Sequence record: OR620964.1
Direction: 5' to 3' (one strand)
DNA length: 64,000 nucleotides
Part shown: one piece after another, positions 1-64,000 of the stretch
How positions within the stretch are numbered: the first letter of the stretch is position 1
Layout of the letters: each line of letters starts with the position of its first letter
Notes under the pieces: model-generated
Databases searched by the model: none
What the model saw: the letters and a program-made list of their open reading frames with translations, nothing else
Told to the model about the DNA's origin: nothing
Program-made: the position numbers and the translations under genes

Positions 1-18
1 CGCTTCCTGCGTAACGCA

Positions 19-228
19 ATGGAGCAAGTTCTAGAGTCGTGTGATAAATATAAACTACCTGTAGATCGCCAGATAGCAATTCAGCGAGTATACGGTGGAC
101 TCGGGGGAGTGTCGTGGGCAGAAGTACAGACAGTGCTTGATGATATTTGTGATAAGCATAAGTTTAGTCTTTACGCCTACCTCCCAACTACGTATGATAC
201 TCAATTTGTACGCGGGACAACTCGCTAA
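19..228 (+). CDS. hypothetical protein
   Basis: 69-aa ORF, co-oriented with the downstream gene run; no recognisable motif. Confidence 0.5.
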   Translation: MEQVLESCDKYKLPVDRQIAIQRVYGGLGGVSWAEVQTVLDDICDKHKFSLYAYLPTTYDTQFVRGTTR

Positions 229-245
229 GTACACGGGATGAAGTT

Positions 246-569
246 ATGAGAGCGATTCGTGGCTTTGATTTTATATATTATGGGGATGGCACTAACGACG
301 GTCAGCAATTAATTGACGTACTTGACTTAGACCAAGATGCGAAGACCATCCGGCTAACGTTCTTTGCCGGAAATACTTCTACTGTTATTCGTGCGTTGCA
401 GCAGAATTCGGTAATATATACACAAGCAGAAAGTGGCCTGTATGAAATGAAGTACAAATGCGGGTTCAAAAATCTGGATGCAACGGCTGTACCAGAACTT
501 TCTTCGGTGACATTACGATTGGTAGAAGCTAAGTTCTATCAAGGTGTCACAAACATAGATTATCAATAG
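246..569 (+). CDS. hypothetical protein
   Basis: 107-aa ORF tightly packed in the + strand run. Confidence 0.7.
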   Translation: MRAIRGFDFIYYGDGTNDGQQLIDVLDLDQDAKTIRLTFFAGNTSTVIRALQQNSVIYTQAESGLYEMKYKCGFKNLDATAVPELSSVTLRLVEAKFYQGVTNIDYQ

Positions 570-580
570 GACAATTAATT

Positions 581-1264
581 ATGTATTCCGCAAAAGAGAT
601 AGAGAGTAAGCTGGCAAAGATAGACTATAACTTCTATTCACGGCCTAGCGAAGCATTGCTTGATGAAGTATTCCGTGATGGTAAGAGTCGTGTTCTTGCC
701 TCAGGTAACACGACACGCTTGTGTAAGTTATCTGATACCTATTTCGATTTCTGTTGGGCACAGGTAGCACAGTTCTGTGTCAGTTCGTACAACGCTGTTG
801 AGATCGCGTTTATGGTAGGCATTCAACCTATCTATGTTGCTGCATACATCAATCGCTATGGGTCTGACTGGTCAGTTAAGTTATTCCAGCGTAAAGGCAT
901 TTCAGAAATTTGCCGTGACGAATATTCGGTTGTGCAGACCAAAGACTTGTTCTGGTCTGTCTATGCAATCCAGCAACGTCTTGTTCCACGCACTGCGCTT
1001 GTTACTGAGGCACAGAAACGAATGCATGGACTGCTTTGCCAAAAACGTTACAGTGAATTCCAAGCTGCGGCATCACATACGCATACCATGCTTATTTCAC
1101 TTGTCACAAATGATCGCCAGGCTATCTTTAATGACCCTCGTGTGAATAAGAAGACAAAGGCCGAAGAAAAACAATCAGACCCAGATCTGGTTCGTATTCG
1201 TCCTGTTGTCATTCCAGCACAATCGGATCGCCCTGCATTCAATGCGCATCTAAGACAATATTGA
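581..1264 (+). CDS. hypothetical protein
   Basis: 227-aa ORF, AGGA RBS upstream; no motif recognised. Confidence 0.75.
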   Translation: MYSAKEIESKLAKIDYNFYSRPSEALLDEVFRDGKSRVLASGNTTRLCKLSDTYFDFCWAQVAQFCVSSYNAVEIAFMVGIQPIYVAAYINRYGSDWSVKLFQRKGISEICRDEYSVVQTKDLFWSVYAIQQRLVPRTALVTEAQKRMHGLLCQKRYSEFQAAASHTHTMLISLVTNDRQAIFNDPRVNKKTKAEEKQSDPDLVRIRPVVIPAQSDRPAFNAHLRQY

Positions 1265-1279
1265 TAAATAAGGTAATCA

Positions 1280-2047
1280 ATGAACGTAGATAAAACAATG
1301 CCTTCAGGCAAGTGGGAATTTGATGAACCAGTAGCTGCCGTATTCGATAACATGCTGGCCAACTCGATTCCATCGTATGACCGTATGCGTGACCTGACGT
1401 TTCGCTTGGGTAAACGTTTCGTAACACCTGGTTCAACTATTGTTGATCTTGGTGCATCACTAGGCCGTGCTATTGAACCGTTCTGTGAGTATTTCGGTCC
1501 GTACATGTATATTCATGCGGCAGATAGACCTGAGCCAGACCGAGAGATAGGCAATCATTACAGCCTGTATGAAACAGCACCTGCAATGCGTGAGCGTCTT
1601 GCGAAGAATGACGTGTTGAATGCGGCAGATGCAAAACTTGAATCCGAATCTCTTGTGGACGTTGATACGTTTCGTTTTAGTGAGCAGGTTGAATGCTCAC
1701 TGATCCTGTCCGTGCTAACACTACAGTTTACGCCTATCGAACATCGCCAACATATTCTGGAAAAGGTCTATGACTCTCTCCAGACAGGTGGTGCATTCAT
1801 TCTTGTTGAAAAGGTTCTTGGCGACGATAACTATCTGGACAAGCTGTTGGTAGATACTTACTATCAGATGAAAGGTGGTAACGGGTACTCGCAAGAATCC
1901 ATTGCTACCAAGCGTAAGTCGCTAGAAGGTGTTCTGGTTCCTGTTAAGGCAGCGTGGAATGAAGAACTATTACGCAAGGCAGGATTTAGCCGCGTTGAAT
2001 GCTTCTACCGAGATCTTAACTTCGCTGGATGGATCGCGATCAAGTAA
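1280..2047 (+). CDS. cmoA: carboxy-S-adenosyl-L-methionine (Cx-SAM) synthase, CmoA family
   Basis: WEFDEPVAAVFDNMLANSIPSY, IVDLGASLG, LTLQF, GGAFILVEK, NGYSQESIATKRKSLEGVL and AGFSRVE..LNFAGWIAIK align motif by motif with E. coli CmoA ([52 protein letters not shown]), including the Arg of the KR motif. Confidence 0.93.
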   Translation: MNVDKTMPSGKWEFDEPVAAVFDNMLANSIPSYDRMRDLTFRLGKRFVTPGSTIVDLGASLGRAIEPFCEYFGPYMYIHAADRPEPDREIGNHYSLYETAPAMRERLAKNDVLNAADAKLESESLVDVDTFRFSEQVECSLILSVLTLQFTPIEHRQHILEKVYDSLQTGGAFILVEKVLGDDNYLDKLLVDTYYQMKGGNGYSQESIATKRKSLEGVLVPVKAAWNEELLRKAGFSRVECFYRDLNFAGWIAIK

Positions 2048-2054
2048 TGCATGT

Positions 2055-2074
2055 GGGCTGCCTTCGGGTTGCCC
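2055..2074 (+). other. C(UUCG)G tetraloop hairpin without U-tract between cmoA and the amide ligase
   Basis: GGGCTGCC-TTCG-GGTTGCCC followed by TATCTACT rather than a T run. Confidence 0.55.
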
Positions 2075-2099
2075 TATCTACTATATAAGGAGTATTATT

Positions 2100-2954
2100 G
2101 TGTCTAAGGCACTGGCGATTTCTAAAGTAATCAGACGCACATTGGTGAGCACGTTTAAGAACGCGAAAACAGAACGTCCGTTCGTGTTCCTGTCCAGCGG
2201 CGCTGATAGTAACTGTCTTTTGTTCGCTGCGCTTGAGGCAGGCAAGCAACCAGTTACACTATCATTTCATATGGAAGGTACTATTAGTCGTGACTTCCGT
2301 CAGGCGCAAGCAACTGCCAAACTGTTTAACGTACCGTTCATTGAAGTTGTATTACCTACCAACGTCGAGACACTCAAGAAAGAGTGCATACTATTAGCCA
2401 AGAAATACGGATGTCGTAGTAAGTCTGACTTCGAATGTGTCTGGCCTATGTACCACGCGTTCCGTGCTGTTGCGAAATATGCAAAGAAACACAAGATTGC
2501 TTCACCTACAATCTACACAGGTCATGCGGCTGATATATACTACGTTCTTTCCAAGAAAGGTAACATGCATTATAAAGATCGCCCAGACGATTATCGCAAT
2601 GAGCGCTTTGTAGATCCTAAACTATCACAGAGACACATACTGCCTTCGATTGCTTCTGACCTTGAAATTTCTAATGAAATACCATGGGTCGATAAGAAAA
2701 TCTTGAAATCATTCCAAGGTGCTTCTATCGCTGACGTCAATAAGCCTCGTCAGAAAGAGCCGTCACGTCTAGCCTTTGATAGTTATTTCTCCCAAACGAA
2801 AGTCTATCAACATACGAATTTCCAACTCGGTGATAGCGGCATTTCGAAACATTTTGAAGTATTGTTGTCAGATCCTGAATGGAATCCCGACAACAAGTTT
2901 CGTGCTGTCATCGGTGTGTACAACGAACTCTGCCGAAGACTCGGAGTGGCGTAA
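2100..2954 (+). CDS. asparagine-synthetase-like (N-type ATP pyrophosphatase) amide ligase lacking the glutaminase domain; CmoY-like candidate
   Basis: PP-loop VFLSSGADS, D...A...A..F.VP.IEV, and IYTGHAADIYY (cf. TGxGADE); 284 aa, synthetase domain only; GTG start at 2100 behind AAGGAG (the track start at 1929 overlaps cmoA). Confidence 0.82.
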   Translation: MSKALAISKVIRRTLVSTFKNAKTERPFVFLSSGADSNCLLFAALEAGKQPVTLSFHMEGTISRDFRQAQATAKLFNVPFIEVVLPTNVETLKKECILLAKKYGCRSKSDFECVWPMYHAFRAVAKYAKKHKIASPTIYTGHAADIYYVLSKKGNMHYKDRPDDYRNERFVDPKLSQRHILPSIASDLEISNEIPWVDKKILKSFQGASIADVNKPRQKEPSRLAFDSYFSQTKVYQHTNFQLGDSGISKHFEVLLSDPEWNPDNKFRAVIGVYNELCRRLGVA

Positions 2955-3526
2955 TGATTCGCGTATTTGATTCCGGCGCAGGAGGAGCATACGTATCGGA
3001 GTTGCTTACTGCGCACGGAGTACATAACAAACTAAGCATGTTCCCTAACATGTTCCCGTTTGGTACTAAGACAGCCGACCAGTTACTTAGCTTATTTCAT
3101 GATTATCGGAATAGTGTTACTGGTACTGTTTTCTGTGCTTGTAACACTATGAGTCTTGTGCTTAACTCCAATGGGTACGACTTTACCTCATGTGATGTTA
3201 TTCCTACATTTCCTAATCTGTCTCCTGATGCGCCAGTTTGCTACGGCACAAAGAATACAGTTTGTCTGGCTCAGATACTGTCACCTAACCTTAGAGTTCG
3301 TGCCGTGCCTAATCTTGTTTCTATGGCAGAAGATGTATATCAAGGTAGGGCTGATAGGAAAACAGCGCTGGCATTATGGGAACAAGAAGTTAGAGAAACA
3401 ATTCAACTAGGATCTACACACTTGTCATGGCTAGCCCATACTTTAGGTGTAGCTGGTGATCATGTTGAGCCGGACTATATGCGCTTATACGTAGAGCATC
3501 TGTCTGACGAAACAATAGGCATATAG
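2954..3526 (+). CDS. glutamate racemase (MurI)-like protein, second catalytic Cys replaced by Ser
   Basis: IRVFDSGAGG, PFGTKT, FCACNTMS and QLGSTHL (canonical LGCTH); ATG overlaps the ligase stop (TAATG); 190 aa. Confidence 0.85.
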   Translation: MIRVFDSGAGGAYVSELLTAHGVHNKLSMFPNMFPFGTKTADQLLSLFHDYRNSVTGTVFCACNTMSLVLNSNGYDFTSCDVIPTFPNLSPDAPVCYGTKNTVCLAQILSPNLRVRAVPNLVSMAEDVYQGRADRKTALALWEQEVRETIQLGSTHLSWLAHTLGVAGDHVEPDYMRLYVEHLSDETIGI

Positions 3527-3541
3527 CTTCTGGATATAATA

Positions 3542-4177
3542 ATGAAAAAGATTATTAATGTTTTCGATTCTGTTCTAGGTGCGAACTATGTATGTGGTCT
3601 ATTATGTGACGCTGGCTATGATGCGCGTCCGTATACACCACGACGTCAATACGTATCTCGCACGAACTCCGGCCCGGCGTTAACTATTGGCACACGAAGT
3701 GTTGAAGAGGTTAGCGACGAAATAAGCGAGGCGCTTGTTGCGATTCGTGGTAACTGGCTAATCAGTAGTACATCTGCCAGTCTTGTTGCACAGGATATGC
3801 TTGACCTGAAAGGGCTGTCTGAGAATATTGTATATGCAATTCCTGAACTTGATGGTAACCTACCTATATTGGGATCTGCCTTGACCGTCGATAGGGCTAG
3901 ACGCATACAGCGATTGCAATCAATCCATCGACGAGGCAAAAGCTCAAGAGCAGCACCGCTAGTCGATGCTTCGGATTTGTTGGCGCAATTTGAAAACTTA
4001 GCGTACTACGAAGATGAGCCTCAGGCATTCCGTCCTGAATTCGATGCGCTTGTTGGCGATAAGAAGTTTCAGTTAGGTAGTTCTAACCTTGCTCACTATG
4101 CCAAGCTGTGTAAAATTACAAAGCACACAGTTATTGATTATGTAGGTCTGGTGGCACGTCACTTGGAGACAAGATGA
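3542..4177 (+). CDS. degenerate glutamate-racemase-fold paralogue, both catalytic Cys absent
   Basis: INVFDSVLGA, IGTRSVEEV, ISSTSAS (for ACNTAS), QLGSSNL (for LGCTHY), VIDYVGLVARH. Confidence 0.7.
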   Translation: MKKIINVFDSVLGANYVCGLLCDAGYDARPYTPRRQYVSRTNSGPALTIGTRSVEEVSDEISEALVAIRGNWLISSTSASLVAQDMLDLKGLSENIVYAIPELDGNLPILGSALTVDRARRIQRLQSIHRRGKSSRAAPLVDASDLLAQFENLAYYEDEPQAFRPEFDALVGDKKFQLGSSNLAHYAKLCKITKHTVIDYVGLVARHLETR

Positions 4178-4434
4178 TTAATACCTTCACTCTAAAGAAG
4201 ACTCCTACCATTCAGGCATGCCAATGGAATGGCAGTAACATAAAAGAAATGGATACTTTCCTAAATGGATCTGGTTACTGTAAAGGACAGTATGTAGAGG
4301 TTGGTGCTGTTGTTAACGGCCAGCCTACTTTACGTAATGCCAGAGTAGGAAGTTATGTAATCAAGGATGCCCTTGGTAACTATTCTGTGCTTTATGCCGA
4401 AGAACTATTTGAACAGTATGTTCTGTCTGACTAG
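4174..4434 (+). CDS. conserved small phage protein (K-p..I.A.QW.G.N type)
   Basis: KKTPTIQACQWNGSNIKEM...VGSYVIKD pattern typical of a widespread phage family; ATGA overlap with the upstream gene. Confidence 0.7.
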   Translation: MINTFTLKKTPTIQACQWNGSNIKEMDTFLNGSGYCKGQYVEVGAVVNGQPTLRNARVGSYVIKDALGNYSVLYAEELFEQYVLSD

Positions 4435-4442
4435 GAACTCAA

Positions 4443-4904
4443 ATGAATCCGTTTGCAATACTCAAGCAGCAGGTAAAAAAGGCGCTTACGCTTGAATCAA
4501 CACTCGAACCCGAACAGCGCGCCATGTTCGACTGGCAGTACCTTGTTAATGTAAGCGGCCGATATTACAAGGTGGGTAAGACAGGAGCAAATACCTGTTA
4601 CTTTAAAACGCCTGATATGGATGAAGAGAAAGCTGTTTATCCAAATGAACTCGTAGATATAATCGAGTCATGGGGTAAAAGTAAATACGTATCTTTTTCT
4701 ATCTGCCATAAGAACTTTGATAATGTACTGGTAGATAATATCAAGGAAGAAGAACGAGCGCTCAAGTCCAAGCCTAAGAAGTTCAGAAAGGGTATCTTTA
4801 TCTGTGGGTACACACCTAAAGGTAAACGAGTTAAACTATGGCGACTGCGTGAAGGTCTAGCAGGATCTCAGTGGGTAGCCGTTGAACGGGAGTCCAAGCC
4901 GTGA
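4443..4904 (+). CDS. hypothetical protein
   Basis: 153-aa ORF with AGGA RBS. Confidence 0.75.
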   Translation: MNPFAILKQQVKKALTLESTLEPEQRAMFDWQYLVNVSGRYYKVGKTGANTCYFKTPDMDEEKAVYPNELVDIIESWGKSKYVSFSICHKNFDNVLVDNIKEEERALKSKPKKFRKGIFICGYTPKGKRVKLWRLREGLAGSQWVAVERESKP

Positions 4905-5296
4905 TTGTGTCTGAAAAAGAATGTCCACCCTTGCTTACAATTATGGGACTAGCTTATTGGGAACGTAGCTCAGACCCAAGTCACGTTGATGCCTTCCCAA
5001 AAGAATTGCGCAACGCCGAAGGTCTCACTAAAGGAACCCGTGCAGAAGGCTGGATGGCTATTGACTGGTCAGAGAATCCTATTGGCTTTATTGCTGACGG
5101 TGAAGAATATCCCGATGATGATACTGTCTGGATTCGATACCTAGGACCATTCAACCATGACGTATGTGTATCCAGTAAAGTCTCATACATAGGTGACTTG
5201 TTTGCTCGTCATGCATTAATGATCCGCCAGAATGCAAGTCGTAGGAAGACAGGCATTAAGAGTTATTTGTATAAAACGTTTGGTCGTAATAAGTAG
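4901..5296 (+). CDS. hypothetical protein
   Basis: 131-aa ORF, GTGA overlap with the upstream stop. Confidence 0.7.
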   Translation: MIVSEKECPPLLTIMGLAYWERSSDPSHVDAFPKELRNAEGLTKGTRAEGWMAIDWSENPIGFIADGEEYPDDDTVWIRYLGPFNHDVCVSSKVSYIGDLFARHALMIRQNASRRKTGIKSYLYKTFGRNK

Positions 5297-5385
5297 TAGA
5301 ATACTGGGGCTATCGGGCATCTTGTCTTGTAGCCTGAGGTGGGCACTGCCTGCGTCGAACCTAATCCACTAATAGGTAAGACAAA

Positions 5386-5769
5386 ATGAAAATAACTGAA
5401 CAAGTAGAATTCAAATCGAAGTACATTGCGGATGATGGTATGATTAACTTTGCAGACTGTACGCAAGATAGCTTAGATATCATTGCCTCAGATGTATTGC
5501 AGCATTTTGGTTGTATTGCTACGCTTGCTCAAGGTCAGACTGCCGCAATTGAGGGCAGATACTTCGAGGAAGAGACTATCAAGTTAAGGATGGCTAGATC
5601 AGATTGGTCTAATGTATCCGCCTTGTTGAAAGAAAAAGTAGCAGATGCACTTAGTGGTAAGCATCTTCGTAAGGGAGGTCGAATAACTCTCAGGCAAGTG
5701 AGTATGCATGATATAGGTAATTCAGAATTATTCATCAGTCTGATAGTCGGATTTCCAGCGCGAGTGTAA
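5386..5769 (+). CDS. hypothetical protein
   Basis: 127-aa ORF followed by a terminator. Confidence 0.7.
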   Translation: MKITEQVEFKSKYIADDGMINFADCTQDSLDIIASDVLQHFGCIATLAQGQTAAIEGRYFEEETIKLRMARSDWSNVSALLKEKVADALSGKHLRKGGRITLRQVSMHDIGNSELFISLIVGFPARV

Positions 5770-5770
5770 T

Positions 5771-5797
5771 AAAAAGGGTGGCTTCGGCTGCCCTTTT
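5771..5797 (+). terminator. intrinsic terminator, potentially bidirectional
   Basis: AAAAAGGGTGGC-TTCG-GCTGCCCTTTT. Confidence 0.85.
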
Positions 5798-5928
5798 CTG
5801 ATCTTATGCTACATAAAACCACCCATTTTGTTCGAGTAGAACCATGCCTAGGCAGCGTATAGGTAGGCTAATATTGACCTAAATACCACCCCTTTTCTGT
5901 ACCGTGCACAAAGCACTAGAAATATAGA

Positions 5929-5952
5929 AAAACTGTAAATATAGAGTATAAT
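5929..5952 (+). promoter_or_regulatory. putative phage promoter motif, copy 1
   Basis: AAAACTGTAAATATAGAGTATA(AT), identical over 22 bp to 23852-23873; ends in TATAAT 12 nt upstream of the dam ATG. Confidence 0.6.
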
Positions 5953-5964
5953 CGAGGATAAGTA

Positions 5965-6792
5965 ATGACGTACATTAGCCCAATGCGGTATCAAGGATGC
6001 AAGCGCTCTCTGGTGCCGGTTATCAAAGAACTCATGCCACAAGATTGTACTCGGATGATTGATGCATTTGGTGGCTCTGCTACTGTGGTGCTAAATATGG
6101 ATACCAAGCACCGCCTGTATAACGAGAGCAATTTCCATGTATTTAAAATCATCGAACTATTTGCCAGAACAGACCCGAAGAAAACACTGAGCAAAATACG
6201 CCGAGTGATAAAGCGATTTGATCTAACAACCGATAACGATGAGCAGTATTATGAATTCCGTAGTTATGCTAATCGTCGGTATGATCCATTGTTGTTTTAT
6301 ATTCTGTCCCGTCATGCTCACAGCAACATGATTCGTTTCAACGGTAATGATGGATTCAATGCTCCGTTTGGTAAGCGAAGCCTGATAGGTAAGATGGATG
6401 TTCTTGAGCGTGAGGTAGTTGAGTTTTATGATAGAATGCATAACGTGCAATTGTCTAATTCTCGATATGCAGAACTACTTAATCGCATAAGCCACCAGCT
6501 CGATTCTACTTTCATCTATCTTGATCCTCCTTACTTGGCCAGCGGTGCAAACATCTATGACTCTTGGTCTGAGGAATTGGATATCAAGATGATGGCCAAC
6601 CTTGATGCTTTAGATGCAAAGAATGTTAAGTGGATGATGAGTAACGTTCTTACACACCGGCATTTCGAAAACAAGCGACTGGCTCGTTGGGCTAAAAACT
6701 ATCGTCTTATTGACGTAGACAAAACGTATAGTCTTGCGAATGCACAACAAGATAGCCACTCAACCCGTGAAGTGATTATCGTTAACTACTGA
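5965..6792 (+). CDS. dam: Dam-family (D12 class) N6-adenine DNA methyltransferase
   Basis: PMRYQGCKRSL, IDAFGGSATV (motif I), FIYLDPPY (motif IV), WMMSN, REVIIVNY. Confidence 0.92.
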   Translation: MTYISPMRYQGCKRSLVPVIKELMPQDCTRMIDAFGGSATVVLNMDTKHRLYNESNFHVFKIIELFARTDPKKTLSKIRRVIKRFDLTTDNDEQYYEFRSYANRRYDPLLFYILSRHAHSNMIRFNGNDGFNAPFGKRSLIGKMDVLEREVVEFYDRMHNVQLSNSRYAELLNRISHQLDSTFIYLDPPYLASGANIYDSWSEELDIKMMANLDALDAKNVKWMMSNVLTHRHFENKRLARWAKNYRLIDVDKTYSLANAQQDSHSTREVIIVNY

Positions 6793-6799
6793 GGTACTT

Positions 6800-7375
6800 A
6801 TGTTAGCTCGTCTGCAACACCTTGCACAAACTATCAATGCTTATGTTTCTTCTTCCGTGCTATTCTTATACAAGCATGATACTGAGGTACGTGAACTCGG
6901 TCCGATGACAACCATTGAACAATGTTTTACCGAGATCGATTTATGCATAGCTTGGTTTCGTGCACGGCTGGAAACTCATGATATGTCTGAGGATGATGTT
7001 GCTCATCAACTCCGTGCTGTATGCAAGACACGGCATGTACTCGACGCAGAGAGCCTGGCACAAGAGCTTACGCAGCGCTCCGTCCTCCAAACAGCCGGCG
7101 TTCGTTACCATGATATGGATGCAGAGCGCGTAGCAAGATCTGTAGCGAAACAGATTCGTGAATATGAAAACTCAATTAAAGATAGGCCAACGCTTGAGGA
7201 CGTATACCGAGCACGAATAGAGGAGGCACAGAATCACTACGCGAATGTACAGATTATCGAATACATTGGTGAGTCTAAGCCTTTCCGCTTGGTATATGAT
7301 TTAAAGAATAAAGGTACTGGTGGTTTCCAAAGTGCTGAGTTAGCCGCATCTTGGTTCTACGAACAAGGACGGTAA
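6800..7375 (+). CDS. hypothetical protein
   Basis: 191-aa ORF, GAGG RBS. Confidence 0.75.
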   Translation: MLARLQHLAQTINAYVSSSVLFLYKHDTEVRELGPMTTIEQCFTEIDLCIAWFRARLETHDMSEDDVAHQLRAVCKTRHVLDAESLAQELTQRSVLQTAGVRYHDMDAERVARSVAKQIREYENSIKDRPTLEDVYRARIEEAQNHYANVQIIEYIGESKPFRLVYDLKNKGTGGFQSAELAASWFYEQGR

Positions 7376-7426
7376 CTTGTACTACATGACCTAACTCTTG
7401 AACGACAAACAAATATAAGGATACAT

Positions 7427-8089
7427 ATGTCTATCTTATCTTACCCAGTAGATAACAAGCCAACGACAAAAGAGGATGTTTCTACTTTTGTTCTTTCAAG
7501 CATGAATTACGCTGTGCTTGAAACCTATATCCAGCTTCGACTTGCTCGCTTTCAAGTTGATCAGTTAAACTTTTGGGATTTAGTTTTTGCAGAGGAACAT
7601 GGATTCTCCGCATTCCCTTCATTCAAGTTGCCAAACAACTTGGCTCGTCGGCACTTCGCCCAGCCATTTGGTGCTCCAACTTATGCTGAGGCACTTCGCC
7701 AATACGAGGCATACTTTGAATATGTGCATACGTCCGTGTGCAAATTTATCGATACTTTCCACGACCATATTCTCATCATATATAAAACACGGTATGGTCA
7801 CGGTATTCGTTCTCAGTTTGGATACTGGTCTAAGGGAGAGCGAATCGATAATCAACTGTTGTCTATTGCCCATCGCCTGGGACTATTGACATGTTTTGGT
7901 TTTGGCGGGCGCCCCCAGTATGCATTGTCTGATCAGATCGAGCGCCTATTCTTATCGGAACCGTCGGACAGTCGCTTGACAGAAACCATTAGATACATGC
8001 TGCGTACTGCTACCTATGACCATCATACGTTAAATTGTATTCTTCAATACGGCATAAACAATGGGTGGATTCTGGCTGATGCTGAATGA
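7427..8089 (+). CDS. hypothetical protein
   Basis: 220-aa ORF, AAGGA RBS. Confidence 0.75.
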   Translation: MSILSYPVDNKPTTKEDVSTFVLSSMNYAVLETYIQLRLARFQVDQLNFWDLVFAEEHGFSAFPSFKLPNNLARRHFAQPFGAPTYAEALRQYEAYFEYVHTSVCKFIDTFHDHILIIYKTRYGHGIRSQFGYWSKGERIDNQLLSIAHRLGLLTCFGFGGRPQYALSDQIERLFLSEPSDSRLTETIRYMLRTATYDHHTLNCILQYGINNGWILADAE

Positions 8090-8498
8090 CAAACTAAAAG
8101 AGCTGTGGGAGAAACGACATGAACTCGCGGCGCAGTTAGCAGAACTGAATGGCTGGACTGTGCAAGATGGTTGGTCCTACGCCGAGTGTAGTGATGTACC
8201 TGCATGGTTCGATGCGCGTGGACAACAGGTACATACGGTTGATGGGTATATGTACCTGTTGTTTGGTACAAAGTTCTGTATTGATACGATGGATCAATAC
8301 AACATGACGGTTGACCGATCTGATACTGGACTTAGACGTGTATCCTTTTCCGTGTTGCTCGATCCCGTAGAAGAAGCAGTTACCTTTGAGGGAGTAGCGC
8401 ACGGAATACAAGAAGCGCTTGTCTTATCTATAATAAATTTCTATGCGTATACAAAGCGCACACAAGAGGTAAACAATGGAACTACCATTATCAATTGA
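8079..8498 (+). CDS. hypothetical protein
   Basis: ORF in the run; ATG 8079 preferred over 8061; weak resemblance of AAQLAELNGW..WFD to small phage sandwich domains. Confidence 0.7.
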   Translation: MLNDKLKELWEKRHELAAQLAELNGWTVQDGWSYAECSDVPAWFDARGQQVHTVDGYMYLLFGTKFCIDTMDQYNMTVDRSDTGLRRVSFSVLLDPVEEAVTFEGVAHGIQEALVLSIINFYAYTKRTQEVNNGTTIIN

Positions 8499-8979
8499 AA
8501 AATGCGTCGCACTTGTTGCTCAGTGCTTTACGCTTGCTACAAGTTCTAAATCAAAACGACGAGCCTGTGGAGCACTGCTTGTTTGTGTACGTGAAGACGG
8601 TGTGCCCGTTGTTATCAGCTCTGGCATTAATGGTACTGCCCCTGGTGCAGATAATGCTTGTGAGCCACCTTGTCTGACATATACATTTGGTCATGTTGTT
8701 CACGCAGAGCCAAATTGTCTAGCTAACTTTGATTCTGATTTTGTGTTCACTGATAGACATATTCTGTTTGTATCGGATAGCCCGTGCCCACACTGCTTCA
8801 AGATAATTGCAGAGCGGGGTATTAAGCACGTTGTGTTCGGCAGGGGTTATCGTATTCAAGAGCATCTAACCGATGAGGTTCTGGCACTTCACGGTATGAC
8901 TCTGACTCAGGTAGATATGCAGAACGTGATTCAATATCTGTCTAACACTGTTACCAGAATTGAACAGGTGATTTGCTAA
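8476..8979 (+). CDS. dCMP deaminase
   Basis: GINGTAPG, zinc motifs HAEPNC and SPCPHC, GIKHVVF. Confidence 0.92.
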   Translation: MELPLSIEKCVALVAQCFTLATSSKSKRRACGALLVCVREDGVPVVISSGINGTAPGADNACEPPCLTYTFGHVVHAEPNCLANFDSDFVFTDRHILFVSDSPCPHCFKIIAERGIKHVVFGRGYRIQEHLTDEVLALHGMTLTQVDMQNVIQYLSNTVTRIEQVIC

Positions 8980-9134
8980 TGGAAAATGATATCTTCGGTG
9001 AGTTCGAGCGTAGCTTTCGACTAAGCAAGACAGAGCCTGTGAATCACATGCCAGTGCCTAAGTTTGGTAATCGTGCTGCTATTCGTTCGAAGCGTCGTGC
9101 GCAGAAACAGGCACGTAAACAAAACAGAAAATAA
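8979..9134 (+). CDS. small basic protein (51 aa), below the ORF-track cutoff
   Basis: MENDIFGEFERSFRLSKTEPVNHMPVPKFGNRAAIRSKRRAQKQARKQNRK; TAATG overlap; fills the gap between neighbours. Confidence 0.65.
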   Translation: MENDIFGEFERSFRLSKTEPVNHMPVPKFGNRAAIRSKRRAQKQARKQNRK

Positions 9135-9143
9135 GAGGATACT

Positions 9144-9647
9144 ATGCAGGTTGCATATCGCTGCCGTGCTTGTCGCCATGTGTATACAGGAATGGTAGCT
9201 GAGTGCGACTGTTCTACTGGCCAGAAGTTTCGTTACGTTGAGGTTCTCGTCTCTAACATTGTAACGAATAGAAACTTATCGGATGTTCCTAAGATAAGTG
9301 ACCTCAAGTTTACCAAAGGGCCTTGGACAAAACGAAATCCAAGCATGTATGCAAATACAGTGAGTGCATTATCTGTTGATGCCGATGAATCAGGTCAGTA
9401 TAGACAGAAGCCAATTGCTCAGGTGATGAGTACCTATAGTGGACGGGATAGATCGCAAGAGGATAAAATAGAAGCCTCTGCCAATCTCGCGCTTGTGTCG
9501 GCCGCACCAGAGTTAATTGAATGCTGCTATATCTTACGTGCCCAGATGATGCGCCGCGTTGCTGCTGATCCTACAAATGTGGATGCACAAAAGACGCTGG
9601 AATTTGTAAATACAACTATCAGTAAAGCAACTACATTAGAGGAATAA
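9144..9647 (+). CDS. phage protein with N-terminal CxxC/CxC cluster and TxGPW...ANxxLxAAAPEL motif
   Basis: CRACRH..ECDC; FTKGPW; ANLALVSAAPELIE, a motif pair common in phage accessory proteins. Confidence 0.75.
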   Translation: MQVAYRCRACRHVYTGMVAECDCSTGQKFRYVEVLVSNIVTNRNLSDVPKISDLKFTKGPWTKRNPSMYANTVSALSVDADESGQYRQKPIAQVMSTYSGRDRSQEDKIEASANLALVSAAPELIECCYILRAQMMRRVAADPTNVDAQKTLEFVNTTISKATTLEE

Positions 9648-9650
9648 GCA

Positions 9651-10199
9651 ATGAAGTATATTGTGTTTATGCAAAAGATTGAGGGCATTGAGACGCGCCT
9701 GATGTCTGTATTATTCGATGAGCATTTTGTTCATCGAGATATTGCTAAAGGCATTGACCTGCATGGTACTATTGAGACCCGTGACTTAGGTGATGTCACT
9801 ACGTATCAGGCAGTCAGTGCTGGGTTCTATAACCCTAGTACGCATACGTGTAGCGGCAAGAGTGATTCGCTTGGACTAAAATCTGAACCAATGCGTGATG
9901 CACATATCATCCGTAGTGGTATCAGACATATAGAGCCAGAAGCTCCAGTACCGACGGGACCAGCGCTATCCGAGCACAACAAAAGTGTATTACGCAGAAC
10001 GTTTGATCCAAACACGCTAGTTGTTATATCTTATATACTAGAGCATAGAGTTAACCTAGACGGACAAGCTGTGGATGTAGAAGCAATAACGCTTGTTGCA
10101 AATGGTAAGCAAGTTTCCATTTCACCTATGCAGGGATTCCGTATTGGTGATGCCTTTGTTGTTCAAGCTGATGGATCTCTAAGGGATATGCCGCGATGA
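9651..10199 (+). CDS. hypothetical protein
   Basis: 182-aa ORF with GAGG RBS; ends GSLRDMPR. Confidence 0.75.
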   Translation: MKYIVFMQKIEGIETRLMSVLFDEHFVHRDIAKGIDLHGTIETRDLGDVTTYQAVSAGFYNPSTHTCSGKSDSLGLKSEPMRDAHIIRSGIRHIEPEAPVPTGPALSEHNKSVLRRTFDPNTLVVISYILEHRVNLDGQAVDVEAITLVANGKQVSISPMQGFRIGDAFVVQADGSLRDMPR

Positions 10200-10202
10200 G
10201 TA
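10172..10202 (+). repeat. 31-bp direct repeat, copy 1
   Basis: TGGATCTCTAAGGGATATGCCGCGATGAGTA; one mismatch to 10714-10744. Confidence 0.9.
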
Positions 10203-10738
10203 GCTCGGAGGGTACCATGAAAGAAGAACATATTACTGAACTGCGTACACGTCTGGCTAAGGCTCTAGGTTATGTATACGTAGCAGGTAGACGTGTGATG
10301 AGCGGTATACCCGCATCCGGCCTTGACCATTATGACGATGTGGATGGGAATCTAGTCTGCATGGTTTCTGACTGGCTGCCAGACTCACCTGATAAAATTC
10401 TTCAGGTGATTGAACGTTACGGTCTATCGGTAGAACGTGCTGCACTTCCTAATCAGCGTCCTATGTGTGCAAGCGACGTCAAGTGGGAATATTGTGTATG
10501 GTCTCGCATGACAATGTATCGTACTCTCTCGGCTGACCCATTCGGATATCGTCTGCCAGCAAGACCAAGAGTACGGGCGAAAGACATAACGACTGCTGTG
10601 CTAACTTGGGCCGTGCTACGGGCTGAACATGTACTCGCCTTGAAGCAAGAAGCACCGTCCTCAGATCAATACAACTTTGATCGTCTAGCAGAAAAAGTTT
10701 ATGTATCAAAAGCTGGATCTCTAAGGGATATGCCGTGA
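10196..10738 (+). CDS. hypothetical protein flanked by 31-bp direct repeats
   Basis: 180-aa ORF, ATGA overlap; ends GSLRDMP like the upstream gene. Confidence 0.75.
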   Translation: MSSSEGTMKEEHITELRTRLAKALGYVYVAGRRVMSGIPASGLDHYDDVDGNLVCMVSDWLPDSPDKILQVIERYGLSVERAALPNQRPMCASDVKWEYCVWSRMTMYRTLSADPFGYRLPARPRVRAKDITTAVLTWAVLRAEHVLALKQEAPSSDQYNFDRLAEKVYVSKAGSLRDMP

Positions 10739-10744
10739 TGAGTA
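10714..10744 (+). repeat. 31-bp direct repeat, copy 2
   Basis: TGGATCTCTAAGGGATATGCCGTGATGAGTA. Confidence 0.9.
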
Positions 10745-10845
10745 TAGAAGGCATTGTGCTAGGTACTATAATCTGTGTAGGTGTTGTATGGGTTCTCATC
10801 CATGAATATCTAACACGTAAAAACAAACCAACTAACGGACAGTAA
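10738..10845 (+). CDS. small membrane protein (35 aa)
   Basis: MSIEGIVLGTIICVGVVWVLIHEYLTRKNKPTNGQ; TGATG overlap; one hydrophobic helix and a basic tail. Confidence 0.6.
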   Translation: MSIEGIVLGTIICVGVVWVLIHEYLTRKNKPTNGQ

Positions 10846-10850
10846 AATTT

Positions 10851-11948
10851 ATGTCTCATATTTTTGATTTACGTAATGACGACCACTTCTTTCAATACTC
10901 ACTGGACAATGTAGACTGTCAGTATATGGATCTGGTTAATGCTATTCTGACCGAAGGCACAAAAGAAGCTGATCCGAAACGCAGTGAAGATACTTGGACG
11001 ATGTTACCATCTATCTCTATGACGTTGCGCAATACAGCCATGGCCTTTCCAGTCCTACTATCTAAGCGTACCCGTTACGTGCCAGCTATTGATGAGACGT
11101 GCTGGTTCATGCGCGGTGAGACAAACATCGAGACTCTTAACTCTCGCATATGGGATGAATGGGCAGACGAGTCAGGTGATTGCGGTCCTATCTATGGTTA
11201 CATGTGGCGCCACTGGCCAGATGTAAAAGCATTCCAAGACTTCACTAAGCCATCTGCTGTTTGTCCGTCGGCCGATGCTATCCGTATTCGCAACGAGATT
11301 ATTCGTATGCGCGCCGCTGGATACAAAGAGACTCAGTTGGCTGATGGGCGAATCCTATTTGAAGGTGAAATTGATCAGTTGTTAAATGCACTGAATGCTT
11401 GTGTTGCGCATGACCGTTCTCGTCGTATTAAAGTTGAAGCATGGAATCCTGGGTACATCCATATGCAGGGCCTTCCTCCGTGTCACACTGGTTTTGAATT
11501 CAACGTAACCAAAACTACTGACTATGAGCGTAAGGCAATGGAAGCTATGGGCCATACTGCTTACGAGGATTCGTTACATCTTACTGCCACAATGAGGAGT
11601 CAAGATGTGGCACTTGGAAGAAGTTTTAACATTATTGGCTATACTACGATGCTCCACCTGTTCGCCAAGTATAGCAAGCTAAATATCGGTAGCTTTACGT
11701 TGAACACTTCTAACACGCATGTTTATGACCATCACCGTGAAGGTCTTGAGACACAGCGTAAGCAGTTCCAAGAAATTTTGGACGTTGTGCGGTCTACTGG
11801 TAAGCCTATGCAGTATCCTGTCCTGCATGTTCACGATGATATCATGAAGATGGAGCCAAAAGAAATGCTGGATAGCATTACCAAAGATCATTTTCTTGTT
11901 GAAGGCTATCTGTCTATGCCTGAGATCAAATTCCGCGTCACCAAATAG
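10851..11948 (+). CDS. thyA: thymidylate synthase (ThyA type) with insertions
   Basis: IWDEWAD, GPIYGYMWRHWP, DQL, SRRI...WNP, catalytic LPPCH, RSQD..LG..FNI, HVYDHH. Confidence 0.95.
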   Translation: MSHIFDLRNDDHFFQYSLDNVDCQYMDLVNAILTEGTKEADPKRSEDTWTMLPSISMTLRNTAMAFPVLLSKRTRYVPAIDETCWFMRGETNIETLNSRIWDEWADESGDCGPIYGYMWRHWPDVKAFQDFTKPSAVCPSADAIRIRNEIIRMRAAGYKETQLADGRILFEGEIDQLLNALNACVAHDRSRRIKVEAWNPGYIHMQGLPPCHTGFEFNVTKTTDYERKAMEAMGHTAYEDSLHLTATMRSQDVALGRSFNIIGYTTMLHLFAKYSKLNIGSFTLNTSNTHVYDHHREGLETQRKQFQEILDVVRSTGKPMQYPVLHVHDDIMKMEPKEMLDSITKDHFLVEGYLSMPEIKFRVTK

Positions 11949-11957
11949 GGGACTGCT

Positions 11958-12896
11958 ATGATTACTGTGCTTGATTTTAAAAATGGTCATAACTGCGCTA
12001 GTGGCTTAATAGTAAAAAGTGATACTCCGCTACCAGAAGCTGTAGACCATACGCTGCTGTATCCATTCTTACAGTTAACGAACGTGACATTCACACCAAT
12101 GCTCGATGCAGATCCTTCCGTGTATGCCATGACGTGGGCCTCATGGATGATAGCACCTGAGGTTAGTGAAAAATATGGAAGACGTGTAGAACCTTATATT
12201 GAAGCAGACATTCGTAAAACTGTTAATGTTAGTACGAGCGCACATAAGTTCCTATCTGATCTGGACGACACTGCGGCTCAGGCAAGCACTGACTCTATTC
12301 ATATTTCATTCAACTACTTTGGCGGTGATGAAATACAGATGAATATCGATGACGCTGGAAATAAGCGTACTCAGCATCTGTCTGCTACCCGTCTATATAA
12401 ACACTTCTTGATATCCAACCGCGTTAACGTTGGAAGTCGTGCGCAGGAAGATGCCAGCCTACCACTAAGTTTTTATGTGACGTGTACATCGGCGAATACT
12501 GATGATAGATTTACTACGTTAGGCACACGTATTAATAATCGTCTATTCGATATCCAAAATGAACATGATCAGATACACGCGCTCGTCGCCTGTGTTGACA
12601 TTGATCATGCTATCAGAAAATCTGAACTTGAGATTCTCATGGTGTTGCGTGACAGTGATACGCCAGCCATGCGCATGAATATACCACAAGACTTCTTAGT
12701 ATGGCTGGCAGTCCATGATCTTGTGCTGGAGCCAGAGATTCAGTATACGGATGAAGGTAAAATCCATGGCGCACGTCTACCTCAGTATCAGCATGTTATT
12801 GATGCACAAGGCAGCGCCGCTGATCTTCAATTCAAGACTATCTACCTGATTGAGTCGATGGATGAGTTGAAGCGTGGCGAGTATACTATCTACTGA
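11958..12896 (+). CDS. hypothetical protein
   Basis: 312-aa ORF directly after thyA; no motif recognised. Confidence 0.8.
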   Translation: MITVLDFKNGHNCASGLIVKSDTPLPEAVDHTLLYPFLQLTNVTFTPMLDADPSVYAMTWASWMIAPEVSEKYGRRVEPYIEADIRKTVNVSTSAHKFLSDLDDTAAQASTDSIHISFNYFGGDEIQMNIDDAGNKRTQHLSATRLYKHFLISNRVNVGSRAQEDASLPLSFYVTCTSANTDDRFTTLGTRINNRLFDIQNEHDQIHALVACVDIDHAIRKSELEILMVLRDSDTPAMRMNIPQDFLVWLAVHDLVLEPEIQYTDEGKIHGARLPQYQHVIDAQGSAADLQFKTIYLIESMDELKRGEYTIY

Positions 12897-12963
12897 TAGT
12901 GCGAAGCCTATTGAAATCTTAAAATAACCCTGTCAAGGACGACAATAACCTATTGGAGTACGT

Positions 12964-13623
12964 ATGAATATCCCAGCATCTGGTCAATTACCTTTGGTCT
13001 ATATCGATAGACAATATATTAGTTCTAAATACAATGATGGAAAGTTCCGCGCAACCTGTGAAGTGCGCTCATGTGTAGTTGATGGCTCCTCTATTATTGG
13101 CATTGAAGACTTCTGCGCCAACTCTAAGCAAGAACTGGACAGCGCGATTGACAACTGGTCTACTGAGACCATGAAGCATATCAATCAGAAACTTAATCCA
13201 GTTGGCCGTGAAGCTGTGATTGCTGATATCTTAGAGCAGTTCAAGCAAGAGTTCCATAAGGCGGAACGTGTACACCCTGTGTGGTCTACTGATCCTATTT
13301 ATGCTGCTGCAATTCTCGGAGAAGAGACTGGCGAGACTATTCAAGCAGCACTTAACTTTGTACAGGATGGTGGTACTGAGGAGCAACGAAAATTCATTGG
13401 CGAAGAAGCTGTTCAGGCTGGTGCTATGGCTCTGCGTCTTATCATTAACCTTGATCGCCTTGATGCTTCTCGTGTTGCTGGCTATAGTGTCAGCGACTCA
13501 CATCTTCGCTCTCTTATAGATCACCTAAGTGCGAACGCAAGCCCTGATGTACTTGCGGCGCTTGGGTCTTTCCGTAAACTGATCGATAATCCAGATTTGC
13601 CTGCTGTTCCTTATACAGAGTAA
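12964..13623 (+). CDS. MazG-like NTP pyrophosphohydrolase domain protein with possible HicB-like N-terminus
   Basis: AAILGEETGETIQAALN...GEEAVQAGAMALR is the all-helical EExxE...EE pattern; N-terminal FRATCEV..IIGIEDFCANSKQEL weakly HicB-like. Confidence 0.6.
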   Translation: MNIPASGQLPLVYIDRQYISSKYNDGKFRATCEVRSCVVDGSSIIGIEDFCANSKQELDSAIDNWSTETMKHINQKLNPVGREAVIADILEQFKQEFHKAERVHPVWSTDPIYAAAILGEETGETIQAALNFVQDGGTEEQRKFIGEEAVQAGAMALRLIINLDRLDASRVAGYSVSDSHLRSLIDHLSANASPDVLAALGSFRKLIDNPDLPAVPYTE

Positions 13624-13689
13624 TTTAAGCTACGACAAATCTGAGGCTTGGTTCTGCAAATGGTAATTAAGCCTCACAGGAGAACTAGC

Positions 13690-14004
13690 ATGAATCCATT
13701 CCGTATTATAGGACGCGATAAGCCAAAGCCAGGGCAGTATTTCAACGTAGGCATGACGAAGCACATTCGAAACTATTTCCCGCTCATTGGTGATATGGAA
13801 TGTGTATTAGAGTTCGCACCAGAAGAGTTCAATGCTATGATCCGCGAGACAGTGGATGTAACGGCAAAAGATTCTGTAGGAGAACTTGAAATAACTACAG
13901 CTATCGTTATAGGCGGTAAGATTACGGTCAAGTTCCAGCGACCAGCTACTGCAAATACGTGTGTCAAAGTTATGTGGGATGAGAACTACCTGTATAACTT
14001 CTGA
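13690..14004 (+). CDS. hypothetical protein
   Basis: ATG 13690 after AGGAG; 104 aa. Confidence 0.7.
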   Translation: MNPFRIIGRDKPKPGQYFNVGMTKHIRNYFPLIGDMECVLEFAPEEFNAMIRETVDVTAKDSVGELEITTAIVIGGKITVKFQRPATANTCVKVMWDENYLYNF

Positions 14005-14068
14005 TAATTCTGTAAAGACATAATGTGATTGCTTTGTGTTAAAGCATCGTTTGACGAGAACAACCAAC

Positions 14069-14815
14069 ATGACAGATAAGCTAAAGAAAAAGGTGAAAGT
14101 TAAAGGGAAAGAAGAACTGGCGCCTAAGAAGAAAAAGTCGAAAGACAAGCCAGTCAATAAAGCTGTTGGTAAGCCTATTACTAGCATCAAGCAACTTAAA
14201 GGTGCTAAGTATAACCCACGGTTTATTACTGATACGCGACTCAAGTCGTTAGAAAGTTCTATCAGCTCTTTCGGCGATTTGTCAGGTGTTGTATTCAACA
14301 ATAACATTGATTCTGGTGTTCTTATCTCTGGCCACCAGCGTATTGCCTCCATTGCAAAGTGGAAGACACGAGTTGAAGTACAGAAAACGACTGATGCGCA
14401 TGGTACTGTTGGCGTTGGATTTATTCATGCCACCAATCCTAAGTCTGAAAAGACAATCAGTATCCCTTTGCGTATTGTTAACTGGTCAGACAGAAAAGCT
14501 GAGTATGCTGCTAACATCGCGGCAAATGCTCATGGTGGTGAATTCGATAACAGTAAGCTGGCTGCTCTGGTTGAGAAACTGGATATGGATAAAATGCCAA
14601 GCTCGTTAATCGGATTAGACCCTTTGCAACTTCGTGGCCTACGTCAACGCCTTGGTCGTGATGCAGAAGCAATCGAAGCTGCGGCTAATGCTAAGAAGGC
14701 ACCGTCTGGTAAGCAGAATGGATCTACCGGTAAGTTTAAAGAATATACAACTGATGACGTCGAGGCTGAATTACAGCATCGTTGCCCACGTTGTGACTTC
14801 CGGTTTAACTCGTAG
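14069..14815 (+). CDS. ParB/Srx-like domain protein with C-terminal CxxC
   Basis: LKGAKYNPR, SISSFGDLSGVVFN, LISGHQRI, ANIAANAHGGEFD, terminal HRCPRCDFRF. Confidence 0.8.
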   Translation: MTDKLKKKVKVKGKEELAPKKKKSKDKPVNKAVGKPITSIKQLKGAKYNPRFITDTRLKSLESSISSFGDLSGVVFNNNIDSGVLISGHQRIASIAKWKTRVEVQKTTDAHGTVGVGFIHATNPKSEKTISIPLRIVNWSDRKAEYAANIAANAHGGEFDNSKLAALVEKLDMDKMPSSLIGLDPLQLRGLRQRLGRDAEAIEAAANAKKAPSGKQNGSTGKFKEYTTDDVEAELQHRCPRCDFRFNS

Positions 14816-14824
14816 GATAATCGT

Positions 14825-16903
14825 ATGGTAATCAAACCACCTACAATGAAAGAGATCAACGCGCTGGAGAAACCTTGGCGCGGTATGAGCTTCTTTGCTG
14901 GATGCGGCGGCTCCAGTACAGGTCACAAGATGAGTGGCGTTAATATTCTGATTGCAAATGAGTTCGTAGACTCGGCGCGGTTATCATATGAAGCAAACCA
15001 TCCGACGACTAAAATGCTGCCGCAGGATATTCGCCGCTTAGACCCAGCTAAGATTTTGAAGTATCTGGGCCTTAAGAAAGGTGAATTGGATTTGCTTGAT
15101 GGTAGTCCTCCTTGCTTCACAGAAGAGACACTCATTCAGACACGTAGTGGCATGAAGTACATCAACCAAATAGTAGTTGATGACTTTGTTCTTACGCACA
15201 AGCAGCGCTATCGCCGTGTCGTTGAGCCTATGCGTCGCCAGTACACAGGACTAATGCATAAGATTGTTAGTTCTGTAAGTGAGAACAATGCTACACCTGA
15301 ACATCCGTACTATATTCGTCGTATGGAAAATGATGTGCTGTCTGAGCCACAGTGGGTAGATGCAAGAGACGTTCGTGTTGGCGATAAGGTAGCTATTCCT
15401 ACTAGCACACACGCGACTGCTGATCTATCTGAGTGCTCTCAACAGATTCGCCAGTGGGCACAGCATGATGAGTTCTGGTGGTTAGTAGGTCAGTGGGTAG
15501 CTAACGGTAGTATGTCTCGTTGTGGAACACACCGAGCTATTCGTTTTCGTACACACAGCTCCCGTGGTAATCAATTGCTTGAGCAGGCGCTCGACCTGCT
15601 GGAGCTAACATCTATTCAGACTGCGTACTGTGGCGGTAAGTATATAGAGCGCTTTGTTATGAATGAAGAACTGGCAACATTCTTCAAGCTGTTCCTAACA
15701 GATAGTGCTCAAGCCCGACAGATACCAGGCTTTGTTTTAGACTTACCTGACAGGTCACAGCGGCAATTTGTATTCGGCTATCAGTCTCGCTGCTATGAGT
15801 CTACTTTTGGTAAGGCGCTTGTCGTACAAACACGCAGTCTTCCTTTCATGACTGCTATGCGTCACCTAGTTGCTTCTGCGTTCAAGTGCCCGCTGTTTAG
15901 TTTCAATACGCAAGCAGCACCAGAAGAACTTCCTGTTAGTAACTTCACTTATCTACCTGAATCCGAGTGCGGCCAGTGGGTAAACCACCAAGCAGTATTC
16001 TTTATTCAGGAAGAAGATCGTGGTTTTATTCGCGATGCTGATGACTTACTTTGGGTTGATGTGCTGGCCAATACGCAATATGAATCTAGTGTGCAGGTAT
16101 ATAACTTTAGTGTATCACAGGATGAGACGTATGTTGCGACGAATACAGTCGTGCACAACTGTAAGGGGTTCTCTTCTGCTGGCGTTAAAGAGGAAGGCTG
16201 GGGACGGGAAGTAAAATATAGCGAGGATAAAGTCCAACACGTCGATGACCTGTTTGATGAGTTCTGCCGTATGCTTAGTGGTACAATGCCTAAAGTATTT
16301 ACGGCAGAGAATGTAAGTGGTCTGGTTAAAGGTGTGTCTCGTGGATTCTTCATTGAGATAATGAAAGAGTTTGATCGTATCGGATATAAAGTTCGAGCAC
16401 CTTTGATGAATGCTGCTTGGCTTGGCGTACCACAATCGAGAGAGCGTATTCTCTTTATGGGTGTGCGTAAGGATATACCGTTTGATGTGCCTGATGTTGA
16501 GGTTCAAGATACGATAGCCATTCTTGCAGATGCCTTGCCTCACATTGCTGCGTTTAAGGGAATCAGGAATGATATGATTACCTACATTCCTGCAATTAAC
16601 AGTCCGTGCAAGACAATAACAGCAACGGATAGTACGGCATATGAAACAGCACGTTTCAGTACCGCGGGCTTTATCGAAACTATGGAAGGCAAGCGCCGCA
16701 AGCTAACCATTGAAGAACTTAAAGTTATTTCTGGTATGCCTTCTGACTATAAGTTAGTTGGTACTTTCGAGCAACAATGGGAACGACTTGGTCGTGTCTG
16801 TGTTCCGCAGATGACACACGCTGCGTCTAAGGCACTTATCGAGCATGTGTTGATTCCTTATGCGAAGAAGCGTAAGAAGAAAGTTGGGGATATCTTCCGA
16901 TGA
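14825..16903 (+). CDS. C5-cytosine DNA methyltransferase-family enzyme with intein; predicted cytosine carboxymethyltransferase (CmoX-like)
   Basis: Motif I FFAGCGG, ANEF, motif IV GSPP|C (split by the intein), VI AENV, VIII PQSRER, IX R.LTIEELKVISGMP; motif X reads LGRVCVP instead of GNSV/GNAV (Arg codon 16793-16795). Confidence 0.88.
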   Translation: MVIKPPTMKEINALEKPWRGMSFFAGCGGSSTGHKMSGVNILIANEFVDSARLSYEANHPTTKMLPQDIRRLDPAKILKYLGLKKGELDLLDGSPPCFTEETLIQTRSGMKYINQIVVDDFVLTHKQRYRRVVEPMRRQYTGLMHKIVSSVSENNATPEHPYYIRRMENDVLSEPQWVDARDVRVGDKVAIPTSTHATADLSECSQQIRQWAQHDEFWWLVGQWVANGSMSRCGTHRAIRFRTHSSRGNQLLEQALDLLELTSIQTAYCGGKYIERFVMNEELATFFKLFLTDSAQARQIPGFVLDLPDRSQRQFVFGYQSRCYESTFGKALVVQTRSLPFMTAMRHLVASAFKCPLFSFNTQAAPEELPVSNFTYLPESECGQWVNHQAVFFIQEEDRGFIRDADDLLWVDVLANTQYESSVQVYNFSVSQDETYVATNTVVHNCKGFSSAGVKEEGWGREVKYSEDKVQHVDDLFDEFCRMLSGTMPKVFTAENVSGLVKGVSRGFFIEIMKEFDRIGYKVRAPLMNAAWLGVPQSRERILFMGVRKDIPFDVPDVEVQDTIAILADALPHIAAFKGIRNDMITYIPAINSPCKTITATDSTAYETARFSTAGFIETMEGKRRKLTIEELKVISGMPSDYKLVGTFEQQWERLGRVCVPQMTHAASKALIEHVLIPYAKKRKKKVGDIFR
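15113..16159 (+). mobile_element. intein (349 aa) with degenerate LAGLIDADG homing-endonuclease region
   Basis: Starts CFTEETLIQTRSG, block B TPEHPYY, block F VYNFSV, ends VVHN followed by +1 Cys; middle WWLVGQWVANGS and QFVFGYQSRC resemble eroded LAGLIDADG blocks. Confidence 0.93.
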
Positions 16904-17019
16904 GTTTATCAACGATCGGCATTGTCTTTGCTTGCTTTATCGTCGGCGCCTTTTTAGGCGTCGTATTGTTTGTGCGTGGCATTGCAGCCGCGTTCTCTGG
17001 TTGTAAGTTTTTCCGCTAG
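16900..17019 (+). CDS. small membrane protein (39 aa)
   Basis: MSLSTIGIVFACFIVGAFLGVVLFVRGIAAAFSGCKFFR; ATGA overlap with the transferase stop. Confidence 0.6.
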   Translation: MSLSTIGIVFACFIVGAFLGVVLFVRGIAAAFSGCKFFR

Positions 17020-17096
17020 TGGCAATCAGTACCTACCTTTTGAAGACGCTGCGATATGAAGGGAGGACATCCGTTCTCCTAGAAAGGTAGATCATT

Positions 17097-17366
17097 ATGA
17101 AAAGTGTATTAATCCGTCTACGTGAAAAAGATTCCATTATTGGCGTTAGTGCTAATACTCTTGACCGTTTGTGTCGTACTATGGGCTTGAACAAGACAGA
17201 AGTAACGCACTTAGCACTACGCAAAATGGCAGAACTGTGGAACATCGTAGAACCAGAACCTTGGTACGAGGCGGACGATGGTCCTTTCACGGAACAACAA
17301 TGGGCGGAAATCAAAAAGCACTCACTGGATATTCCAGATGAGCGTGTTACGAATAGGCTATTCTAA
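17097..17366 (+). CDS. ribbon-helix-helix antitoxin-like protein (orphan)
   Basis: VLIRLR strand, two helices LDRLCRTMGLNKTEVTHLALRKMA, acidic tail YEADDGPFTEQQW. Confidence 0.55.
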   Translation: MKSVLIRLREKDSIIGVSANTLDRLCRTMGLNKTEVTHLALRKMAELWNIVEPEPWYEADDGPFTEQQWAEIKKHSLDIPDERVTNRLF

Positions 17367-17461
17367 AAGCAGTCGGACATGGACGTCCTTTAGGAGTAGT
17401 GAATACTGGAATGCAAATCACGTAAGGAGTGTCCGTGCTAAAAGCCAACAACAATAATCCC

Positions 17462-17842
17462 ATGTCTAAGGTAGAGAAAGAGAAAGCGATTGATCTACTA
17501 ATGTCAAATCGCATTCATTACGAGAATGGTTATATTCGCCGTGCTCGTGGTGAGAATACGTTAGACAGCTATATCTTTCATATGTCAGAGATCCGCAACC
17601 TGCATATCCTACGCGTAGCAGAGAATAGCATTAGTATCCAGATCGATCTAAAATCTGGCAACGAGAAGTTTACGTTTAATGTGATTGATAATAGTCCTAA
17701 GCATACGCAGGGCTTGGGCTGGCCTATCGATTATATTAATGATGTTGTCCAATTAGCCAAAGCCATCCTAGACCTTCGCGATGCCTCACTAGGGTTGAAT
17801 AAGGCAAACTATTCGGAGCGTTGCTTTGATACAACCATTTAA
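17462..17842 (+). CDS. hypothetical protein
   Basis: 126-aa ORF from ATG 17462 (alternative GTG 17429 behind AAGGAG). Confidence 0.7.
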   Translation: MSKVEKEKAIDLLMSNRIHYENGYIRRARGENTLDSYIFHMSEIRNLHILRVAENSISIQIDLKSGNEKFTFNVIDNSPKHTQGLGWPIDYINDVVQLAKAILDLRDASLGLNKANYSERCFDTTI

Positions 17843-17963
17843 AGTATGCTATCACTGTCTTGCTGTGTACAACATACTCACTGCTCCAAAGACCAAAACA
17901 AAGGGCCTTAAGCAGAAAGAGCCAGCTTGCCCTACTTGCGGTAGTAAGTTGTATTTCTCATAA
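17826..17963 (+). CDS. small zinc-ribbon protein (45 aa), missed by the ORF track
   Basis: TTG start 7 nt after GGAG; MIQPFKVCYHCLAVYNILTAPKTKTKGLKQKEPACPTCGSKLYFS with two CxxC. Confidence 0.6.
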   Translation: MIQPFKVCYHCLAVYNILTAPKTKTKGLKQKEPACPTCGSKLYFS

Positions 17964-17964
17964 T

Positions 17965-17976
17965 ACTGTAAATATA
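17965..17976 (+). promoter_or_regulatory. partial copy of the putative promoter motif
   Basis: ACTGTAAATATA, intergenic, upstream of ORF 18005. Confidence 0.45.
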
Positions 17977-18004
17977 CAGAAGAGAAAGTACAGAGGAATA
18001 AACA

Positions 18005-18370
18005 ATGGAAGTAGTAGTTATTGATAAGCGTACACCTAATGAGTTACGCTACAGATTTCAAACTGATAATATAGGAAATATTGGTGCACGTAATGCCGCA
18101 CGAATTGATAACCTGCTAGGTGATGCTATGTTTGAGGCAGCATTTAAGTGTGGTATTGGAAAGGACTTCAAAGTAACGGTGTACAGTGATATCAATACAA
18201 TGCTTAAAGCATCTAATGGGGCTGAGTATCATATGTTTGATATTGCTGGGCCTGAACCAATGACTCCTGACCAATTGGCATCACGCGCATACCATCTGAT
18301 GCGGCAGGATAATTGTGTTGGTCTCGTATACGATCTCATGATTGGCCGCTGGTACTTGAGTTCTTTCTAA
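18005..18370 (+). CDS. hypothetical protein
   Basis: 121-aa ORF, GAGG RBS. Confidence 0.75.
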   Translation: MEVVVIDKRTPNELRYRFQTDNIGNIGARNAARIDNLLGDAMFEAAFKCGIGKDFKVTVYSDINTMLKASNGAEYHMFDIAGPEPMTPDQLASRAYHLMRQDNCVGLVYDLMIGRWYLSSF

Positions 18371-18538
18371 GGAAAATTCAGATGCTAGCTAAATTAAAGG
18401 TATGCGTCGAGCCACGGACTCCTCCCGATCCGCTACATCCAAAGTATTAGTATCAAGTAACTGAGTATCGCATATGCTGTACTCCAAACCAGTGATGGGC
18501 ACGGACGTGACCTATCCTAATTCCAAAAGGAATGTAAT

Positions 18539-19150
18539 ATGCAACAAACGTATAAAGAACACACATCGTATAGTTCTGCTTTCGCAATTGGCGAACATGC
18601 CATGATGGTACTGTCTAAGATTGATGACCATGAATGGCCTTTGGGTCAGATCGTAGGCGTTAACTATTCCCGTTACGGAATGTCCTACGATGTTGCGCCT
18701 CTTATTCTTGATGGCAGCCCTGAACAAGATATTATTGTTCACACTAAGTTACCTTTCTACGGCATTGTTGAAGAACGCCTTGCTATTCTTCCGACAACTG
18801 GCCTATCGGATAAGATGAAAGCCATAGTAGAAGAAGCGTCCTTATGGAATGTTCCTACTCCGCCCAACTCCCGTTATGATATAGGGGATCTTGTTCGTAT
18901 CGATTTTCAAATTTCTGATCAAGGACGTGGACGTTTCAGCGTACCAGTCCTTATCTATTCTGTTGGATACTCCGAAGGTACTGTGACATATGGGGTATCC
19001 ATTGACCGTAGTCTATACGCAGGTACAAAAGGATGGGACAATCTGTATGAGCGTATGGCTAAGGATTGTTACGACAACATTGATTGTGTTTTGATAGAGC
19101 CTGTTCGTGGCTGGACTACGCAATCAACTGCTGTTGATACTGTGGCCTAG
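18539..19150 (+). CDS. hypothetical protein with two SH3/KOW-like internal repeats
   Basis: FAIGEHAMM..GQIVGVNYS..SYDV and YDIGDLVRI..LIYSVGYS..TYGV. Confidence 0.7.
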   Translation: MQQTYKEHTSYSSAFAIGEHAMMVLSKIDDHEWPLGQIVGVNYSRYGMSYDVAPLILDGSPEQDIIVHTKLPFYGIVEERLAILPTTGLSDKMKAIVEEASLWNVPTPPNSRYDIGDLVRIDFQISDQGRGRFSVPVLIYSVGYSEGTVTYGVSIDRSLYAGTKGWDNLYERMAKDCYDNIDCVLIEPVRGWTTQSTAVDTVA

Positions 19151-19185
19151 TAACTTGACTTGGTGACTATCTGATAAACTAACCC

Positions 19186-19214
19186 AATGGGCGGCCTTCG
19201 GGTTGCCCATTTTT
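19186..19214 (+). terminator. intrinsic terminator
   Basis: AATGGGCGGCC-TTCG-GGTTGCCCATTTTT. Confidence 0.88.
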
Positions 19215-19230
19215 CGTTAAGGTACATACA

Positions 19231-19551
19231 GTGACAAAAGAAACATTGCACGACTGCAAAGATATTGATGATAGTTCTGTTCGTCTATTCATGGATCGTT
19301 GGTGGGAAATGGTAACAGGTGATAGTGAGCCTTACCAACTACAAATGCCTGAGGCTGTACGCGTATTTTTGATCTCTGTTGGTTATACAGAGCAACAGTT
19401 GGATAGCATGAAGATCGTTGGCGTATCCTCTCCAATAGCTGAAGGTGCTGACACAGAGTATGCCATGACAATAGCTGTTAATCCACCACCAACAAACAAA
19501 CAGATAGTTATTGTGTGGGACACGATCTCCAGAATGCAAATCAAGCAATAA
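19231..19551 (+). CDS. hypothetical protein
   Basis: 106-aa ORF, GTG start after AAGG. Confidence 0.65.
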   Translation: MTKETLHDCKDIDDSSVRLFMDRWWEMVTGDSEPYQLQMPEAVRVFLISVGYTEQQLDSMKIVGVSSPIAEGADTEYAMTIAVNPPPTNKQIVIVWDTISRMQIKQ

Positions 19552-19676
19552 CTTTGTACTTACTCAAGGCAACAGTTAACCTAATGCCAGATACTGGCAC
19601 CGTATGTTCTATTCATAGTGAGCACGGTATCCTGCATCTAAGAAAGTATATACCAGACTTGATATAGGAGCGATAC

Positions 19677-20009
19677 ATGCAAGATGATAATAAGTTTACT
19701 GTTCTCCGACTACAGTTTATCGAAGCTGCTTTCATTGTGTTTGGTATTATGAATAGAAACATGATTTGCGGTACGTTTGGTGTATCTGCAATAACTGCTT
19801 CCAGAGATATGTCTAAGTACCTATCACTCAATCCAGGCGTTGCATATAATCTTTGTACAAAGCAATGGGAGAAACAAGATTCCTTTGTACCAACTGCCAA
19901 TCTGCTTACAATGAATGCTGATACATTCATCATGAGAGTCGAACAACTATTTGATATTAAACTTGCAGTTGTTCCTGTCCGTACACAGCTTAGGGTTATA
20001 CAGAAATGA
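19677..20009 (+). CDS. stand-alone winged HTH resembling the N-terminal domain of CapW/BrxR WYL regulators
   Basis: RLQFIE...FGIMNR..I...FGVSAITASRDMSKYLSLNPG..YN...KQW....SFVP follows the RL.FI....G..NR..l...FG.S...AS.D...Y..L.P....Y.......F.P pattern; no WYL domain in 110 aa. Confidence 0.7.
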   Translation: MQDDNKFTVLRLQFIEAAFIVFGIMNRNMICGTFGVSAITASRDMSKYLSLNPGVAYNLCTKQWEKQDSFVPTANLLTMNADTFIMRVEQLFDIKLAVVPVRTQLRVIQK

Positions 20010-20521
20010 AAATAAATGAAGATAGGCGTATCATAGTATTAGACTCTGCTATGTTTGATACTCTAATGCATTATGCTAATATCGGGGCCGAGGAAGCTGG
20101 TAACACAGATGTAATTGAAAGCATCAAACGCCATGCATCAAAATTTAACTTGGCTGTTAAGCAAGAAAGAGCGAAAGAAAGAAAAGAGATAAGCATGGAT
20201 AGAATAGAGCATGGCCGCATGAAGAAACGAATGATGCGAATGCTTACCAATCGAACTATCGTCACGTTCGATACCGTTGATGGGTGTCCGAGTGTACGAA
20301 CAGAACATCGTGTATTCTATTATCTAGACCACACTAGCATGACAGCATCACCTATACGTATCTCATGGAACAAGTCGGCAGCATCAAGACTCTTGGTACC
20401 CTTCCGTTATATAAATACTGCTACTGCGGAACGGTATTTAGGTTATTCCAGTGTGTCTCACGTCAAGAATATTGTAGAGACACTTGAAGAAGTACCCGAA
20501 TCGTTTAAGGTGGTAGAATGA
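20006..20521 (+). CDS. hypothetical protein
   Basis: 171-aa ORF, ATGA overlap. Confidence 0.7.
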   Translation: MKINEDRRIIVLDSAMFDTLMHYANIGAEEAGNTDVIESIKRHASKFNLAVKQERAKERKEISMDRIEHGRMKKRMMRMLTNRTIVTFDTVDGCPSVRTEHRVFYYLDHTSMTASPIRISWNKSAASRLLVPFRYINTATAERYLGYSSVSHVKNIVETLEEVPESFKVVE

Positions 20522-20940
20522 AAGCACTTGCCATAAAGCAGCCCTGGGCTTGGCTCATTGTTCATGGATTCAAACCAGTAGAAAACAGAACTTGGGCAAC
20601 AAAGCACAGAGGTAAATTTCTTATCCATGCCTCAGCGTCTCGTCCTAGTGTATCTGATTATGAAATAGCTAGAGATATCTACCTACGGTCTAACTTACGT
20701 AATACAGTAGCGCGTTTCCCCGATCGCGATGCATTCGAGTTAGGTGGGATAGTTGGTATTGTTGACCTTGTTGATATTGTTACAGACCACATTAGTCCTT
20801 ACTTCTTTGGGCCTATTGGATTCGTTCTGGATAAGGCCAAGCCGTGTGAGCACATACCACTGAAAGGCAAACTCAACTTCTTCCCTACGGATATTGAAGA
20901 AGAAGACCTTGTTATATCAAGGAAGAGAGTGCGCAAATAG
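20518..20940 (+). CDS. ASCH domain protein
   Basis: MKALAIKQPWAWLIVHGFKPVENRTW...RGKFLIHAS; GGIVG; GKLNFF. Confidence 0.92.
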   Translation: MKALAIKQPWAWLIVHGFKPVENRTWATKHRGKFLIHASASRPSVSDYEIARDIYLRSNLRNTVARFPDRDAFELGGIVGIVDLVDIVTDHISPYFFGPIGFVLDKAKPCEHIPLKGKLNFFPTDIEEEDLVISRKRVRK

Positions 20941-20976
20941 GCAGTTGCAATTAACAAGTAACGATGAGGCAATAAC

Positions 20977-21807
20977 ATGTCAGACGCATTGAAACAACAG
21001 GCAGTCGTAAAGTTTTATACTGGTACAGAGAATCCAATCCTTAAATGGAATAAGAATGAGTGGGTTATTGAAGGTGACCGTGAGGATGCGGAACTGCTAG
21101 CCGAATGTATTAACAAGCTAATAGCCCTAACTACACCTGAATCTGTGATATCTGCTGTCAGGTATAGCAGTGGTTGGATAGACGATTACCAGGATGGAGG
21201 TCATCGCTGCTGTAAAGCAGAACCAGATGGTGATCTAGTTGACTATCATGTGCTAGAATCTGCTGTGGTCATGCTTAAACATGCAGAAGATCGTGTACGA
21301 GAGTTAACTCTTCAGGTACAAGCATTGAAACAGACTCCAGTGGTAGACACAGTGCAGCCTACTGATTTATCAGATGCAGGTACTATGCGTAAGCTCGATC
21401 ACGTACTCCCAAGGACACAGGATGTGATCAATATCCGACATTTGCTAACACAGGATGTGATCAATATCCGACATTTGCTAACACTGGCTCGATGTTTATA
21501 TACATGTACGCCGGAAGCGCTATCAGCAATGGGGCCTTCTGTGCAGAGGCAGCGCTCGGTAAGTTTCTCGGATATCCCTGCCATGTTAGCAGAGTATAAA
21601 GCGCCTAGTGCCTTACTATTGGTAGGTCAATATGTTAAACGCACTGTGCGCCATACAGACTTGTATACCCTTCGTGGGGAGGCAGCAGGTTATGTAAACC
21701 CAGTATTAAGTCATGATGTTACCCTGGTACTTGTGTTGGACGGTGAGGTAATGCTGCATATGGTTACTGGTTGGGAAGCTAAACGACTGTCCTCGGAGGG
21801 AGCGTAA
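20977..21807 (+). CDS. hypothetical protein with an in-frame 11-aa tandem duplication
   Basis: 276-aa ORF, GAGG RBS; TQDVINIRHLL x2. Confidence 0.75.
   Translation: MSDALKQQAVVKFYTGTENPILKWNKNEWVIEGDREDAELLAECINKLIALTTPESVISAVRYSSGWIDDYQDGGHRCCKAEPDGDLVDYHVLESAVVMLKHAEDRVRELTLQVQALKQTPVVDTVQPTDLSDAGTMRKLDHVLPRTQDVINIRHLLTQDVINIRHLLTLARCLYTCTPEALSAMGPSVQRQRSVSFSDIPAMLAEYKAPSALLLVGQYVKRTVRHTDLYTLRGEAAGYVNPVLSHDVTLVLVLDGEVMLHMVTGWEAKRLSSEGA
21415..21484 (+). repeat. perfect 33-bp tandem duplication
   Basis: ACACAGGATGTGATCAATATCCGACATTTGCTA x2 plus ACAC. Confidence 0.95.
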
Positions 21808-22133
21808 TGAGTTTTCTAAATAGACTCCGTGCTACAGTAGCATACATGGTCATGACAACTGAGCAAAAGCGTGATCTAGATAAAGCATACTTCTTCGAGC
21901 TTCGGTCACAAGAGGCGTATACTTGGTTATCATCATGGCAGCCTCAGATGTCGGATGCTATTGAGTATCTACGTGTTCGCATAGACCCACCGACCAACGA
22001 TATGTCAGATGAGCGTATGCGCTATCACGTCCCAATAGATCGTTTCCGCGATATGATGGAACGTAAATGGGGAAGAACAAAGCCTTGGACGGACGACTGC
22101 CTGACGTTCGATAAAGAGAAAGGACTCCATTAA
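21807..22133 (+). CDS. hypothetical protein
   Basis: 108-aa ORF, TAATG overlap. Confidence 0.75.
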   Translation: MSFLNRLRATVAYMVMTTEQKRDLDKAYFFELRSQEAYTWLSSWQPQMSDAIEYLRVRIDPPTNDMSDERMRYHVPIDRFRDMMERKWGRTKPWTDDCLTFDKEKGLH

Positions 22134-22217
22134 TAACGCAGTAACCTAATATCAAGGGTGCTTTGAGTTTCTTCTCAACACCAGTCACTATTCATATAGG
22201 CAAGTCAAGGAGATCAA

Positions 22218-22877
22218 ATGATCACAGAACATGAGCAACATGCAGCACAGCAAGTATTAAGCACTCTAGAAATACTGCGTACCATGTCGAAAGAACAAGG
22301 CTTTGAAGTGCGTGAAGACCGTAAAGGTATTATGGGTATTAAATACGGCGGATTCACAGGAAGCCAAGTTTATGAGCATTATACTTTGGCTAAGATGGGC
22401 CTTATCTCGGCCGCGACAGGTACTCCGATGTCTGTAGTCTTCAATAAGAGTCATGGTGTACTGCAACCTATGGTAGACGTCGATAACTTGGACACTATCG
22501 CTAACATGTTCCGTAAGCTGAATAAAGGTCTGAGCGAGTTTGTGTCCGAACAAGATCCTCTTGGTGCGTCTCACATTGTATGGCGTATGCCACCAGCTCC
22601 AGACATCAATGCTAGTGAATCTGAGCGCAGCGCACACGCTATTCTTGAGAACATCTACGAGTCAGGTGCTTTCCGTAACCGTACATTCATGCGTGATCAC
22701 TTCATATACCTGTATCTGACAGATCGTTTCACTTACGTTGTAAACACAGATGATTCCCACGATCGCTATGTTGATATTCCTGCGGATCTAAGTTTGGCTT
22801 TTAATCAGAGCGTCGCACGTATCGTGGCACAGGTAGCAGACGAGATTAAAAAGGCGGCTTCGTGTGCCCTTATGTAA
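22218..22877 (+). CDS. hypothetical protein
   Basis: 219-aa ORF, AAGGAG RBS. Confidence 0.8.
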   Translation: MITEHEQHAAQQVLSTLEILRTMSKEQGFEVREDRKGIMGIKYGGFTGSQVYEHYTLAKMGLISAATGTPMSVVFNKSHGVLQPMVDVDNLDTIANMFRKLNKGLSEFVSEQDPLGASHIVWRMPPAPDINASESERSAHAILENIYESGAFRNRTFMRDHFIYLYLTDRFTYVVNTDDSHDRYVDIPADLSLAFNQSVARIVAQVADEIKKAASCALM

Positions 22878-22902
22878 TACAACAAATCGTATGGATTGAT
22901 CA

Positions 22903-23268
22903 ATGCTTATATTTGGCCCCAGCACAAAGCTCATAAACAGACGTGACGGAATTCCCTATGATATATCAATAGGACGTGATGGCCGCTGGGGAAATAAATA
23001 TCACATGAAAGATAAGTCATTGGCTGAGCGTAACAGGGTATGTGATTTGCACAAAGAGGACTTGTGGCGCGCGATACGTGATGGCTCAATAACACTTTCT
23101 GATTTAGATTCCCTGTATGGCAAGACGCTTGGGTGCTGGTGTGTTCCGAAAAGATGCCATGGACTGGCGGTAATGGAAGCTGTTGAGTGGGCACATAATC
23201 TTCTGTCTAAGTATGAGCGTATTAGAAAGAAATATAAGAAGAGACGTAAGAAAATAAGGGTGGCCTAA
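22903..23268 (+). CDS. DUF4326 domain protein
   Basis: DISIGRDGRWGNKY, LYGKTLGCWCVPKRCHG. Confidence 0.88.
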   Translation: MLIFGPSTKLINRRDGIPYDISIGRDGRWGNKYHMKDKSLAERNRVCDLHKEDLWRAIRDGSITLSDLDSLYGKTLGCWCVPKRCHGLAVMEAVEWAHNLLSKYERIRKKYKKRRKKIRVA

Positions 23269-23282
23269 TGGCTGCCCTTTTT
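23256..23282 (+). terminator. intrinsic terminator overlapping the DUF4326 stop codon
   Basis: AAGGGTGGCC-TAAT-GGCTGCCCTTTTT. Confidence 0.8.
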
Positions 23283-23336
23283 CATTTCTATCAGCAATCT
23301 GTAAAGATGGATCATATTATAAATGAGGATATAGAA

Positions 23337-23861
23337 ATGAAGCCTAAGACAGGAAGGAAGTTCCTACATGCCGCAAGCCACTCTCTTGATGCCATAGGAT
23401 GGAAGGTTAAAACACATCACGTATCTGGTTATGCATCTGGTAGCTTTGCTCTTACTATAGGCTATAGTTCTATCTGTATTCATACGCTGGACTATTATGA
23501 GGTTGAGCGACCCGACTTGCTGTATGTGCAAAAGCTGGATAAGATTCTAAATGCCATTCAATCATTTAGACAAGTAATGGGAACCAGAGAGATTTCCTCG
23601 CAGTGTGAGTGGCTGAATAGTGAACGTAGTGGCGCCACAGGATGTATCGCATTCTACAATGATACAGTCAGCGAGAACAAGATGGTTTTCTTTGAGATCA
23701 GTAGCTGTACAAACACTATCCGCCTATCTATATTTGATTTCAAGGCATATGAATTCAATAGACTGGATAGGCTGCTGGTACGTATCCATGATGAATTGGT
23801 CAGGCATCGTAGTGCCATGCAGGAAAGGATCGACTATATAGATTCTACAAGAAAACTGTAA
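23337..23861 (+). CDS. hypothetical protein
   Basis: ATG 23337 behind GAGG (the track start 23268 lies inside the terminator loop). Confidence 0.7.
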   Translation: MKPKTGRKFLHAASHSLDAIGWKVKTHHVSGYASGSFALTIGYSSICIHTLDYYEVERPDLLYVQKLDKILNAIQSFRQVMGTREISSQCEWLNSERSGATGCIAFYNDTVSENKMVFFEISSCTNTIRLSIFDFKAYEFNRLDRLLVRIHDELVRHRSAMQERIDYIDSTRKL

Positions 23862-23873
23862 ATATAGAGTATA
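23852..23873 (+). promoter_or_regulatory. putative phage promoter motif, copy 2
   Basis: AAAACTGTAAATATAGAGTATA identical to 5929-5950. Confidence 0.6.
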
Positions 23874-23911
23874 GAGAGCACTCTGCACTCTACCTAATAT
23901 TGGGGCATATT

Positions 23912-24436
23912 ATGAGCTATTCAATGGTAGTAGACTGGAATATTCGCCTAAAGCCAAACACCCCGAAAGAGGTTATCAGCAAGTTACGTGCGTGGCATAA
24001 GAATCCGCATAACTTTGATCACCTTCTCGATCAGGGTATTGATATAGCGGCCGCACTAGGTGCATATGACTCTGATGGATTCGCTGGTGTTTTACCAGAA
24101 GCAAACTTTATCCATGGTTCAGGAGTTGTGTCCTATATACGTACCAGTGCTAACTTCAAGCACCGTAGAGAAGGCGTGAATAGACTCTTTGGCTTCTTAG
24201 CTTGGCTCGAACCTTGGATCGATCATCGTGACGAAGTTATTGGTATCGTCCGTGGTGAAGATGACCTGTATGAATTAAATGATACGTATTATAGAACTAG
24301 CTTTGCTTATGCTCTATGTAATGAAGAGCCTGAGCCATCAAAGGCGTATTCTGAAATTCGCATCATCAATAACTACCCAGAGATCAAATTCACACGGGGC
24401 GACCTGCATGGTAACTATCCATGGTTGCTCGTATAA
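23912..24436 (+). CDS. hypothetical protein
   Basis: ATG 23912 after GGGG; 174 aa. Confidence 0.75.
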   Translation: MSYSMVVDWNIRLKPNTPKEVISKLRAWHKNPHNFDHLLDQGIDIAAALGAYDSDGFAGVLPEANFIHGSGVVSYIRTSANFKHRREGVNRLFGFLAWLEPWIDHRDEVIGIVRGEDDLYELNDTYYRTSFAYALCNEEPEPSKAYSEIRIINNYPEIKFTRGDLHGNYPWLLV

Positions 24437-24449
24437 TAAGGATTGCGTA

Positions 24450-25052
24450 ATGATGAACCGTAAGCAATACCTTTTGTTAAAGCTAAGTGAGGAAGCTGTC
24501 GAAGTAGCAAAAGTTGCTCAAAAGGCAATGCAGTTTGGCATGGACAGCTTCAACCCAAGTGACGTGAAGCGTGAGACTAACGTAGCCAACCTGCACTCTG
24601 AGCTTAATGACTTGTTAGGCATTGTTAACATGCTTAACGAAGAATTCGGCTTTGAATACGTTATCAATGAGCAAGCACTGCTGGCTAAACGCGATAAGGT
24701 TAATAAATACTATGCTGTATCTCAACGTCTTGGTCAGATAGAGAAAGAGCCTGACAATACAGTTCGTATCAGAGTAGGTAATCAAGTTCACCTAATGCCG
24801 GGACTATTTGCAGCACCAGAAATACCTAAGCCTGTGAAGAACGCTATGTACGTCCGACGTGATGGAACCAAAGAAGGTTTCGTTATCGTCTATTGCGCAG
24901 GATATGAACGTGAGACAATGATAGTCAAATGTTTTACGGAAAAAGGATGGCAACTGCAAGACCAGCATCGTTGGTGGGATCAGGTGTATTACGATTTTGA
25001 GCGCGTAGACAACTACCCTGAATGGGCGTCTATTGTGGAGAGTGGTCGATGA
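24450..25052 (+). CDS. MazG-like nucleotide pyrophosphohydrolase domain protein with C-terminal extension
   Basis: KLSEEAVEVAKVAQKAMQFG...LHSELNDLLGIVNML...KRDKVNKY; ATG 24450 after AAGGA. Confidence 0.7.
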   Translation: MMNRKQYLLLKLSEEAVEVAKVAQKAMQFGMDSFNPSDVKRETNVANLHSELNDLLGIVNMLNEEFGFEYVINEQALLAKRDKVNKYYAVSQRLGQIEKEPDNTVRIRVGNQVHLMPGLFAAPEIPKPVKNAMYVRRDGTKEGFVIVYCAGYERETMIVKCFTEKGWQLQDQHRWWDQVYYDFERVDNYPEWASIVESGR

Positions 25053-25618
25053 CAAAGACAGAATTGATTGAATCTAAGGATTGGATTAACCACTGGCGGA
25101 TAATAGAGCTTGTGTATGAAACGCAAGAGAAGCGGCGTATTGCACAGGAGCAAAAACTTGCTATCTGTGGTAGTATTATTGGAAGAAGAACTCAGGTAGC
25201 GCTGGAATTTCTAAAGCATCTTAGTCAAGCACCGATTACTGCACGGGACCGTGTACGTAAGGAGAAAGAACTTGTGCTTGCTTCTCTACCATCTTATTCT
25301 GACTGGCATAGAACACCGATATTCATATCAGGTACATCCGTAGCAGATGAATCAATCTCTATAGAACGTGGTAATGAGATTCTTTCCGAGATTGATTATA
25401 AGCAGGATTGGATACTACGCCAGTTAAATGGAAATGGTTTGAGGCCGGTAGATATTCATGCAGAGCTAGAGACACTAGCACAGCAACCCCAATCGTATCG
25501 TGAGCCGCAGTCGTATCAGCACCAAAAGGGCAATCGCATTCTAACACAACAGCGGTCTCACAAGAAACCTCCAATACAGCAACAACGTATGCTAAGAAAA
25601 ATAGGCCGTGGACGATGA
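25049..25618 (+). CDS. hypothetical protein
   Basis: ATG 25049, ATGA overlap, GGAG RBS. Confidence 0.7.
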   Translation: MTKTELIESKDWINHWRIIELVYETQEKRRIAQEQKLAICGSIIGRRTQVALEFLKHLSQAPITARDRVRKEKELVLASLPSYSDWHRTPIFISGTSVADESISIERGNEILSEIDYKQDWILRQLNGNGLRPVDIHAELETLAQQPQSYREPQSYQHQKGNRILTQQRSHKKPPIQQQRMLRKIGRGR

Positions 25619-25905
25619 CAGACTTAACTGTAAGTGTTTGTGGTATAAAGCTGGATAGTGCGATGGCTAAAGCCCGTGATGAATTCAATGCACATATTCG
25701 TGCGCAGCCTTGGTTTAGTGCGTATATCACGGAGTATCGTGCTGTATCATCCGTAACAGGATCTATGGAAAAGACAAAAGCATTATTGCTTGAGCATCCA
25801 GACCTGACTGCTGATGAACTACGTGATATGCTTGCCGAGCAACGTGCTTCTGCAATGATTGATACACTCTGGAATGCCAGCAACATGGACAAAGATCTTG
25901 GCTAG
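25615..25905 (+). CDS. hypothetical protein
   Basis: 96-aa ORF, ATGA overlap. Confidence 0.7.
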   Translation: MTDLTVSVCGIKLDSAMAKARDEFNAHIRAQPWFSAYITEYRAVSSVTGSMEKTKALLLEHPDLTADELRDMLAEQRASAMIDTLWNASNMDKDLG

Positions 25906-25933
25906 GCAGACCTATAACTATCAGGTAGGAAAT

Positions 25934-26278
25934 ATGAACATTCTAAAGAGAACGTACCTAGTTGATTCGTTTGTAGTAGCAGCCGATAAGTCAGTTCGTG
26001 CAAAAGTACAATGCCTTGTCTGGTTGTTTGGTAAGTGTATTAAGAAAACAATATTAGATGTGCGCTCTGCTAATGCGTGGCGTAAACATGCAGTATGGAC
26101 AGCATCATCCGATACAGATTTCATGCAGTCTCATCCTATCGCCAAGATGTTGTCCAATACTGTAAAAGAAATGAAGTATTACAAGACAACATCGTACCAA
26201 ACACTGATAATGAAACGCCTTCTTATCTCAGTACAGAAAGACTGGCATTCAGCAAAACATAACATATTAACTCAATAA
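25934..26278 (+). CDS. hypothetical protein
   Basis: ATG 25934 after AGGA. Confidence 0.65.
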   Translation: MNILKRTYLVDSFVVAADKSVRAKVQCLVWLFGKCIKKTILDVRSANAWRKHAVWTASSDTDFMQSHPIAKMLSNTVKEMKYYKTTSYQTLIMKRLLISVQKDWHSAKHNILTQ

Positions 26279-26288
26279 GGAAAATATC

Positions 26289-27170
26289 ATGGCATCACCT
26301 AAAGATACAGGTAAGTCCGTTCGCTCTGCACATGCTGCTCCGGCCGCTCCAGGTGCTGTTGTTGTTCCTAAGAAATGTACTTCCCGGCAAGCACAGGCAG
26401 TATCCGTAGCATCGGTTGCCTACCAATCAGCATCTAATAATATTGCAGTGGGTCACGCTATGTGTCGACCTGTACGCATGACAGATATTGGACACGGCCA
26501 AGTTGGTGACAAGACGCTATCTGGCATAATCCAGTCGTCCTATCTAAACTTGCTGGACGCTAGCTCCAATCTGGATATCACATTTGCACAACTTGGTATG
26601 TATCCTACAGCTCCGTATTATACTCTGGTTATGAATATGGATGCAGTATCTGATGTTCCTGTGGCCAATCTTGAAGAGTATCCAGTTCTTAATGCTATCA
26701 TGAACATGAGCGCCGAACTTCGAGATCCTATGCCTCTGAAATATACAGTTTGCACCATGGGCCGTGCTGTTGTAAATGCAGTAGAGTGTTTGATCTACAA
26801 TGCAGAGACAGGCAGAGCCGAGTTCAATGAAATGGATTCTTCGGAAGATCTTGAATGCGCGGCACCGTCAAGTAATCAGATTATGGCTACGCATACAACA
26901 TTTAGTCATTCCTTACATTACATGGCTACTGCTAGTATCGCGCGCCTTAATGCAACTAACTACCGCGTAAATCGTATTCGCTCGGCACTTATCCCAAGCG
27001 GCCCTGTAGAAGCAGCAACGGATTCGAAAGCGCTTGGCCCTACCTGCAATTTACAGGAAGATATCTCACTGCGTGAGACTCTGGACAGCCTGGTAGCTAC
27101 TCAGGCACTATTGCATGAGAATATCACGATGTTAAACATCGAAATTCGCGATAACTATCTGTCTCTGTAG
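26289..27170 (+). CDS. hypothetical protein
   Basis: 293-aa ORF, AAGGA RBS. Confidence 0.8.
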   Translation: MASPKDTGKSVRSAHAAPAAPGAVVVPKKCTSRQAQAVSVASVAYQSASNNIAVGHAMCRPVRMTDIGHGQVGDKTLSGIIQSSYLNLLDASSNLDITFAQLGMYPTAPYYTLVMNMDAVSDVPVANLEEYPVLNAIMNMSAELRDPMPLKYTVCTMGRAVVNAVECLIYNAETGRAEFNEMDSSEDLECAAPSSNQIMATHTTFSHSLHYMATASIARLNATNYRVNRIRSALIPSGPVEAATDSKALGPTCNLQEDISLRETLDSLVATQALLHENITMLNIEIRDNYLSL

Positions 27171-27233
27171 TATCGACTGCATAGTATTGGCCTTTACTGG
27201 TATCTAATATAAACTTTATTTGTGGAATAGAAA

Positions 27234-28016
27234 ATGACTGAACCTAAAGTAAAACGTAATAACCGTGGTCGCTTTGAAAGTATTGCAGAAGCAAAAGCAC
27301 CAGTGGCTCAACAAGAGCAAGATAGTCTGGCTACCGCAGATCCAGCGCAAGATAGTCTAGACCATGCAGAGCCAGATCCAGCTATGCCTTCTCAAGCACA
27401 GCGCATGGTTGATTCCTGCCGTAATCTGACCCGAATCTGTATTGTTATCTCTGCCGCTCTGTATGACTGTGGTCTACTGCCTACCGATGATTTGTATGAA
27501 TCGTTGAAGGGTGAGTCAGATGTGTGCGAAGACGAAGATGCTGCACCATCACTCATGGCAGACGTATCGAATACAATCCTTAACTCGCTGCGTGAAGGTG
27601 CTACTGCATATAACTGCCGAGCAATGACTGTCATTGAAGGTAATGCTGTGCCCGCAATGAATTTCGCAGTGCTTATCTCAATGCTGTCCCGCCAACAAGA
27701 TCTGGAAACTGCATACGGCGAATCGTACAAAGAGAATCTCATCCAAAACATGCCAATGCCTCTAGTTGGCCAAGATATGGTACTTCGTTCGTTTGATGAG
27801 ATTCGTGACAATGTGGCGACTGCTGCCTACACCTTGTTCGGTGTTCAGGTCAATCCTGATTCTGTTGCTGATCAAGATTTCACTCCTCGCGAAAACGTAT
27901 CTGATGCCAATGAGAATGTGATTACCATTCTGGACACAACGGCAACTCTGCTTCGTACCGATATTATTCGTAACATCAATATGCACTTTGGTGTAGAGTG
28001 CCCAGGAGTCGTATGA
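27234..28016 (+). CDS. hypothetical acidic protein
   Basis: 260-aa ORF; translationally coupled to the chorismate mutase gene. Confidence 0.8.
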   Translation: MTEPKVKRNNRGRFESIAEAKAPVAQQEQDSLATADPAQDSLDHAEPDPAMPSQAQRMVDSCRNLTRICIVISAALYDCGLLPTDDLYESLKGESDVCEDEDAAPSLMADVSNTILNSLREGATAYNCRAMTVIEGNAVPAMNFAVLISMLSRQQDLETAYGESYKENLIQNMPMPLVGQDMVLRSFDEIRDNVATAAYTLFGVQVNPDSVADQDFTPRENVSDANENVITILDTTATLLRTDIIRNINMHFGVECPGVV

Positions 28017-28432
28017 GCAAGTTAGATGAACTGCGATCTTCCGTAGATATGCTTGATACAGGTCTGGCTCTTGCGCTAACGCGTGATTCTGATATGAATG
28101 AAGTGGATGAAGACATCTACTTTGGTCGTCTTGGTGCATTGTTCGAACGAGCCGTTGAACGTATCGAAGCTGCTGGCTATGGCTCTTCGAAAACTGTGAT
28201 GTGTATATCGTTGCTTATTCTTCGCTCTATCTATGTGGTTGAGATCATGGATGAGAAGAAGCGCCTTGGCATTGTTGCCTATCAGCCAGAACGTGAGCAA
28301 CAGATTCGAGATCGTCTAACAGCTATCCCTAATATTAGCCCTGCGGTAGTTGAGCTAATGATGCAGGTAGTTGAAGATATGCGTAACGGTCAGCTATTAG
28401 ATCCAGAAGGCTTTCGACCAAGTTTGAACTAA
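28013..28432 (+). CDS. aroQ: AroQ-class chorismate mutase with an about 46-aa insertion
   Basis: LDELRSSVDMLD; LLILRSIYVVEIMDEKKRLGIVAYQPERE; VVEDMRNGQ. By-eye register places R8, R71, K82, R94, E95 and Q127 on E. coli PheA CM residues R11, R28, K39, R51, E52 and Q88; AGGAG RBS. Confidence 0.8.
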   Translation: MSKLDELRSSVDMLDTGLALALTRDSDMNEVDEDIYFGRLGALFERAVERIEAAGYGSSKTVMCISLLILRSIYVVEIMDEKKRLGIVAYQPEREQQIRDRLTAIPNISPAVVELMMQVVEDMRNGQLLDPEGFRPSLN

Positions 28433-28438
28433 CAAATG

Positions 28439-28475
28439 AAAAAGGGGAGACGCCAATTAAGGTGCCTCCCCTTTT
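28439..28475. terminator. bidirectional terminator between the convergent arms
   Basis: AAAAAGGGGAGACGCC-AATTAA-GGTGCCTCCCCTTTT. Confidence 0.88.
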
Positions 28476-28480
28476 GTTTT

Positions 28481-28945
28481 CTATAACGCAAAACCAATTG
28501 CAATCGCTGCAATCAATCTTGTTACTGTTAGTTGTAGATCTGCTGATTTCTGATCTGATATCCTTGCCTTACGCTCCTGTTCTAAATCAAGAGCTAGTCC
28601 GTTAGAACGTAGTTCCTCCGCTTGTGCTAGGCGTAGTAGTGCATTCCTTTCATCTATTGTGTGATTCAGCACATCCACCAGCTTGTTTGTTTCTTCTGTG
28701 CGATTCTTAGCACTAGAGTACAGAGCAATCAAATCATGCATACCCTGCTTATTCAATACAGCTACCTGTTGTTCTTCAACTACCTTTATTTCAATCTTAG
28801 GCTTCGTAGGTAATTGTGCCTTATCCCATACCAGCTTCTCAACAACAGGTATCTGCTGTATTGTCGCTTTGGTAGGTACAGATATCTCATTCATGCTAGA
28901 ACATCCAGCAAGAGCAAGACATATCAAAACTAGAATCAGTCTCAT
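28481..28945 (-). CDS. outer-membrane lipoprotein, o-spanin-like, with hydrophobic C-terminus
   Basis: Lipobox LALAGC then Ser at +2; coiled coil; ends RLIAAIAIGFAL. Confidence 0.7.
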   Translation of the reverse strand: MRLILVLICLALAGCSSMNEISVPTKATIQQIPVVEKLVWDKAQLPTKPKIEIKVVEEQQVAVLNKQGMHDLIALYSSAKNRTEETNKLVDVLNHTIDERNALLRLAQAEELRSNGLALDLEQERKARISDQKSADLQLTVTRLIAAIAIGFAL

Positions 28946-29232
28946 AGTTTATCATATTCCTTAGCAAGGTCTTCCATAGACTTGTCTTTATCAGGAACAA
29001 TATCTGGCTTACGTGTCTCATTCAAATCTTTTATTTCAGAGACAACTGATTGAGCATCTTCTTTTTGTTTATCAATCTCTTTCTGGCGTATCTCTTCCTC
29101 CGCCTTTTGAAGATTGGTAATCCCTGTATTGTTCTTGCGTGTGTTAGGACGAACAAGGAATGCTCCGGCAATAAGACCTAGCAGACCTAATATCCAGAGT
29201 CCCCACTTCTTAACAAATAGCCATGCTTTCAT
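28942..29232 (-). CDS. i-spanin-like inner-membrane protein
   Basis: N-terminal TM (WGLWILGLLGLIAGAFLV) plus charged coiled coil; ATGA overlap with the lipoprotein gene. Confidence 0.7.
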   Translation of the reverse strand: MKAWLFVKKWGLWILGLLGLIAGAFLVRPNTRKNNTGITNLQKAEEEIRQKEIDKQKEDAQSVVSEIKDLNETRKPDIVPDKDKSMEDLAKEYDKL

Positions 29233-29294
29233 ACAAACCTCTTCGTATTATAATCAAAATGGGCACCCTACCAAACGATAGAGCGCCCATCATA

Positions 29295-29666
29295 TTAGCC
29301 TACTGTCTTATCGTCGGATTCAACGTCAGGCGCTTTGGCTATCTTTGCCTTTCTCTGTTTCTTCTGTGTGTCATCGGGTCGCTTACTGTTAATCAAGTTC
29401 TCTGCCATGAACGCAACTGAGAAATAGGTTAAATGGTTAGTCTCGTCAGATAACAACATACTGATACAGATACCAAAGGAAACAACCAGACTCGCAATAG
29501 TGGTCAATGGGTTGCGCGTCCAATACTCTTTCCAGTCCAGCCCTTCCCGCGTAGTCTTGTTCACGTAGTTAACTAGAACACCGCCTGCCCATGAGCATAA
29601 AAATGCAACCATTTGAATCCATGTTAGATGATCTGCGGCTTTCTGCACTACGTCGATTGCTTCCAT
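29295..29666 (-). CDS. putative holin
   Basis: Two to three hydrophobic segments and a highly charged C-tail; directly upstream of the spanin pair. Confidence 0.6.
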   Translation of the reverse strand: MEAIDVVQKAADHLTWIQMVAFLCSWAGGVLVNYVNKTTREGLDWKEYWTRNPLTTIASLVVSFGICISMLLSDETNHLTYFSVAFMAENLINSKRPDDTQKKQRKAKIAKAPDVESDDKTVG

Positions 29667-29677
29667 TATTAATACTC

Positions 29678-30232
29678 CTAGAAATTGATTGTCAAGTCTG
29701 TCATCCTGTAATGCTGTCCCTGAGTTAGTGCACCTCCTAATATTTTAAGATCTGCTTCTGAGTTTTCGTCCCCAACTGTGCCAAACATAATGACGTTGGC
29801 GCCGGACGATGCTGCGAATGATGCGAATGATACTGTAGATGATGCTACTGTACTATAGCGCAGAACAAATACGGAAGGAGTACCGGACTTAAGAGATATC
29901 AAGTCTCCCCCTGTAGCGCTAAGGTTAAACGTGAGACTACCAGTAACTGAATCTATGGTGCGAGTAACTGCTTCATTGCAGACGAACACGCCAAGAAAAT
30001 TAGTGTCTGTTAGACCAAATGTCGCAAGTGTAGAGGCGTCCCATACTTCTAAGTTACTTGGATTGGTAAGTGGCTTTGCTGTATCTCTGTAGTATGCCTT
30101 CATTGCTGTAGTAATAGTAGCAGCATCACCTGAGAAAACGCCTATGTGTGTTGTGTTTCCAGCGCCAAGAAATGCAGTGTTAGAAAACATGCCATATGTG
30201 TAGCTACGTCCAGTAATAGTATTCTGAATCAT
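29678..30232 (-). CDS. virion structural protein, paralogue family A
   Basis: SGTPSVFVL and GTVGDENSEADLKILGG motifs shared with 31566 and 33121. Confidence 0.75.
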   Translation of the reverse strand: MIQNTITGRSYTYGMFSNTAFLGAGNTTHIGVFSGDAATITTAMKAYYRDTAKPLTNPSNLEVWDASTLATFGLTDTNFLGVFVCNEAVTRTIDSVTGSLTFNLSATGGDLISLKSGTPSVFVLRYSTVASSTVSFASFAASSGANVIMFGTVGDENSEADLKILGGALTQGQHYRMTDLTINF

Positions 30233-31254
30233 AGTGCGTTAAACTCCAGGTCTGCTGATACCATAGTCCAGCCATTTGGATTTGCTAGTGGCCCTGCGTT
30301 CGTAATAGGCCCTGTTGGTATAAATACATCTTTGGCCACCTTCAGGTCTGAACTCACAGTAAACCCATAGCCAAGATAATCCTGATAACCCAGATAGGCA
30401 TTAGGTAAGATATCAGTTGATGTATTTGGCCAAGATTCATTATGTGGATTGGAGGTGTAGTGGGACGGAATGAGTACCATCCAGCCAATTGTTTTAGGCG
30501 TATTTGGCTTCGGCGTAACGAAGTGTCCATCGAATAGCGTCTGGAAGGGAACAGTCGAAACACCACCACTATTAAGAGCTGACCAGTACAATCTGACCTT
30601 AGAAGTGGTAGCATCTATGTGTATTGGATTAAATCCAGGTGTGGTAGCTAATGCGCCTTTATCTACCCAGGCGTCATTCACCCATATCTGTACGTTTATC
30701 CTAACGGCTGAATTGGACACTGGGGCATTCGGTACTGATACGGGTGATGTTGCACATCCCAGAACATACACATTATTTAATTCTACAGGATCTCCAAATT
30801 CATAGACTATAGTGTCGCCGACAGCAACGAGATTGTTGAATATAGCACTGCCTCCAGCATTATAACCAACAAATGCCTCGGATGCATGTATTCTATGGCT
30901 CAAGCCAAATCCACGAGTTAGCCGTATCATCATCTGGGCATTATACGTAGTCGCTTGTCCTGCGCTGCTCCACAATGCAGACTTAGGAACAACGTACTGC
31001 ACTCCCTTATATTCGTACTGACTATCTGGCCATACGTATACAGAAGGTAGAAATGTTTCGGCCCTCATAGAGAACTTAGCATTCCTATTACCTACTCCAA
31101 ACCGAACACCCTTAGCATACTGCATCTGTAGGCAGTTATTGTATAGATCATTTAGTGGTGGGAGTGTCGCAGGTAGTTCACCATCCATTAAGAATACTGT
31201 ATACTTAGGGGATGAAAGAAGATTATTGTTTAACGTTTGGTTTACAATATTCAT
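30229..31254 (-). CDS. virion structural protein, paralogue family B (jelly-roll-like)
   Basis: G.LP..LPP..DL.NNC, YVVPK, YEFG, W...WVD motifs shared with 32183 and 33669. Confidence 0.75.
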   Translation of the reverse strand: MNIVNQTLNNNLLSSPKYTVFLMDGELPATLPPLNDLYNNCLQMQYAKGVRFGVGNRNAKFSMRAETFLPSVYVWPDSQYEYKGVQYVVPKSALWSSAGQATTYNAQMMIRLTRGFGLSHRIHASEAFVGYNAGGSAIFNNLVAVGDTIVYEFGDPVELNNVYVLGCATSPVSVPNAPVSNSAVRINVQIWVNDAWVDKGALATTPGFNPIHIDATTSKVRLYWSALNSGGVSTVPFQTLFDGHFVTPKPNTPKTIGWMVLIPSHYTSNPHNESWPNTSTDILPNAYLGYQDYLGYGFTVSSDLKVAKDVFIPTGPITNAGPLANPNGWTMVSADLEFNAL

Positions 31255-31264
31255 TGCCTATCCC

Positions 31265-31504
31265 TTATACTTGGTCGGCAGTAATGGAACCTTCTTTATA
31301 CAGCTCTTTCTTGCGTTTCTTCCACTCACTGCTTATCTCTTGGAAGAACTGTGCCATATCATCGTCAGATAACTGGAATGGGTTTGTTACACCACGTTCT
31401 TCGCACTTGGCGGTGAACATGTTCTTGTATTCTTGCTGTAATAGACTAAGGTCAGCGCTTACGCTAATCAGTTCTTTTGCTGCTAGGGCAATACGAATTT
31501 CCAT
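31265..31504 (-). CDS. small helical protein inserted in the paralogue array
   Basis: 79 aa, GAGG RBS; EYKNMF..K....GV.NP..L......FF..I...W. Confidence 0.75.
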   Translation of the reverse strand: MEIRIALAAKELISVSADLSLLQQEYKNMFTAKCEERGVTNPFQLSDDDMAQFFQEISSEWKKRKKELYKEGSITADQV

Positions 31505-31540
31505 GATATATTTCCTCTCATAATTGTGTAGGGAAATTAC

Positions 31541-31561
31541 TGAGGGCCGACTAAGCCCTCA
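31541..31561. terminator. hairpin, possible terminator
   Basis: TGAGGGC-CGACTAA-GCCCTCA with AT-rich flanks. Confidence 0.5.
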
Positions 31562-31565
31562 TATT

Positions 31566-32186
31566 TTATTGAACGTTAATTACGAAGTCGCCAATGATTG
31601 GCACTAATGCACTTACTGTACCAGCTGATAGTATCTGCCCGCCAAGAACCTTGAGATCAGCGTTAGAGTTTTCATCACCAACAGTACCTATAATACATTG
31701 ACCTAGCGCTCTCTGCGTTGTTAACGTGAAGAAGTTGCTGGCATCTACGCGCAGGACAGCGTTATCACAAAAGGCTAGGACGAACCAAGTAGGAGTACCA
31801 GCCGCTATAATCTGACCAGTAGCAGTAGCACCACCGTTAGCCCAAGGAGCTACGTCTGCGACAGATAGCTTTATCTTAAGCCCATTCGTCCCAGCTTTCT
31901 CCGCAGTTACTGCTTGTTGGTATGGAAACGCTGCAAGTAACTTCTTGTTCGAAGGAGAGTTAGCCCACAAGTCTGCGAAGTTAATACCGGGCTCGTATGA
32001 CGTTGCTCCAACAACATGCGGATTTGTTTTAAGCCATTGTGTAATAAGAGCTTCACTCGGCATTGTACCTTCGAATAAATACAATACACGCCCCTGTGTC
32101 GTGCCAGATGTCCCTGCGACACCACCTTTAGCATTTATGCCCCACATCTTTGTTGCTCTTGCTGCGCCTGGTCCGAATTTCATCAC
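31566..32186 (-). CDS. virion structural protein, paralogue family A
   Basis: AGTPTWFVL; GTVGDENSNADLKVLGG. Confidence 0.75.
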   Translation of the reverse strand: MMKFGPGAARATKMWGINAKGGVAGTSGTTQGRVLYLFEGTMPSEALITQWLKTNPHVVGATSYEPGINFADLWANSPSNKKLLAAFPYQQAVTAEKAGTNGLKIKLSVADVAPWANGGATATGQIIAAGTPTWFVLAFCDNAVLRVDASNFFTLTTQRALGQCIIGTVGDENSNADLKVLGGQILSAGTVSALVPIIGDFVINVQ

Positions 32187-33070
32187 ACCACCTCCGTCAT
32201 AATAGATGCAATAGGAACAAGTATTTCACTGAAATTAGGCGCACTAATACTACCCGTCTTAATCACATCTGTCCAGTAGTCCGTACCGTGCTCGGCAATT
32301 ATAGAGAAGTAATCCGCTACACTGTAATCAATGTACGTATCATCTGATTGGCCTGTAGCAAGAGCATAGTACCGTGGCACAAAGGCTATGTGCGTGATTG
32401 GTGTTTTTGCAAACTCAGTACCACGGTCCGACCAGAACTGCAATGTATGATAACAGTTGAACGTACCAGAGGCTAGATACAGGCGCCATTTCTGCGCTAC
32501 AATATCAACAGGGAATTGTGTACTTGTTGCAGGCAGTGTTAGCGCTATATTAGTTGTTACCCAAGAGGCACCATCCCAATACTGAACAACAGGCGGAGTC
32601 CCTATAGATGGATATGTAGGACTCGTCCATCCAAGTTGGCGCATATGCAGAGAACGACCAAAGTCATACTCGATATAGCCACCACCAGATAGAACAAAGT
32701 AGATATTTGTTGTGTTACTTGCCATAGACATACCGGATACAATAAATGATGTATCTCTTGTATTTACTGATCCTGGGTACATGTACGCATACTCAGGAAC
32801 CACATAGTACGTATCAAACGTACCTACTCTCATCGCCTCTCCGTATCCGCCTGTCTTTACCTGAGTATCATAGTGATGAATAGACATTGCCTGAGTTTTA
32901 TCGGCGTTGATAGTGACGGACCTATCGAAACGTGCAACACCTACGGATGTCCTACACAACTGCTCAAACGTTTTTGGCATATTGTCTGAGCTTCCTGTTC
33001 GCAGAAAACCGTACCAATAGCCAGAGCTATTTAAAGTTGTTAGTAGATCTTGTTTCCCTGTACTAATCAT
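32183..33070 (-). CDS. virion structural protein, paralogue family B
   Basis: YYVVPE, IEYDFG, QYWDGASWV. Confidence 0.75.
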   Translation of the reverse strand: MISTGKQDLLTTLNSSGYWYGFLRTGSSDNMPKTFEQLCRTSVGVARFDRSVTINADKTQAMSIHHYDTQVKTGGYGEAMRVGTFDTYYVVPEYAYMYPGSVNTRDTSFIVSGMSMASNTTNIYFVLSGGGYIEYDFGRSLHMRQLGWTSPTYPSIGTPPVVQYWDGASWVTTNIALTLPATSTQFPVDIVAQKWRLYLASGTFNCYHTLQFWSDRGTEFAKTPITHIAFVPRYYALATGQSDDTYIDYSVADYFSIIAEHGTDYWTDVIKTGSISAPNFSEILVPIASIMTEVV

Positions 33071-33093
33071 GGATGCTTCCTCTGGAAGAAACT

Positions 33094-33115
33094 AAGGCCG
33101 CACTAAAGCAGCCTT
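33094..33115 (-). terminator. hairpin, probable terminator
   Basis: Minus strand AAGGCTGC-TTTAGT-GCGGCCTT followed by AGTTTCTT, just after the 33121 stop. Confidence 0.6.
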
Positions 33116-33120
33116 GTTTA

Positions 33121-33672
33121 TTAATAATTGATTATCAAATCTGATACTTGATACGACTGGTCTTTTGTGATATGACCTCCAAGTAATCTCAGATCTGCAC
33201 TAGAGGTTTCATCGCCAACTGTACCTGTGATAATAAATTCAGCATACATGTTAGCTACAGGGGAGCCTCCAAAGTTAGCCCAGCCAGAGAATGTTTGATA
33301 GTAAGGTGCTGTCATTGATATATCACTACACCGTAGACAGAATGAAACAGGTGTACCTGATATAAGTCCTTTAAGGTCTGCAATAATAGTAGACAGCGGA
33401 ATAGCGAATACGTTTTCAATAGTAGGTGTGTATGCAGGTAGCGTGATAACACCCAGACAGTCAGCTTCTACTACGCCCAATGCTGGTGACAGAGTTGCGA
33501 CAAGAGGAGTAAATCCAAGAGTATTTATGTATGTCACATTTATCGCGGCTATGGCTACATCTAGTTCTACCAGAGACTTACTGAATAGCGCTATCGAAGT
33601 TCTGCCTGCCGCAGATGCTGCGGAACCTAGCCCCTGTAACGCTAGCTTGGATGAGTATTTTGTAACGATCAT
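33121..33672 (-). CDS. virion structural protein, paralogue family A
   Basis: SGTPVSFCL; GTVGDETSSADLRLLGG; ATG 33672 gives a 4-bp overlap with the partner. Confidence 0.75.
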   Translation of the reverse strand: MIVTKYSSKLALQGLGSAASAAGRTSIALFSKSLVELDVAIAAINVTYINTLGFTPLVATLSPALGVVEADCLGVITLPAYTPTIENVFAIPLSTIIADLKGLISGTPVSFCLRCSDISMTAPYYQTFSGWANFGGSPVANMYAEFIITGTVGDETSSADLRLLGGHITKDQSYQVSDLIINY

Positions 33673-34691
33673 AGTGAAGTCCCTATGCAAGAAATTGGTA
33701 CCAGATTTACCTTAGGTATTGTGGCAGGAGACGTATTTCCTACGTAAGCATTAGGAATCAGTATATCCGATTGTGCTACCTGTGTAAGATCGTCAGTCAC
33801 AGATAATCCATACGCCCAGTAGTCTTTGTTTGTAGGAGATCTTGTTCCGCCACCAGCGTTCAAGCCCTGCACGTACCAGTCAACCATTGGAGATAGCGGC
33901 TTAGACGCAGGAATAAACACAATGTATGTAACCTTATTCGGTACAGTAGGTGCAGATACATAATGTCCCTCAAACAGACAGCACAGGGAGGATACAGAAA
34001 TGGCAAGCAGAGTAGCCGATGTTGCACGGAATCTTAACTTAGTTGTTCGTACAGGAGCATCGAATGCAAAACTATTTGTCATTAGAGCCGCTGTATACGT
34101 CTTGCCTGTATCTACCCAAACGCCACCAGATAAATATTCTATAGCAACAGGCTGCGTTGTACCACCAGATAAAGGTGTTCCACCTTGTCGAACAGCCAGT
34201 GAAGTAAGAATAACCTCAGTACCAAAGTCATATTCATTAAGAACAAATGGGTCTGCTGTTGAGTTACGCACATAATCACAAACAGAGACTGTCCTGTTCC
34301 ATGGCTCAATCGCAGTAGCAATATTGCTCACACTAATAGAGTTTCGTGTATGCACAATGGTATTCAGTTCACCGAATCCATAGTTTGATGCTTTATACGA
34401 AGGCGTTGTGTGCATCGTAACTTTAGGCACAACATATGTCAGACCATTAGATACAAATTCTGTCCAAGGCATCAAGTCCACATGCGTACTGGATGGAACT
34501 AGGTTAACACTGCGTCGTGTGATTGGATCTAATGAAGGTATCATGAATGTAGCAGATACACAGTTATTCATTAGCTCCGTTATGGTATCAGGCAGTTGTG
34601 CTGGTACCTGTCCCGTAAATGCACAAGCAATCCACCGTGTAACAATAGATGAGTTCATGTACTGATTTAGTTTGGTGTTTAAAATCTTCAC
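33669..34691 (-). CDS. virion structural protein, paralogue family B
   Basis: FTGQVPAQLPDTITELMNNC, YVVPK, EYDFG, GGVWVD; GTG 34691 behind AAGGGG. Confidence 0.75.
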   Translation of the reverse strand: MKILNTKLNQYMNSSIVTRWIACAFTGQVPAQLPDTITELMNNCVSATFMIPSLDPITRRSVNLVPSSTHVDLMPWTEFVSNGLTYVVPKVTMHTTPSYKASNYGFGELNTIVHTRNSISVSNIATAIEPWNRTVSVCDYVRNSTADPFVLNEYDFGTEVILTSLAVRQGGTPLSGGTTQPVAIEYLSGGVWVDTGKTYTAALMTNSFAFDAPVRTTKLRFRATSATLLAISVSSLCCLFEGHYVSAPTVPNKVTYIVFIPASKPLSPMVDWYVQGLNAGGGTRSPTNKDYWAYGLSVTDDLTQVAQSDILIPNAYVGNTSPATIPKVNLVPISCIGTSL

Positions 34692-34701
34692 GGAGTGCCC
34701 C

Positions 34702-35268
34702 TTAGTATAAATCAAGCTCTATTTGACTAAATACATAACTGTTTTCAGTCAATGTACCCTGATTGCCTGAGATCGATATAGGCTGACCCATGTTCTTAAT
34801 ATCCTGGGGCAAGACTTCTATCAGCATTGAATGCGCTGTTGTTGTTGACATTGTAGTCGTTGGGTAGAGTAGGAATAACGCAAAGTCAAATATTACTCCT
34901 GCCCAACCTGATCCTAAGAGTGTCGGCTGCATATCAAGATAGCGTCTATTACCTTCAAATACCATACGGCCAACGTTAGACCCAGAACCTACCGTAACCC
35001 AGACCTTAGTAACTGTTATTTCAGGTCTATTAGCTGATATAAATGTAAGAAGCTGTGCATATGTTGGCGTGGCGTTCAATGCGTGGAACTTAGCCCAATC
35101 ATCTTCTGTCAAGGTACCGCCCTTAAAGAATGCAGTTGCTACACTCATAGGGTCAGAGAAAGGTGACATGCCAGTATTAGAAGCATTCGTCAAAACTGGA
35201 TTGACAGGTACTGTGTAATATATAGAGTTACGGGTACGTGCCCGTCGAAATGCTTTTGAAATAATCAT
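34702..35268 (-). CDS. virion structural protein, divergent family A-like
   Basis: Size and position match the A partner; ATG 35268 overlaps the 35265 stop. Confidence 0.65.
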   Translation of the reverse strand: MIISKAFRRARTRNSIYYTVPVNPVLTNASNTGMSPFSDPMSVATAFFKGGTLTEDDWAKFHALNATPTYAQLLTFISANRPEITVTKVWVTVGSGSNVGRMVFEGNRRYLDMQPTLLGSGWAGVIFDFALFLLYPTTTMSTTTAHSMLIEVLPQDIKNMGQPISISGNQGTLTENSYVFSQIELDLY

Positions 35269-36164
35269 ACAGATCTCCAATTATCAAAGCGAATCTTCGG
35301 ACAGTACATTGTATTCTGTACGTTTGCCTTGATGGGAGGAAGGATAACAAACGGGCCTGCTGCCTCGCACTTCTCTGCTATCCAAGGAATGTTATCACTA
35401 AATGCTGTATCGCCAACACCGATAGTATTGCCTGGTGCAAATACAACCCAACCTGGCTGCTCTAACGTATCACTTGTAGCCTGAGTAGTATCGGACAGCA
35501 GCAAGAACGTAGAGAACATTGTACTGGCGTCAAACTTAAGGCGGAATCGTTTGGATGTGAGGGGATTAGCTAACTTCCATACAGAACTATCAGCGGCCAA
35601 TACGGTAAGCGTACCACTAGACGACTCAACACCAGTATCAGACACAGCAAATAGTGTTGTCGGTACGGTTGATGTAGATAAGAATCGCTTAACGTGGGTT
35701 AGCTTGACTTCACTATCGAAAACAAAGTCGAATGTATTTCTGACTAATGGAGACACACCTAACGGAGATATAACCGCGGTACTTACCATTGGAGTTATAT
35801 CACGCTTGGTGACATCCGTCTCAACAATTGAGTGTGGCTGTAGTTGCGTATACGAGATACCACCAATTGTACCAAAGTAAGATACACCCTTTGGCGTATA
35901 GTTTGAGATTGGTGCCAGATTTAAGTTTACGGATTTACTGATACTGAGCACAGGTGACTTAACAATGCCTAGACTCTTATTGTACAGGTCAGCAAGTGAC
36001 TTTGTATTAAAGCGAGTGTTGACCGCTGTTTCATCAGCAGGTAAAGATCCCGGCATAGCAAAGATAGTCCAGCCACCACCAGAGTAAGGCTGAATGTAAT
36101 TAGCGCTCTGGGAAGAAGCTCCATAGATAACCTGTGCTTGAATATGACTATTAATAAATTTCAT
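35265..36164 (-). CDS. virion structural protein, paralogue family B
   Basis: IFAMPGSLP, LADLYN, FDFVFDSEV. Confidence 0.7.
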   Translation of the reverse strand: MKFINSHIQAQVIYGASSQSANYIQPYSGGGWTIFAMPGSLPADETAVNTRFNTKSLADLYNKSLGIVKSPVLSISKSVNLNLAPISNYTPKGVSYFGTIGGISYTQLQPHSIVETDVTKRDITPMVSTAVISPLGVSPLVRNTFDFVFDSEVKLTHVKRFLSTSTVPTTLFAVSDTGVESSSGTLTVLAADSSVWKLANPLTSKRFRLKFDASTMFSTFLLLSDTTQATSDTLEQPGWVVFAPGNTIGVGDTAFSDNIPWIAEKCEAAGPFVILPPIKANVQNTMYCPKIRFDNWRSV

Positions 36165-36169
36165 TATGG

Positions 36170-36562
36170 TTATCCTATGAACGGTGCCGCAGGCGGATAT
36201 TGATCTGATGGCGTACTCAAATCAAACGCAGTAGCATTAATTGTCACTATCGGATTATCCTGTGCTGGATACATTGCCGTAGGAGTTAAGGCAGTAGCAA
36301 CAGCAGTTATGATACCATAGGTAGGAGTCATTACAGGAGAGATAGGGAAGTTCAATGTACGTGTAACAAACGCCGCACGGATATTTGGATTAGATACGCC
36401 ATAAGTTGAATAAGTTTTATTCACACCCTGTGGCTTGAATAACATCCAAGATGGTGGCGCTGCCACATACGTAGAATGTGTACGATCCATTTGCTGCTCA
36501 GAGAACACCAGAGTATTAGATTTGAAGTAGTCTGGGTCGTAAGCGAATACCTGAACAATCAT
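36170..36562 (-). CDS. putative virion protein
   Basis: 130-aa ORF coupled within the array. Confidence 0.65.
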   Translation of the reverse strand: MIVQVFAYDPDYFKSNTLVFSEQQMDRTHSTYVAAPPSWMLFKPQGVNKTYSTYGVSNPNIRAAFVTRTLNFPISPVMTPTYGIITAVATALTPTAMYPAQDNPIVTINATAFDLSTPSDQYPPAAPFIG

Positions 36563-37011
36563 ATTAAGCCTCCAAGACTAATAGAGAATGGAGGAATATA
36601 TACAACAGACCCCTCGGTCGTGATATCAACCTGAGTAGATGACTCTGGATACAGGACAGATACATCCCCTCCAATAGACATCACTACAGGAACGATTCCA
36701 CCAAGTACTAGGTGCGTTGGTCGTCCCTCGGCAGAACACACGATGTTGGTTGTACTGAACGTTATTGTTTCACCTACTATCTGGCGTGTCATTGTTGTAG
36801 CTTCACCCAAGATAGTACAGATGCCGCTTATTTTTGTTTTATCGAATGCATAACCAGCGCCAGTCGTATGGATAGATAAGCACTTAGATAAATCTTTCTC
36901 AGCCGCACCAGCAGACAACGATAGCAGATACGCATTCTTACTATCATAGGTAGTGGAGTTAAACAGAGTAGTAAGCTGAGGTAGCACGGATATTTTATAT
37001 AGCTTGAACAT
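36559..37011 (-). CDS. virion structural protein, divergent family A
   Basis: AEGRPTHLVL matches the G.P..FVL motif of family A. Confidence 0.65.
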   Translation of the reverse strand: MFKLYKISVLPQLTTLFNSTTYDSKNAYLLSLSAGAAEKDLSKCLSIHTTGAGYAFDKTKISGICTILGEATTMTRQIVGETITFSTTNIVCSAEGRPTHLVLGGIVPVVMSIGGDVSVLYPESSTQVDITTEGSVVYIPPFSISLGGLI

Positions 37012-37946
37012 TATACCGCCTCCGTACCTGTAAGAATGTTCTGGATAGCTGGATACTCACCTGTAGATATCGAGGTAGATTCCAGTTGGATAAATGCATT
37101 TGACCCAGGGCCACCAACATCACACGCAAATATACGACAGTCACGCGATCCAGAAGCCGTAAGATTCATGCCTGTATCTTGTATAAGAACAAGAGCATAT
37201 CCTAGCTGTACAGATCTGGCAGTTGTTGAGTGGTCACCTTGTGATGCCAAAGTAATACGTCTACCACTTATCTGACGCAGACGTATCACGCTGCCTGTAA
37301 TAGGTGTAGCAACAATAGCAGCATCGGCACCAGCCACTATACTTACAGGTGACTCTGCACCAGCACCTACACGAATAGCACCACCAGCAGTAGTAATAGA
37401 AGCAACTGGCTCTATTGCAGATACCGCATCTACAGTTATTGACTGGTCATAGGTTAAGTCAGCAACGCCTTGAGCTAACTGACTGCCACTACCAGATTCT
37501 GGATTGCCCAAGAACCTAAATGCAGGGTATGTAGTGCCAAATAGTGCTCGGTTACCAGCAGCAAGTGATGTTGTATAAGCATTAGTTATTGTCTGACTTG
37601 ACATACCAGTACCTGCACCTATATCACGCAGATCGGTAGACTTTGGATAGTGAAGTGTCAGGCCACGTTTGGCATTATACACAGATCCAGACAACGCCTT
37701 AACGCCATACGTACGGTTGATATCTAGCAGATGACCAGTTGCAGTAGGGCGCAGTGACAGAGAAACAACAGCCTCTGCATTATTCCACAGCATACGGTAA
37801 TCTAGTATTTCATCCGGTACAGTAGATGGAATAGATCCCTGAAAGAAGAATGCTACGGCATTAAACTCAACCGAGGGACTACTCGCCCAGCTACTTGGCA
37901 TATGTGGGATGGATAAAGGTAGACAGTTGTGTCCTAAGATGCGCAT
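37011..37946 (-). CDS. virion structural protein, paralogue family B
   Basis: FFFQGSIPSTVPD..LWNN, LHYPKS, LTYDQSI. Confidence 0.7.
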   Translation of the reverse strand: MRILGHNCLPLSIPHMPSSWASSPSVEFNAVAFFFQGSIPSTVPDEILDYRMLWNNAEAVVSLSLRPTATGHLLDINRTYGVKALSGSVYNAKRGLTLHYPKSTDLRDIGAGTGMSSQTITNAYTTSLAAGNRALFGTTYPAFRFLGNPESGSGSQLAQGVADLTYDQSITVDAVSAIEPVASITTAGGAIRVGAGAESPVSIVAGADAAIVATPITGSVIRLRQISGRRITLASQGDHSTTARSVQLGYALVLIQDTGMNLTASGSRDCRIFACDVGGPGSNAFIQLESTSISTGEYPAIQNILTGTEAV

Positions 37947-38440
37947 TAGAACTCCTTAGAGAGTTTATTTACTATGGCTGTAAACTGCCCATTCTTAAGG
38001 CAAGCAGGAGACAACTTAAGATCCGCTGAGGATGCCGTATCGCCAATAGTAAGTACAAGGAACCCACCGTATGGTGTTGCAGCAATACTCTTATTGAAGA
38101 TGATTACGTTATACGTAGACAGAAGCGTCGCAAGGTCTTGTGCATACGCGCAGGTCAACGTTGCTTGTATTCTGAACTTCAACTTATTGCCTGGCGCATT
38201 TTCCCAGCGTATGGGTATGCTATACAGTGGAGTTAGATCAAGGGAAGCAGTAGCACCTAGCGCAGCAATCTCTGTTCCTGTGCCAACAATAATATTGTTT
38301 GGATCTGGTACTTTTGCAAAACACACAGTCTTAGCCATCTGGTTAAGTCCATACTCTAATGGAGCTTCCGCTGCAGGTCTCTTGCCTTCTTCTGGAATGA
38401 CAATACCTGTATTGACCGGGTTGAGCGTAAGGATATTCAT
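37946..38440 (-). CDS. virion structural protein, family A-like
   Basis: LTIGDTASSADLKL; AGGAG RBS. Confidence 0.7.
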   Translation of the reverse strand: MNILTLNPVNTGIVIPEEGKRPAAEAPLEYGLNQMAKTVCFAKVPDPNNIIVGTGTEIAALGATASLDLTPLYSIPIRWENAPGNKLKFRIQATLTCAYAQDLATLLSTYNVIIFNKSIAATPYGGFLVLTIGDTASSADLKLSPACLKNGQFTAIVNKLSKEF

Positions 38441-38546
38441 CTTATTCTCCTGGTGTGTGACACAGTTAAATTATACTAGAACATGATTAGAAATTAGTTC
38501 TTACAGGATAGGTCACTATAAGAAACGCCTTCCTTGGCATATTACA

Positions 38547-39122
38547 TTAACTAATCAGTCGCCCAGCTATGGTCACAGCAATGTTTGTAATAGTCGTATC
38601 CACAGTTGAGGGTGCAAATACTTTCAACTGGTCACCTGCGATAAGAACAATATCTACGTTAGGCGTGACTGCCACAAACGTTGCAACTCTCTGGCCAGCA
38701 GCAAACGTGAAGTTACCTATTGTAGATAGAGTGCCTGTATCACCATTCACTATTTTTACAGCAAAGGTAGTGTTAGCAGCAGGCACAACGTCACACATAC
38801 CAGAAGAACCTTCAAAGTTCTTGTGGATGATTGTACTGCGCACTGACAGGTAACGTGCTACCTCTGCATCTGCTGCATAGCGTCGCAGCATAGATAGGCC
38901 AACATCATACGGCTGGAAGTCTACCAATTGGAGAACCCATGATGTACGTGCAGTTGAATAAACGTATGTACCAATCTGGTTCTGGCCAACAACAGCAGTT
39001 AGTTGCCAAAGTTGACCGTTAGTTGGATCGGATGGAAATGTAGGGCCTGACACGCTAGGGTCACCAGCAGCGCGTGATATATTGGCATCAGGGCCAACTA
39101 ACTTTATGCCGTAAGAGAACAT
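38547..39122 (-). CDS. fibre-associated virion protein
   Basis: GPTFPSDPTNGQLW...YVY....W motif typical of phage fibre proteins; GAGG RBS. Confidence 0.7.
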   Translation of the reverse strand: MFSYGIKLVGPDANISRAAGDPSVSGPTFPSDPTNGQLWQLTAVVGQNQIGTYVYSTARTSWVLQLVDFQPYDVGLSMLRRYAADAEVARYLSVRSTIIHKNFEGSSGMCDVVPAANTTFAVKIVNGDTGTLSTIGNFTFAAGQRVATFVAVTPNVDIVLIAGDQLKVFAPSTVDTTITNIAVTIAGRLIS

Positions 39123-39178
39123 AGGAATTTCCTCAATGAATATGGTGGAATCTGGTGTTATGCAAAGATCAATTGTTA

Positions 39179-39403
39179 TCAGGCGATACGTGCTTCGCCA
39201 CTAACTGCAAAAGGAAATAAGATCTGAACATTATTGTCGTCTACGATGATGATATCAAGAGGCATAACTTGGTGTAGCTTACCATCAGCCTGTGTAACAC
39301 AAACAGATACGGCAACTGGACGGTTGTTATTATGTGCTATGTTCCATGTTGCAGCCGGTTCCGTTTGCTTATAGCTTTTCCCTGTAGATGGGTAAATGAT
39401 CAT
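39179..39403 (-). CDS. single-module fibre-associated protein (W.I.HN module)
   Basis: TWNIAHNNNRPVAVSV...DDNNVQILF. Confidence 0.7.
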   Translation of the reverse strand: MIIYPSTGKSYKQTEPAATWNIAHNNNRPVAVSVCVTQADGKLHQVMPLDIIIVDDNNVQILFPFAVSGEARIA

Positions 39404-39414
39404 GGAGCCTCCGA

Positions 39415-40014
39415 TTAGTACAGAATCACAGTGCCGGACTGAGGACTGCTAAACGTGATAGTTAGCTGGCTTGTACTGTCATGCACGATAGACTGAGGCT
39501 GAACAAGAACATTACCTTGATACACGTTAACAGCAGGGTTATAACCTAAGTTATGCACAACAACCCAAGAAGATAATGAAGTGAACGACTCAGTAAAGGC
39601 AACAGTTTGATGAGGCAATCCATTTTCGATACCAACGAGAACAACAGCAGCACCAGCAAGAGATTCAGAGAGAAGAATAATAACCGTGTTAGAGTCTTCT
39701 ACCTTGATGCTAGTTGGGATGATTACTTCGCCTGTGCTATCGTAGACTTGGACCATAGGAGTGCCGTAGTTAATGTTATGCTTAACTTCCCAACGGCTTG
39801 ACGCGGAGGTTTGGTGATGGGTATACATAGTCATTTGCTGTGTGAGTGGAACCCACATAGGTAGGCCATCTTCTGTGCTTACGCAGAGCATAAGACGCTT
39901 ATCAATAAATATTGTCGTGCCAGGCTTCGGAGTCGCCGGATACTCGGTAGCTGTGCTGAAACTAAAGTTAGATAGTCCACCAGCAGCTAAGTCTAAAATA
40001 CCAAAAACTTTCAT
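39415..40014 (-). CDS. fibre-associated protein with two W.V.HN modules
   Basis: RWEVKHNINY..PMVQVYD and SWVVVHNLGYNPAVNVY; ATG 40014 behind GGAG. Confidence 0.75.
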   Translation of the reverse strand: MKVFGILDLAAGGLSNFSFSTATEYPATPKPGTTIFIDKRLMLCVSTEDGLPMWVPLTQQMTMYTHHQTSASSRWEVKHNINYGTPMVQVYDSTGEVIIPTSIKVEDSNTVIILLSESLAGAAVVLVGIENGLPHQTVAFTESFTSLSSWVVVHNLGYNPAVNVYQGNVLVQPQSIVHDSTSQLTITFSSPQSGTVILY

Positions 40015-40033
40015 AGAAATTCTCCGTAGAAGT

Positions 40034-40064
40034 AAAAATGGGGCGGACAATTAAGCCCACCCCA
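40034..40064 (-). terminator. intrinsic terminator
   Basis: Minus strand TGGGGTGGGC-TTAATT-GTCCGCCCCATTTTT after the 40082 stop. Confidence 0.8.
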
Positions 40065-40081
40065 CGGTTCACCTTTTCTGA

Positions 40082-41602
40082 TTATACCGCAGCTGGGTCT
40101 GTTACGAACACAATTGCCAATTTCTTAGCGGCAGTGATCTCAACGCGCAGGCTGTTTGCGTCAACCAGAACGACTTCATCTGGAATTACTTGATATCCAG
40201 TGTCGTCATACACAGTGACAGTACCAAACTTGGTACCTGCATTATGCGTGAACAGGAAGGTAGTTGCAGCGGCTTCGGCTGTTTGGTCATAGATATAGGT
40301 CTTCGCAGTACCTGTACCGCCACCACCAGCAGTAATAGCATCATCAACATATTTCTTACTAACAACAGAAGCATCGACCAGAGGATCTTCTCCAGTAAGA
40401 GTCAGTGCTGCAACAGAGCCACCTGTAGTATCGATAAAGCCCGCAGTCTTAACAGCAGCGAAATCAACTTGTAACGTAGAGGTAGTAGCATCTTTCTTCA
40501 AGCCAGTACCAATAGCGGCGGTGTCAATCTTACCGTAAGTCACACCTCCATCAGCGATAGACAGACCAGCAGTTGCACGACCAAGAGAAGAACCATCCAG
40601 TTTAACACGCAGTTCATTGCTGCCGTTAACTTCAACAGCACCAGCAGTATCAACTTGAACAGACAGCTCATTGCCGCTAAGAACCAAGCCTACGCCAGCA
40701 GTAACAGAAGCCATACCACCAAAAGTAGACCACACGGTACCGTCAAAACGAACGTACTGATCAGTTGCAGCGTTCCATGCGATAGCACCTTCTGCGCGTG
40801 GTGCAGAAGGGCTGAATACTACTTGGAATTCAGTACCATCATACTCAACGATGCAGTTATCTGCTACGCCAGCAATAGTACCAAAGCCAGCGTTCAGGTT
40901 AGCTGTATCAGTCAGGACATAGCGATTGCCTGTGACAGCAACTGGAACCAGTGTGTTATCGATCTGGACAGCGTTAACATCTTCCTGCCAGTTAAGGCCA
41001 GCCAGCGCATTTTCAATATCAATCTTACGCGCAGCATCAGTCCCGACAGTAGGAGCACCCAAGTTAGTGATTTTGAATGCGCCTGCATCAAGAGCAGACA
41101 GCAGAGAACCACCGTTGGCATTCAGTTTAGAATCTAATTGAGTCTGAACGGAAGAAGTAACACCATCCAAATAACCCAATTCAGTAGCAGTAACAGTAGT
41201 AGAACCAACAACTGTATTGCCTGGGCCTGCAACAAGCACAGCACCATCTGTCAAGCCAGTCAGCTTATCTTGTTTTTCTCCAATCAGAGATTGAGCATAT
41301 GCTTTAGAGATAGCAGCCGCATCAGCAGATTCGCCTTGGTCTGTACTAGACAGAACAAGATCAGCAGTCATTGCAACAGTGCCATCAGCCTTAATCAGAC
41401 CTTCTGGCAGAACAGCATCACCACCCAGAACTTTGATCGCAGTACCATCAAAGTATTTATAAGCAGCATCAGTTGAGTTATACCAGAATACAGCAGTCTG
41501 GCCGGCAACCAACGTCCCCACTGTAGGGTCTGTTACCAGAACCTCAGGACGGAAGTTAGTAACCTGAGAGCCTAATAGCAGTTGTAAGGAACCTGTACGC
41601 AT
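40082..41602 (-). CDS. tail/hair fibre protein
   Basis: Gly/Ala/Thr-rich; DAARKIDI and SKKYVD fibre motifs; C-terminal F.HN.G module. Confidence 0.8.
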   Translation of the reverse strand: MRTGSLQLLLGSQVTNFRPEVLVTDPTVGTLVAGQTAVFWYNSTDAAYKYFDGTAIKVLGGDAVLPEGLIKADGTVAMTADLVLSSTDQGESADAAAISKAYAQSLIGEKQDKLTGLTDGAVLVAGPGNTVVGSTTVTATELGYLDGVTSSVQTQLDSKLNANGGSLLSALDAGAFKITNLGAPTVGTDAARKIDIENALAGLNWQEDVNAVQIDNTLVPVAVTGNRYVLTDTANLNAGFGTIAGVADNCIVEYDGTEFQVVFSPSAPRAEGAIAWNAATDQYVRFDGTVWSTFGGMASVTAGVGLVLSGNELSVQVDTAGAVEVNGSNELRVKLDGSSLGRATAGLSIADGGVTYGKIDTAAIGTGLKKDATTSTLQVDFAAVKTAGFIDTTGGSVAALTLTGEDPLVDASVVSKKYVDDAITAGGGGTGTAKTYIYDQTAEAAATTFLFTHNAGTKFGTVTVYDDTGYQVIPDEVVLVDANSLRVEITAAKKLAIVFVTDPAAV

Positions 41603-41623
41603 TTTATATCTCCTAGGTAGGTA

Positions 41624-42370
41624 TTAATAGAACTGAATATCGAATGAATCCAAACACGAACGTAGTGATTGGTACGCGACATTTCGTTCCGCAGTTAACG
41701 ATATGTACTTTTCATCGAGTGTTTGTTTGACTCGAATCTTTACATCTTGATACGGAGCTAACAGACCATGCTGCTTGTATGCATCGAAGCGAACTACAGG
41801 GCTACATGTTTCTGTTAACTCCATGATGTTTAGGTCTATCTTATCTGTGTAGATGAAAGGACGGTCACGCTTAACTATGAGATAATCCACCTCATGCAAG
41901 TTAAAGAGTGTGTAATTCATATACCCAATAACAAAGTCTGCTATTAGCCTGAACGACTCACTCATATCGGAACGAAAGAGTTTGTTGAGTACACGACTCA
42001 CATCAGGCAACAGCCGTTCCCTCATGTCAATCCAGACAGAGCTAAACTCGGCGCTGAAATCATTTGGGTTTTCGAGCATAATCTTATGAACGAGTCGCTC
42101 CATTTGGGCAAAACTTTCAATGATATGTTCACTGCTTTCCCTATCCGTGACACCATGACCTGATCGAATAAACGAACGCTCCACAAGCATTAGCCAATCC
42201 GTAGCTGACGCAAAATACTGTAGTAGTGTTTCCCTGGCTTGTGGTGTAAAGTCATGTCTATCACCATCGAGCAGTTGGCTTAACATGAATGCCTTTGCTT
42301 TATAGAACTCCGCATATCGCTCGGCTGTGAATCTGCGGAACCCTATGTTGTTCCTCAAATAGCCTGTCAT
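41624..42370 (-). CDS. hypothetical protein
   Basis: 248-aa ORF, ATGA overlap. Confidence 0.75.
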   Translation of the reverse strand: MTGYLRNNIGFRRFTAERYAEFYKAKAFMLSQLLDGDRHDFTPQARETLLQYFASATDWLMLVERSFIRSGHGVTDRESSEHIIESFAQMERLVHKIMLENPNDFSAEFSSVWIDMRERLLPDVSRVLNKLFRSDMSESFRLIADFVIGYMNYTLFNLHEVDYLIVKRDRPFIYTDKIDLNIMELTETCSPVVRFDAYKQHGLLAPYQDVKIRVKQTLDEKYISLTAERNVAYQSLRSCLDSFDIQFY

Positions 42371-42855
42371 TGCAACTCCCTCAAGTCGCTAAAGTTCTCT
42401 CTATCACGAGAACCTGTTGATGAATACACGGCACTGGAAAGGCTTTGGACTCTCTGCTTAACGGCCGATATTTCAAGGCACATTTCTTGAATAGCCAAAC
42501 GCATTTCCGAAATAACTTCGGTTGCATTTTGGTTGTCTCTGCTTGCTTGTGCCAGTGACCGTTCAAACCGCTGCATCCCTTTGTACAGAGAATCTAGACT
42601 TTCTTTAAGATCAAGACTGTCTACAGGGGCATTCTCTGCCAGTAGTTCTACCGCGCGCTTTATTTCAGACAAATCGGAAAGTGTCTGATCCGTTTGGAAG
42701 GAACCTTCCTCTTCTTTCTTTTTCAGTTCTTTATAGTGATCCATCTGTGGCAGGACTTTAAACCAATAGAACAGACCGCCAGCAAGTACAGCAAAAACTG
42801 ATAAGGCAGTAGGAAAGTTTGACCCAAGTATTTGGCCTAAGATATCTAAAAACAT
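42367..42855 (-). CDS. membrane-anchored coiled-coil protein
   Basis: TM FPTALSVFAVLAGGLFYWF followed by heptad-rich helices. Confidence 0.75.
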   Translation of the reverse strand: MFLDILGQILGSNFPTALSVFAVLAGGLFYWFKVLPQMDHYKELKKKEEEGSFQTDQTLSDLSEIKRAVELLAENAPVDSLDLKESLDSLYKGMQRFERSLAQASRDNQNATEVISEMRLAIQEMCLEISAVKQRVQSLSSAVYSSTGSRDRENFSDLRELQ

Positions 42856-42858
42856 GGT

Positions 42859-43146
42859 TTAGTCCTTACAGGTGTTATCGTTCAACGTGATAACCATCCT
42901 ATGCGCTCCAGACTCGTTTACATCCGTTGTTTGGTAGATGTGCGCAATTCTCGGACCGAATTCTATACAGTTCTGTCCATACGTGCCATCATTGGTGCAG
43001 ATAGACGACAGACAACTTACCTCTTCTTTGAGGACTTGGTTTACTGGCGACGTATCTGAGTTCTGCAATGTGGTTAGTATGACACTAAGCAGCACGACTA
43101 CAAGAACTACAATTATTACTCGTCGGACAGTTTTGGTGTTCACCAC
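42859..43146 (-). CDS. small bitopic membrane protein with Cys-rich exported domain
   Basis: RRVIIVVLVVVLLSVILTTL TM; four Cys in the C-terminal part; GGAGG RBS. Confidence 0.7.
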   Translation of the reverse strand: MVNTKTVRRVIIVVLVVVLLSVILTTLQNSDTSPVNQVLKEEVSCLSSICTNDGTYGQNCIEFGPRIAHIYQTTDVNESGAHRMVITLNDNTCKD

Positions 43147-43212
43147 TGCTCACCTCCACTCTCATTAATGGTCTTAGTGAAATTAGTGATAAGCAGTGAT
43201 TGTGCAACAAAA

Positions 43213-44181
43213 CTACTGAGGCATTACACCAATGATATCGTTGAACATATTCTTGTATAGAATCGATGCATCGAGTTTCTTTAACCTCTCCGGGTTTAGG
43301 TACAGCTTGGGGATTACTTGGTCTATTTGAATCGTGTCATTCTCGATCCGTGCTCCAACTATCTGAGGCACAAGAACAATACTCAAGTTGGTATTTCCTT
43401 TCGCAAAAGCCATATCAATGTGCTTACTGTTCATGCGCAAGATATAACTATTGATTCTATCTTGATCTAATGTCTTCTTAAACTCGTCCTCTGTGATTGC
43501 CGTCAGTAACGATATAATCAGACCTTTACGCATACCACGAAGATCCGTTAACGTTCTTTTCAGGTCACCAAGAGACTGTATTCTAAAGCTATCAACGGAA
43601 TGCCCACGCTCACGCAGGCAATCACCGATGTTACGAGCCGTCTCACCATGCAGCGTATTCTCATCCCGCAGTATGTAGATAGGGCTATCATTCATATAAG
43701 AACGCTTCAACAAGTTATCAATCGCATCACACGTTGTTTGTTCGGACTTCTCCAAATTAACCAAGGTGCGAAACTTTGTATTGTATATTGCCTGTAGTTC
43801 AGGGGACATATATTTCAGATAGTCATCGTCAAGGCTAATGATTTGACTTGGCTGGACTTTCTTTATAGTACGTTCCATACTCTGCAAGGCTGTCTTATAT
43901 TCCGTATCCGATAACACTTTACTTATTGGCATATACTGCACAATGATGTACTTATCTGGCAGAGCATTTACGATACCACGAACTACAGCACTACCAAGAT
44001 AAGGCCCAGCATTATACTGGGTCAATATCATGATAGATCCTGCTATAGGCTTGTTCGTTAGATCGGGTCGCTTACCAGAGGCACATACATGAGGAATGCC
44101 AAACCAGAGACAGGCGCAGAGAAGGTAACTTCTAATACGTTTGTTGGATCTTCTGCCATCGGATTTACACTGTCCGGCCAT
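43213..44181 (-). CDS. periplasmic-binding-protein-like (ABC substrate-binding fold) secreted protein
   Basis: IMILTQYN..YLGSAVVRGI..AL....VQYM...IKKVQPSQIISLDDD resembles ABC_sub_bind/sensor domains; possible signal peptide in the segment overlapping the upstream gene (alternative ATG 44031). Confidence 0.55.
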   Translation of the reverse strand: MAGQCKSDGRRSNKRIRSYLLCACLWFGIPHVCASGKRPDLTNKPIAGSIMILTQYNAGPYLGSAVVRGIVNALPDKYIIVQYMPISKVLSDTEYKTALQSMERTIKKVQPSQIISLDDDYLKYMSPELQAIYNTKFRTLVNLEKSEQTTCDAIDNLLKRSYMNDSPIYILRDENTLHGETARNIGDCLRERGHSVDSFRIQSLGDLKRTLTDLRGMRKGLIISLLTAITEDEFKKTLDQDRINSYILRMNSKHIDMAFAKGNTNLSIVLVPQIVGARIENDTIQIDQVIPKLYLNPERLKKLDASILYKNMFNDIIGVMPQ

Positions 44182-44867
44182 ACATAATCCCCTTCTGGCC
44201 CTAACACTACAACATAGCCGGAGCCTATTCCGACCTCATGCCGCAGAGTCCATATGGTATCTTCTGTTTCTTGCTGGAACACCTTAGCTACAACAGAGTT
44301 CTGACTTACCATAAGTGCATCAATACGCACGTTGATTTGGTCTATGTTCTCTGCATGGATACGGATATCAGCAAGGTTCTGGTTAACACGGGCGTTCATG
44401 TTATTGAACATTGTGAAGAAGCTGTTATTCATCGCAGTACGTACACCATCTACATACGACTTAGGAATAACCTCTGCATTCACATAAGGTGCTGCGTGAG
44501 GAAGTAACGGAGCTTGAAGCTGGCCGCCCTTACCACTGACAATCACCGGCTGAGGTAGGTCGGCAGCGTCCCACGTCTGTACTGTGTTCATCATATCGTC
44601 ATACTCAACTACTTCTTGCCACGTATTTTGGTACGGAGCGGTAGGAGTCTTTGATGTACGTCTATACAGCTTCTTGTAATTGGCGTTTGTGCTATCCGCC
44701 AGCATCCATAAGCCATTAAGTGGGAATAAATGGTCTATGGGTTCATCGAACGAAAGAATAATTAACACGTCAGGGTTCACGCGCAGGATAACATCGTTCG
44801 AGGCAGATAGCCCTTGCTGCATCCCAAGTTCTGTTATTGTATCAAGGTAGTTAGTTAGCTTGCTCAT
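44058..44867 (-). CDS. fibre-related virion protein
   Basis: IPKSYVD, coiled coil, C-terminal W.L.H..G module. Confidence 0.75.
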   Translation of the reverse strand: MSKLTNYLDTITELGMQQGLSASNDVILRVNPDVLIILSFDEPIDHLFPLNGLWMLADSTNANYKKLYRRTSKTPTAPYQNTWQEVVEYDDMMNTVQTWDAADLPQPVIVSGKGGQLQAPLLPHAAPYVNAEVIPKSYVDGVRTAMNNSFFTMFNNMNARVNQNLADIRIHAENIDQINVRIDALMVSQNSVVAKVFQQETEDTIWTLRHEVGIGSGYVVVLGPEGDYVWPDSVNPMAEDPTNVLEVTFSAPVSGLAFLMYVPLVSDPI

Positions 44868-45348
44868 CAGAGTCTCCGAGTTCTGTCACGCCAAGTAAGA
44901 TACGGCTATAATTCTGGTAGGCTTTAGCTATTTGAGATGCTGCCTCTGCTTCGATCTCAATTGTTTTAAACTTGCCACCAGAAGTGCAGAGGATAGTCTG
45001 AGGACAGTACTGGGCGCAACTTAGAGCCATAAGCAATGCTGCACCAAACGTACCACCTATTGTGATATCGATATCAAGTTCGGGCACGTTGAATAGTTGC
45101 TCGATCTCTCCATTATATCGTTGAATTGTTTCCGCATCTAGTTCTTGCACAGGTTGTGCTTCATAGTCTGCCCGCAATTCTATTGTGTGGGTCTCAGGCA
45201 CGAACTCGAATGCCTGCATCCCACCCAATATCCTACCAAATAGTTCTTCACTTACTTCTATGCAGTTATCATCTGTCTGGGCACGAACACGACCCAGGAT
45301 GTTATGTGTGGTTGGACATACGCGAATGAAGTATTGATCCATAATCAA
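44851..45348 (-). CDS. putative tail fibre assembly/chaperone-like protein
   Basis: 165 aa next to fibre genes; CIEVSEELF..ILGG pattern reminiscent of Tfa proteins. Confidence 0.45.
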   Translation of the reverse strand: MIMDQYFIRVCPTTHNILGRVRAQTDDNCIEVSEELFGRILGGMQAFEFVPETHTIELRADYEAQPVQELDAETIQRYNGEIEQLFNVPELDIDITIGGTFGAALLMALSCAQYCPQTILCTSGGKFKTIEIEAEAASQIAKAYQNYSRILLGVTELGDSDEQAN

Positions 45349-46169
45349 TCACCCTCAGCAGTAAAGAAGAAGTCCCAATCGACAACGTTCTGGCCTGTTG
45401 ACTTGAGAGTGAATCCACCTAACAGGAAGTTCTCAGAAGTTGCAGAGCTACCATCAAGGTTATACAACGCATACGTCTTCGCTTGGTTTACACCAGCATT
45501 CAGAAACGTGATGTTAAGCCCAACACAACGGTTAATAAAAGGTGTGTTAAAAATAACATGCACAGTGTCCTGCGTCTTTGGAGCAACTTGACGCCCCATA
45601 TTGATAGTAAAGCCAGTATTCTTATCACGATTGCTGCCTATAAATGCGTTAGGAACAATCTCACCAGTCAGTGGATCAAGAACCTGTGATGCTGCATAGT
45701 CATCTATGATTGCGTCACGGCCAGGTGCACCTGTCGGTCCTGTACTTCCTGTTGGCCCTACGTCTCCAGTGTTACCAGTAGCACCTATTGGACCTGTATC
45801 ACCAGTATTACCTTGACGCCCACGTTCTCCTTTAGGGCCTGGACATCCGATGTCACCGTCGCGTCCATCACGTCCATCAACACCAGCTTTTCCACCAAGT
45901 CCTTGTTGTCCCTGCTTACCCTCACGACCTTTCTTCAACATATCCGCAGTTGGCAGACCATCAGCCGATGCTTGACTACCATCTGTGAATATAAGAGTAA
46001 GTGTACCTGTCGTTGGGTCAAACGTTAGAGAGTTGGCGCCTGGTATACTAGCGGCCTCCTCATATGCCATGAAGCCTACTGAATCAGTAGACGTCTTACC
46101 TAGAACGTTACCAGTAGGAGCAAGTCCCGGCGCTAGCATCCTAGGGTCGATTTTAATCAAACCACTCAT
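45345..46169 (-). CDS. collagen-like virion fibre protein
   Basis: LTFDPTTGTLTL..GLPT then about 25 Gly-X-Y triplets with GCPGP. Confidence 0.85.
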   Translation of the reverse strand: MSGLIKIDPRMLAPGLAPTGNVLGKTSTDSVGFMAYEEAASIPGANSLTFDPTTGTLTLIFTDGSQASADGLPTADMLKKGREGKQGQQGLGGKAGVDGRDGRDGDIGCPGPKGERGRQGNTGDTGPIGATGNTGDVGPTGSTGPTGAPGRDAIIDDYAASQVLDPLTGEIVPNAFIGSNRDKNTGFTINMGRQVAPKTQDTVHVIFNTPFINRCVGLNITFLNAGVNQAKTYALYNLDGSSATSENFLLGGFTLKSTGQNVVDWDFFFTAEGD

Positions 46170-46179
46170 TGTACTTCTC

Positions 46180-46383
46180 CTAGCCAGTTATGGTTATCCA
46201 CTCCGGTTGTCCCTCTTTACCTGCATCTGGGTTCTTGACCTTCGTATTATTGATGGTCATTCGAACCCAGATTAAGCCACCGGTGGAAGACTTAGCTCTC
46301 ACCTTAGTGCCTCCTACAGCTAAATTAGATATCCACTTGCCTGTGCTAGGGTCTTTTATTGCTAATCTTCCGAAAGCAGGCAT
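46180..46383 (-). CDS. small virion-associated protein
   Basis: 67 aa; GRLAIKDPSTGKW resembles the N-terminus of 49307-51313 (ARFRVRNKANNGW). Confidence 0.65.
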   Translation of the reverse strand: MPAFGRLAIKDPSTGKWISNLAVGGTKVRAKSSTGGLIWVRMTINNTKVKNPDAGKEGQPEWITITG

Positions 46384-46394
46384 AATAGATTCCC

Positions 46395-49286
46395 TTACTC
46401 AAGTTCGTACGGTTCCCATGCATAGATAGGTCTACGGTATATCTGGAATACTGATTGGGCACGTGCCGATTCATACGTTGCGCCATTGGTTGTTATTCCA
46501 GTTACGTTGATAGAAGAACCATCATACAAGAATCCAACCCAACCAAGTGAAGTAGCGCCCAATGAAGCATTGTTCCATCCAGCACCAGCAGCATCCCACA
46601 CCCTATTCCAAGCATTGATATGATATGATCCTATCGATCCATCCGAGGCAGAAGCCATTATCATGTACTGATAGTTCTTAGCCAATGGGAAGCTATAGTT
46701 AGCACCTCCAGGCATTGAGGTTCCATTCCTATCGAGAACTAACTGCCATCCTGTTCTATCATCAAGTCCTATTGAATCGAACAGTGGGCGGCGCATGATC
46801 ATCATGATTCCGTTCTGATTTCCACTATTTGCATTTGTTGTACAGAACGCATCTGCAACCAGCGCACGGTTCACCGTAAACGTTGTACTGTTTGAGAAAT
46901 CATGCGTATATAGGTTAGCTCCCCACTTAGGCAAATTAGCTGCTTTTGGTACAAAGAAATGACGTTCTGCCAATTCTAAATCACCATATCTATCGTAGGC
47001 GAACATGATGTATTCATAACCAGCAGCAATCTGAATGTTATGCCCTTGTGAGCCTGCACCACTCCATTTCCAGATAACTTGCCAATCGTTTGTATCACGC
47101 CCAGGTACTGCGCTGGTGAGACCGTAGCGACGTTCATATATCTGCCAGATACGAGAAGATCCAGTGCCTTGGAAATACAGGCTTGCAGGATTATTCTTGT
47201 TGCCAGTAGAGGAACCACAATGGATTAAGTGGTCGATGCCTGCTTGGTTATACATTGTTGCTGTGCCAACGCCTGTAAACATTTCCCAATTCATCATGAA
47301 GTGGGACGTACACATTTCAGGAGGGCCAGAATCATCTGTGGACATAACTAAGTATTCATATCCATCCTTAAATGGATAGTATACAGTCTGTTGCCCTGGT
47401 GATAATGCAACAACACGTACCCAGTCATGGGAAGCAACTATTGGAACAGGCATACAAGGATTCGTTACACTAACAACGGACGAATCTTCATCATACATTG
47501 GTAGCTTCTTGAATCTATGGTCACGGAACAGGATGTCATGGTTAACGCCATACGTCTTACCTGCATCAGGAGAATGAATAACTTTGTAGTATTCAATATG
47601 CGCTGTCTTTGTATTCTCAGCAAGACCTGTGATTTGCATAGACAGACCAGAACTCTGACATCCAGTAGTATAAGGATTACCGAGTCTATCAAAGCTATAG
47701 CCTATATCAAACACTGCATGAGGATCAGAATCAATATCACCGAGATAAGTTTCGTTGATAGCATTACCTTCACCTACGCCAGGGCTACCTAGGACGTTAT
47801 ACGCACCTCTGTACTTAAACGCAGATGAACCATACACACGACGAGAAGCACCAATACGATACATAGCAGCAGGTAGGTTTCCTGCCATACGGTTATACTT
47901 CATTTCATCGTACATCGTACACATGATCCAAACATCGTCACCAAACGAGTTCAAGAAAGCAGCACAGGCATTAGCGTTAGCAATACCCGCAGGGTTACCA
48001 TCTTCTGCCTTTAGATCAAATGATCTTCTATCTCTAAGTAATCTATCTGACTTATTAATCACATAGACAGTAATGCCCCTATCACCATCTCGGTACTGTA
48101 TTCCATTTAGCACTGTATAACTAACTTCATCACTTCCAGCTACTCCGTAGCCAACTACATGGCTGAATATATAGCTTCTATCGCGTAATGATTTATCTGA
48201 ATCGTTCTTCCACGCAACTGAATGCGTACCAGCAGCAAGGAATGCTAGCCAACTATCTGGCTTGTATGGCATGGAAGTAATATCAAACTTAACATTGTAT
48301 CCAGTACCATCGACAACGCAGCAGTTATCCCGAATGATTACTTCTGGATCGAGAACTGTATCATCTACAATATCAACGTTAGCGCAGAAGAAACGTTTCC
48401 ATGCACCAGGCTGGCCACTCATAGAATCAGCAGTACCAGACACATTCGTCAGTCTGTACGTATCGGAGTTTCTATACATCCATTGGATATGTAACTTGAT
48501 TACGTTAGTCCAAGAGATATGATTACCGTACAAGGCGACTTGGCGATTCTTTGAGGCAGCAGTAGCAAGTGTTAGCGCGCCATTTGCAGTGCCTATGCCC
48601 ATGGAGTTAAATATAGAGTTGAAGTTTGTTCCACCTTGACCAGCACCTTTCTGAATAACAACAAAGGACACCCCGTTCTTGATCGCCTGTGTGAGTATCT
48701 GATTAAAGGCAGTAGGCATCGTTTGTGATGCACTAGAAAGCAAGAGGATAACACCTGCCCATTGATGATAGAACTTCTGGTCACCTTGATATCCATACGC
48801 ACCAGAGTTAACTTCTTGCCATGGATGTGCAACAAAGTTAACATCGCGGCGTTTCAGATATTGAACGAATTGACCCCAATGACCATAGTCTGTAGTATTC
48901 GAAACAGATGCTTCATCACTTATAATCAGCCACGTACTGCCATTCGTTATGTTCGCAGCATAGGCAATATTTGTCATTACGTGACGTAACACGCCGATGT
49001 TGTTAAAGTTTGTATTGGAGAAGTTACCTACCCAGCCCTGATTAGGGATAGTAGCTATAGCACCCGGTCGTACAAACTGACCATTCATTAACGTAGAGCC
49101 GTACCCACAAATATAACCTGTAGTATGACCATCAACTACTAGCGATGTGTAGCGACTATCATCAGGTGTGGTTCCTGCGTCTACTTGTTCCTCAGATCCG
49201 TTTCCAACAGACCCAGTATACGCAGTAGTTAATCCCCGCGCAAACAAGCAACTTTGTTTGATCATGATAATCCTTAGAGGCGCCAT
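46395..49286 (-). CDS. large virion protein with ILEI/PANDER-like domain and three C-terminal repeats
   Basis: RGITVYVI..SFD..FLNS...MYDE...YRGAY.VLG (ILEI pattern); three W..V...Y.Y...H...I.RR repeats. Confidence 0.8.
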   Translation of the reverse strand: MAPLRIIMIKQSCLFARGLTTAYTGSVGNGSEEQVDAGTTPDDSRYTSLVVDGHTTGYICGYGSTLMNGQFVRPGAIATIPNQGWVGNFSNTNFNNIGVLRHVMTNIAYAANITNGSTWLIISDEASVSNTTDYGHWGQFVQYLKRRDVNFVAHPWQEVNSGAYGYQGDQKFYHQWAGVILLLSSASQTMPTAFNQILTQAIKNGVSFVVIQKGAGQGGTNFNSIFNSMGIGTANGALTLATAASKNRQVALYGNHISWTNVIKLHIQWMYRNSDTYRLTNVSGTADSMSGQPGAWKRFFCANVDIVDDTVLDPEVIIRDNCCVVDGTGYNVKFDITSMPYKPDSWLAFLAAGTHSVAWKNDSDKSLRDRSYIFSHVVGYGVAGSDEVSYTVLNGIQYRDGDRGITVYVINKSDRLLRDRRSFDLKAEDGNPAGIANANACAAFLNSFGDDVWIMCTMYDEMKYNRMAGNLPAAMYRIGASRRVYGSSAFKYRGAYNVLGSPGVGEGNAINETYLGDIDSDPHAVFDIGYSFDRLGNPYTTGCQSSGLSMQITGLAENTKTAHIEYYKVIHSPDAGKTYGVNHDILFRDHRFKKLPMYDEDSSVVSVTNPCMPVPIVASHDWVRVVALSPGQQTVYYPFKDGYEYLVMSTDDSGPPEMCTSHFMMNWEMFTGVGTATMYNQAGIDHLIHCGSSTGNKNNPASLYFQGTGSSRIWQIYERRYGLTSAVPGRDTNDWQVIWKWSGAGSQGHNIQIAAGYEYIMFAYDRYGDLELAERHFFVPKAANLPKWGANLYTHDFSNSTTFTVNRALVADAFCTTNANSGNQNGIMMIMRRPLFDSIGLDDRTGWQLVLDRNGTSMPGGANYSFPLAKNYQYMIMASASDGSIGSYHINAWNRVWDAAGAGWNNASLGATSLGWVGFLYDGSSINVTGITTNGATYESARAQSVFQIYRRPIYAWEPYELE

Positions 49287-49306
49287 ATTTCAGACGCCTC
49301 TTATAG

Positions 49307-51313
49307 TTATGCAAATTCGATTGCTACGATTGCTAAGTAGTCCAACAAGTTAGCATCGCCTTCATCGCCATCGCCATGCCAGTATATCCAAATTTCCTCA
49401 CCGGCAGGAACAGCAGCAGGGATAACAACGCGCTGCATACCAGCATATAGACCTGTATATATGTCTTGCTGCTTATAACGCTCCCTTAACCACATTGGAT
49501 GCCATGCGTTTGTGCTTTGGTTAGCCATATCAAAGTGCAGTGTCTTAATAGGACGGACAAAGCTATTGTTATATTTAAACCAACCAGAAGTGCTTCCCCA
49601 TACACCTAACGTCCTACCGTCATAAGCACGAAGATTCTCAGGACTCATGCCCGATACGCTACGGCCACCAAGTTGTTGTATCTCATAGCAATACCAAGGT
49701 AAGATATCCATTTCAGGTGGCTGTGCACTACCGCCAGTAATTGTGACGCAGCGATAAGGAACAAGATAATCTGGAATATCAATCTTAGGAGGTTGCACAG
49801 GACAGTACACAAGGTAATGCCAATCACATCCAATAGCTGATGTAACACGCACGGTAATATTAGAACGCAGTACATGCTCTGGGTATTTCCAGAACTCAAG
49901 CGTACCAATGCCATCAACTATCTCAGTGTCTAACAGATTCATTTCACTATCAAACACTTCGAACTTGGCTTCAAAGCTACCACTATCAACTTGAACAAGA
50001 CCTGCACGAATATCTGACTGTGTTCCTAGCGCAAAATTATCTTCCGTTGTTGGATGTCCAGAAGAGAATACGCTATAGCTTTCACACGGATGGCGATACT
50101 CTCGCGCACCACGCTCTGACGGGCAGTAGATTGAATAGTAGTTACTACTTAATGATGCTGCCTGGCCAAAGTCTTTTGCGACAACCCGTATCATAAGGTC
50201 AAAGCATCTTGTATCGCGTGGGTCAAAGTAAAAGTATAGATAACCACGTTCAGTCTGCGCATCCAGTGTTGTTGCTATGCGTCTACCGCTATGGTATACC
50301 TCAACAAAGTCAGGTGTTTCCCATGAAGTAAAATCGAGATACATCCAACCAGGCTCTGTTCCTATATAGTGATAGTATTCAAATGCATTTGAATCTTGAA
50401 TACGTATAGGTACTGGCCATACAGCAGCGTGACATGGAGCAGGAAATACTGGAGTACCAATATAATCAGGATGGATTGTATCAGGGTACGTAATCACGTC
50501 GTATGCTGCTTGATAATCAAGAGGTAGATTGCCTCTGTCAGGCGCAGCAGTTAACCTAGGAGGGAAGCACATTAAGCTCCATTGTCCACCTTGGTCTGTA
50601 CGGACACGTATCATGATACGCATATCATCGGCATCTGGATCAAACTGGAATTTAATACGCGAACGACCACCAACACGGCCGCACGTAGAGGCCATGCGCT
50701 GTCCCATATGATACACGTCTACGCTCATACCTGATGTATGATATGAGGCAAACATGAGTTCAACAAAGCCTTCAACAGCAGGCATTGCATATACAAACTC
50801 AGTTATCATAGCACCACGCCCATGAACAGAAGCGTATGGTACGTTAGGGTTAGCCCATAGTCCTAGTCCAGCACGGGACGCAGTACCTGATGGGTCATAT
50901 GACTCGATTGTCTTTATACCAGGTCTACGAATGCCTCTACCAGTAGGAGGAAGCATATTATTAATCATGCCAAATCCAGTACGTCCAGCATCAGGTAAGT
51001 CGAAGCCAGGTGGATATCCTAATAACTGATCGAACTTAGGGCCACCTGAACCACTACCATTACCGCTGCCCTTAGTCTTAGACGTTGGGCCTCCTCCGCA
51101 CGATCCTGTATTGAGATCCAGACAAGGGTCATCATATGATGGGTCATACTCATCACTAATAGCATGCCAGCGCTTGCCCCACTGATTTCGCACACTAAAC
51201 TTATCGACAAGTAACGGTGCCCAATCACCATCTACAGTACGAACGTACATAGGTGTTGTTGAGCAATCATACCATCCGTTATTGGCTTTATTTCGAACAC
51301 GGAATCGAGCCAT
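49307..51313 (-). CDS. virion structural protein with three internal beta-sandwich repeats
   Basis: VDVYHMGQRMAST..FDP..IMIRV; VEVYHSGRRIATT..FDP..LMIRV; FEVFDS..LLDT..ITVRV. Confidence 0.8.
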   Translation of the reverse strand: MARFRVRNKANNGWYDCSTTPMYVRTVDGDWAPLLVDKFSVRNQWGKRWHAISDEYDPSYDDPCLDLNTGSCGGGPTSKTKGSGNGSGSGGPKFDQLLGYPPGFDLPDAGRTGFGMINNMLPPTGRGIRRPGIKTIESYDPSGTASRAGLGLWANPNVPYASVHGRGAMITEFVYAMPAVEGFVELMFASYHTSGMSVDVYHMGQRMASTCGRVGGRSRIKFQFDPDADDMRIMIRVRTDQGGQWSLMCFPPRLTAAPDRGNLPLDYQAAYDVITYPDTIHPDYIGTPVFPAPCHAAVWPVPIRIQDSNAFEYYHYIGTEPGWMYLDFTSWETPDFVEVYHSGRRIATTLDAQTERGYLYFYFDPRDTRCFDLMIRVVAKDFGQAASLSSNYYSIYCPSERGAREYRHPCESYSVFSSGHPTTEDNFALGTQSDIRAGLVQVDSGSFEAKFEVFDSEMNLLDTEIVDGIGTLEFWKYPEHVLRSNITVRVTSAIGCDWHYLVYCPVQPPKIDIPDYLVPYRCVTITGGSAQPPEMDILPWYCYEIQQLGGRSVSGMSPENLRAYDGRTLGVWGSTSGWFKYNNSFVRPIKTLHFDMANQSTNAWHPMWLRERYKQQDIYTGLYAGMQRVVIPAAVPAGEEIWIYWHGDGDEGDANLLDYLAIVAIEFA

Positions 51314-51323
51314 CTGATATTCC

Positions 51324-51818
51324 TTATGGTCTTATCCACAGTGCGCCTGGGGCTAACTCATTATCTTCTGCTGGGTCATTATCTTGGATAAATACCATAA
51401 GCACGCCTGGAGATCCTGTCTCACCCGTAGGGCCAGTACCTCCTGTCGGGCCTGGAACACCGCGACGTCCAATAGGGCCTTGCTTACCTTGTTTACCATC
51501 AGCGCCACGAGGACCAGGGCAGCCATCACCGCCTCGGTATCCATCCTTACCCATAGCACCATCAAGGCCGTCACGACCTCCATCCCCAGGCAGACCCTGC
51601 TCACCATATCCAATATCATTGATAGTAGGAAGACCAGTGATACTTAGCTTTCCAATGTTTGGGATGTTAATGTTGATCTGACCTGTAGCTCTGTCATACG
51701 AACCATTAAGTGTGGTCGTATCCTCAGGCGCGATCTTAACAGCAAGGCCAGTTTCATCAGACACAATCTGTCCTGTGCCATTGGCCTTAATCATCCCTAG
51801 ATCTACTTTTTCTACCAT
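51324..51818 (-). CDS. collagen-like virion fibre protein
   Basis: YDRATGQI..GLPT, Gly-X-Y run with GCPGP, ends GALWIRP. Confidence 0.85.
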   Translation of the reverse strand: MVEKVDLGMIKANGTGQIVSDETGLAVKIAPEDTTTLNGSYDRATGQININIPNIGKLSITGLPTINDIGYGEQGLPGDGGRDGLDGAMGKDGYRGGDGCPGPRGADGKQGKQGPIGRRGVPGPTGGTGPTGETGSPGVLMVFIQDNDPAEDNELAPGALWIRP

Positions 51819-51831
51819 TATAATATTCCTC

Positions 51832-52464
51832 TTATGGCCAAGTGATGCCTTGATCTTTAGTAGGATCTACCCAAACCGTTCCTTCCGAAACATTACCCGG
51901 GTTTACAGCACTTACAATTATGCGCAGCAATCCAGCAGGTCCCGGAGGGCCGTCTGGTCCCGTTGGTCCAGTAGCACCAGTATGTCCAGTAGGGCCTGTA
52001 CTACCACGTGGGCCTGTGTTACCGGGATTTCCACGTCTACCATCAGGGCCCGGCTCACCTCTTCGTCCGTCAGGCCCAGGCAGACCTTGTCGACCATCCT
52101 TTCCTGCTAGTCCTTGTTGTCCATCAGGGCCATCCGGTCCAGTACAGCCAACAGTACCAGGATTTCCATCACGACCATCACGCCCATCCTTTCCATCAGC
52201 ACCAGTTGCACCAATAGGGCCAGTACGTCCAACAGGTATGTTAGTTGGAGTAGGAAATCCTTTAACTGCAATAGAACTTCCGTTGGCGAACTTAAGCGTC
52301 AGCACACCTGATACTTCATCGTATGAACTTTCGGATGTAATCTCAGACGGGATATCAGATTCAGTACCTGATACTTGCAGAGATCCATTTGTCGCACGTA
52401 TTGGTGAATTGTTTGCTCCCGGTGCGCTGATTAACGTAGACGACACCTTCATTAATCCAGCCAT
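51832..52464 (-). CDS. collagen-like virion fibre protein
   Basis: YDEVSGVL..GFPT, long Gly-X-Y run with GCTGP, ends GTVWVDP. Confidence 0.85.
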   Translation of the reverse strand: MAGLMKVSSTLISAPGANNSPIRATNGSLQVSGTESDIPSEITSESSYDEVSGVLTLKFANGSSIAVKGFPTPTNIPVGRTGPIGATGADGKDGRDGRDGNPGTVGCTGPDGPDGQQGLAGKDGRQGLPGPDGRRGEPGPDGRRGNPGNTGPRGSTGPTGHTGATGPTGPDGPPGPAGLLRIIVSAVNPGNVSEGTVWVDPTKDQGITWP

Positions 52465-53906
52465 TAGTTTTTCTCCGCTTTCGATACTAGGTCAACATTG
52501 TGAACAAGAACATCACCAACAAAGTAGCAGTCATAAGGCTCCACATCTATATCAATAGTATCCACATCACCATCAATCTTCTGTGCTTCATAGATAACAG
52601 CAATAAGACCGTTACGGGATATAGTAGACATTGACCTAGTTACATCACGGGCAGGTAGATATTTCCACTCAGCGTTATCCAATACAAGTATCGGGTGCTC
52701 ATGTGTGAATTTCTGTCCGTTAATCAGGTAGCAATGCGTTTCAGTGCCGAATGTAATAGCTTTTACCGTAGCGTATACAGGACGTCCCTTAAGCGAAGAG
52801 GCTGTCCATCCACGGAAGTCTTTTGGCTGTCTTGAATAGGAGGACAAGCAATCACCGACACGAATATCCTTAGCATCCTTATCACCTATGATGGTCGATA
52901 TAACTGAACCAAACACAATACACCCTTTAGGATTGGCAGATGTAGGATTATATGCAACAATTGATATTGCAGCAGTGGCTTTCTTCGTTGGTCGATTGGC
53001 CTGACCCATATCAGTAACAGTGCAGTAGATATTGCCCTTCAATACTATATTAGCCCCATAACCTAAGCGCTGTGCGTAATGAAGCTCTACGATATTTGAT
53101 GTATCGGCATCGAGCGTCACACCATCAATCTTATCAACTGTCCACTGGTACTTATATGGCCCTATCCCACCACGAACGTTAACAGGTAAGTAAGCATCTG
53201 CGGCAAACAGGTCAGAGTTTGGTGCTATGCGCGTACCTACAGTAGATATAGAACTCACTGAGGCAGATAATGGTACTATGACTGGAAGAGGTGGAGCAGG
53301 AGTCACGTTTGCAGTAGGGAATAACCACATGCCTATACGTCTATCCTCTGGAGTAGTAGCACTAACTACCGCAGTCTCTATAGGCGCAGGCCCTGTTTCG
53401 CCTCGTGCACCAGATATACAGTTAGGACCATCGTTTCCTCTTGGGCCGTCTGGTCCTGTTGGGCCAGTAGGTCCCGTAGCACCATCTGGCCCTGGCTTTC
53501 CTGCATATCCTTGAATACCCTCTTCTCCATCCTCTCCGTCGTCACCATCATCACCATCAATTCCATCAAGCCCACGAGCACCAGGGCGCCCGGCGCAACC
53601 AGCTAGTCCAGTTGATCCATCACGCCCATTGCGCCCATCTTTACCCGGCTGTCCAGTTCCACCTCGTTTACCGGGCAGTCCTTGCCCAAACATTGCTATA
53701 GTTGGAAGTCCACCTATAGTAACGAGTTCGCCGTTCTTGCGAACAATAACGAGTTGTCCTTTCTTTCCGTTGTACTTGACGTCAGCAATGAGTTTATCTT
53801 GCTGTAGATCTGTAGACGCGAAATCCAAACTGCCGCCTGCACCAATAGCTTGCTTACCTTCTTGATTGAGAGTAGTGCTCACTTGGTTCAAACGAAGTGT
53901 TGTCAT
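52464..53906 (-). CDS. collagen-like fibre protein with C-terminal Hint domain
   Basis: YNGKKGQL..GLPT, Gly-X-Y run with GCAG, beta domain, then CIVFGS...VLVHN. Confidence 0.85.
   Translation of the reverse strand: MTTLRLNQVSTTLNQEGKQAIGAGGSLDFASTDLQQDKLIADVKYNGKKGQLVIVRKNGELVTIGGLPTIAMFGQGLPGKRGGTGQPGKDGRNGRDGSTGLAGCAGRPGARGLDGIDGDDGDDGEDGEEGIQGYAGKPGPDGATGPTGPTGPDGPRGNDGPNCISGARGETGPAPIETAVVSATTPEDRRIGMWLFPTANVTPAPPLPVIVPLSASVSSISTVGTRIAPNSDLFAADAYLPVNVRGGIGPYKYQWTVDKIDGVTLDADTSNIVELHYAQRLGYGANIVLKGNIYCTVTDMGQANRPTKKATAAISIVAYNPTSANPKGCIVFGSVISTIIGDKDAKDIRVGDCLSSYSRQPKDFRGWTASSLKGRPVYATVKAITFGTETHCYLINGQKFTHEHPILVLDNAEWKYLPARDVTRSMSTISRNGLIAVIYEAQKIDGDVDTIDIDVEPYDCYFVGDVLVHNVDLVSKAEKN
52497..52922 (-). 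other. Hint (intein-like) autoprocessing domain, 142 aa, no endonuclease
   Basis: G|CIVFGSVI, DIRVGD, FTHEHPI, DIDVEPYDCYFVGDVLVHN|V. Confidence 0.85.
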
Positions 53907-56221
53907 CTTGGTTCTACCTTAATGCACAGGTTAGCCGTCAACTTGGCGCCGTATCCAGTAACGTTTGCTCCGACTACACGCATCTTAGCAACGACATCTA
54001 CGTAGCCTGCTGCGTGGTTCTCTATAAGCAATTCGTATAGCTGGTTGATACTGGCGTTACTATATGCCACAGTCTCATTGGTTGAAGTAAGGAAATTGAA
54101 TCCTGCCTTACCACTTCCTTTAACCCCACGACCATACTCAGTTTCAATATACCCTGGTCCGCGTGTTGAGAGAACAAACTCTACGTGCTCATTACCACTA
54201 AGCACTGCGAAGCCAGGACCAAGCTCTGCAATGAAGTCTGCCGAGCAAGTCACAACGATAGCTTTCTTAAAATCAATACGCTGTACAACAACAATTTCTT
54301 CAACATCATCATTGGTATCTTGAATGTTATAGATTGCTTTTGGATCAGCTTCTGCCGCAAGTGCTGCATCAGTATTGATTGTTATTGCTGGCCACTTTCC
54401 TGCTATCGAAATGCCTTTACCTGCAATAACATCAGGCTTAAACATTGGTACGATAAGAGGACTCATTCCCTGACGAGAGAAACTATAACCATCAGGAGTT
54501 GGCAGAACGTCTACGATAACGCCTTCAATGGAAGTATCTTGGGAGCCAACAGATTTAACGTTCTCAAAGATAGTGAATTCCACAGTCGTATCAGCAGGTA
54601 CAGAACTAAGAGTACGAACAACGTTATTAACCAGTGTGAAGTCAGTGCCGTGTACAGCAAGGCCACCAACATTCATCACAACATATGCCTTGGATAGCGG
54701 AGTTAGCGGCAGAATAAACTCAGACTGAGGCATTGTTGTTTCAAAGTGTGCAACACGTATGCGAGACGTCCAGCCAGCACGTTCTTCATATCGGGCGCAG
54801 TATAGGCTTACTTTATTTCCACTAGGAATACTATCAGTGAAAGCAAGTCTGATACTGTTCTGAATAGCATAGCTTGTAACTGGCTGCCATACGTTACCAA
54901 CGATAGCAAACACTTGGTCAGCACTATCAACAGCAGTACCCAAACTAAATACAGAAGTCTGGCCATCACCAGTTGCTTCTACAATTTCCATATTCAGAAC
55001 ATGGCCTTGAGTTGGCTCTGTGCGGAACATGCGTAGGTCAAGTGTCATCTGACTAGGAACATTACCACCTAAGTCTAGACTCTGACCGCGTGTTATATAG
55101 CTTGTTCTACTTTGCATAACACCTGACGTGATACACAATACATCAGCAGAAGAGGCAATATCTTGTCCCATCGGATATGATAGTTGGTCTGGATATGCTG
55201 TAGTCGTAATAGAGCTAAAGATCAACTTACCAGGCGGAGTAAATAGAGTAGCAGTTGTTTGTCGATTGCCGCCACTTACAGATGACCAGTACGGCTTGTC
55301 GTCTTCTCCACGGCACAGTACCCATTCTTTAGGCACTTCATTGTTGAGAGGCCAAGGAATGCCAGTCGTAGGCATCAGTGGGTTTGTTATTCTTCTCCAA
55401 ATAGCTACAGTAGAGCTAGCACTAATGAAAGGAATAACTTGTCCTTGGTTAACTAACTGACCGCCAAGCATTTTATAGTGACGACATGCTCCTGCACCTG
55501 GGCCAGATATTACTTGGAGTATAACAATCTCAGCAGAGTTAAGCACAAGGTCAGTTATCTTAAACGTATTAGCGTTTATAAACGACGTTCCTAATTGCTT
55601 TGCCCATACACGGTCATGCTCACTGAATCCCCAATTATACCCACCGGGCCCGTAACGATATGCTACACCAGGGCTTCCAGTATTATCACTATTCGTATGC
55701 AAGTCTAGGACGCTAACTGCGTTGAATTGATTGTCGTTGGAGCTAGGTAATGCTTCAAGTTTTGCTACACTCGGTATTGTGGAATAGTCATAGAGTGTAA
55801 CATCAATAATCTTTTGTATGTCTTGTTGAACGTGCACCAAAAGACTAATTCGGTTAAGAGAATTAGGCACTGCAATGATCGGGTCACGTAACACAACATG
55901 ACCGAATGTACGATTATCTTCCAGTAAGATTAGAAGCTCACCAACACTCTTCATTGCTTCGCCCGCTACATAATCCACCTTAATATCAAAGACGAATCGA
56001 GCGCTATTTTCTGTTAGAATTTGCACAAAAGATAAGTCACCTGACGCAAGCTCGTTACCCAATAGCGTTGTAGGTACATCATTCGGATTCTGCCCGATAT
56101 AATCCCCTGCCTTAAATCCAACAGGACGTATAATAATCCCGCCACTATTGGCATTAGCTATTGCTTGTTCTCCCTCAGGCGTTAGTCTTAGCGCATTAAC
56201 ATATATCGATGTTGTGGCCAT
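53903..56221 (-). CDS. baseplate-attached tail fibre/structural protein
   Basis: N-terminal LTPEG..AIANA..GG fibre-attachment-like segment; repeated F.L......V.V...G..Q....Y modules. Confidence 0.75.
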   Translation of the reverse strand: MATTSIYVNALRLTPEGEQAIANANSGGIIIRPVGFKAGDYIGQNPNDVPTTLLGNELASGDLSFVQILTENSARFVFDIKVDYVAGEAMKSVGELLILLEDNRTFGHVVLRDPIIAVPNSLNRISLLVHVQQDIQKIIDVTLYDYSTIPSVAKLEALPSSNDNQFNAVSVLDLHTNSDNTGSPGVAYRYGPGGYNWGFSEHDRVWAKQLGTSFINANTFKITDLVLNSAEIVILQVISGPGAGACRHYKMLGGQLVNQGQVIPFISASSTVAIWRRITNPLMPTTGIPWPLNNEVPKEWVLCRGEDDKPYWSSVSGGNRQTTATLFTPPGKLIFSSITTTAYPDQLSYPMGQDIASSADVLCITSGVMQSRTSYITRGQSLDLGGNVPSQMTLDLRMFRTEPTQGHVLNMEIVEATGDGQTSVFSLGTAVDSADQVFAIVGNVWQPVTSYAIQNSIRLAFTDSIPSGNKVSLYCARYEERAGWTSRIRVAHFETTMPQSEFILPLTPLSKAYVVMNVGGLAVHGTDFTLVNNVVRTLSSVPADTTVEFTIFENVKSVGSQDTSIEGVIVDVLPTPDGYSFSRQGMSPLIVPMFKPDVIAGKGISIAGKWPAITINTDAALAAEADPKAIYNIQDTNDDVEEIVVVQRIDFKKAIVVTCSADFIAELGPGFAVLSGNEHVEFVLSTRGPGYIETEYGRGVKGSGKAGFNFLTSTNETVAYSNASINQLYELLIENHAAGYVDVVAKMRVVGANVTGYGAKLTANLCIKVEPR

Positions 56222-56264
56222 TTAAAACTCCCATTGTATCAACGCTTTTAAATTAGCGAGATCC

Positions 56265-56303
56265 AAAAGGCTCCTAGAGAACATCTGCCCTCAGGAGCCT
56301 TTT
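56265..56303. terminator. intrinsic terminator after the 1508-aa gene
   Basis: AAAAGGCTCCT...AGGAGCCTTTT. Confidence 0.8.
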
Positions 56304-56307
56304 ATTT

Positions 56308-59300
56308 TTATTGATATCTCACGGTGATAACAGCGACGCCGAACGCACGAGCATCTGACCTGTAGATATGCATATTCTCTGATACGTTGTCATAAGATTT
56401 CCGAACAACTAGCGGGCCTGTTAATCCATTATCGCCAGTGATAGGCCATCTTGCCCCATTAAATCCATTCCAATCAGGATTAACTACACCCTGACCATCA
56501 GAACCCGGTGCAAACAACGCGTCGCCGTAACTAGCACGACACATAAAGTAACCATAGTCCTCTGTTCTAGGACTAAGAACAAACGTACCACCAACACTAG
56601 ACCTTAATCTCTGGACAAGCACCTGCTCTGCGGTAGTAATAGTGTTAACGCCATAAGGTGCTGAACCATATCTCGGATAGCTTGAGTAGGCAGTCATTGG
56701 GTGTAGGATAGTTAATCGCACATCCTGTTCAATATAGGTTACTCTCACACAGAAGTTAGTATCAGACAGTAGTTGATCAATTCGCAGAATACCTTTCTGA
56801 TCAATGCTGATACCTTGAACGGTAACCGTATCACCTTGCACGTTGGTCACAGTCCATAATGCCTTCTCGGTCACATCCTCTTTGTTGAACGTAGCACTAC
56901 GACCCAGCATAGCTTTCATCTGCATCGTACTATCATCACGGACGTTTGTGAATCCGACAATTGAAATGTCTTGTGGGAATCCAATACCAGGGCACACAAT
57001 CAACATTGTTTTATCGATTGAAGTACGCTGCTCTGTCAGCACACAACCGACCTGAACTTCTTGCTGTGTCTTCTGAGGAATGAATTGGAATACACCACTA
57101 GGCGATATCGTAAAGCCAGGCACAGAATCTTGAACATACCACGCGAAATTAACACTATCAGAATCAGGATTAATGTTACTTGCGGTGCTTCCTGACCGTC
57201 TTGTGTATTCCATTATTGCTTGGTACTCTTTGTTTGGCTCAATGTTTGACGGAGGAACATCAGGCACCGCTTCAATAATGGTTCGTGTACTATTGAAAGT
57301 AATCACACGCGTACCTGTAATCACTTCCTCCTGTACGTTCACAGGGTTCGTTGTCAAGTATCTGACATTGATTCGGATCTTAGCATCAGATAACTGTGGC
57401 TCTGCTATATACAGCGCACCCGTCAGGCTATCTATAGATACCGCTTCTACGTTTGTTTCAGCACCTATTTCCCAAATGGCATCGGTTGGTAATAGTTCTG
57501 TGCTATCAGACAGCAGCACACGAATAGAGTACGGGATAAACCAACGCCCATTCTCATACTTAGCTGTACTGTTTCGCTCAAATATATCCCAAACAACTTC
57601 TTGGCCTATAACAGTTATGGATCGCAAGTATTCGTTAGCCTGTGTCATGTAGACCAATAGGAAGCGTTCAATAGCAGCACCATCACAAAGGAACTGGGCA
57701 CGAATCCTGATAGCACCATTAACATTGAGTATTGGTGTTACATACCCATCATCATCTATGGCAGCAATCGGGTCTTGCGTTGGGATAAGGATTTGATCGC
57801 CAGATGGGTCTATCTCTGTAAGATAATGATCTTGGATTGACCACGTTGCTGTCACCTCCATATCAAACTGAGATTTCTCACCCTGCACATAACTACCATC
57901 GAGAATCTGCGTTATACCAGAAAGCTCATACGTATTCACCAGAGCATAACTTTCTGTAGCAGAGCCAGCACTAAACGTTGTGGCGCCATCGATACGGCTA
58001 TTAAGGATTTTATTAATGCTATCTCTTGGCGTAGGCACAATAAGCAGGTCATGCTTTGTCTCGATACGGTAGAATCGTGCAACAACAGAACTCTGTGTCT
58101 GCTCACTGCACTTACCAACCTGCATGATAGCGCCATCCCAATATGTAGTACGCAACTGCTCTATAGTACCAATTGAGGTAAATATAGGTAGCTTGCTCAC
58201 CTTCATATTACGGAAGTCTCTGATATCAACAGGTGCTCGACCTTCAATTGTTTCTATGATTGCAATACCTGTATACTTAGCAGGGAAGAAGCGAAGCACT
58301 TGGTATTCATCACTATCTTTCTCTGGCCAGTTACCATACCAGTCTGCTGCCTGTACGTATTCTTGTGTGCCATCTTGATAGGTAGCAAACAATCGCACGA
58401 ACGTTCGAGACTGATCATTAATTGTATCTGGACATTCAATTTGTACGTGATCAACAAGGGCACGTTTAGGTACCAGTTGCACATCACGCGTATTGGTGAT
58501 AGTTGTTTCCTCGAAGTTATAGGTCATATGAAGGCGCGCAGCACCATGTAAATCCCCTGCAAAATAAAGCTGCTTAACAGGTGTTTGGCGCTGTAACATT
58601 GCATCATAGATATTCTGGTTTAAGTCAGTTAGGACAAGCGTTATCCAGCGACTGTAGTCAATGTTTTCCAAATCATATTGAGTCGGATCTTGACCTGCTG
58701 CAATAGCTTCTTTCTGTAGTTGCAACAGACGTTCTTTGGCTTCGGTAACTGCCGACTGCGATGGTATGTACTCAACAGTTACCAGTGCCGCAGCACCGTA
58801 AGTAAGACCTGTATTCCACTTTGCCGCTGTCTTGATTGGCAGAGCACCAGCATTGCTGATCTTAGATGCAACAAGTGCATCAATAAGAATAGGCACATAC
58901 TGGGTATCGAACACATCAAACAAACGAGAGAACGTTTTGGTAGTTGTATTATCCAGTACCGTAACATGGATGCTATATTTGATAGGATCATCTGATACTA
59001 CTGGCGCTATGAATGTGCCGTCATTGATATTGATGTCAGGTAGGTTATAGATATTGTTGGGAATATCAGAAGAACTAAACCACTGACCTTTTATCTCTGT
59101 ATAAGCTACGACAATACTTGGATCTCTATTATCGATCTGTTCTTGTGTAGCTCCCTCCGTTACATACAGCGCTTTCGCTATCGGACGAATAACCTGACGT
59201 TCTTCAATGATATCTGGAATGATGATATCAACGGCAGCCAGTACAGACACAGGTGCTGTTAGCATTACCTGAACGGTGTCACTAACTGTTAGGCCATCCA

Positions 59301-60834
59301 TGAATGAAGCACTAAGGCTAGTCATATAGTTAGTGCGCTTCACCTGTGACTTCAATACGTCCTCGACTATTACCACGTCAGGGCTTGTTGCTGTCAATTG
59401 GGGCACAACTATTTTAGTAGTCGTATCATTGTAGGTGACGTGGCACAGGATTGGAGTATCCACGCCTTGAACAATTTCATCCTGCACAACGATTCGCATC
59501 TGAACAGGCACGATTTCCCGAACAGATCTAAACACTTTGAAATACTGTGTAATAGATATGTCAGCGATGCCTTGGTATAATGCGCGTATTGATATCTCTG
59601 TATCTTCTACAGCACTTGGGAGTACCAGAGAGCTACCTGCCATAGCACCCATATCTGGTGTTATGAATACTGCGCCGGATTCGGTCAGCTCTCTTGTTGT
59701 TCCATCTTCATACTTACCATACACACGAATACGAGAAGTTGAATTACCGAATAACGTAGGTGCTTCGATAAAAATCTCTTTCGGGTCTGGCTCAATGCCC
59801 AGAGGAAACATCGTTACCTGCATAGGATGTTCTGTTCCTTGGTAGCTAACTACAATCGGTATAGTTCTAATTGAAGCAGGCTCTTTGAATACAACAGCAT
59901 TCCCATTACGGCTTTCAATAAATTCAGTATCCAATACATAGCACTCTTCTGTTCTGCTTGTGTTATCGGAGAAATTTAAGATAACAGCGAACGTAACAGG
60001 CTCACCGCCATGCACATACTTCGGTTCAATAAACTGCAATGCTGTACGCAAAGGCTGACCGATAGAGAAACGCTTGATAGATTCCGTTACGGTATGCGCA
60101 GATAACAGGATAGATGCACCTATATCTAACGTAGCAAATACTCCGTGCAGCACTTCCTCTATCGGTGCCCATTGATAGAACAATTCAGCCAGTCTACGAT
60201 TGAACATGACGGCACGGGCTGTGCGTTGCTCCACATCTAAGTTAACTGGATCAAACCCTACGTGGTTAAGATGCCACTCAGTAGCCTGTTGCTCTGTTAA
60301 CCCTACTGTCATCAAGGCAGCAATAATCTGAGGCCCGGCTGCACCATCTATTGTCAGATCCAGACCACTATCGATTACATGCGCATCAACCTCAAGGTCA
60401 ACGTGAGTCGTCTTATACCAAGTACCGCCACTCTGAATAAGAGTACCTAAAGGTGTAGGAAGGAACGTAGCATAGTCTGAGGTAAACAGTCTATATGAAT
60501 TAAATTGAGCACCAAGCAGCATACCAACAAACTTAGGCCACTGCGACGTACCTGCAACTAGATTATAATCTGGTAGTGAATCAAATACAGACTTGTATGA
60601 TGTTGTTCTATACTCCATCAGGTCACGCGCAATATTAATCCCCAATTGCCTGACAGATTGCTCGGTCAGGGTATCGTTTGAGGTAGGATCAATTTTACGT
60701 ATACGTAACAGTTGTTCAATCGTTGATAGGTTAAGCTCATCATTGTGCTGGGACATAACCTCAAACAGTTCTTCCCACGCTGGATTATTTTGCAGGAAGT
60801 CTAGATAGAAGAAATCTTCGCTCTGTGTCTTCAC
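56308..60834 (-). CDS. large baseplate wedge protein with Ig-like repeats
   Basis: 1508 aa downstream of baseplate J; N-terminal P2 gpI-like region, repeated A.W......I...G.L Ig-like modules. Confidence 0.75.
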   Translation of the reverse strand: MKTQSEDFFYLDFLQNNPAWEELFEVMSQHNDELNLSTIEQLLRIRKIDPTSNDTLTEQSVRQLGINIARDLMEYRTTSYKSVFDSLPDYNLVAGTSQWPKFVGMLLGAQFNSYRLFTSDYATFLPTPLGTLIQSGGTWYKTTHVDLEVDAHVIDSGLDLTIDGAAGPQIIAALMTVGLTEQQATEWHLNHVGFDPVNLDVEQRTARAVMFNRRLAELFYQWAPIEEVLHGVFATLDIGASILLSAHTVTESIKRFSIGQPLRTALQFIEPKYVHGGEPVTFAVILNFSDNTSRTEECYVLDTEFIESRNGNAVVFKEPASIRTIPIVVSYQGTEHPMQVTMFPLGIEPDPKEIFIEAPTLFGNSTSRIRVYGKYEDGTTRELTESGAVFITPDMGAMAGSSLVLPSAVEDTEISIRALYQGIADISITQYFKVFRSVREIVPVQMRIVVQDEIVQGVDTPILCHVTYNDTTTKIVVPQLTATSPDVVIVEDVLKSQVKRTNYMTSLSASFMDGLTVSDTVQVMLTAPVSVLAAVDIIIPDIIEERQVIRPIAKALYVTEGATQEQIDNRDPSIVVAYTEIKGQWFSSSDIPNNIYNLPDININDGTFIAPVVSDDPIKYSIHVTVLDNTTTKTFSRLFDVFDTQYVPILIDALVASKISNAGALPIKTAAKWNTGLTYGAAALVTVEYIPSQSAVTEAKERLLQLQKEAIAAGQDPTQYDLENIDYSRWITLVLTDLNQNIYDAMLQRQTPVKQLYFAGDLHGAARLHMTYNFEETTITNTRDVQLVPKRALVDHVQIECPDTINDQSRTFVRLFATYQDGTQEYVQAADWYGNWPEKDSDEYQVLRFFPAKYTGIAIIETIEGRAPVDIRDFRNMKVSKLPIFTSIGTIEQLRTTYWDGAIMQVGKCSEQTQSSVVARFYRIETKHDLLIVPTPRDSINKILNSRIDGATTFSAGSATESYALVNTYELSGITQILDGSYVQGEKSQFDMEVTATWSIQDHYLTEIDPSGDQILIPTQDPIAAIDDDGYVTPILNVNGAIRIRAQFLCDGAAIERFLLVYMTQANEYLRSITVIGQEVVWDIFERNSTAKYENGRWFIPYSIRVLLSDSTELLPTDAIWEIGAETNVEAVSIDSLTGALYIAEPQLSDAKIRINVRYLTTNPVNVQEEVITGTRVITFNSTRTIIEAVPDVPPSNIEPNKEYQAIMEYTRRSGSTASNINPDSDSVNFAWYVQDSVPGFTISPSGVFQFIPQKTQQEVQVGCVLTEQRTSIDKTMLIVCPGIGFPQDISIVGFTNVRDDSTMQMKAMLGRSATFNKEDVTEKALWTVTNVQGDTVTVQGISIDQKGILRIDQLLSDTNFCVRVTYIEQDVRLTILHPMTAYSSYPRYGSAPYGVNTITTAEQVLVQRLRSSVGGTFVLSPRTEDYGYFMCRASYGDALFAPGSDGQGVVNPDWNGFNGARWPITGDNGLTGPLVVRKSYDNVSENMHIYRSDARAFGVAVITVRYQ

Positions 60835-62291
60835 TTCATTGACCTCTCGCTGTAGCTGATATTAACCCGAAGATTACGTAATGCCACATACTCTAACATT
60901 GAGTTAGGTATGATATCCTGAATAGGAGAAGGCACGTTTACGTAATCAACTTCCGGGCGCTTGATAGGCTCTTCTGGATTTGTTATATGGTCATACTTTA
61001 CAGCATCAATGATGTCACTTACGGCAAGACGCTTACCTAATGTGCCTGGTGACCGAGAGAAAACATGCTCAATGGCTGTGCGTAACGTATCTTCATTAGA
61101 CTGCCTTGTGCCTGGTGCATCAGAGAACAGTGCAATATCAACAACAACATCAGCACTTAGCTTAGTTGGGTTCCACGTCTGAACATCAAGCATTGGATGC
61201 ATATCAGCAAGCCATTGTAAAAACTTAGTCCACGCGGCAGATGTAGGGTTAGGATTAATGCCTCCCCACGTACTTGTATTGACTGGAAGTACACACAGGC
61301 GCACGACACCCATCCACTCCTTATCATTTGGTGCTATGTCACGCTGTCCCATAACTACGCAGTCTGCCACATCAGGATATAGCATAACCGCAGCTTTCCA
61401 TTCATCAGCACGAATAAGGCGTTTACGACTTCTTCCCACAACAGGCGCGAATGTTTTATAATAGCTTAATGGTGGCTCATTTGCACCACCAGCAACTACA
61501 GTAGTTGTCTTACCTGCAACAGTAAGCAGATTAACTGACTGTACTTTTAGCCCAACTGTATCAGTATTAGCAGCAGCACCAGAAGCAATCAATCCTCGAA
61601 CATGTAACGTCTGGCCAATAGCAGGCTGCGTTCCCCAAAGCTCCCCACCAAATTGAATACTAACATCACCAGTATCGGTAGTTGCGTCCATAAAGATACG
61701 CTGGCCTTGATACGCTTCGAACATTGCTTTTGTATGGCGCTGGTAATCAGTCTTAGCTCCTGTAGTATCCTCTGTCCATACGGATATATCGGTTGTTAGC
61801 TGGGAGTTCTCTGTGCCTAAATCTACTGTCATGTAGTCGTACACATCAGTTAATATCTGTGTGAAGTTAAACACAGTGGCAATAATCATATCTACTGTTT
61901 TAGTTTCGCCTGGCTGCCATTGTGTAATCTCAGATAATAATGCAGGCAGCGTACCGACAACAAATGGCTCGTATTTATCAAACGTTACTTTATTTGCTGT
62001 AGTATTTGTAACGGTACATGTAACATAGGCAGCAGACTTACGTCCAATGTCCACGCCTAAGAATCGGGCGCCCTGTAAGATACTTGTCTTACGTCGTGCC
62101 AACTTAATGAATGCCTCACGCGCTGCGAATCTAGCACTGTAGCCGTTGGTAACGCCGATATCAGCCATAGCATCGGCCAGTAGCGTTGTCAGTGAGCTTA
62201 TCTGTGCATCAGTCCAGTACGTAGTCTCATTGATGCGACGAATAAAGTCTTGGTAGAATTCATCATGGGTAGTAAATGTGTTGAGCAGCAT
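60831..62291 (-). CDS. baseplate wedge subunit (baseplate J / T4 gp6-like)
   Basis: AREAFIKLARRKTSI..A..LG, QFGG..WG..P, GGA..PL, RLIRADEW..AV. Confidence 0.85.
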   Translation of the reverse strand: MLLNTFTTHDEFYQDFIRRINETTYWTDAQISSLTTLLADAMADIGVTNGYSARFAAREAFIKLARRKTSILQGARFLGVDIGRKSAAYVTCTVTNTTANKVTFDKYEPFVVGTLPALLSEITQWQPGETKTVDMIIATVFNFTQILTDVYDYMTVDLGTENSQLTTDISVWTEDTTGAKTDYQRHTKAMFEAYQGQRIFMDATTDTGDVSIQFGGELWGTQPAIGQTLHVRGLIASGAAANTDTVGLKVQSVNLLTVAGKTTTVVAGGANEPPLSYYKTFAPVVGRSRKRLIRADEWKAAVMLYPDVADCVVMGQRDIAPNDKEWMGVVRLCVLPVNTSTWGGINPNPTSAAWTKFLQWLADMHPMLDVQTWNPTKLSADVVVDIALFSDAPGTRQSNEDTLRTAIEHVFSRSPGTLGKRLAVSDIIDAVKYDHITNPEEPIKRPEVDYVNVPSPIQDIIPNSMLEYVALRNLRVNISYSERSMK

Positions 62292-62713
62292 TATGCCAGG
62301 CTCCTCATAGCAAAGTTGATAGAGTTAGATTGTTCTAGCTTAGGACAACGCCACGAGACAGAACAAACAAATGTCATTGTAGCCGAGTCTGCGACCACTA
62401 AGCAGTTAACATCCGTAACGTCGTCGGTAAGCCCGTTATCTGGGTCTTCAATTGCGGTACGGATGTAAGTCTGAATCCATCCGGCAGTCTGTTGATCGAA
62501 TGGTTCAAACAACTGGCTGTATACATTACTACCAAACTTCTCACGCCATTTACGACTACCTTTTCTTGTACCGATAATAAACAGTATCTTCTGTGTAATA
62601 CTATCTATGTCCTGAACAGTATCAAGTAGTTGGATTTTAATATCAGCATGGATATCAGAATAGGTTCTTTGGTCTGGAGGCAGATTAACTCTTGTTTTAA
62701 ATAAGCTGGCCAT
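62291..62713 (-). CDS. gp25/GPW-like baseplate protein
   Basis: SITQKILFIIGTRKGSR.WR..FGS.VY..LFEP. Confidence 0.88.
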   Translation of the reverse strand: MASLFKTRVNLPPDQRTYSDIHADIKIQLLDTVQDIDSITQKILFIIGTRKGSRKWREKFGSNVYSQLFEPFDQQTAGWIQTYIRTAIEDPDNGLTDDVTDVNCLVVADSATMTFVCSVSWRCPKLEQSNSINFAMRSLA

Positions 62714-63003
62714 TATCCAAACCTCACGTTAGGACTTCCATTAGATGCAGTATCATTGCACGTATTACTGTCACCAGCACGTTGTGCCTTTTTCCCATTA
62801 ACAATAACAGAGCCTCCACCTACAGCATATCCAATATGAGGTGGTTTCTCTGGTGCAGAATGCATCTGAAATGCATCACCCTGACGAACACAGCCCTTAC
62901 CATTTATATTTACGTTTGAACTAGCAGCAGTAGCGGGCACTGGAAAGTATCCCTCATGCCCAGTAGTGTTATCAGCACCTAAGCGAATCACTGGTTGTCC
63001 CAT
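62713..63003 (-). CDS. PAAR-motif spike tip protein (T4 gp5.4-like)
   Basis: PVIRLG.D.TTGH, NVNING..CVRQGD...H, V.VNG..A.R.GD. Confidence 0.9.
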   Translation of the reverse strand: MGQPVIRLGADNTTGHEGYFPVPATAASSNVNINGKGCVRQGDAFQMHSAPEKPPHIGYAVGGGSVIVNGKKAQRAGDSNTCNDTASNGSPNVRFG

Positions 63004-63056
63004 ATGTATCTCCTTTGATTATGGTTCAAATTAGACAAAGCAGGCTCCATAGATAC

Positions 63057-63082
63057 AAAAAAGGCCACCCGAAGGCAGCCTT
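63057..63082 (-). terminator. intrinsic terminator upstream of the PAAR gene
   Basis: Minus strand AAGGCTGCC-TTCG-GGTGGCCTTTTTT. Confidence 0.85.
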
Positions 63083-63552
63083 AATTGTTCTGATTGTCCG
63101 GTCGCAGGTTATCCGGTTCGAGGAGCTTGATGCTGTATTACTGTGCTAGACTAAGATCTCAAACAATATTCACCGTCGTGTCATGTAGGATATCATTTAT
63201 CTAATCCAAAGTATTGTGAGGACTATGGAAAGCACACCTCTCAAGTTTTTGTAGGTTGACGGACGTTCTGCCCACTCTATATGTTACGCGCATATGCCTT
63301 GTAAGGTCACACAATCAGATTATTGCCGTAGGTACTACCGTGCTTGGATTTGTCGCTCGTCTACAGAATCTAGAATTCTGCGCTATACGGAGCACATGCC
63401 CAATAGCCGGACGCAGACTTTGTTTGCTCTGCGGAATAAACAAAGTGACTACAAATGTGCCAAGCAAACACATAAGTAGAAGCAACAAGAAGAGTAGTTG
63501 TATCATGGGTTCCTCTTGTCTAGCGTAGCGTTGCTACGGATTCTTTATACTA

Positions 63553-63732
63553 TTAAGCAGGATGATTTTCTTCACCTCCTTCGAAATTAGGTTCTATATT
63601 GCCAGACGCACAATCACATATCCATTGACGCTGTTGTTCTCTCGTCATGTTACTAGGCATTGTGAATGCAGGCGAGGATAATGCACTTTCCATTCTCTTT
63701 ATATCTATAACTACAAAAGGTTCGTTTGACAT
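63553..63732 (-). CDS. hypothetical protein (59 aa), below the ORF-track cutoff
   Basis: AGGA RBS; MSNEPFVVIDIKRMESALSSPAFTMPSNMTREQQRQWICDCASGNIEPNFEGGEENHPA. Confidence 0.6.
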   Translation of the reverse strand: MSNEPFVVIDIKRMESALSSPAFTMPSNMTREQQRQWICDCASGNIEPNFEGGEENHPA

Positions 63733-64000
63733 ATATTTCCTATGGTGTCAGCCTGTTGATCACTAGGTGAAAGCCAATGAGCAACAAGCTGTCTTTCCAA
63801 GCTGTCCGACTTGCCAAATACGTGTCCCCGTTCCCGACTTCAAATAGGTCTGACACAGTTTTGGCTCAAGGCATACTGCTATGAAATACTCCGAGAGCAT
63901 CCTCATAGTGGAGTGTGTATCCTAGGTCTGCGGCGGTTACGTGCTCACCTTTAAGCGTCCTCTTTCAGCATACATGCAGACGCTCCGCACGAGTTCTGTA

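Follow-up and report, generated by a model that had tools for sequence, protein, structure and literature searches.

An AroQ chorismate mutase homologue with an interrupted helix 1 in Yersinia phage fHe-Yen9-02, a candidate accessory source of prephenate for DNA carboxymethylation

In our study, a gene annotated as a hypothetical protein in the Yersinia jumbo phage fHe-Yen9-02, fHeYen902_300 (139 amino acids, + strand), was found to encode, as judged from its profile and residue matches, a homologue of the AroQ (type II, CM_2) family of chorismate mutases (CM) in which helix 1 (H1) is interrupted by an insertion. The window analysed was a stretch of 64,000 nucleotides from the sequence record OR620964.1. 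The reading that we prefer, to which we give a probability of about 50%, is that the protein is a monofunctional AroQ chorismate mutase with its helix 1 interrupted by the insertion, which serves as an accessory supplier of prephenate for the phage enzymes CmoA and CmoX. The enzyme family itself is already known; fHeYen902_300 is new as an AroQ variant in a new pathway context. The features of the gene and its immediate surroundings were as follows.

28004..28016, + strand: AGGAG Shine-Dalgarno sequence and ATGA start/stop overlap, read directly from the sequence
28013..28432, + strand: fHeYen902_300, AroQ/CM_2-like, candidate monofunctional chorismate mutase (Pfam CM_2 match and catalytic residues)
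28019..28066, + strand: N-terminal half of helix 1 (aa 3-18, KLDELRSSVDMLDTGL), carrying R8 (nodes 2-17 of an independent HMM; N-termini of PDB chorismate mutases)
28067..28204, + strand: 46-residue insertion in helix 1 (aa 19-64), from the MAFFT gap and the CM_2 gain from 26.3 to 38.8 bits on removal
28205..28393, + strand: AroQ core, with the C-terminal half of helix 1 (R71, K82), the loop and helix 2 (Q91, R94, E95) and helix 3 (E121, D122, M123, Q127), from Pfam, MAFFT and PDB alignments
28440..28475, no strand assigned: bidirectional intrinsic terminator hairpin between convergent gene blocks (predicted fold, -22.6 kcal/mol)

The gene closes a block of + strand genes and has a GC content similar to that of its neighbours. 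Its Shine-Dalgarno sequence lies at 28004-28008, and its ATG shares the ATGA at 28013-28016 with the stop codon of the upstream gene fHeYen902_299, an overlap that suggests translational coupling. The hairpin 3' of the gene had a z value of -4.92, with none of the 200 shuffles equally stable, and was preceded by an A-run and followed by a U-run. A misplaced start or an ORF called on the wrong strand was considered and rejected, as the antisense ORFs were shorter and without matches. Among the neighbouring genes g294-g299, no informative family was found except for g294, an NTP pyrophosphohydrolase. The slot occupied by fHeYen902_300 is hypervariable and lies among lineage-specific genes.

The native protein matched chorismate mutase families exclusively in the Pfam, NCBIfam and PDB sequence searches. 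Pfam CM_2 (PF01817) was matched at E 8.7e-6 with 26.3 bits, residues 64-118 being aligned on profile positions 12-70; the score falls 0.7 bits short of the gathering score of 27. Six chorismate mutase models of NCBIfam matched, the best being chorismate mutase PRK06285 (E 9e-4), and the PDB match was 2gtv. When residues 19-64 were removed in silico, the CM_2 score rose to 38.8 bits (E 1.1e-9, profile 1-72 of 80), whereas other deletion registers stayed lower, between 25.6 and 33.7 bits. The same construct matched 16 NCBIfam models, all of the chorismate mutase type or related (best E 2.4e-8), and chorismate mutases were seven of its eight top PDB matches, with 2d8d at E 0.006; the PDB alignments of the core include 2d8d, 5j6f, 3nvt, 2gtv and 6al9. 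This gain marks the protein as a member of AroQ whose helix 1 does contain 46 inserted residues. The first-pass annotation had supposed that the insertion hides the gene from profile searches. Pfam detects the native protein; about 12.5 bits are lost to the insertion, enough to bring the score just under the gathering score, which accounts for the annotation as hypothetical; a real enzyme homologue can thus miss a Pfam cut-off through one insertion and stay without a name.

An independent chorismate mutase HMM was built from PDB and EcCM-type sequences alone, and is less sensitive than Pfam. With this HMM, fHeYen902_300 was the sole significant match in the six-frame translations of the window (E 1e-6) and also in those of the whole phage genome. 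The match was split into residues 3-18 and 66-104, which lie on consecutive profile nodes, and joining the segment of residues 3-18 to residue 65 raised the CM_2 score by about 12 bits. An hhalign comparison with a narrow EcCM profile, drawn mostly from enterobacterial PheA fragments found by an EcCM word search, was weak (probability 1.4%, E 0.037), and a PHROGs search matched no family.

In the MAFFT alignment with 14 EcCM-like sequences and in the HMM alignments, R8, R71, K82, R94, E95 and Q127 of the phage protein were aligned with R11, R28, K39, R51, E52 and Q88 of EcCM, whose reference sequence was 100% identical to PDB 1ecm over residues 1-95. All of the catalytic residues named in the first-pass annotation are therefore present. 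Its claim of exact local spacing was borne out for R71 to K82 (11 residues, as from R28 to K39) and for K82 to R94/E95 (12, as from K39 to R51/E52), but not for E95 to Q127, which are 32 residues apart as against 36 from E52 to Q88; the difference falls in the H2-H3 loop, four residues shorter than in EcCM. The local motif E121-D122-x4-Q127 equals E82-D83-x4-Q88 of EcCM. The distance from R8 to R71 was 63 residues compared with 17 in EcCM, which gives 46 extra residues. In AroQ dimers, R11 of EcCM reaches the active site of the partner subunit. Two active-site positions, both of the second shell, were substituted, D48 by Q91 and S84 by M123, so that identity at the EcCM active site was six of eight as compared with about 24% overall (binomial P 0.0034). 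The pattern R-x10-K-x11-RE-x20-45-ED-x4-Q, which was set after seeing the sequence, occurred in 3 of 200,000 shuffles of the protein, and the N-terminal motif [LIVM]R-x2-[LIV][DS]-x-[LIVM]D, likewise set afterwards, in 822 of 200,000; both post hoc motifs occurred jointly in 0 of 200,000. Of the 312 stop-free segments of the window, the full post hoc pattern was present in one, fHeYen902_300 itself.

The position of the insertion in helix 1, as proposed in the first-pass annotation, was confirmed by the single 46-column MAFFT gap against the 14 EcCM-like sequences, which corresponds to residues 19-64, by the CM_2 gain and by the split HMM match. The insertion contained an acidic stretch (DSDMNEVDED), followed by a predicted amphipathic helix at residues 33-53 and then by a G/S loop; its net charge was -4 and its hydrophobic moment 0.39. 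In the alignment with 2gtv, it sits at the point where H1 of monomeric MjCM was opened by an engineered hinge loop. An internal duplication of H1 was tried as the origin of the insertion and rejected, the overlapping segments LALALTR and SLLILRS being too short. As a matter of speculation, the insertion might dock CmoA or alter the oligomer state.

AroQ enzymes have all-helical subunits of three helices and form an intertwined dimer, in which H1 spans both active sites. With H1 interrupted, a canonical continuous H1 is therefore unlikely in the phage protein. AF2 predicted helices at residues 3-23, 33-53, 59-85, 92-104 and 110-124, in poor models with a pLDDT of 54 from the single sequence and of 63 with an EcCM-based alignment. 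Foldseek searches of the PDB with both AF2 models, and of BFVD, gave no match below E 0.5; chorismate mutase structures appeared weakly, at E 1.8-4.5, a likeness that is partly circular as the model used the EcCM-based alignment.

The broken dimer helix raises a second reading, which we regard as unlikely. The protein might keep the AroQ fold and no longer be mainly a mutase, acting as a chorismate or prephenate carrier, as an activator of CmoA, as a regulatory subunit in the manner of the CM domains on DAHP synthases, or as a related pericyclic enzyme such as an isochorismate pyruvate lyase. In the canonical dimer, the interface is formed by the helix that the insertion breaks, and fusions of a CM domain with DAHP synthase (5j6f, 3nvt) are among the best PDB sequence matches. 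All six key catalytic residues are kept, however, and these would be needless for pure binding or regulation; moreover, MjCM stays fully active when a loop is engineered into H1 at this site. For a PchB-type isochorismate pyruvate lyase, which was rejected, the construct lacking residues 19-64 matched the lyase model NF005475 at E 0.054, far below the nine mutase models (2.4e-8 to 1e-4).

An exhaustive phmmer search of 1.84 billion representatives found fHeYen902_300 alone. A 5.8-billion word search, a tblastn search of INPHARED and a search of IMG/VR returned nothing besides copies of the gene with 99-100% identity, and the Logan contigs with the gene came from this very phage, with nucleotide identities of about 99%. 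From these searches the product appears to be an ORFan, and since its other copies are strains of about 99% identity, conservation is unusable to show selection. The protein could in principle be a fast-evolving helical ORFan, non-functional or simply an unrelated small protein, whose AroQ likeness is a relic or a coincidence; we consider this very improbable. It would agree with the absence of homologues among the 1.84 billion representatives, with fold searches that gave no confirmation and with neighbour genes that are also lineage-specific, and the native Pfam score under the gathering cut-off fits it too, but the 12.5-bit gain appeared only when the insertion was removed in the correct register. 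Chorismate mutase was the only or the top family in three independent libraries, the full catalytic pattern recurred in 0-3 of 200,000 shuffles, and the ORF has a ribosome-binding site, a coupled start and a terminator, all of which argue against chance.

For the cmoA gene of the phage, fHeYen902_252, counterparts with 68-94% identity exist in about 45 Erwinia/Dickeya jumbo phages. The first-pass annotation had proposed a survey of whether cmoA-bearing relatives all carry the mutase gene; this expectation largely failed, since the gene was present in only 1 of the 82 cmoA-bearing records of INPHARED. In about 45 close relatives cmoA was kept and no chorismate mutase gene was found, and the mutase gene is therefore accessory. 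In Erwinia phage Y3, the syntenic slot contained the unrelated gp072-074 where g298-g300 lie in fHe-Yen9-02; g298 alone resembles gp073, weakly (E 4e-4). With the less sensitive independent HMM, chorismate mutase was not found near cmoA (10-20 kb flanks) in PaBG, Staphylococcus phage F1 and HJ05; it was also not found anywhere in Afa-NA1 or in the 10-20 kb flanks of 62 other IMG/VR cmoA loci. The tblastn searches for phage chorismate mutases with EcCM, a Geobacillus CM domain and the insertion-less construct gave only hits in records that resemble host DNA filed as phage. Apart from fHeYen902_300, chorismate mutase genes are almost absent from cultured phages.

The genes of the phage that bear on a use of prephenate in DNA carboxymethylation are given below.

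1280..2047, + strand: cmoA homologue (fHeYen902_252), carboxy-SAM synthase (TIGR00740, below the equivalog cut-off)
1959..2954, + strand: CmoY-like PP-loop (Asn-synthase/QueC-type) ligase candidate (fHeYen902_253; phrog_26038 E 4e-68, QueC-like E 8e-8)
14069..14815, + strand: ParB-like protein, directly upstream of cmoX, by annotation
14825..16903, + strand: CmoX-type DNA cytosine-C5 carboxymethyltransferase (fHeYen902_275) with an intein (DNA_methylase E 4e-36; Intein/Hint matches)

The CmoA homologue on which the first-pass annotation relied is present, with a TIGR00740 match of E 3.2e-42. The intein of fHeYen902_275 covers residues 97-445 (nucleotides 15113-16159) and lies at the catalytic Cys. 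The joined exteins matched SpCmoX (8yf3) at E 1.9e-57 and HaeIII at 2.4e-19; the SPPC motif was conserved, and the equivalent of R350 was the R of LGRV. The genome thus contains CmoA together with a CmoX that has SPPC and the R350 equivalent. A Pfam search of the ParB-like protein gave no match. The cmo genes are scattered over 27 kb; cmoA lies 26 kb upstream of fHeYen902_300 on the same strand, and cmoX lies at a distance of 11 kb. DNA carboxymethylation by phage CmoA, CmoX, CmoY and ParB, with an association of ParBc and CmoX, was first described in late 2025, and the availability of prephenate for the CmoA/CmoX system was named there as an open question (PMC12783734). In bacteria, Cx-SAM levels follow the prephenate supply (PMC11245014). 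If the phage enzyme had the GpC specificity of SpCmoX, each genome copy would have about 14,000 sites with about 28,000 cytosines, and one prephenate would be spent on each cytosine.

In the mechanism that we propose, the active site would be formed by H1b, H2 and H3 of the core, with R71, K82, Q91, R94, E95 and Q127, and the detached N-terminal helix (aa 3-23) would give R8 as the counterpart of R11 from the partner subunit, acting either on the other chain of a swapped dimer or, once folded back, on its own chain. The protein would convert host chorismate into free prephenate, and because it contains no prephenate dehydratase, prephenate dehydrogenase or regulatory domain, this supply would be free from feedback by Phe and Tyr. 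The phage CmoA would then turn prephenate and SAM into carboxy-SAM, which the CmoX-type enzyme would use for genome-wide cytosine carboxymethylation; the CmoY-like ligase may further elaborate the carboxymethylated cytosine. The mutase would be an accessory booster of the precursor supply and not an obligatory component. Against this reading stand the residues inserted midway along H1, which could disturb both the dimer and the position of R8, and the replacement of S84 by Met.

An active chorismate mutase could also serve a purpose other than CmoA, either as a general auxiliary metabolic gene (AMG) that raises Phe/Tyr synthesis or as a drain that, while the phage takes over the cell, diverts chorismate from host products such as folate, quinones, siderophores and tryptophan. 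We consider this less likely than the loss of mutase function discussed above. The same homology and catalytic residues fit such an enzyme, whose gene is not beside cmoA and is missing from relatives that keep cmoA, and mutase genes of the rumen virome have been reported as aromatic-amino-acid AMGs with CmoA unmentioned (PMC10465536). Free prephenate, however, needs the PheA or TyrA of the host to become an amino acid. Both enzymes already contain mutase domains, so that a bare mutase would add little Phe or Tyr. Furthermore, no other shikimate or aromatic-pathway gene was annotated in the genome, the phage has a clear prephenate sink in CmoA and CmoX, and a second lineage with cmoA has a CM_2 gene within its cmo operon.

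This second lineage is one of jumbo phages only distantly related to fHe-Yen9-02. In the IMG/VR contig 3300036762_000065, a CM_2 gene lies between an intein-bearing cmoX and cmoA, followed by cmoY; the cmoX-CM_2-cmoA arrangement was found in this and eight other contigs from several samples, nine in total. The CM_2 protein of 88 amino acids (locus L032, 9665-9931; P0123) scored 32.0 bits, above the gathering score, and was called a chorismate mutase by JGI. Compared with fHe-Yen9-02, the orthologous cmoX had 37% identity and the same intein site, and cmoA had 51% identity; the gene after cmoA matched Asn_synthase (E 1.8e-11) and is by position the counterpart of fHeYen902_253. A BLASTP comparison of the 88-aa protein with fHeYen902_300 gave no similarity. 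The small protein contained M at the position of R11 and H60 at that of E52, with R51/E52 out of register, and ended short of the position of Q88. Since these catalytic equivalents are missing, the association speaks less for mutase chemistry than for a connection of the AroQ fold with CmoA. A homologue that lacks several catalytic residues, and is yet kept in nine contigs, also adds to the case for an AroQ-fold protein that is no longer mainly a mutase.

The supply of prephenate to CmoA by fHeYen902_300, as put forward in the first-pass annotation, is plausible, and the CmoX, CmoY-like and ParB-like genes and the second lineage have strengthened it. The distribution of cmoA, mostly without a mutase, speaks against it, and so do the distances of 26 kb to cmoA and 11 kb to cmoX and the hypervariable slot. 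A bolder proposal, which we hold to be doubtful, is that the insertion at the hinge point has given an AroQ mutase a new quaternary arrangement, with a single-chain site or a differently swapped dimer, and that phages with genome-wide 5-carboxymethylcytosine chemistry turned to AroQ-fold proteins on at least two independent occasions, to secure prephenate for CmoA or to channel it there. If this bolder proposal is true, chorismate mutase would be a supplier so far overlooked in a DNA hypermodification pathway. If fHeYen902_300 has the supply role, the phage would be a rare virus that taps the shikimate pathway to build modified DNA.

Among the known systems, EcCM (PheA, 1ecm), the Thermus thermophilus enzyme 2d8d and Methanocaldococcus jannaschii MjCM share with fHeYen902_300 the CM_2 match and the equivalents of the same six residues, and the 'PERE' loop motif is common to MjCM and the phage protein. 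The predicted helices fall where H1, H2 and H3 of EcCM and the AroQ-alpha enzymes lie. The phage protein differs from these in the 46-residue insertion in H1, in its identity of only about 24%, in D48Q and S84M and in having no detectable orthologues, and it differs from PheA in having no fused dehydratase, dehydrogenase or regulatory domain. With the 88-aa protein of contig 3300036762_000065 it shares the CM_2 family and a place in a jumbo phage with orthologous cmoX and cmoA, whereas that protein is encoded inside a cmoX-cmoA-cmoY operon and has no insertion in H1.

A hinge insertion into H1 of an AroQ mutase has reportedly been made by design in the Hilvert laboratory. In mMjCM (2gtv), H1 is interrupted at the same place as in the phage protein, between the IDxxI/L and LLxxR segments, and since the engineered enzyme stays active, an AroQ protein with H1 broken at the hinge can stay active. 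A kcat of 3.2 per s has been given for mCM (bioRxiv 10.64898/2026.04.11.717874). The engineered loop adds 8 residues in the 2gtv alignment, as against the natural 46 with their own predicted amphipathic helix. In fHeYen902_300, H1a would run parallel to the H1b of its own chain along a helix-loop-helix-loop-helix path, so that a swapped dimer seems more probable to us than a monomer that simply folds back. A natural AroQ insertion at the site of the mMjCM engineering is thus a natural experiment on enzyme topology and domain swapping.

The CmoA-CmoX-CmoY system of Synechococcus phage S-B43 (PMC12783734) is the closest in pathway. The phage fHe-Yen9-02 likewise encodes CmoA, a PP-loop ligase, a ParB-like protein and a CmoX-type enzyme that has both SPPC and the R350 equivalent; unlike in S-B43, for which no mutase is described, its genes are scattered and its cmoX contains an intein. 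If the role proposed here is true, a phage-encoded mutase free from feedback would answer where the stoichiometric co-substrate prephenate of such systems comes from, and would make that question testable.

The product of fHeYen902_300 (139 aa) was found to be a homologue of the AroQ chorismate mutases with an insertion in the first helix (H1), at a probability of about 0.9. The gene belongs to fHe-Yen9-02, a jumbo phage of Y. enterocolitica O:9 (OR620964.1; 248,678 bp in total, of which the window is the final 64 kb, the window coordinate being the record coordinate minus 184,678), whose kin are the Erwinia/Dickeya phages Y3, Alexandra, Yoloswag, and AD1.

28013-28432, + strand: fHeYen902_300, annotated in the record as "hypothetical protein"
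28440-28475: strong bidirectional terminator hairpin, parting fHeYen902_300 from the convergent lipoprotein/structural block

By its signals fHeYen902_300 has the look of a genuine gene: an AGGAG ribosome-binding site was present 4 nt 5' of the ATG, the ATG overlapped the upstream stop codon (ATGA), the GC content was about that of the neighbouring genes, and the terminator followed. Comparison of window 26289-28432 with 12356-14589 of the Erwinia phage Y3 locus (L004) showed that the final three genes before the convergent terminator were lineage-specific, and g298 alone among them had a faint similarity to Y3 gp073 (E 4e-4). The end of the + strand block thus seems to be a hypervariable slot for cargo genes.

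All the libraries with any match to the protein pointed to chorismate mutase. The native protein matched Pfam CM_2 (26.3 bits, gathering score 27; aa 64-118, profile positions 12-70), NCBIfam PRK06285 (E 9e-4), and PDB 2gtv (E 0.72). The decisive computation for AroQ identity was the in-silico deletion of aa 19-64, which raised CM_2 to 38.8 bits (E 1.1e-9), with the alignment running from L7-R8 over profile positions 1-72 of 80. Deletions of equal length in other registers gave 33.7, 28.9, and 25.6 bits and the C-terminal part alone 27.5 bits, whereas the N-terminal 58 residues alone matched nothing relevant in the same Pfam test. The first-pass annotation had expected the insertion to hide the gene from profile searches; it does lower the score by about 12.5 bits, to 0.7 bits under the Pfam cut-off, but CM_2 still matches with an E value of 8.7e-6. 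The insertion-less construct matched 17 NCBIfam models, 16 of them of chorismate mutase type or related (best E 2.4e-8) and the remaining one, isochorismate lyase, at just E 0.054; among PDB sequences, chorismate mutases were 7 of the 8 best matches. Our own profile was built only from PDB-printed sequences and those of the type of EcCM, the chorismate mutase domain of E. coli PheA, with the phage protein left out. In six-frame translations its sole significant match in the window (E 1e-6) and in the whole phage genome was fHeYen902_300, in two pieces, residues 3-18 (nodes 2-17) and 66-104 (nodes 19-57). The deletion scores and this split match therefore identify the N-terminal helix (R8) and the core (R71, K82, R94, E95) as two halves of one AroQ H1, 46 residues apart.

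With the EcCM sequence verified against PDB 1ecm, the residues named in the first-pass annotation (R8, R71, K82, R94, E95, and Q127) were all present, and its alignment was reproduced by MAFFT with 14 EcCM-type sequences, showing a single 46-column gap at residues 19-64. The spacing, described there as exact, was so for R71-K82 (11, as in R28-K39) and K82-R94/E95 (12, as in K39-R51/E52) but not for E95-Q127 (32 vs. 36), where the mismatch spans the variable H2-H3 loop; the local motif E121-D122-x4-Q127 equals E82-D83-x4-Q88 of EcCM. R8 and R71 are 63 residues apart, the EcCM equivalent being 17. The combined catalytic pattern, set post hoc, occurred in 0-3 of 200,000 shuffles and was absent from every other ORF of the window. 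Six of the eight EcCM active-site positions were identical, at ~24% overall identity (P about 0.003); D48 and S84 were replaced by Q91 and M123, respectively. The earlier sequence observation is confirmed, and mutase activity is rather probably retained.

The protein is an ORFan. Exhaustive phmmer against 1.84 billion representatives returned the protein itself and nothing else, a word-indexed search gave one further sequence (a V119I variant), the Logan contigs with the gene were of the same phage (about 99% nucleotide identity), and no relatives were found in IMG/VR and INPHARED. AF2 models reached a pLDDT of 54 without an alignment and 63 with an EcCM-based alignment, both with helices at about 3-23, 33-53, 59-85, 92-104, and 110-124. 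Foldseek of these models against PDB and BFVD gave no match below E 0.5; T. thermophilus chorismate mutase was listed at E 1.8, from the model already informed by EcCM sequences.

The insertion (net charge -4) contained an acidic stretch (DSDMNEVDED), a predicted amphipathic helix (aa 33-53), and a G/S-rich linker, in that order. The hydrophobic moment of this helix, 0.39, was second of the five predicted helices (H3, 0.40). In the alignment, the designed hinge loop of 2gtv, an engineered monomeric M. jannaschii mutase, lies at the same H1 junction, and since an engineered monomeric mutase of this type keeps activity (bioRxiv 10.64898/2026.04.11.717874), an H1 break there need not prevent catalysis. 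On either side, the predicted helices continue past the junction, which makes an unbroken H1 unlikely. A helix-loop-helix-loop-helix path would set H1a, the half before the insertion, parallel to its own H1b, the half after it. The AroQ active site requires the two to be antiparallel. A swapped dimer would therefore be favoured over a simple fold-back monomer, and in the swapped dimer R8 from one chain would complete the active site of the other. The idea in the first-pass annotation that the insertion may dock CmoA gained no support.

The same window carries genes related to DNA carboxymethylation, including that of CmoA, the carboxy-SAM (Cx-SAM) synthase, which consumes prephenate.

1280-2047: cmoA homologue (TIGR00740, E 3e-42)
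from 1959, directly after cmoA: PP-loop ligase-like gene (CmoY-like, fHeYen902_253)
14069-16903: ParB-like gene, then C5-cytosine methylase homologue (CmoX-type)

As annotated, fHeYen902_253 begins inside cmoA, with an overlap of 89 nt (1959-2047); a start codon further downstream is probably the true one, because the PHROG match begins only at aa 53. The next gene (2954-3526) had a weak likeness to glutamate racemase (TIGR00067, E 1.7e-6), a hint that a D-amino acid could serve as the amine that is ligated onto carboxymethylcytosine. The CmoX-type gene (14825-16903; GenBank label 'hypothetical') contained an intein of about 349 aa (about 15113-16159), placed precisely at the motif IV catalytic Cys (GSPP/C...VVHN/CKGFS). 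The joined exteins matched the crystallised carboxymethyltransferase SpCmoX (8yf3) at E 1.9e-57 and HaeIII at E 2.4e-19; in the SpCmoX alignment the SPPC motif was matched, and the carboxymethyl-binding R350 stood opposite the Arg of LGRV. Most likely, the phage CmoA serves the carboxymethylation of DNA across the genome and not the modification of tRNA. Assuming the GpC specificity of S-B43, ~28,000 cytosines per genome copy would each cost one prephenate. Prephenate availability for this modification has been flagged as needing investigation (PMC12783734), and bacterial Cx-SAM follows prephenate supply (PMC11245014). Given this cost and dependence, a feedback-free monofunctional mutase has an obvious use in fHe-Yen9-02.

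Other possible modification genes were also observed. A D12-class (Dam-like) N6-adenine DNA methyltransferase is encoded at 5965-6792 (Pfam E 8.7e-29), so the genome is probably adenine- as well as cytosine-modified. A thymidylate-synthase homologue (10851-11948; 365 aa, about 100 aa beyond the Pfam profile span) and a nearby dCMP deaminase (record 193154-193657) may form a second pyrimidine-modification route.

The proposed co-distribution with cmoA mostly failed, as among 82 INPHARED cmoA records, about 45 of them close relatives (68-94% identity), only fHe-Yen9-02 had the gene. The matching slot before the lipoprotein gene of Erwinia phage Y3 held unrelated genes. Searched up to 20 kb from cmoA with our own profile, whose sensitivity is below that of Pfam, PaBG, Staphylococcus phage F1, and Aeromonas phage HJ05 had no mutase-like ORF; nor had any part of Alcaligenes phage Afa-NA1 or the short flanks of 62 further IMG/VR cmoA loci. 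One clear exception was IMG/VR contig 3300036762_000065 (241.7 kb), where an 88-aa ORF directly between cmoX and cmoA scored 32.0 bits with CM_2, over the gathering score. Its cmoA and cmoX are 51% and 37% identical to those of fHe-Yen9-02, and its cmoX has a homologous intein at the same site. The order cmoX-CM_2-cmoA-cmoY occurred in nine contigs from several samples, with the CM_2 protein labelled chorismate mutase by JGI. This protein had no pairwise similarity to the fHeYen902_300 product and was without equivalents of R11, E52, and Q88. The locus (L032 7359-12486, IMGVR_UViG_3300036762_000065) is a compact operon of cmoX, CM_2, cmoA, an Asn-synthase-like cmoY, and a 2OG-Fe(II) oxygenase, the last suggesting a further oxidation step in the DNA hypermodification of that phage.

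Apart from these, nearly no mutase genes were found in cultured phages. Four unannotated INPHARED records (OR849944.1, OR844993.1, OR849177.1, and AGRM01000002.1) carry DAHP-synthase/chorismate-mutase or pheA genes of host type; they seem to be bacterial DNA deposited as phage, and counting them would inflate phage mutase totals. Because mutase genes are otherwise rare in cultured phages, the presence of an AroQ-family gene in two cmoA/cmoX jumbo-phage lineages, in one case inside the operon, is a meaningful association; the link that it makes with CmoA is firmer for the AroQ fold than for mutase chemistry.

Of the functional hypotheses available for fHeYen902_300, the supply of prephenate to CmoA is the best, with a chance approaching one in two, and under it the mutase would be accessory to the system and not part of its core. 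The literature search returned no paper that connects CmoA or DNA modification with a mutase of phage origin. The gene set of fHe-Yen9-02 follows the known CmoA/CmoX/CmoY/ParBc pattern (PMC12783734), and for fHeYen902_300 the enzyme family is known whereas the pathway context is new.
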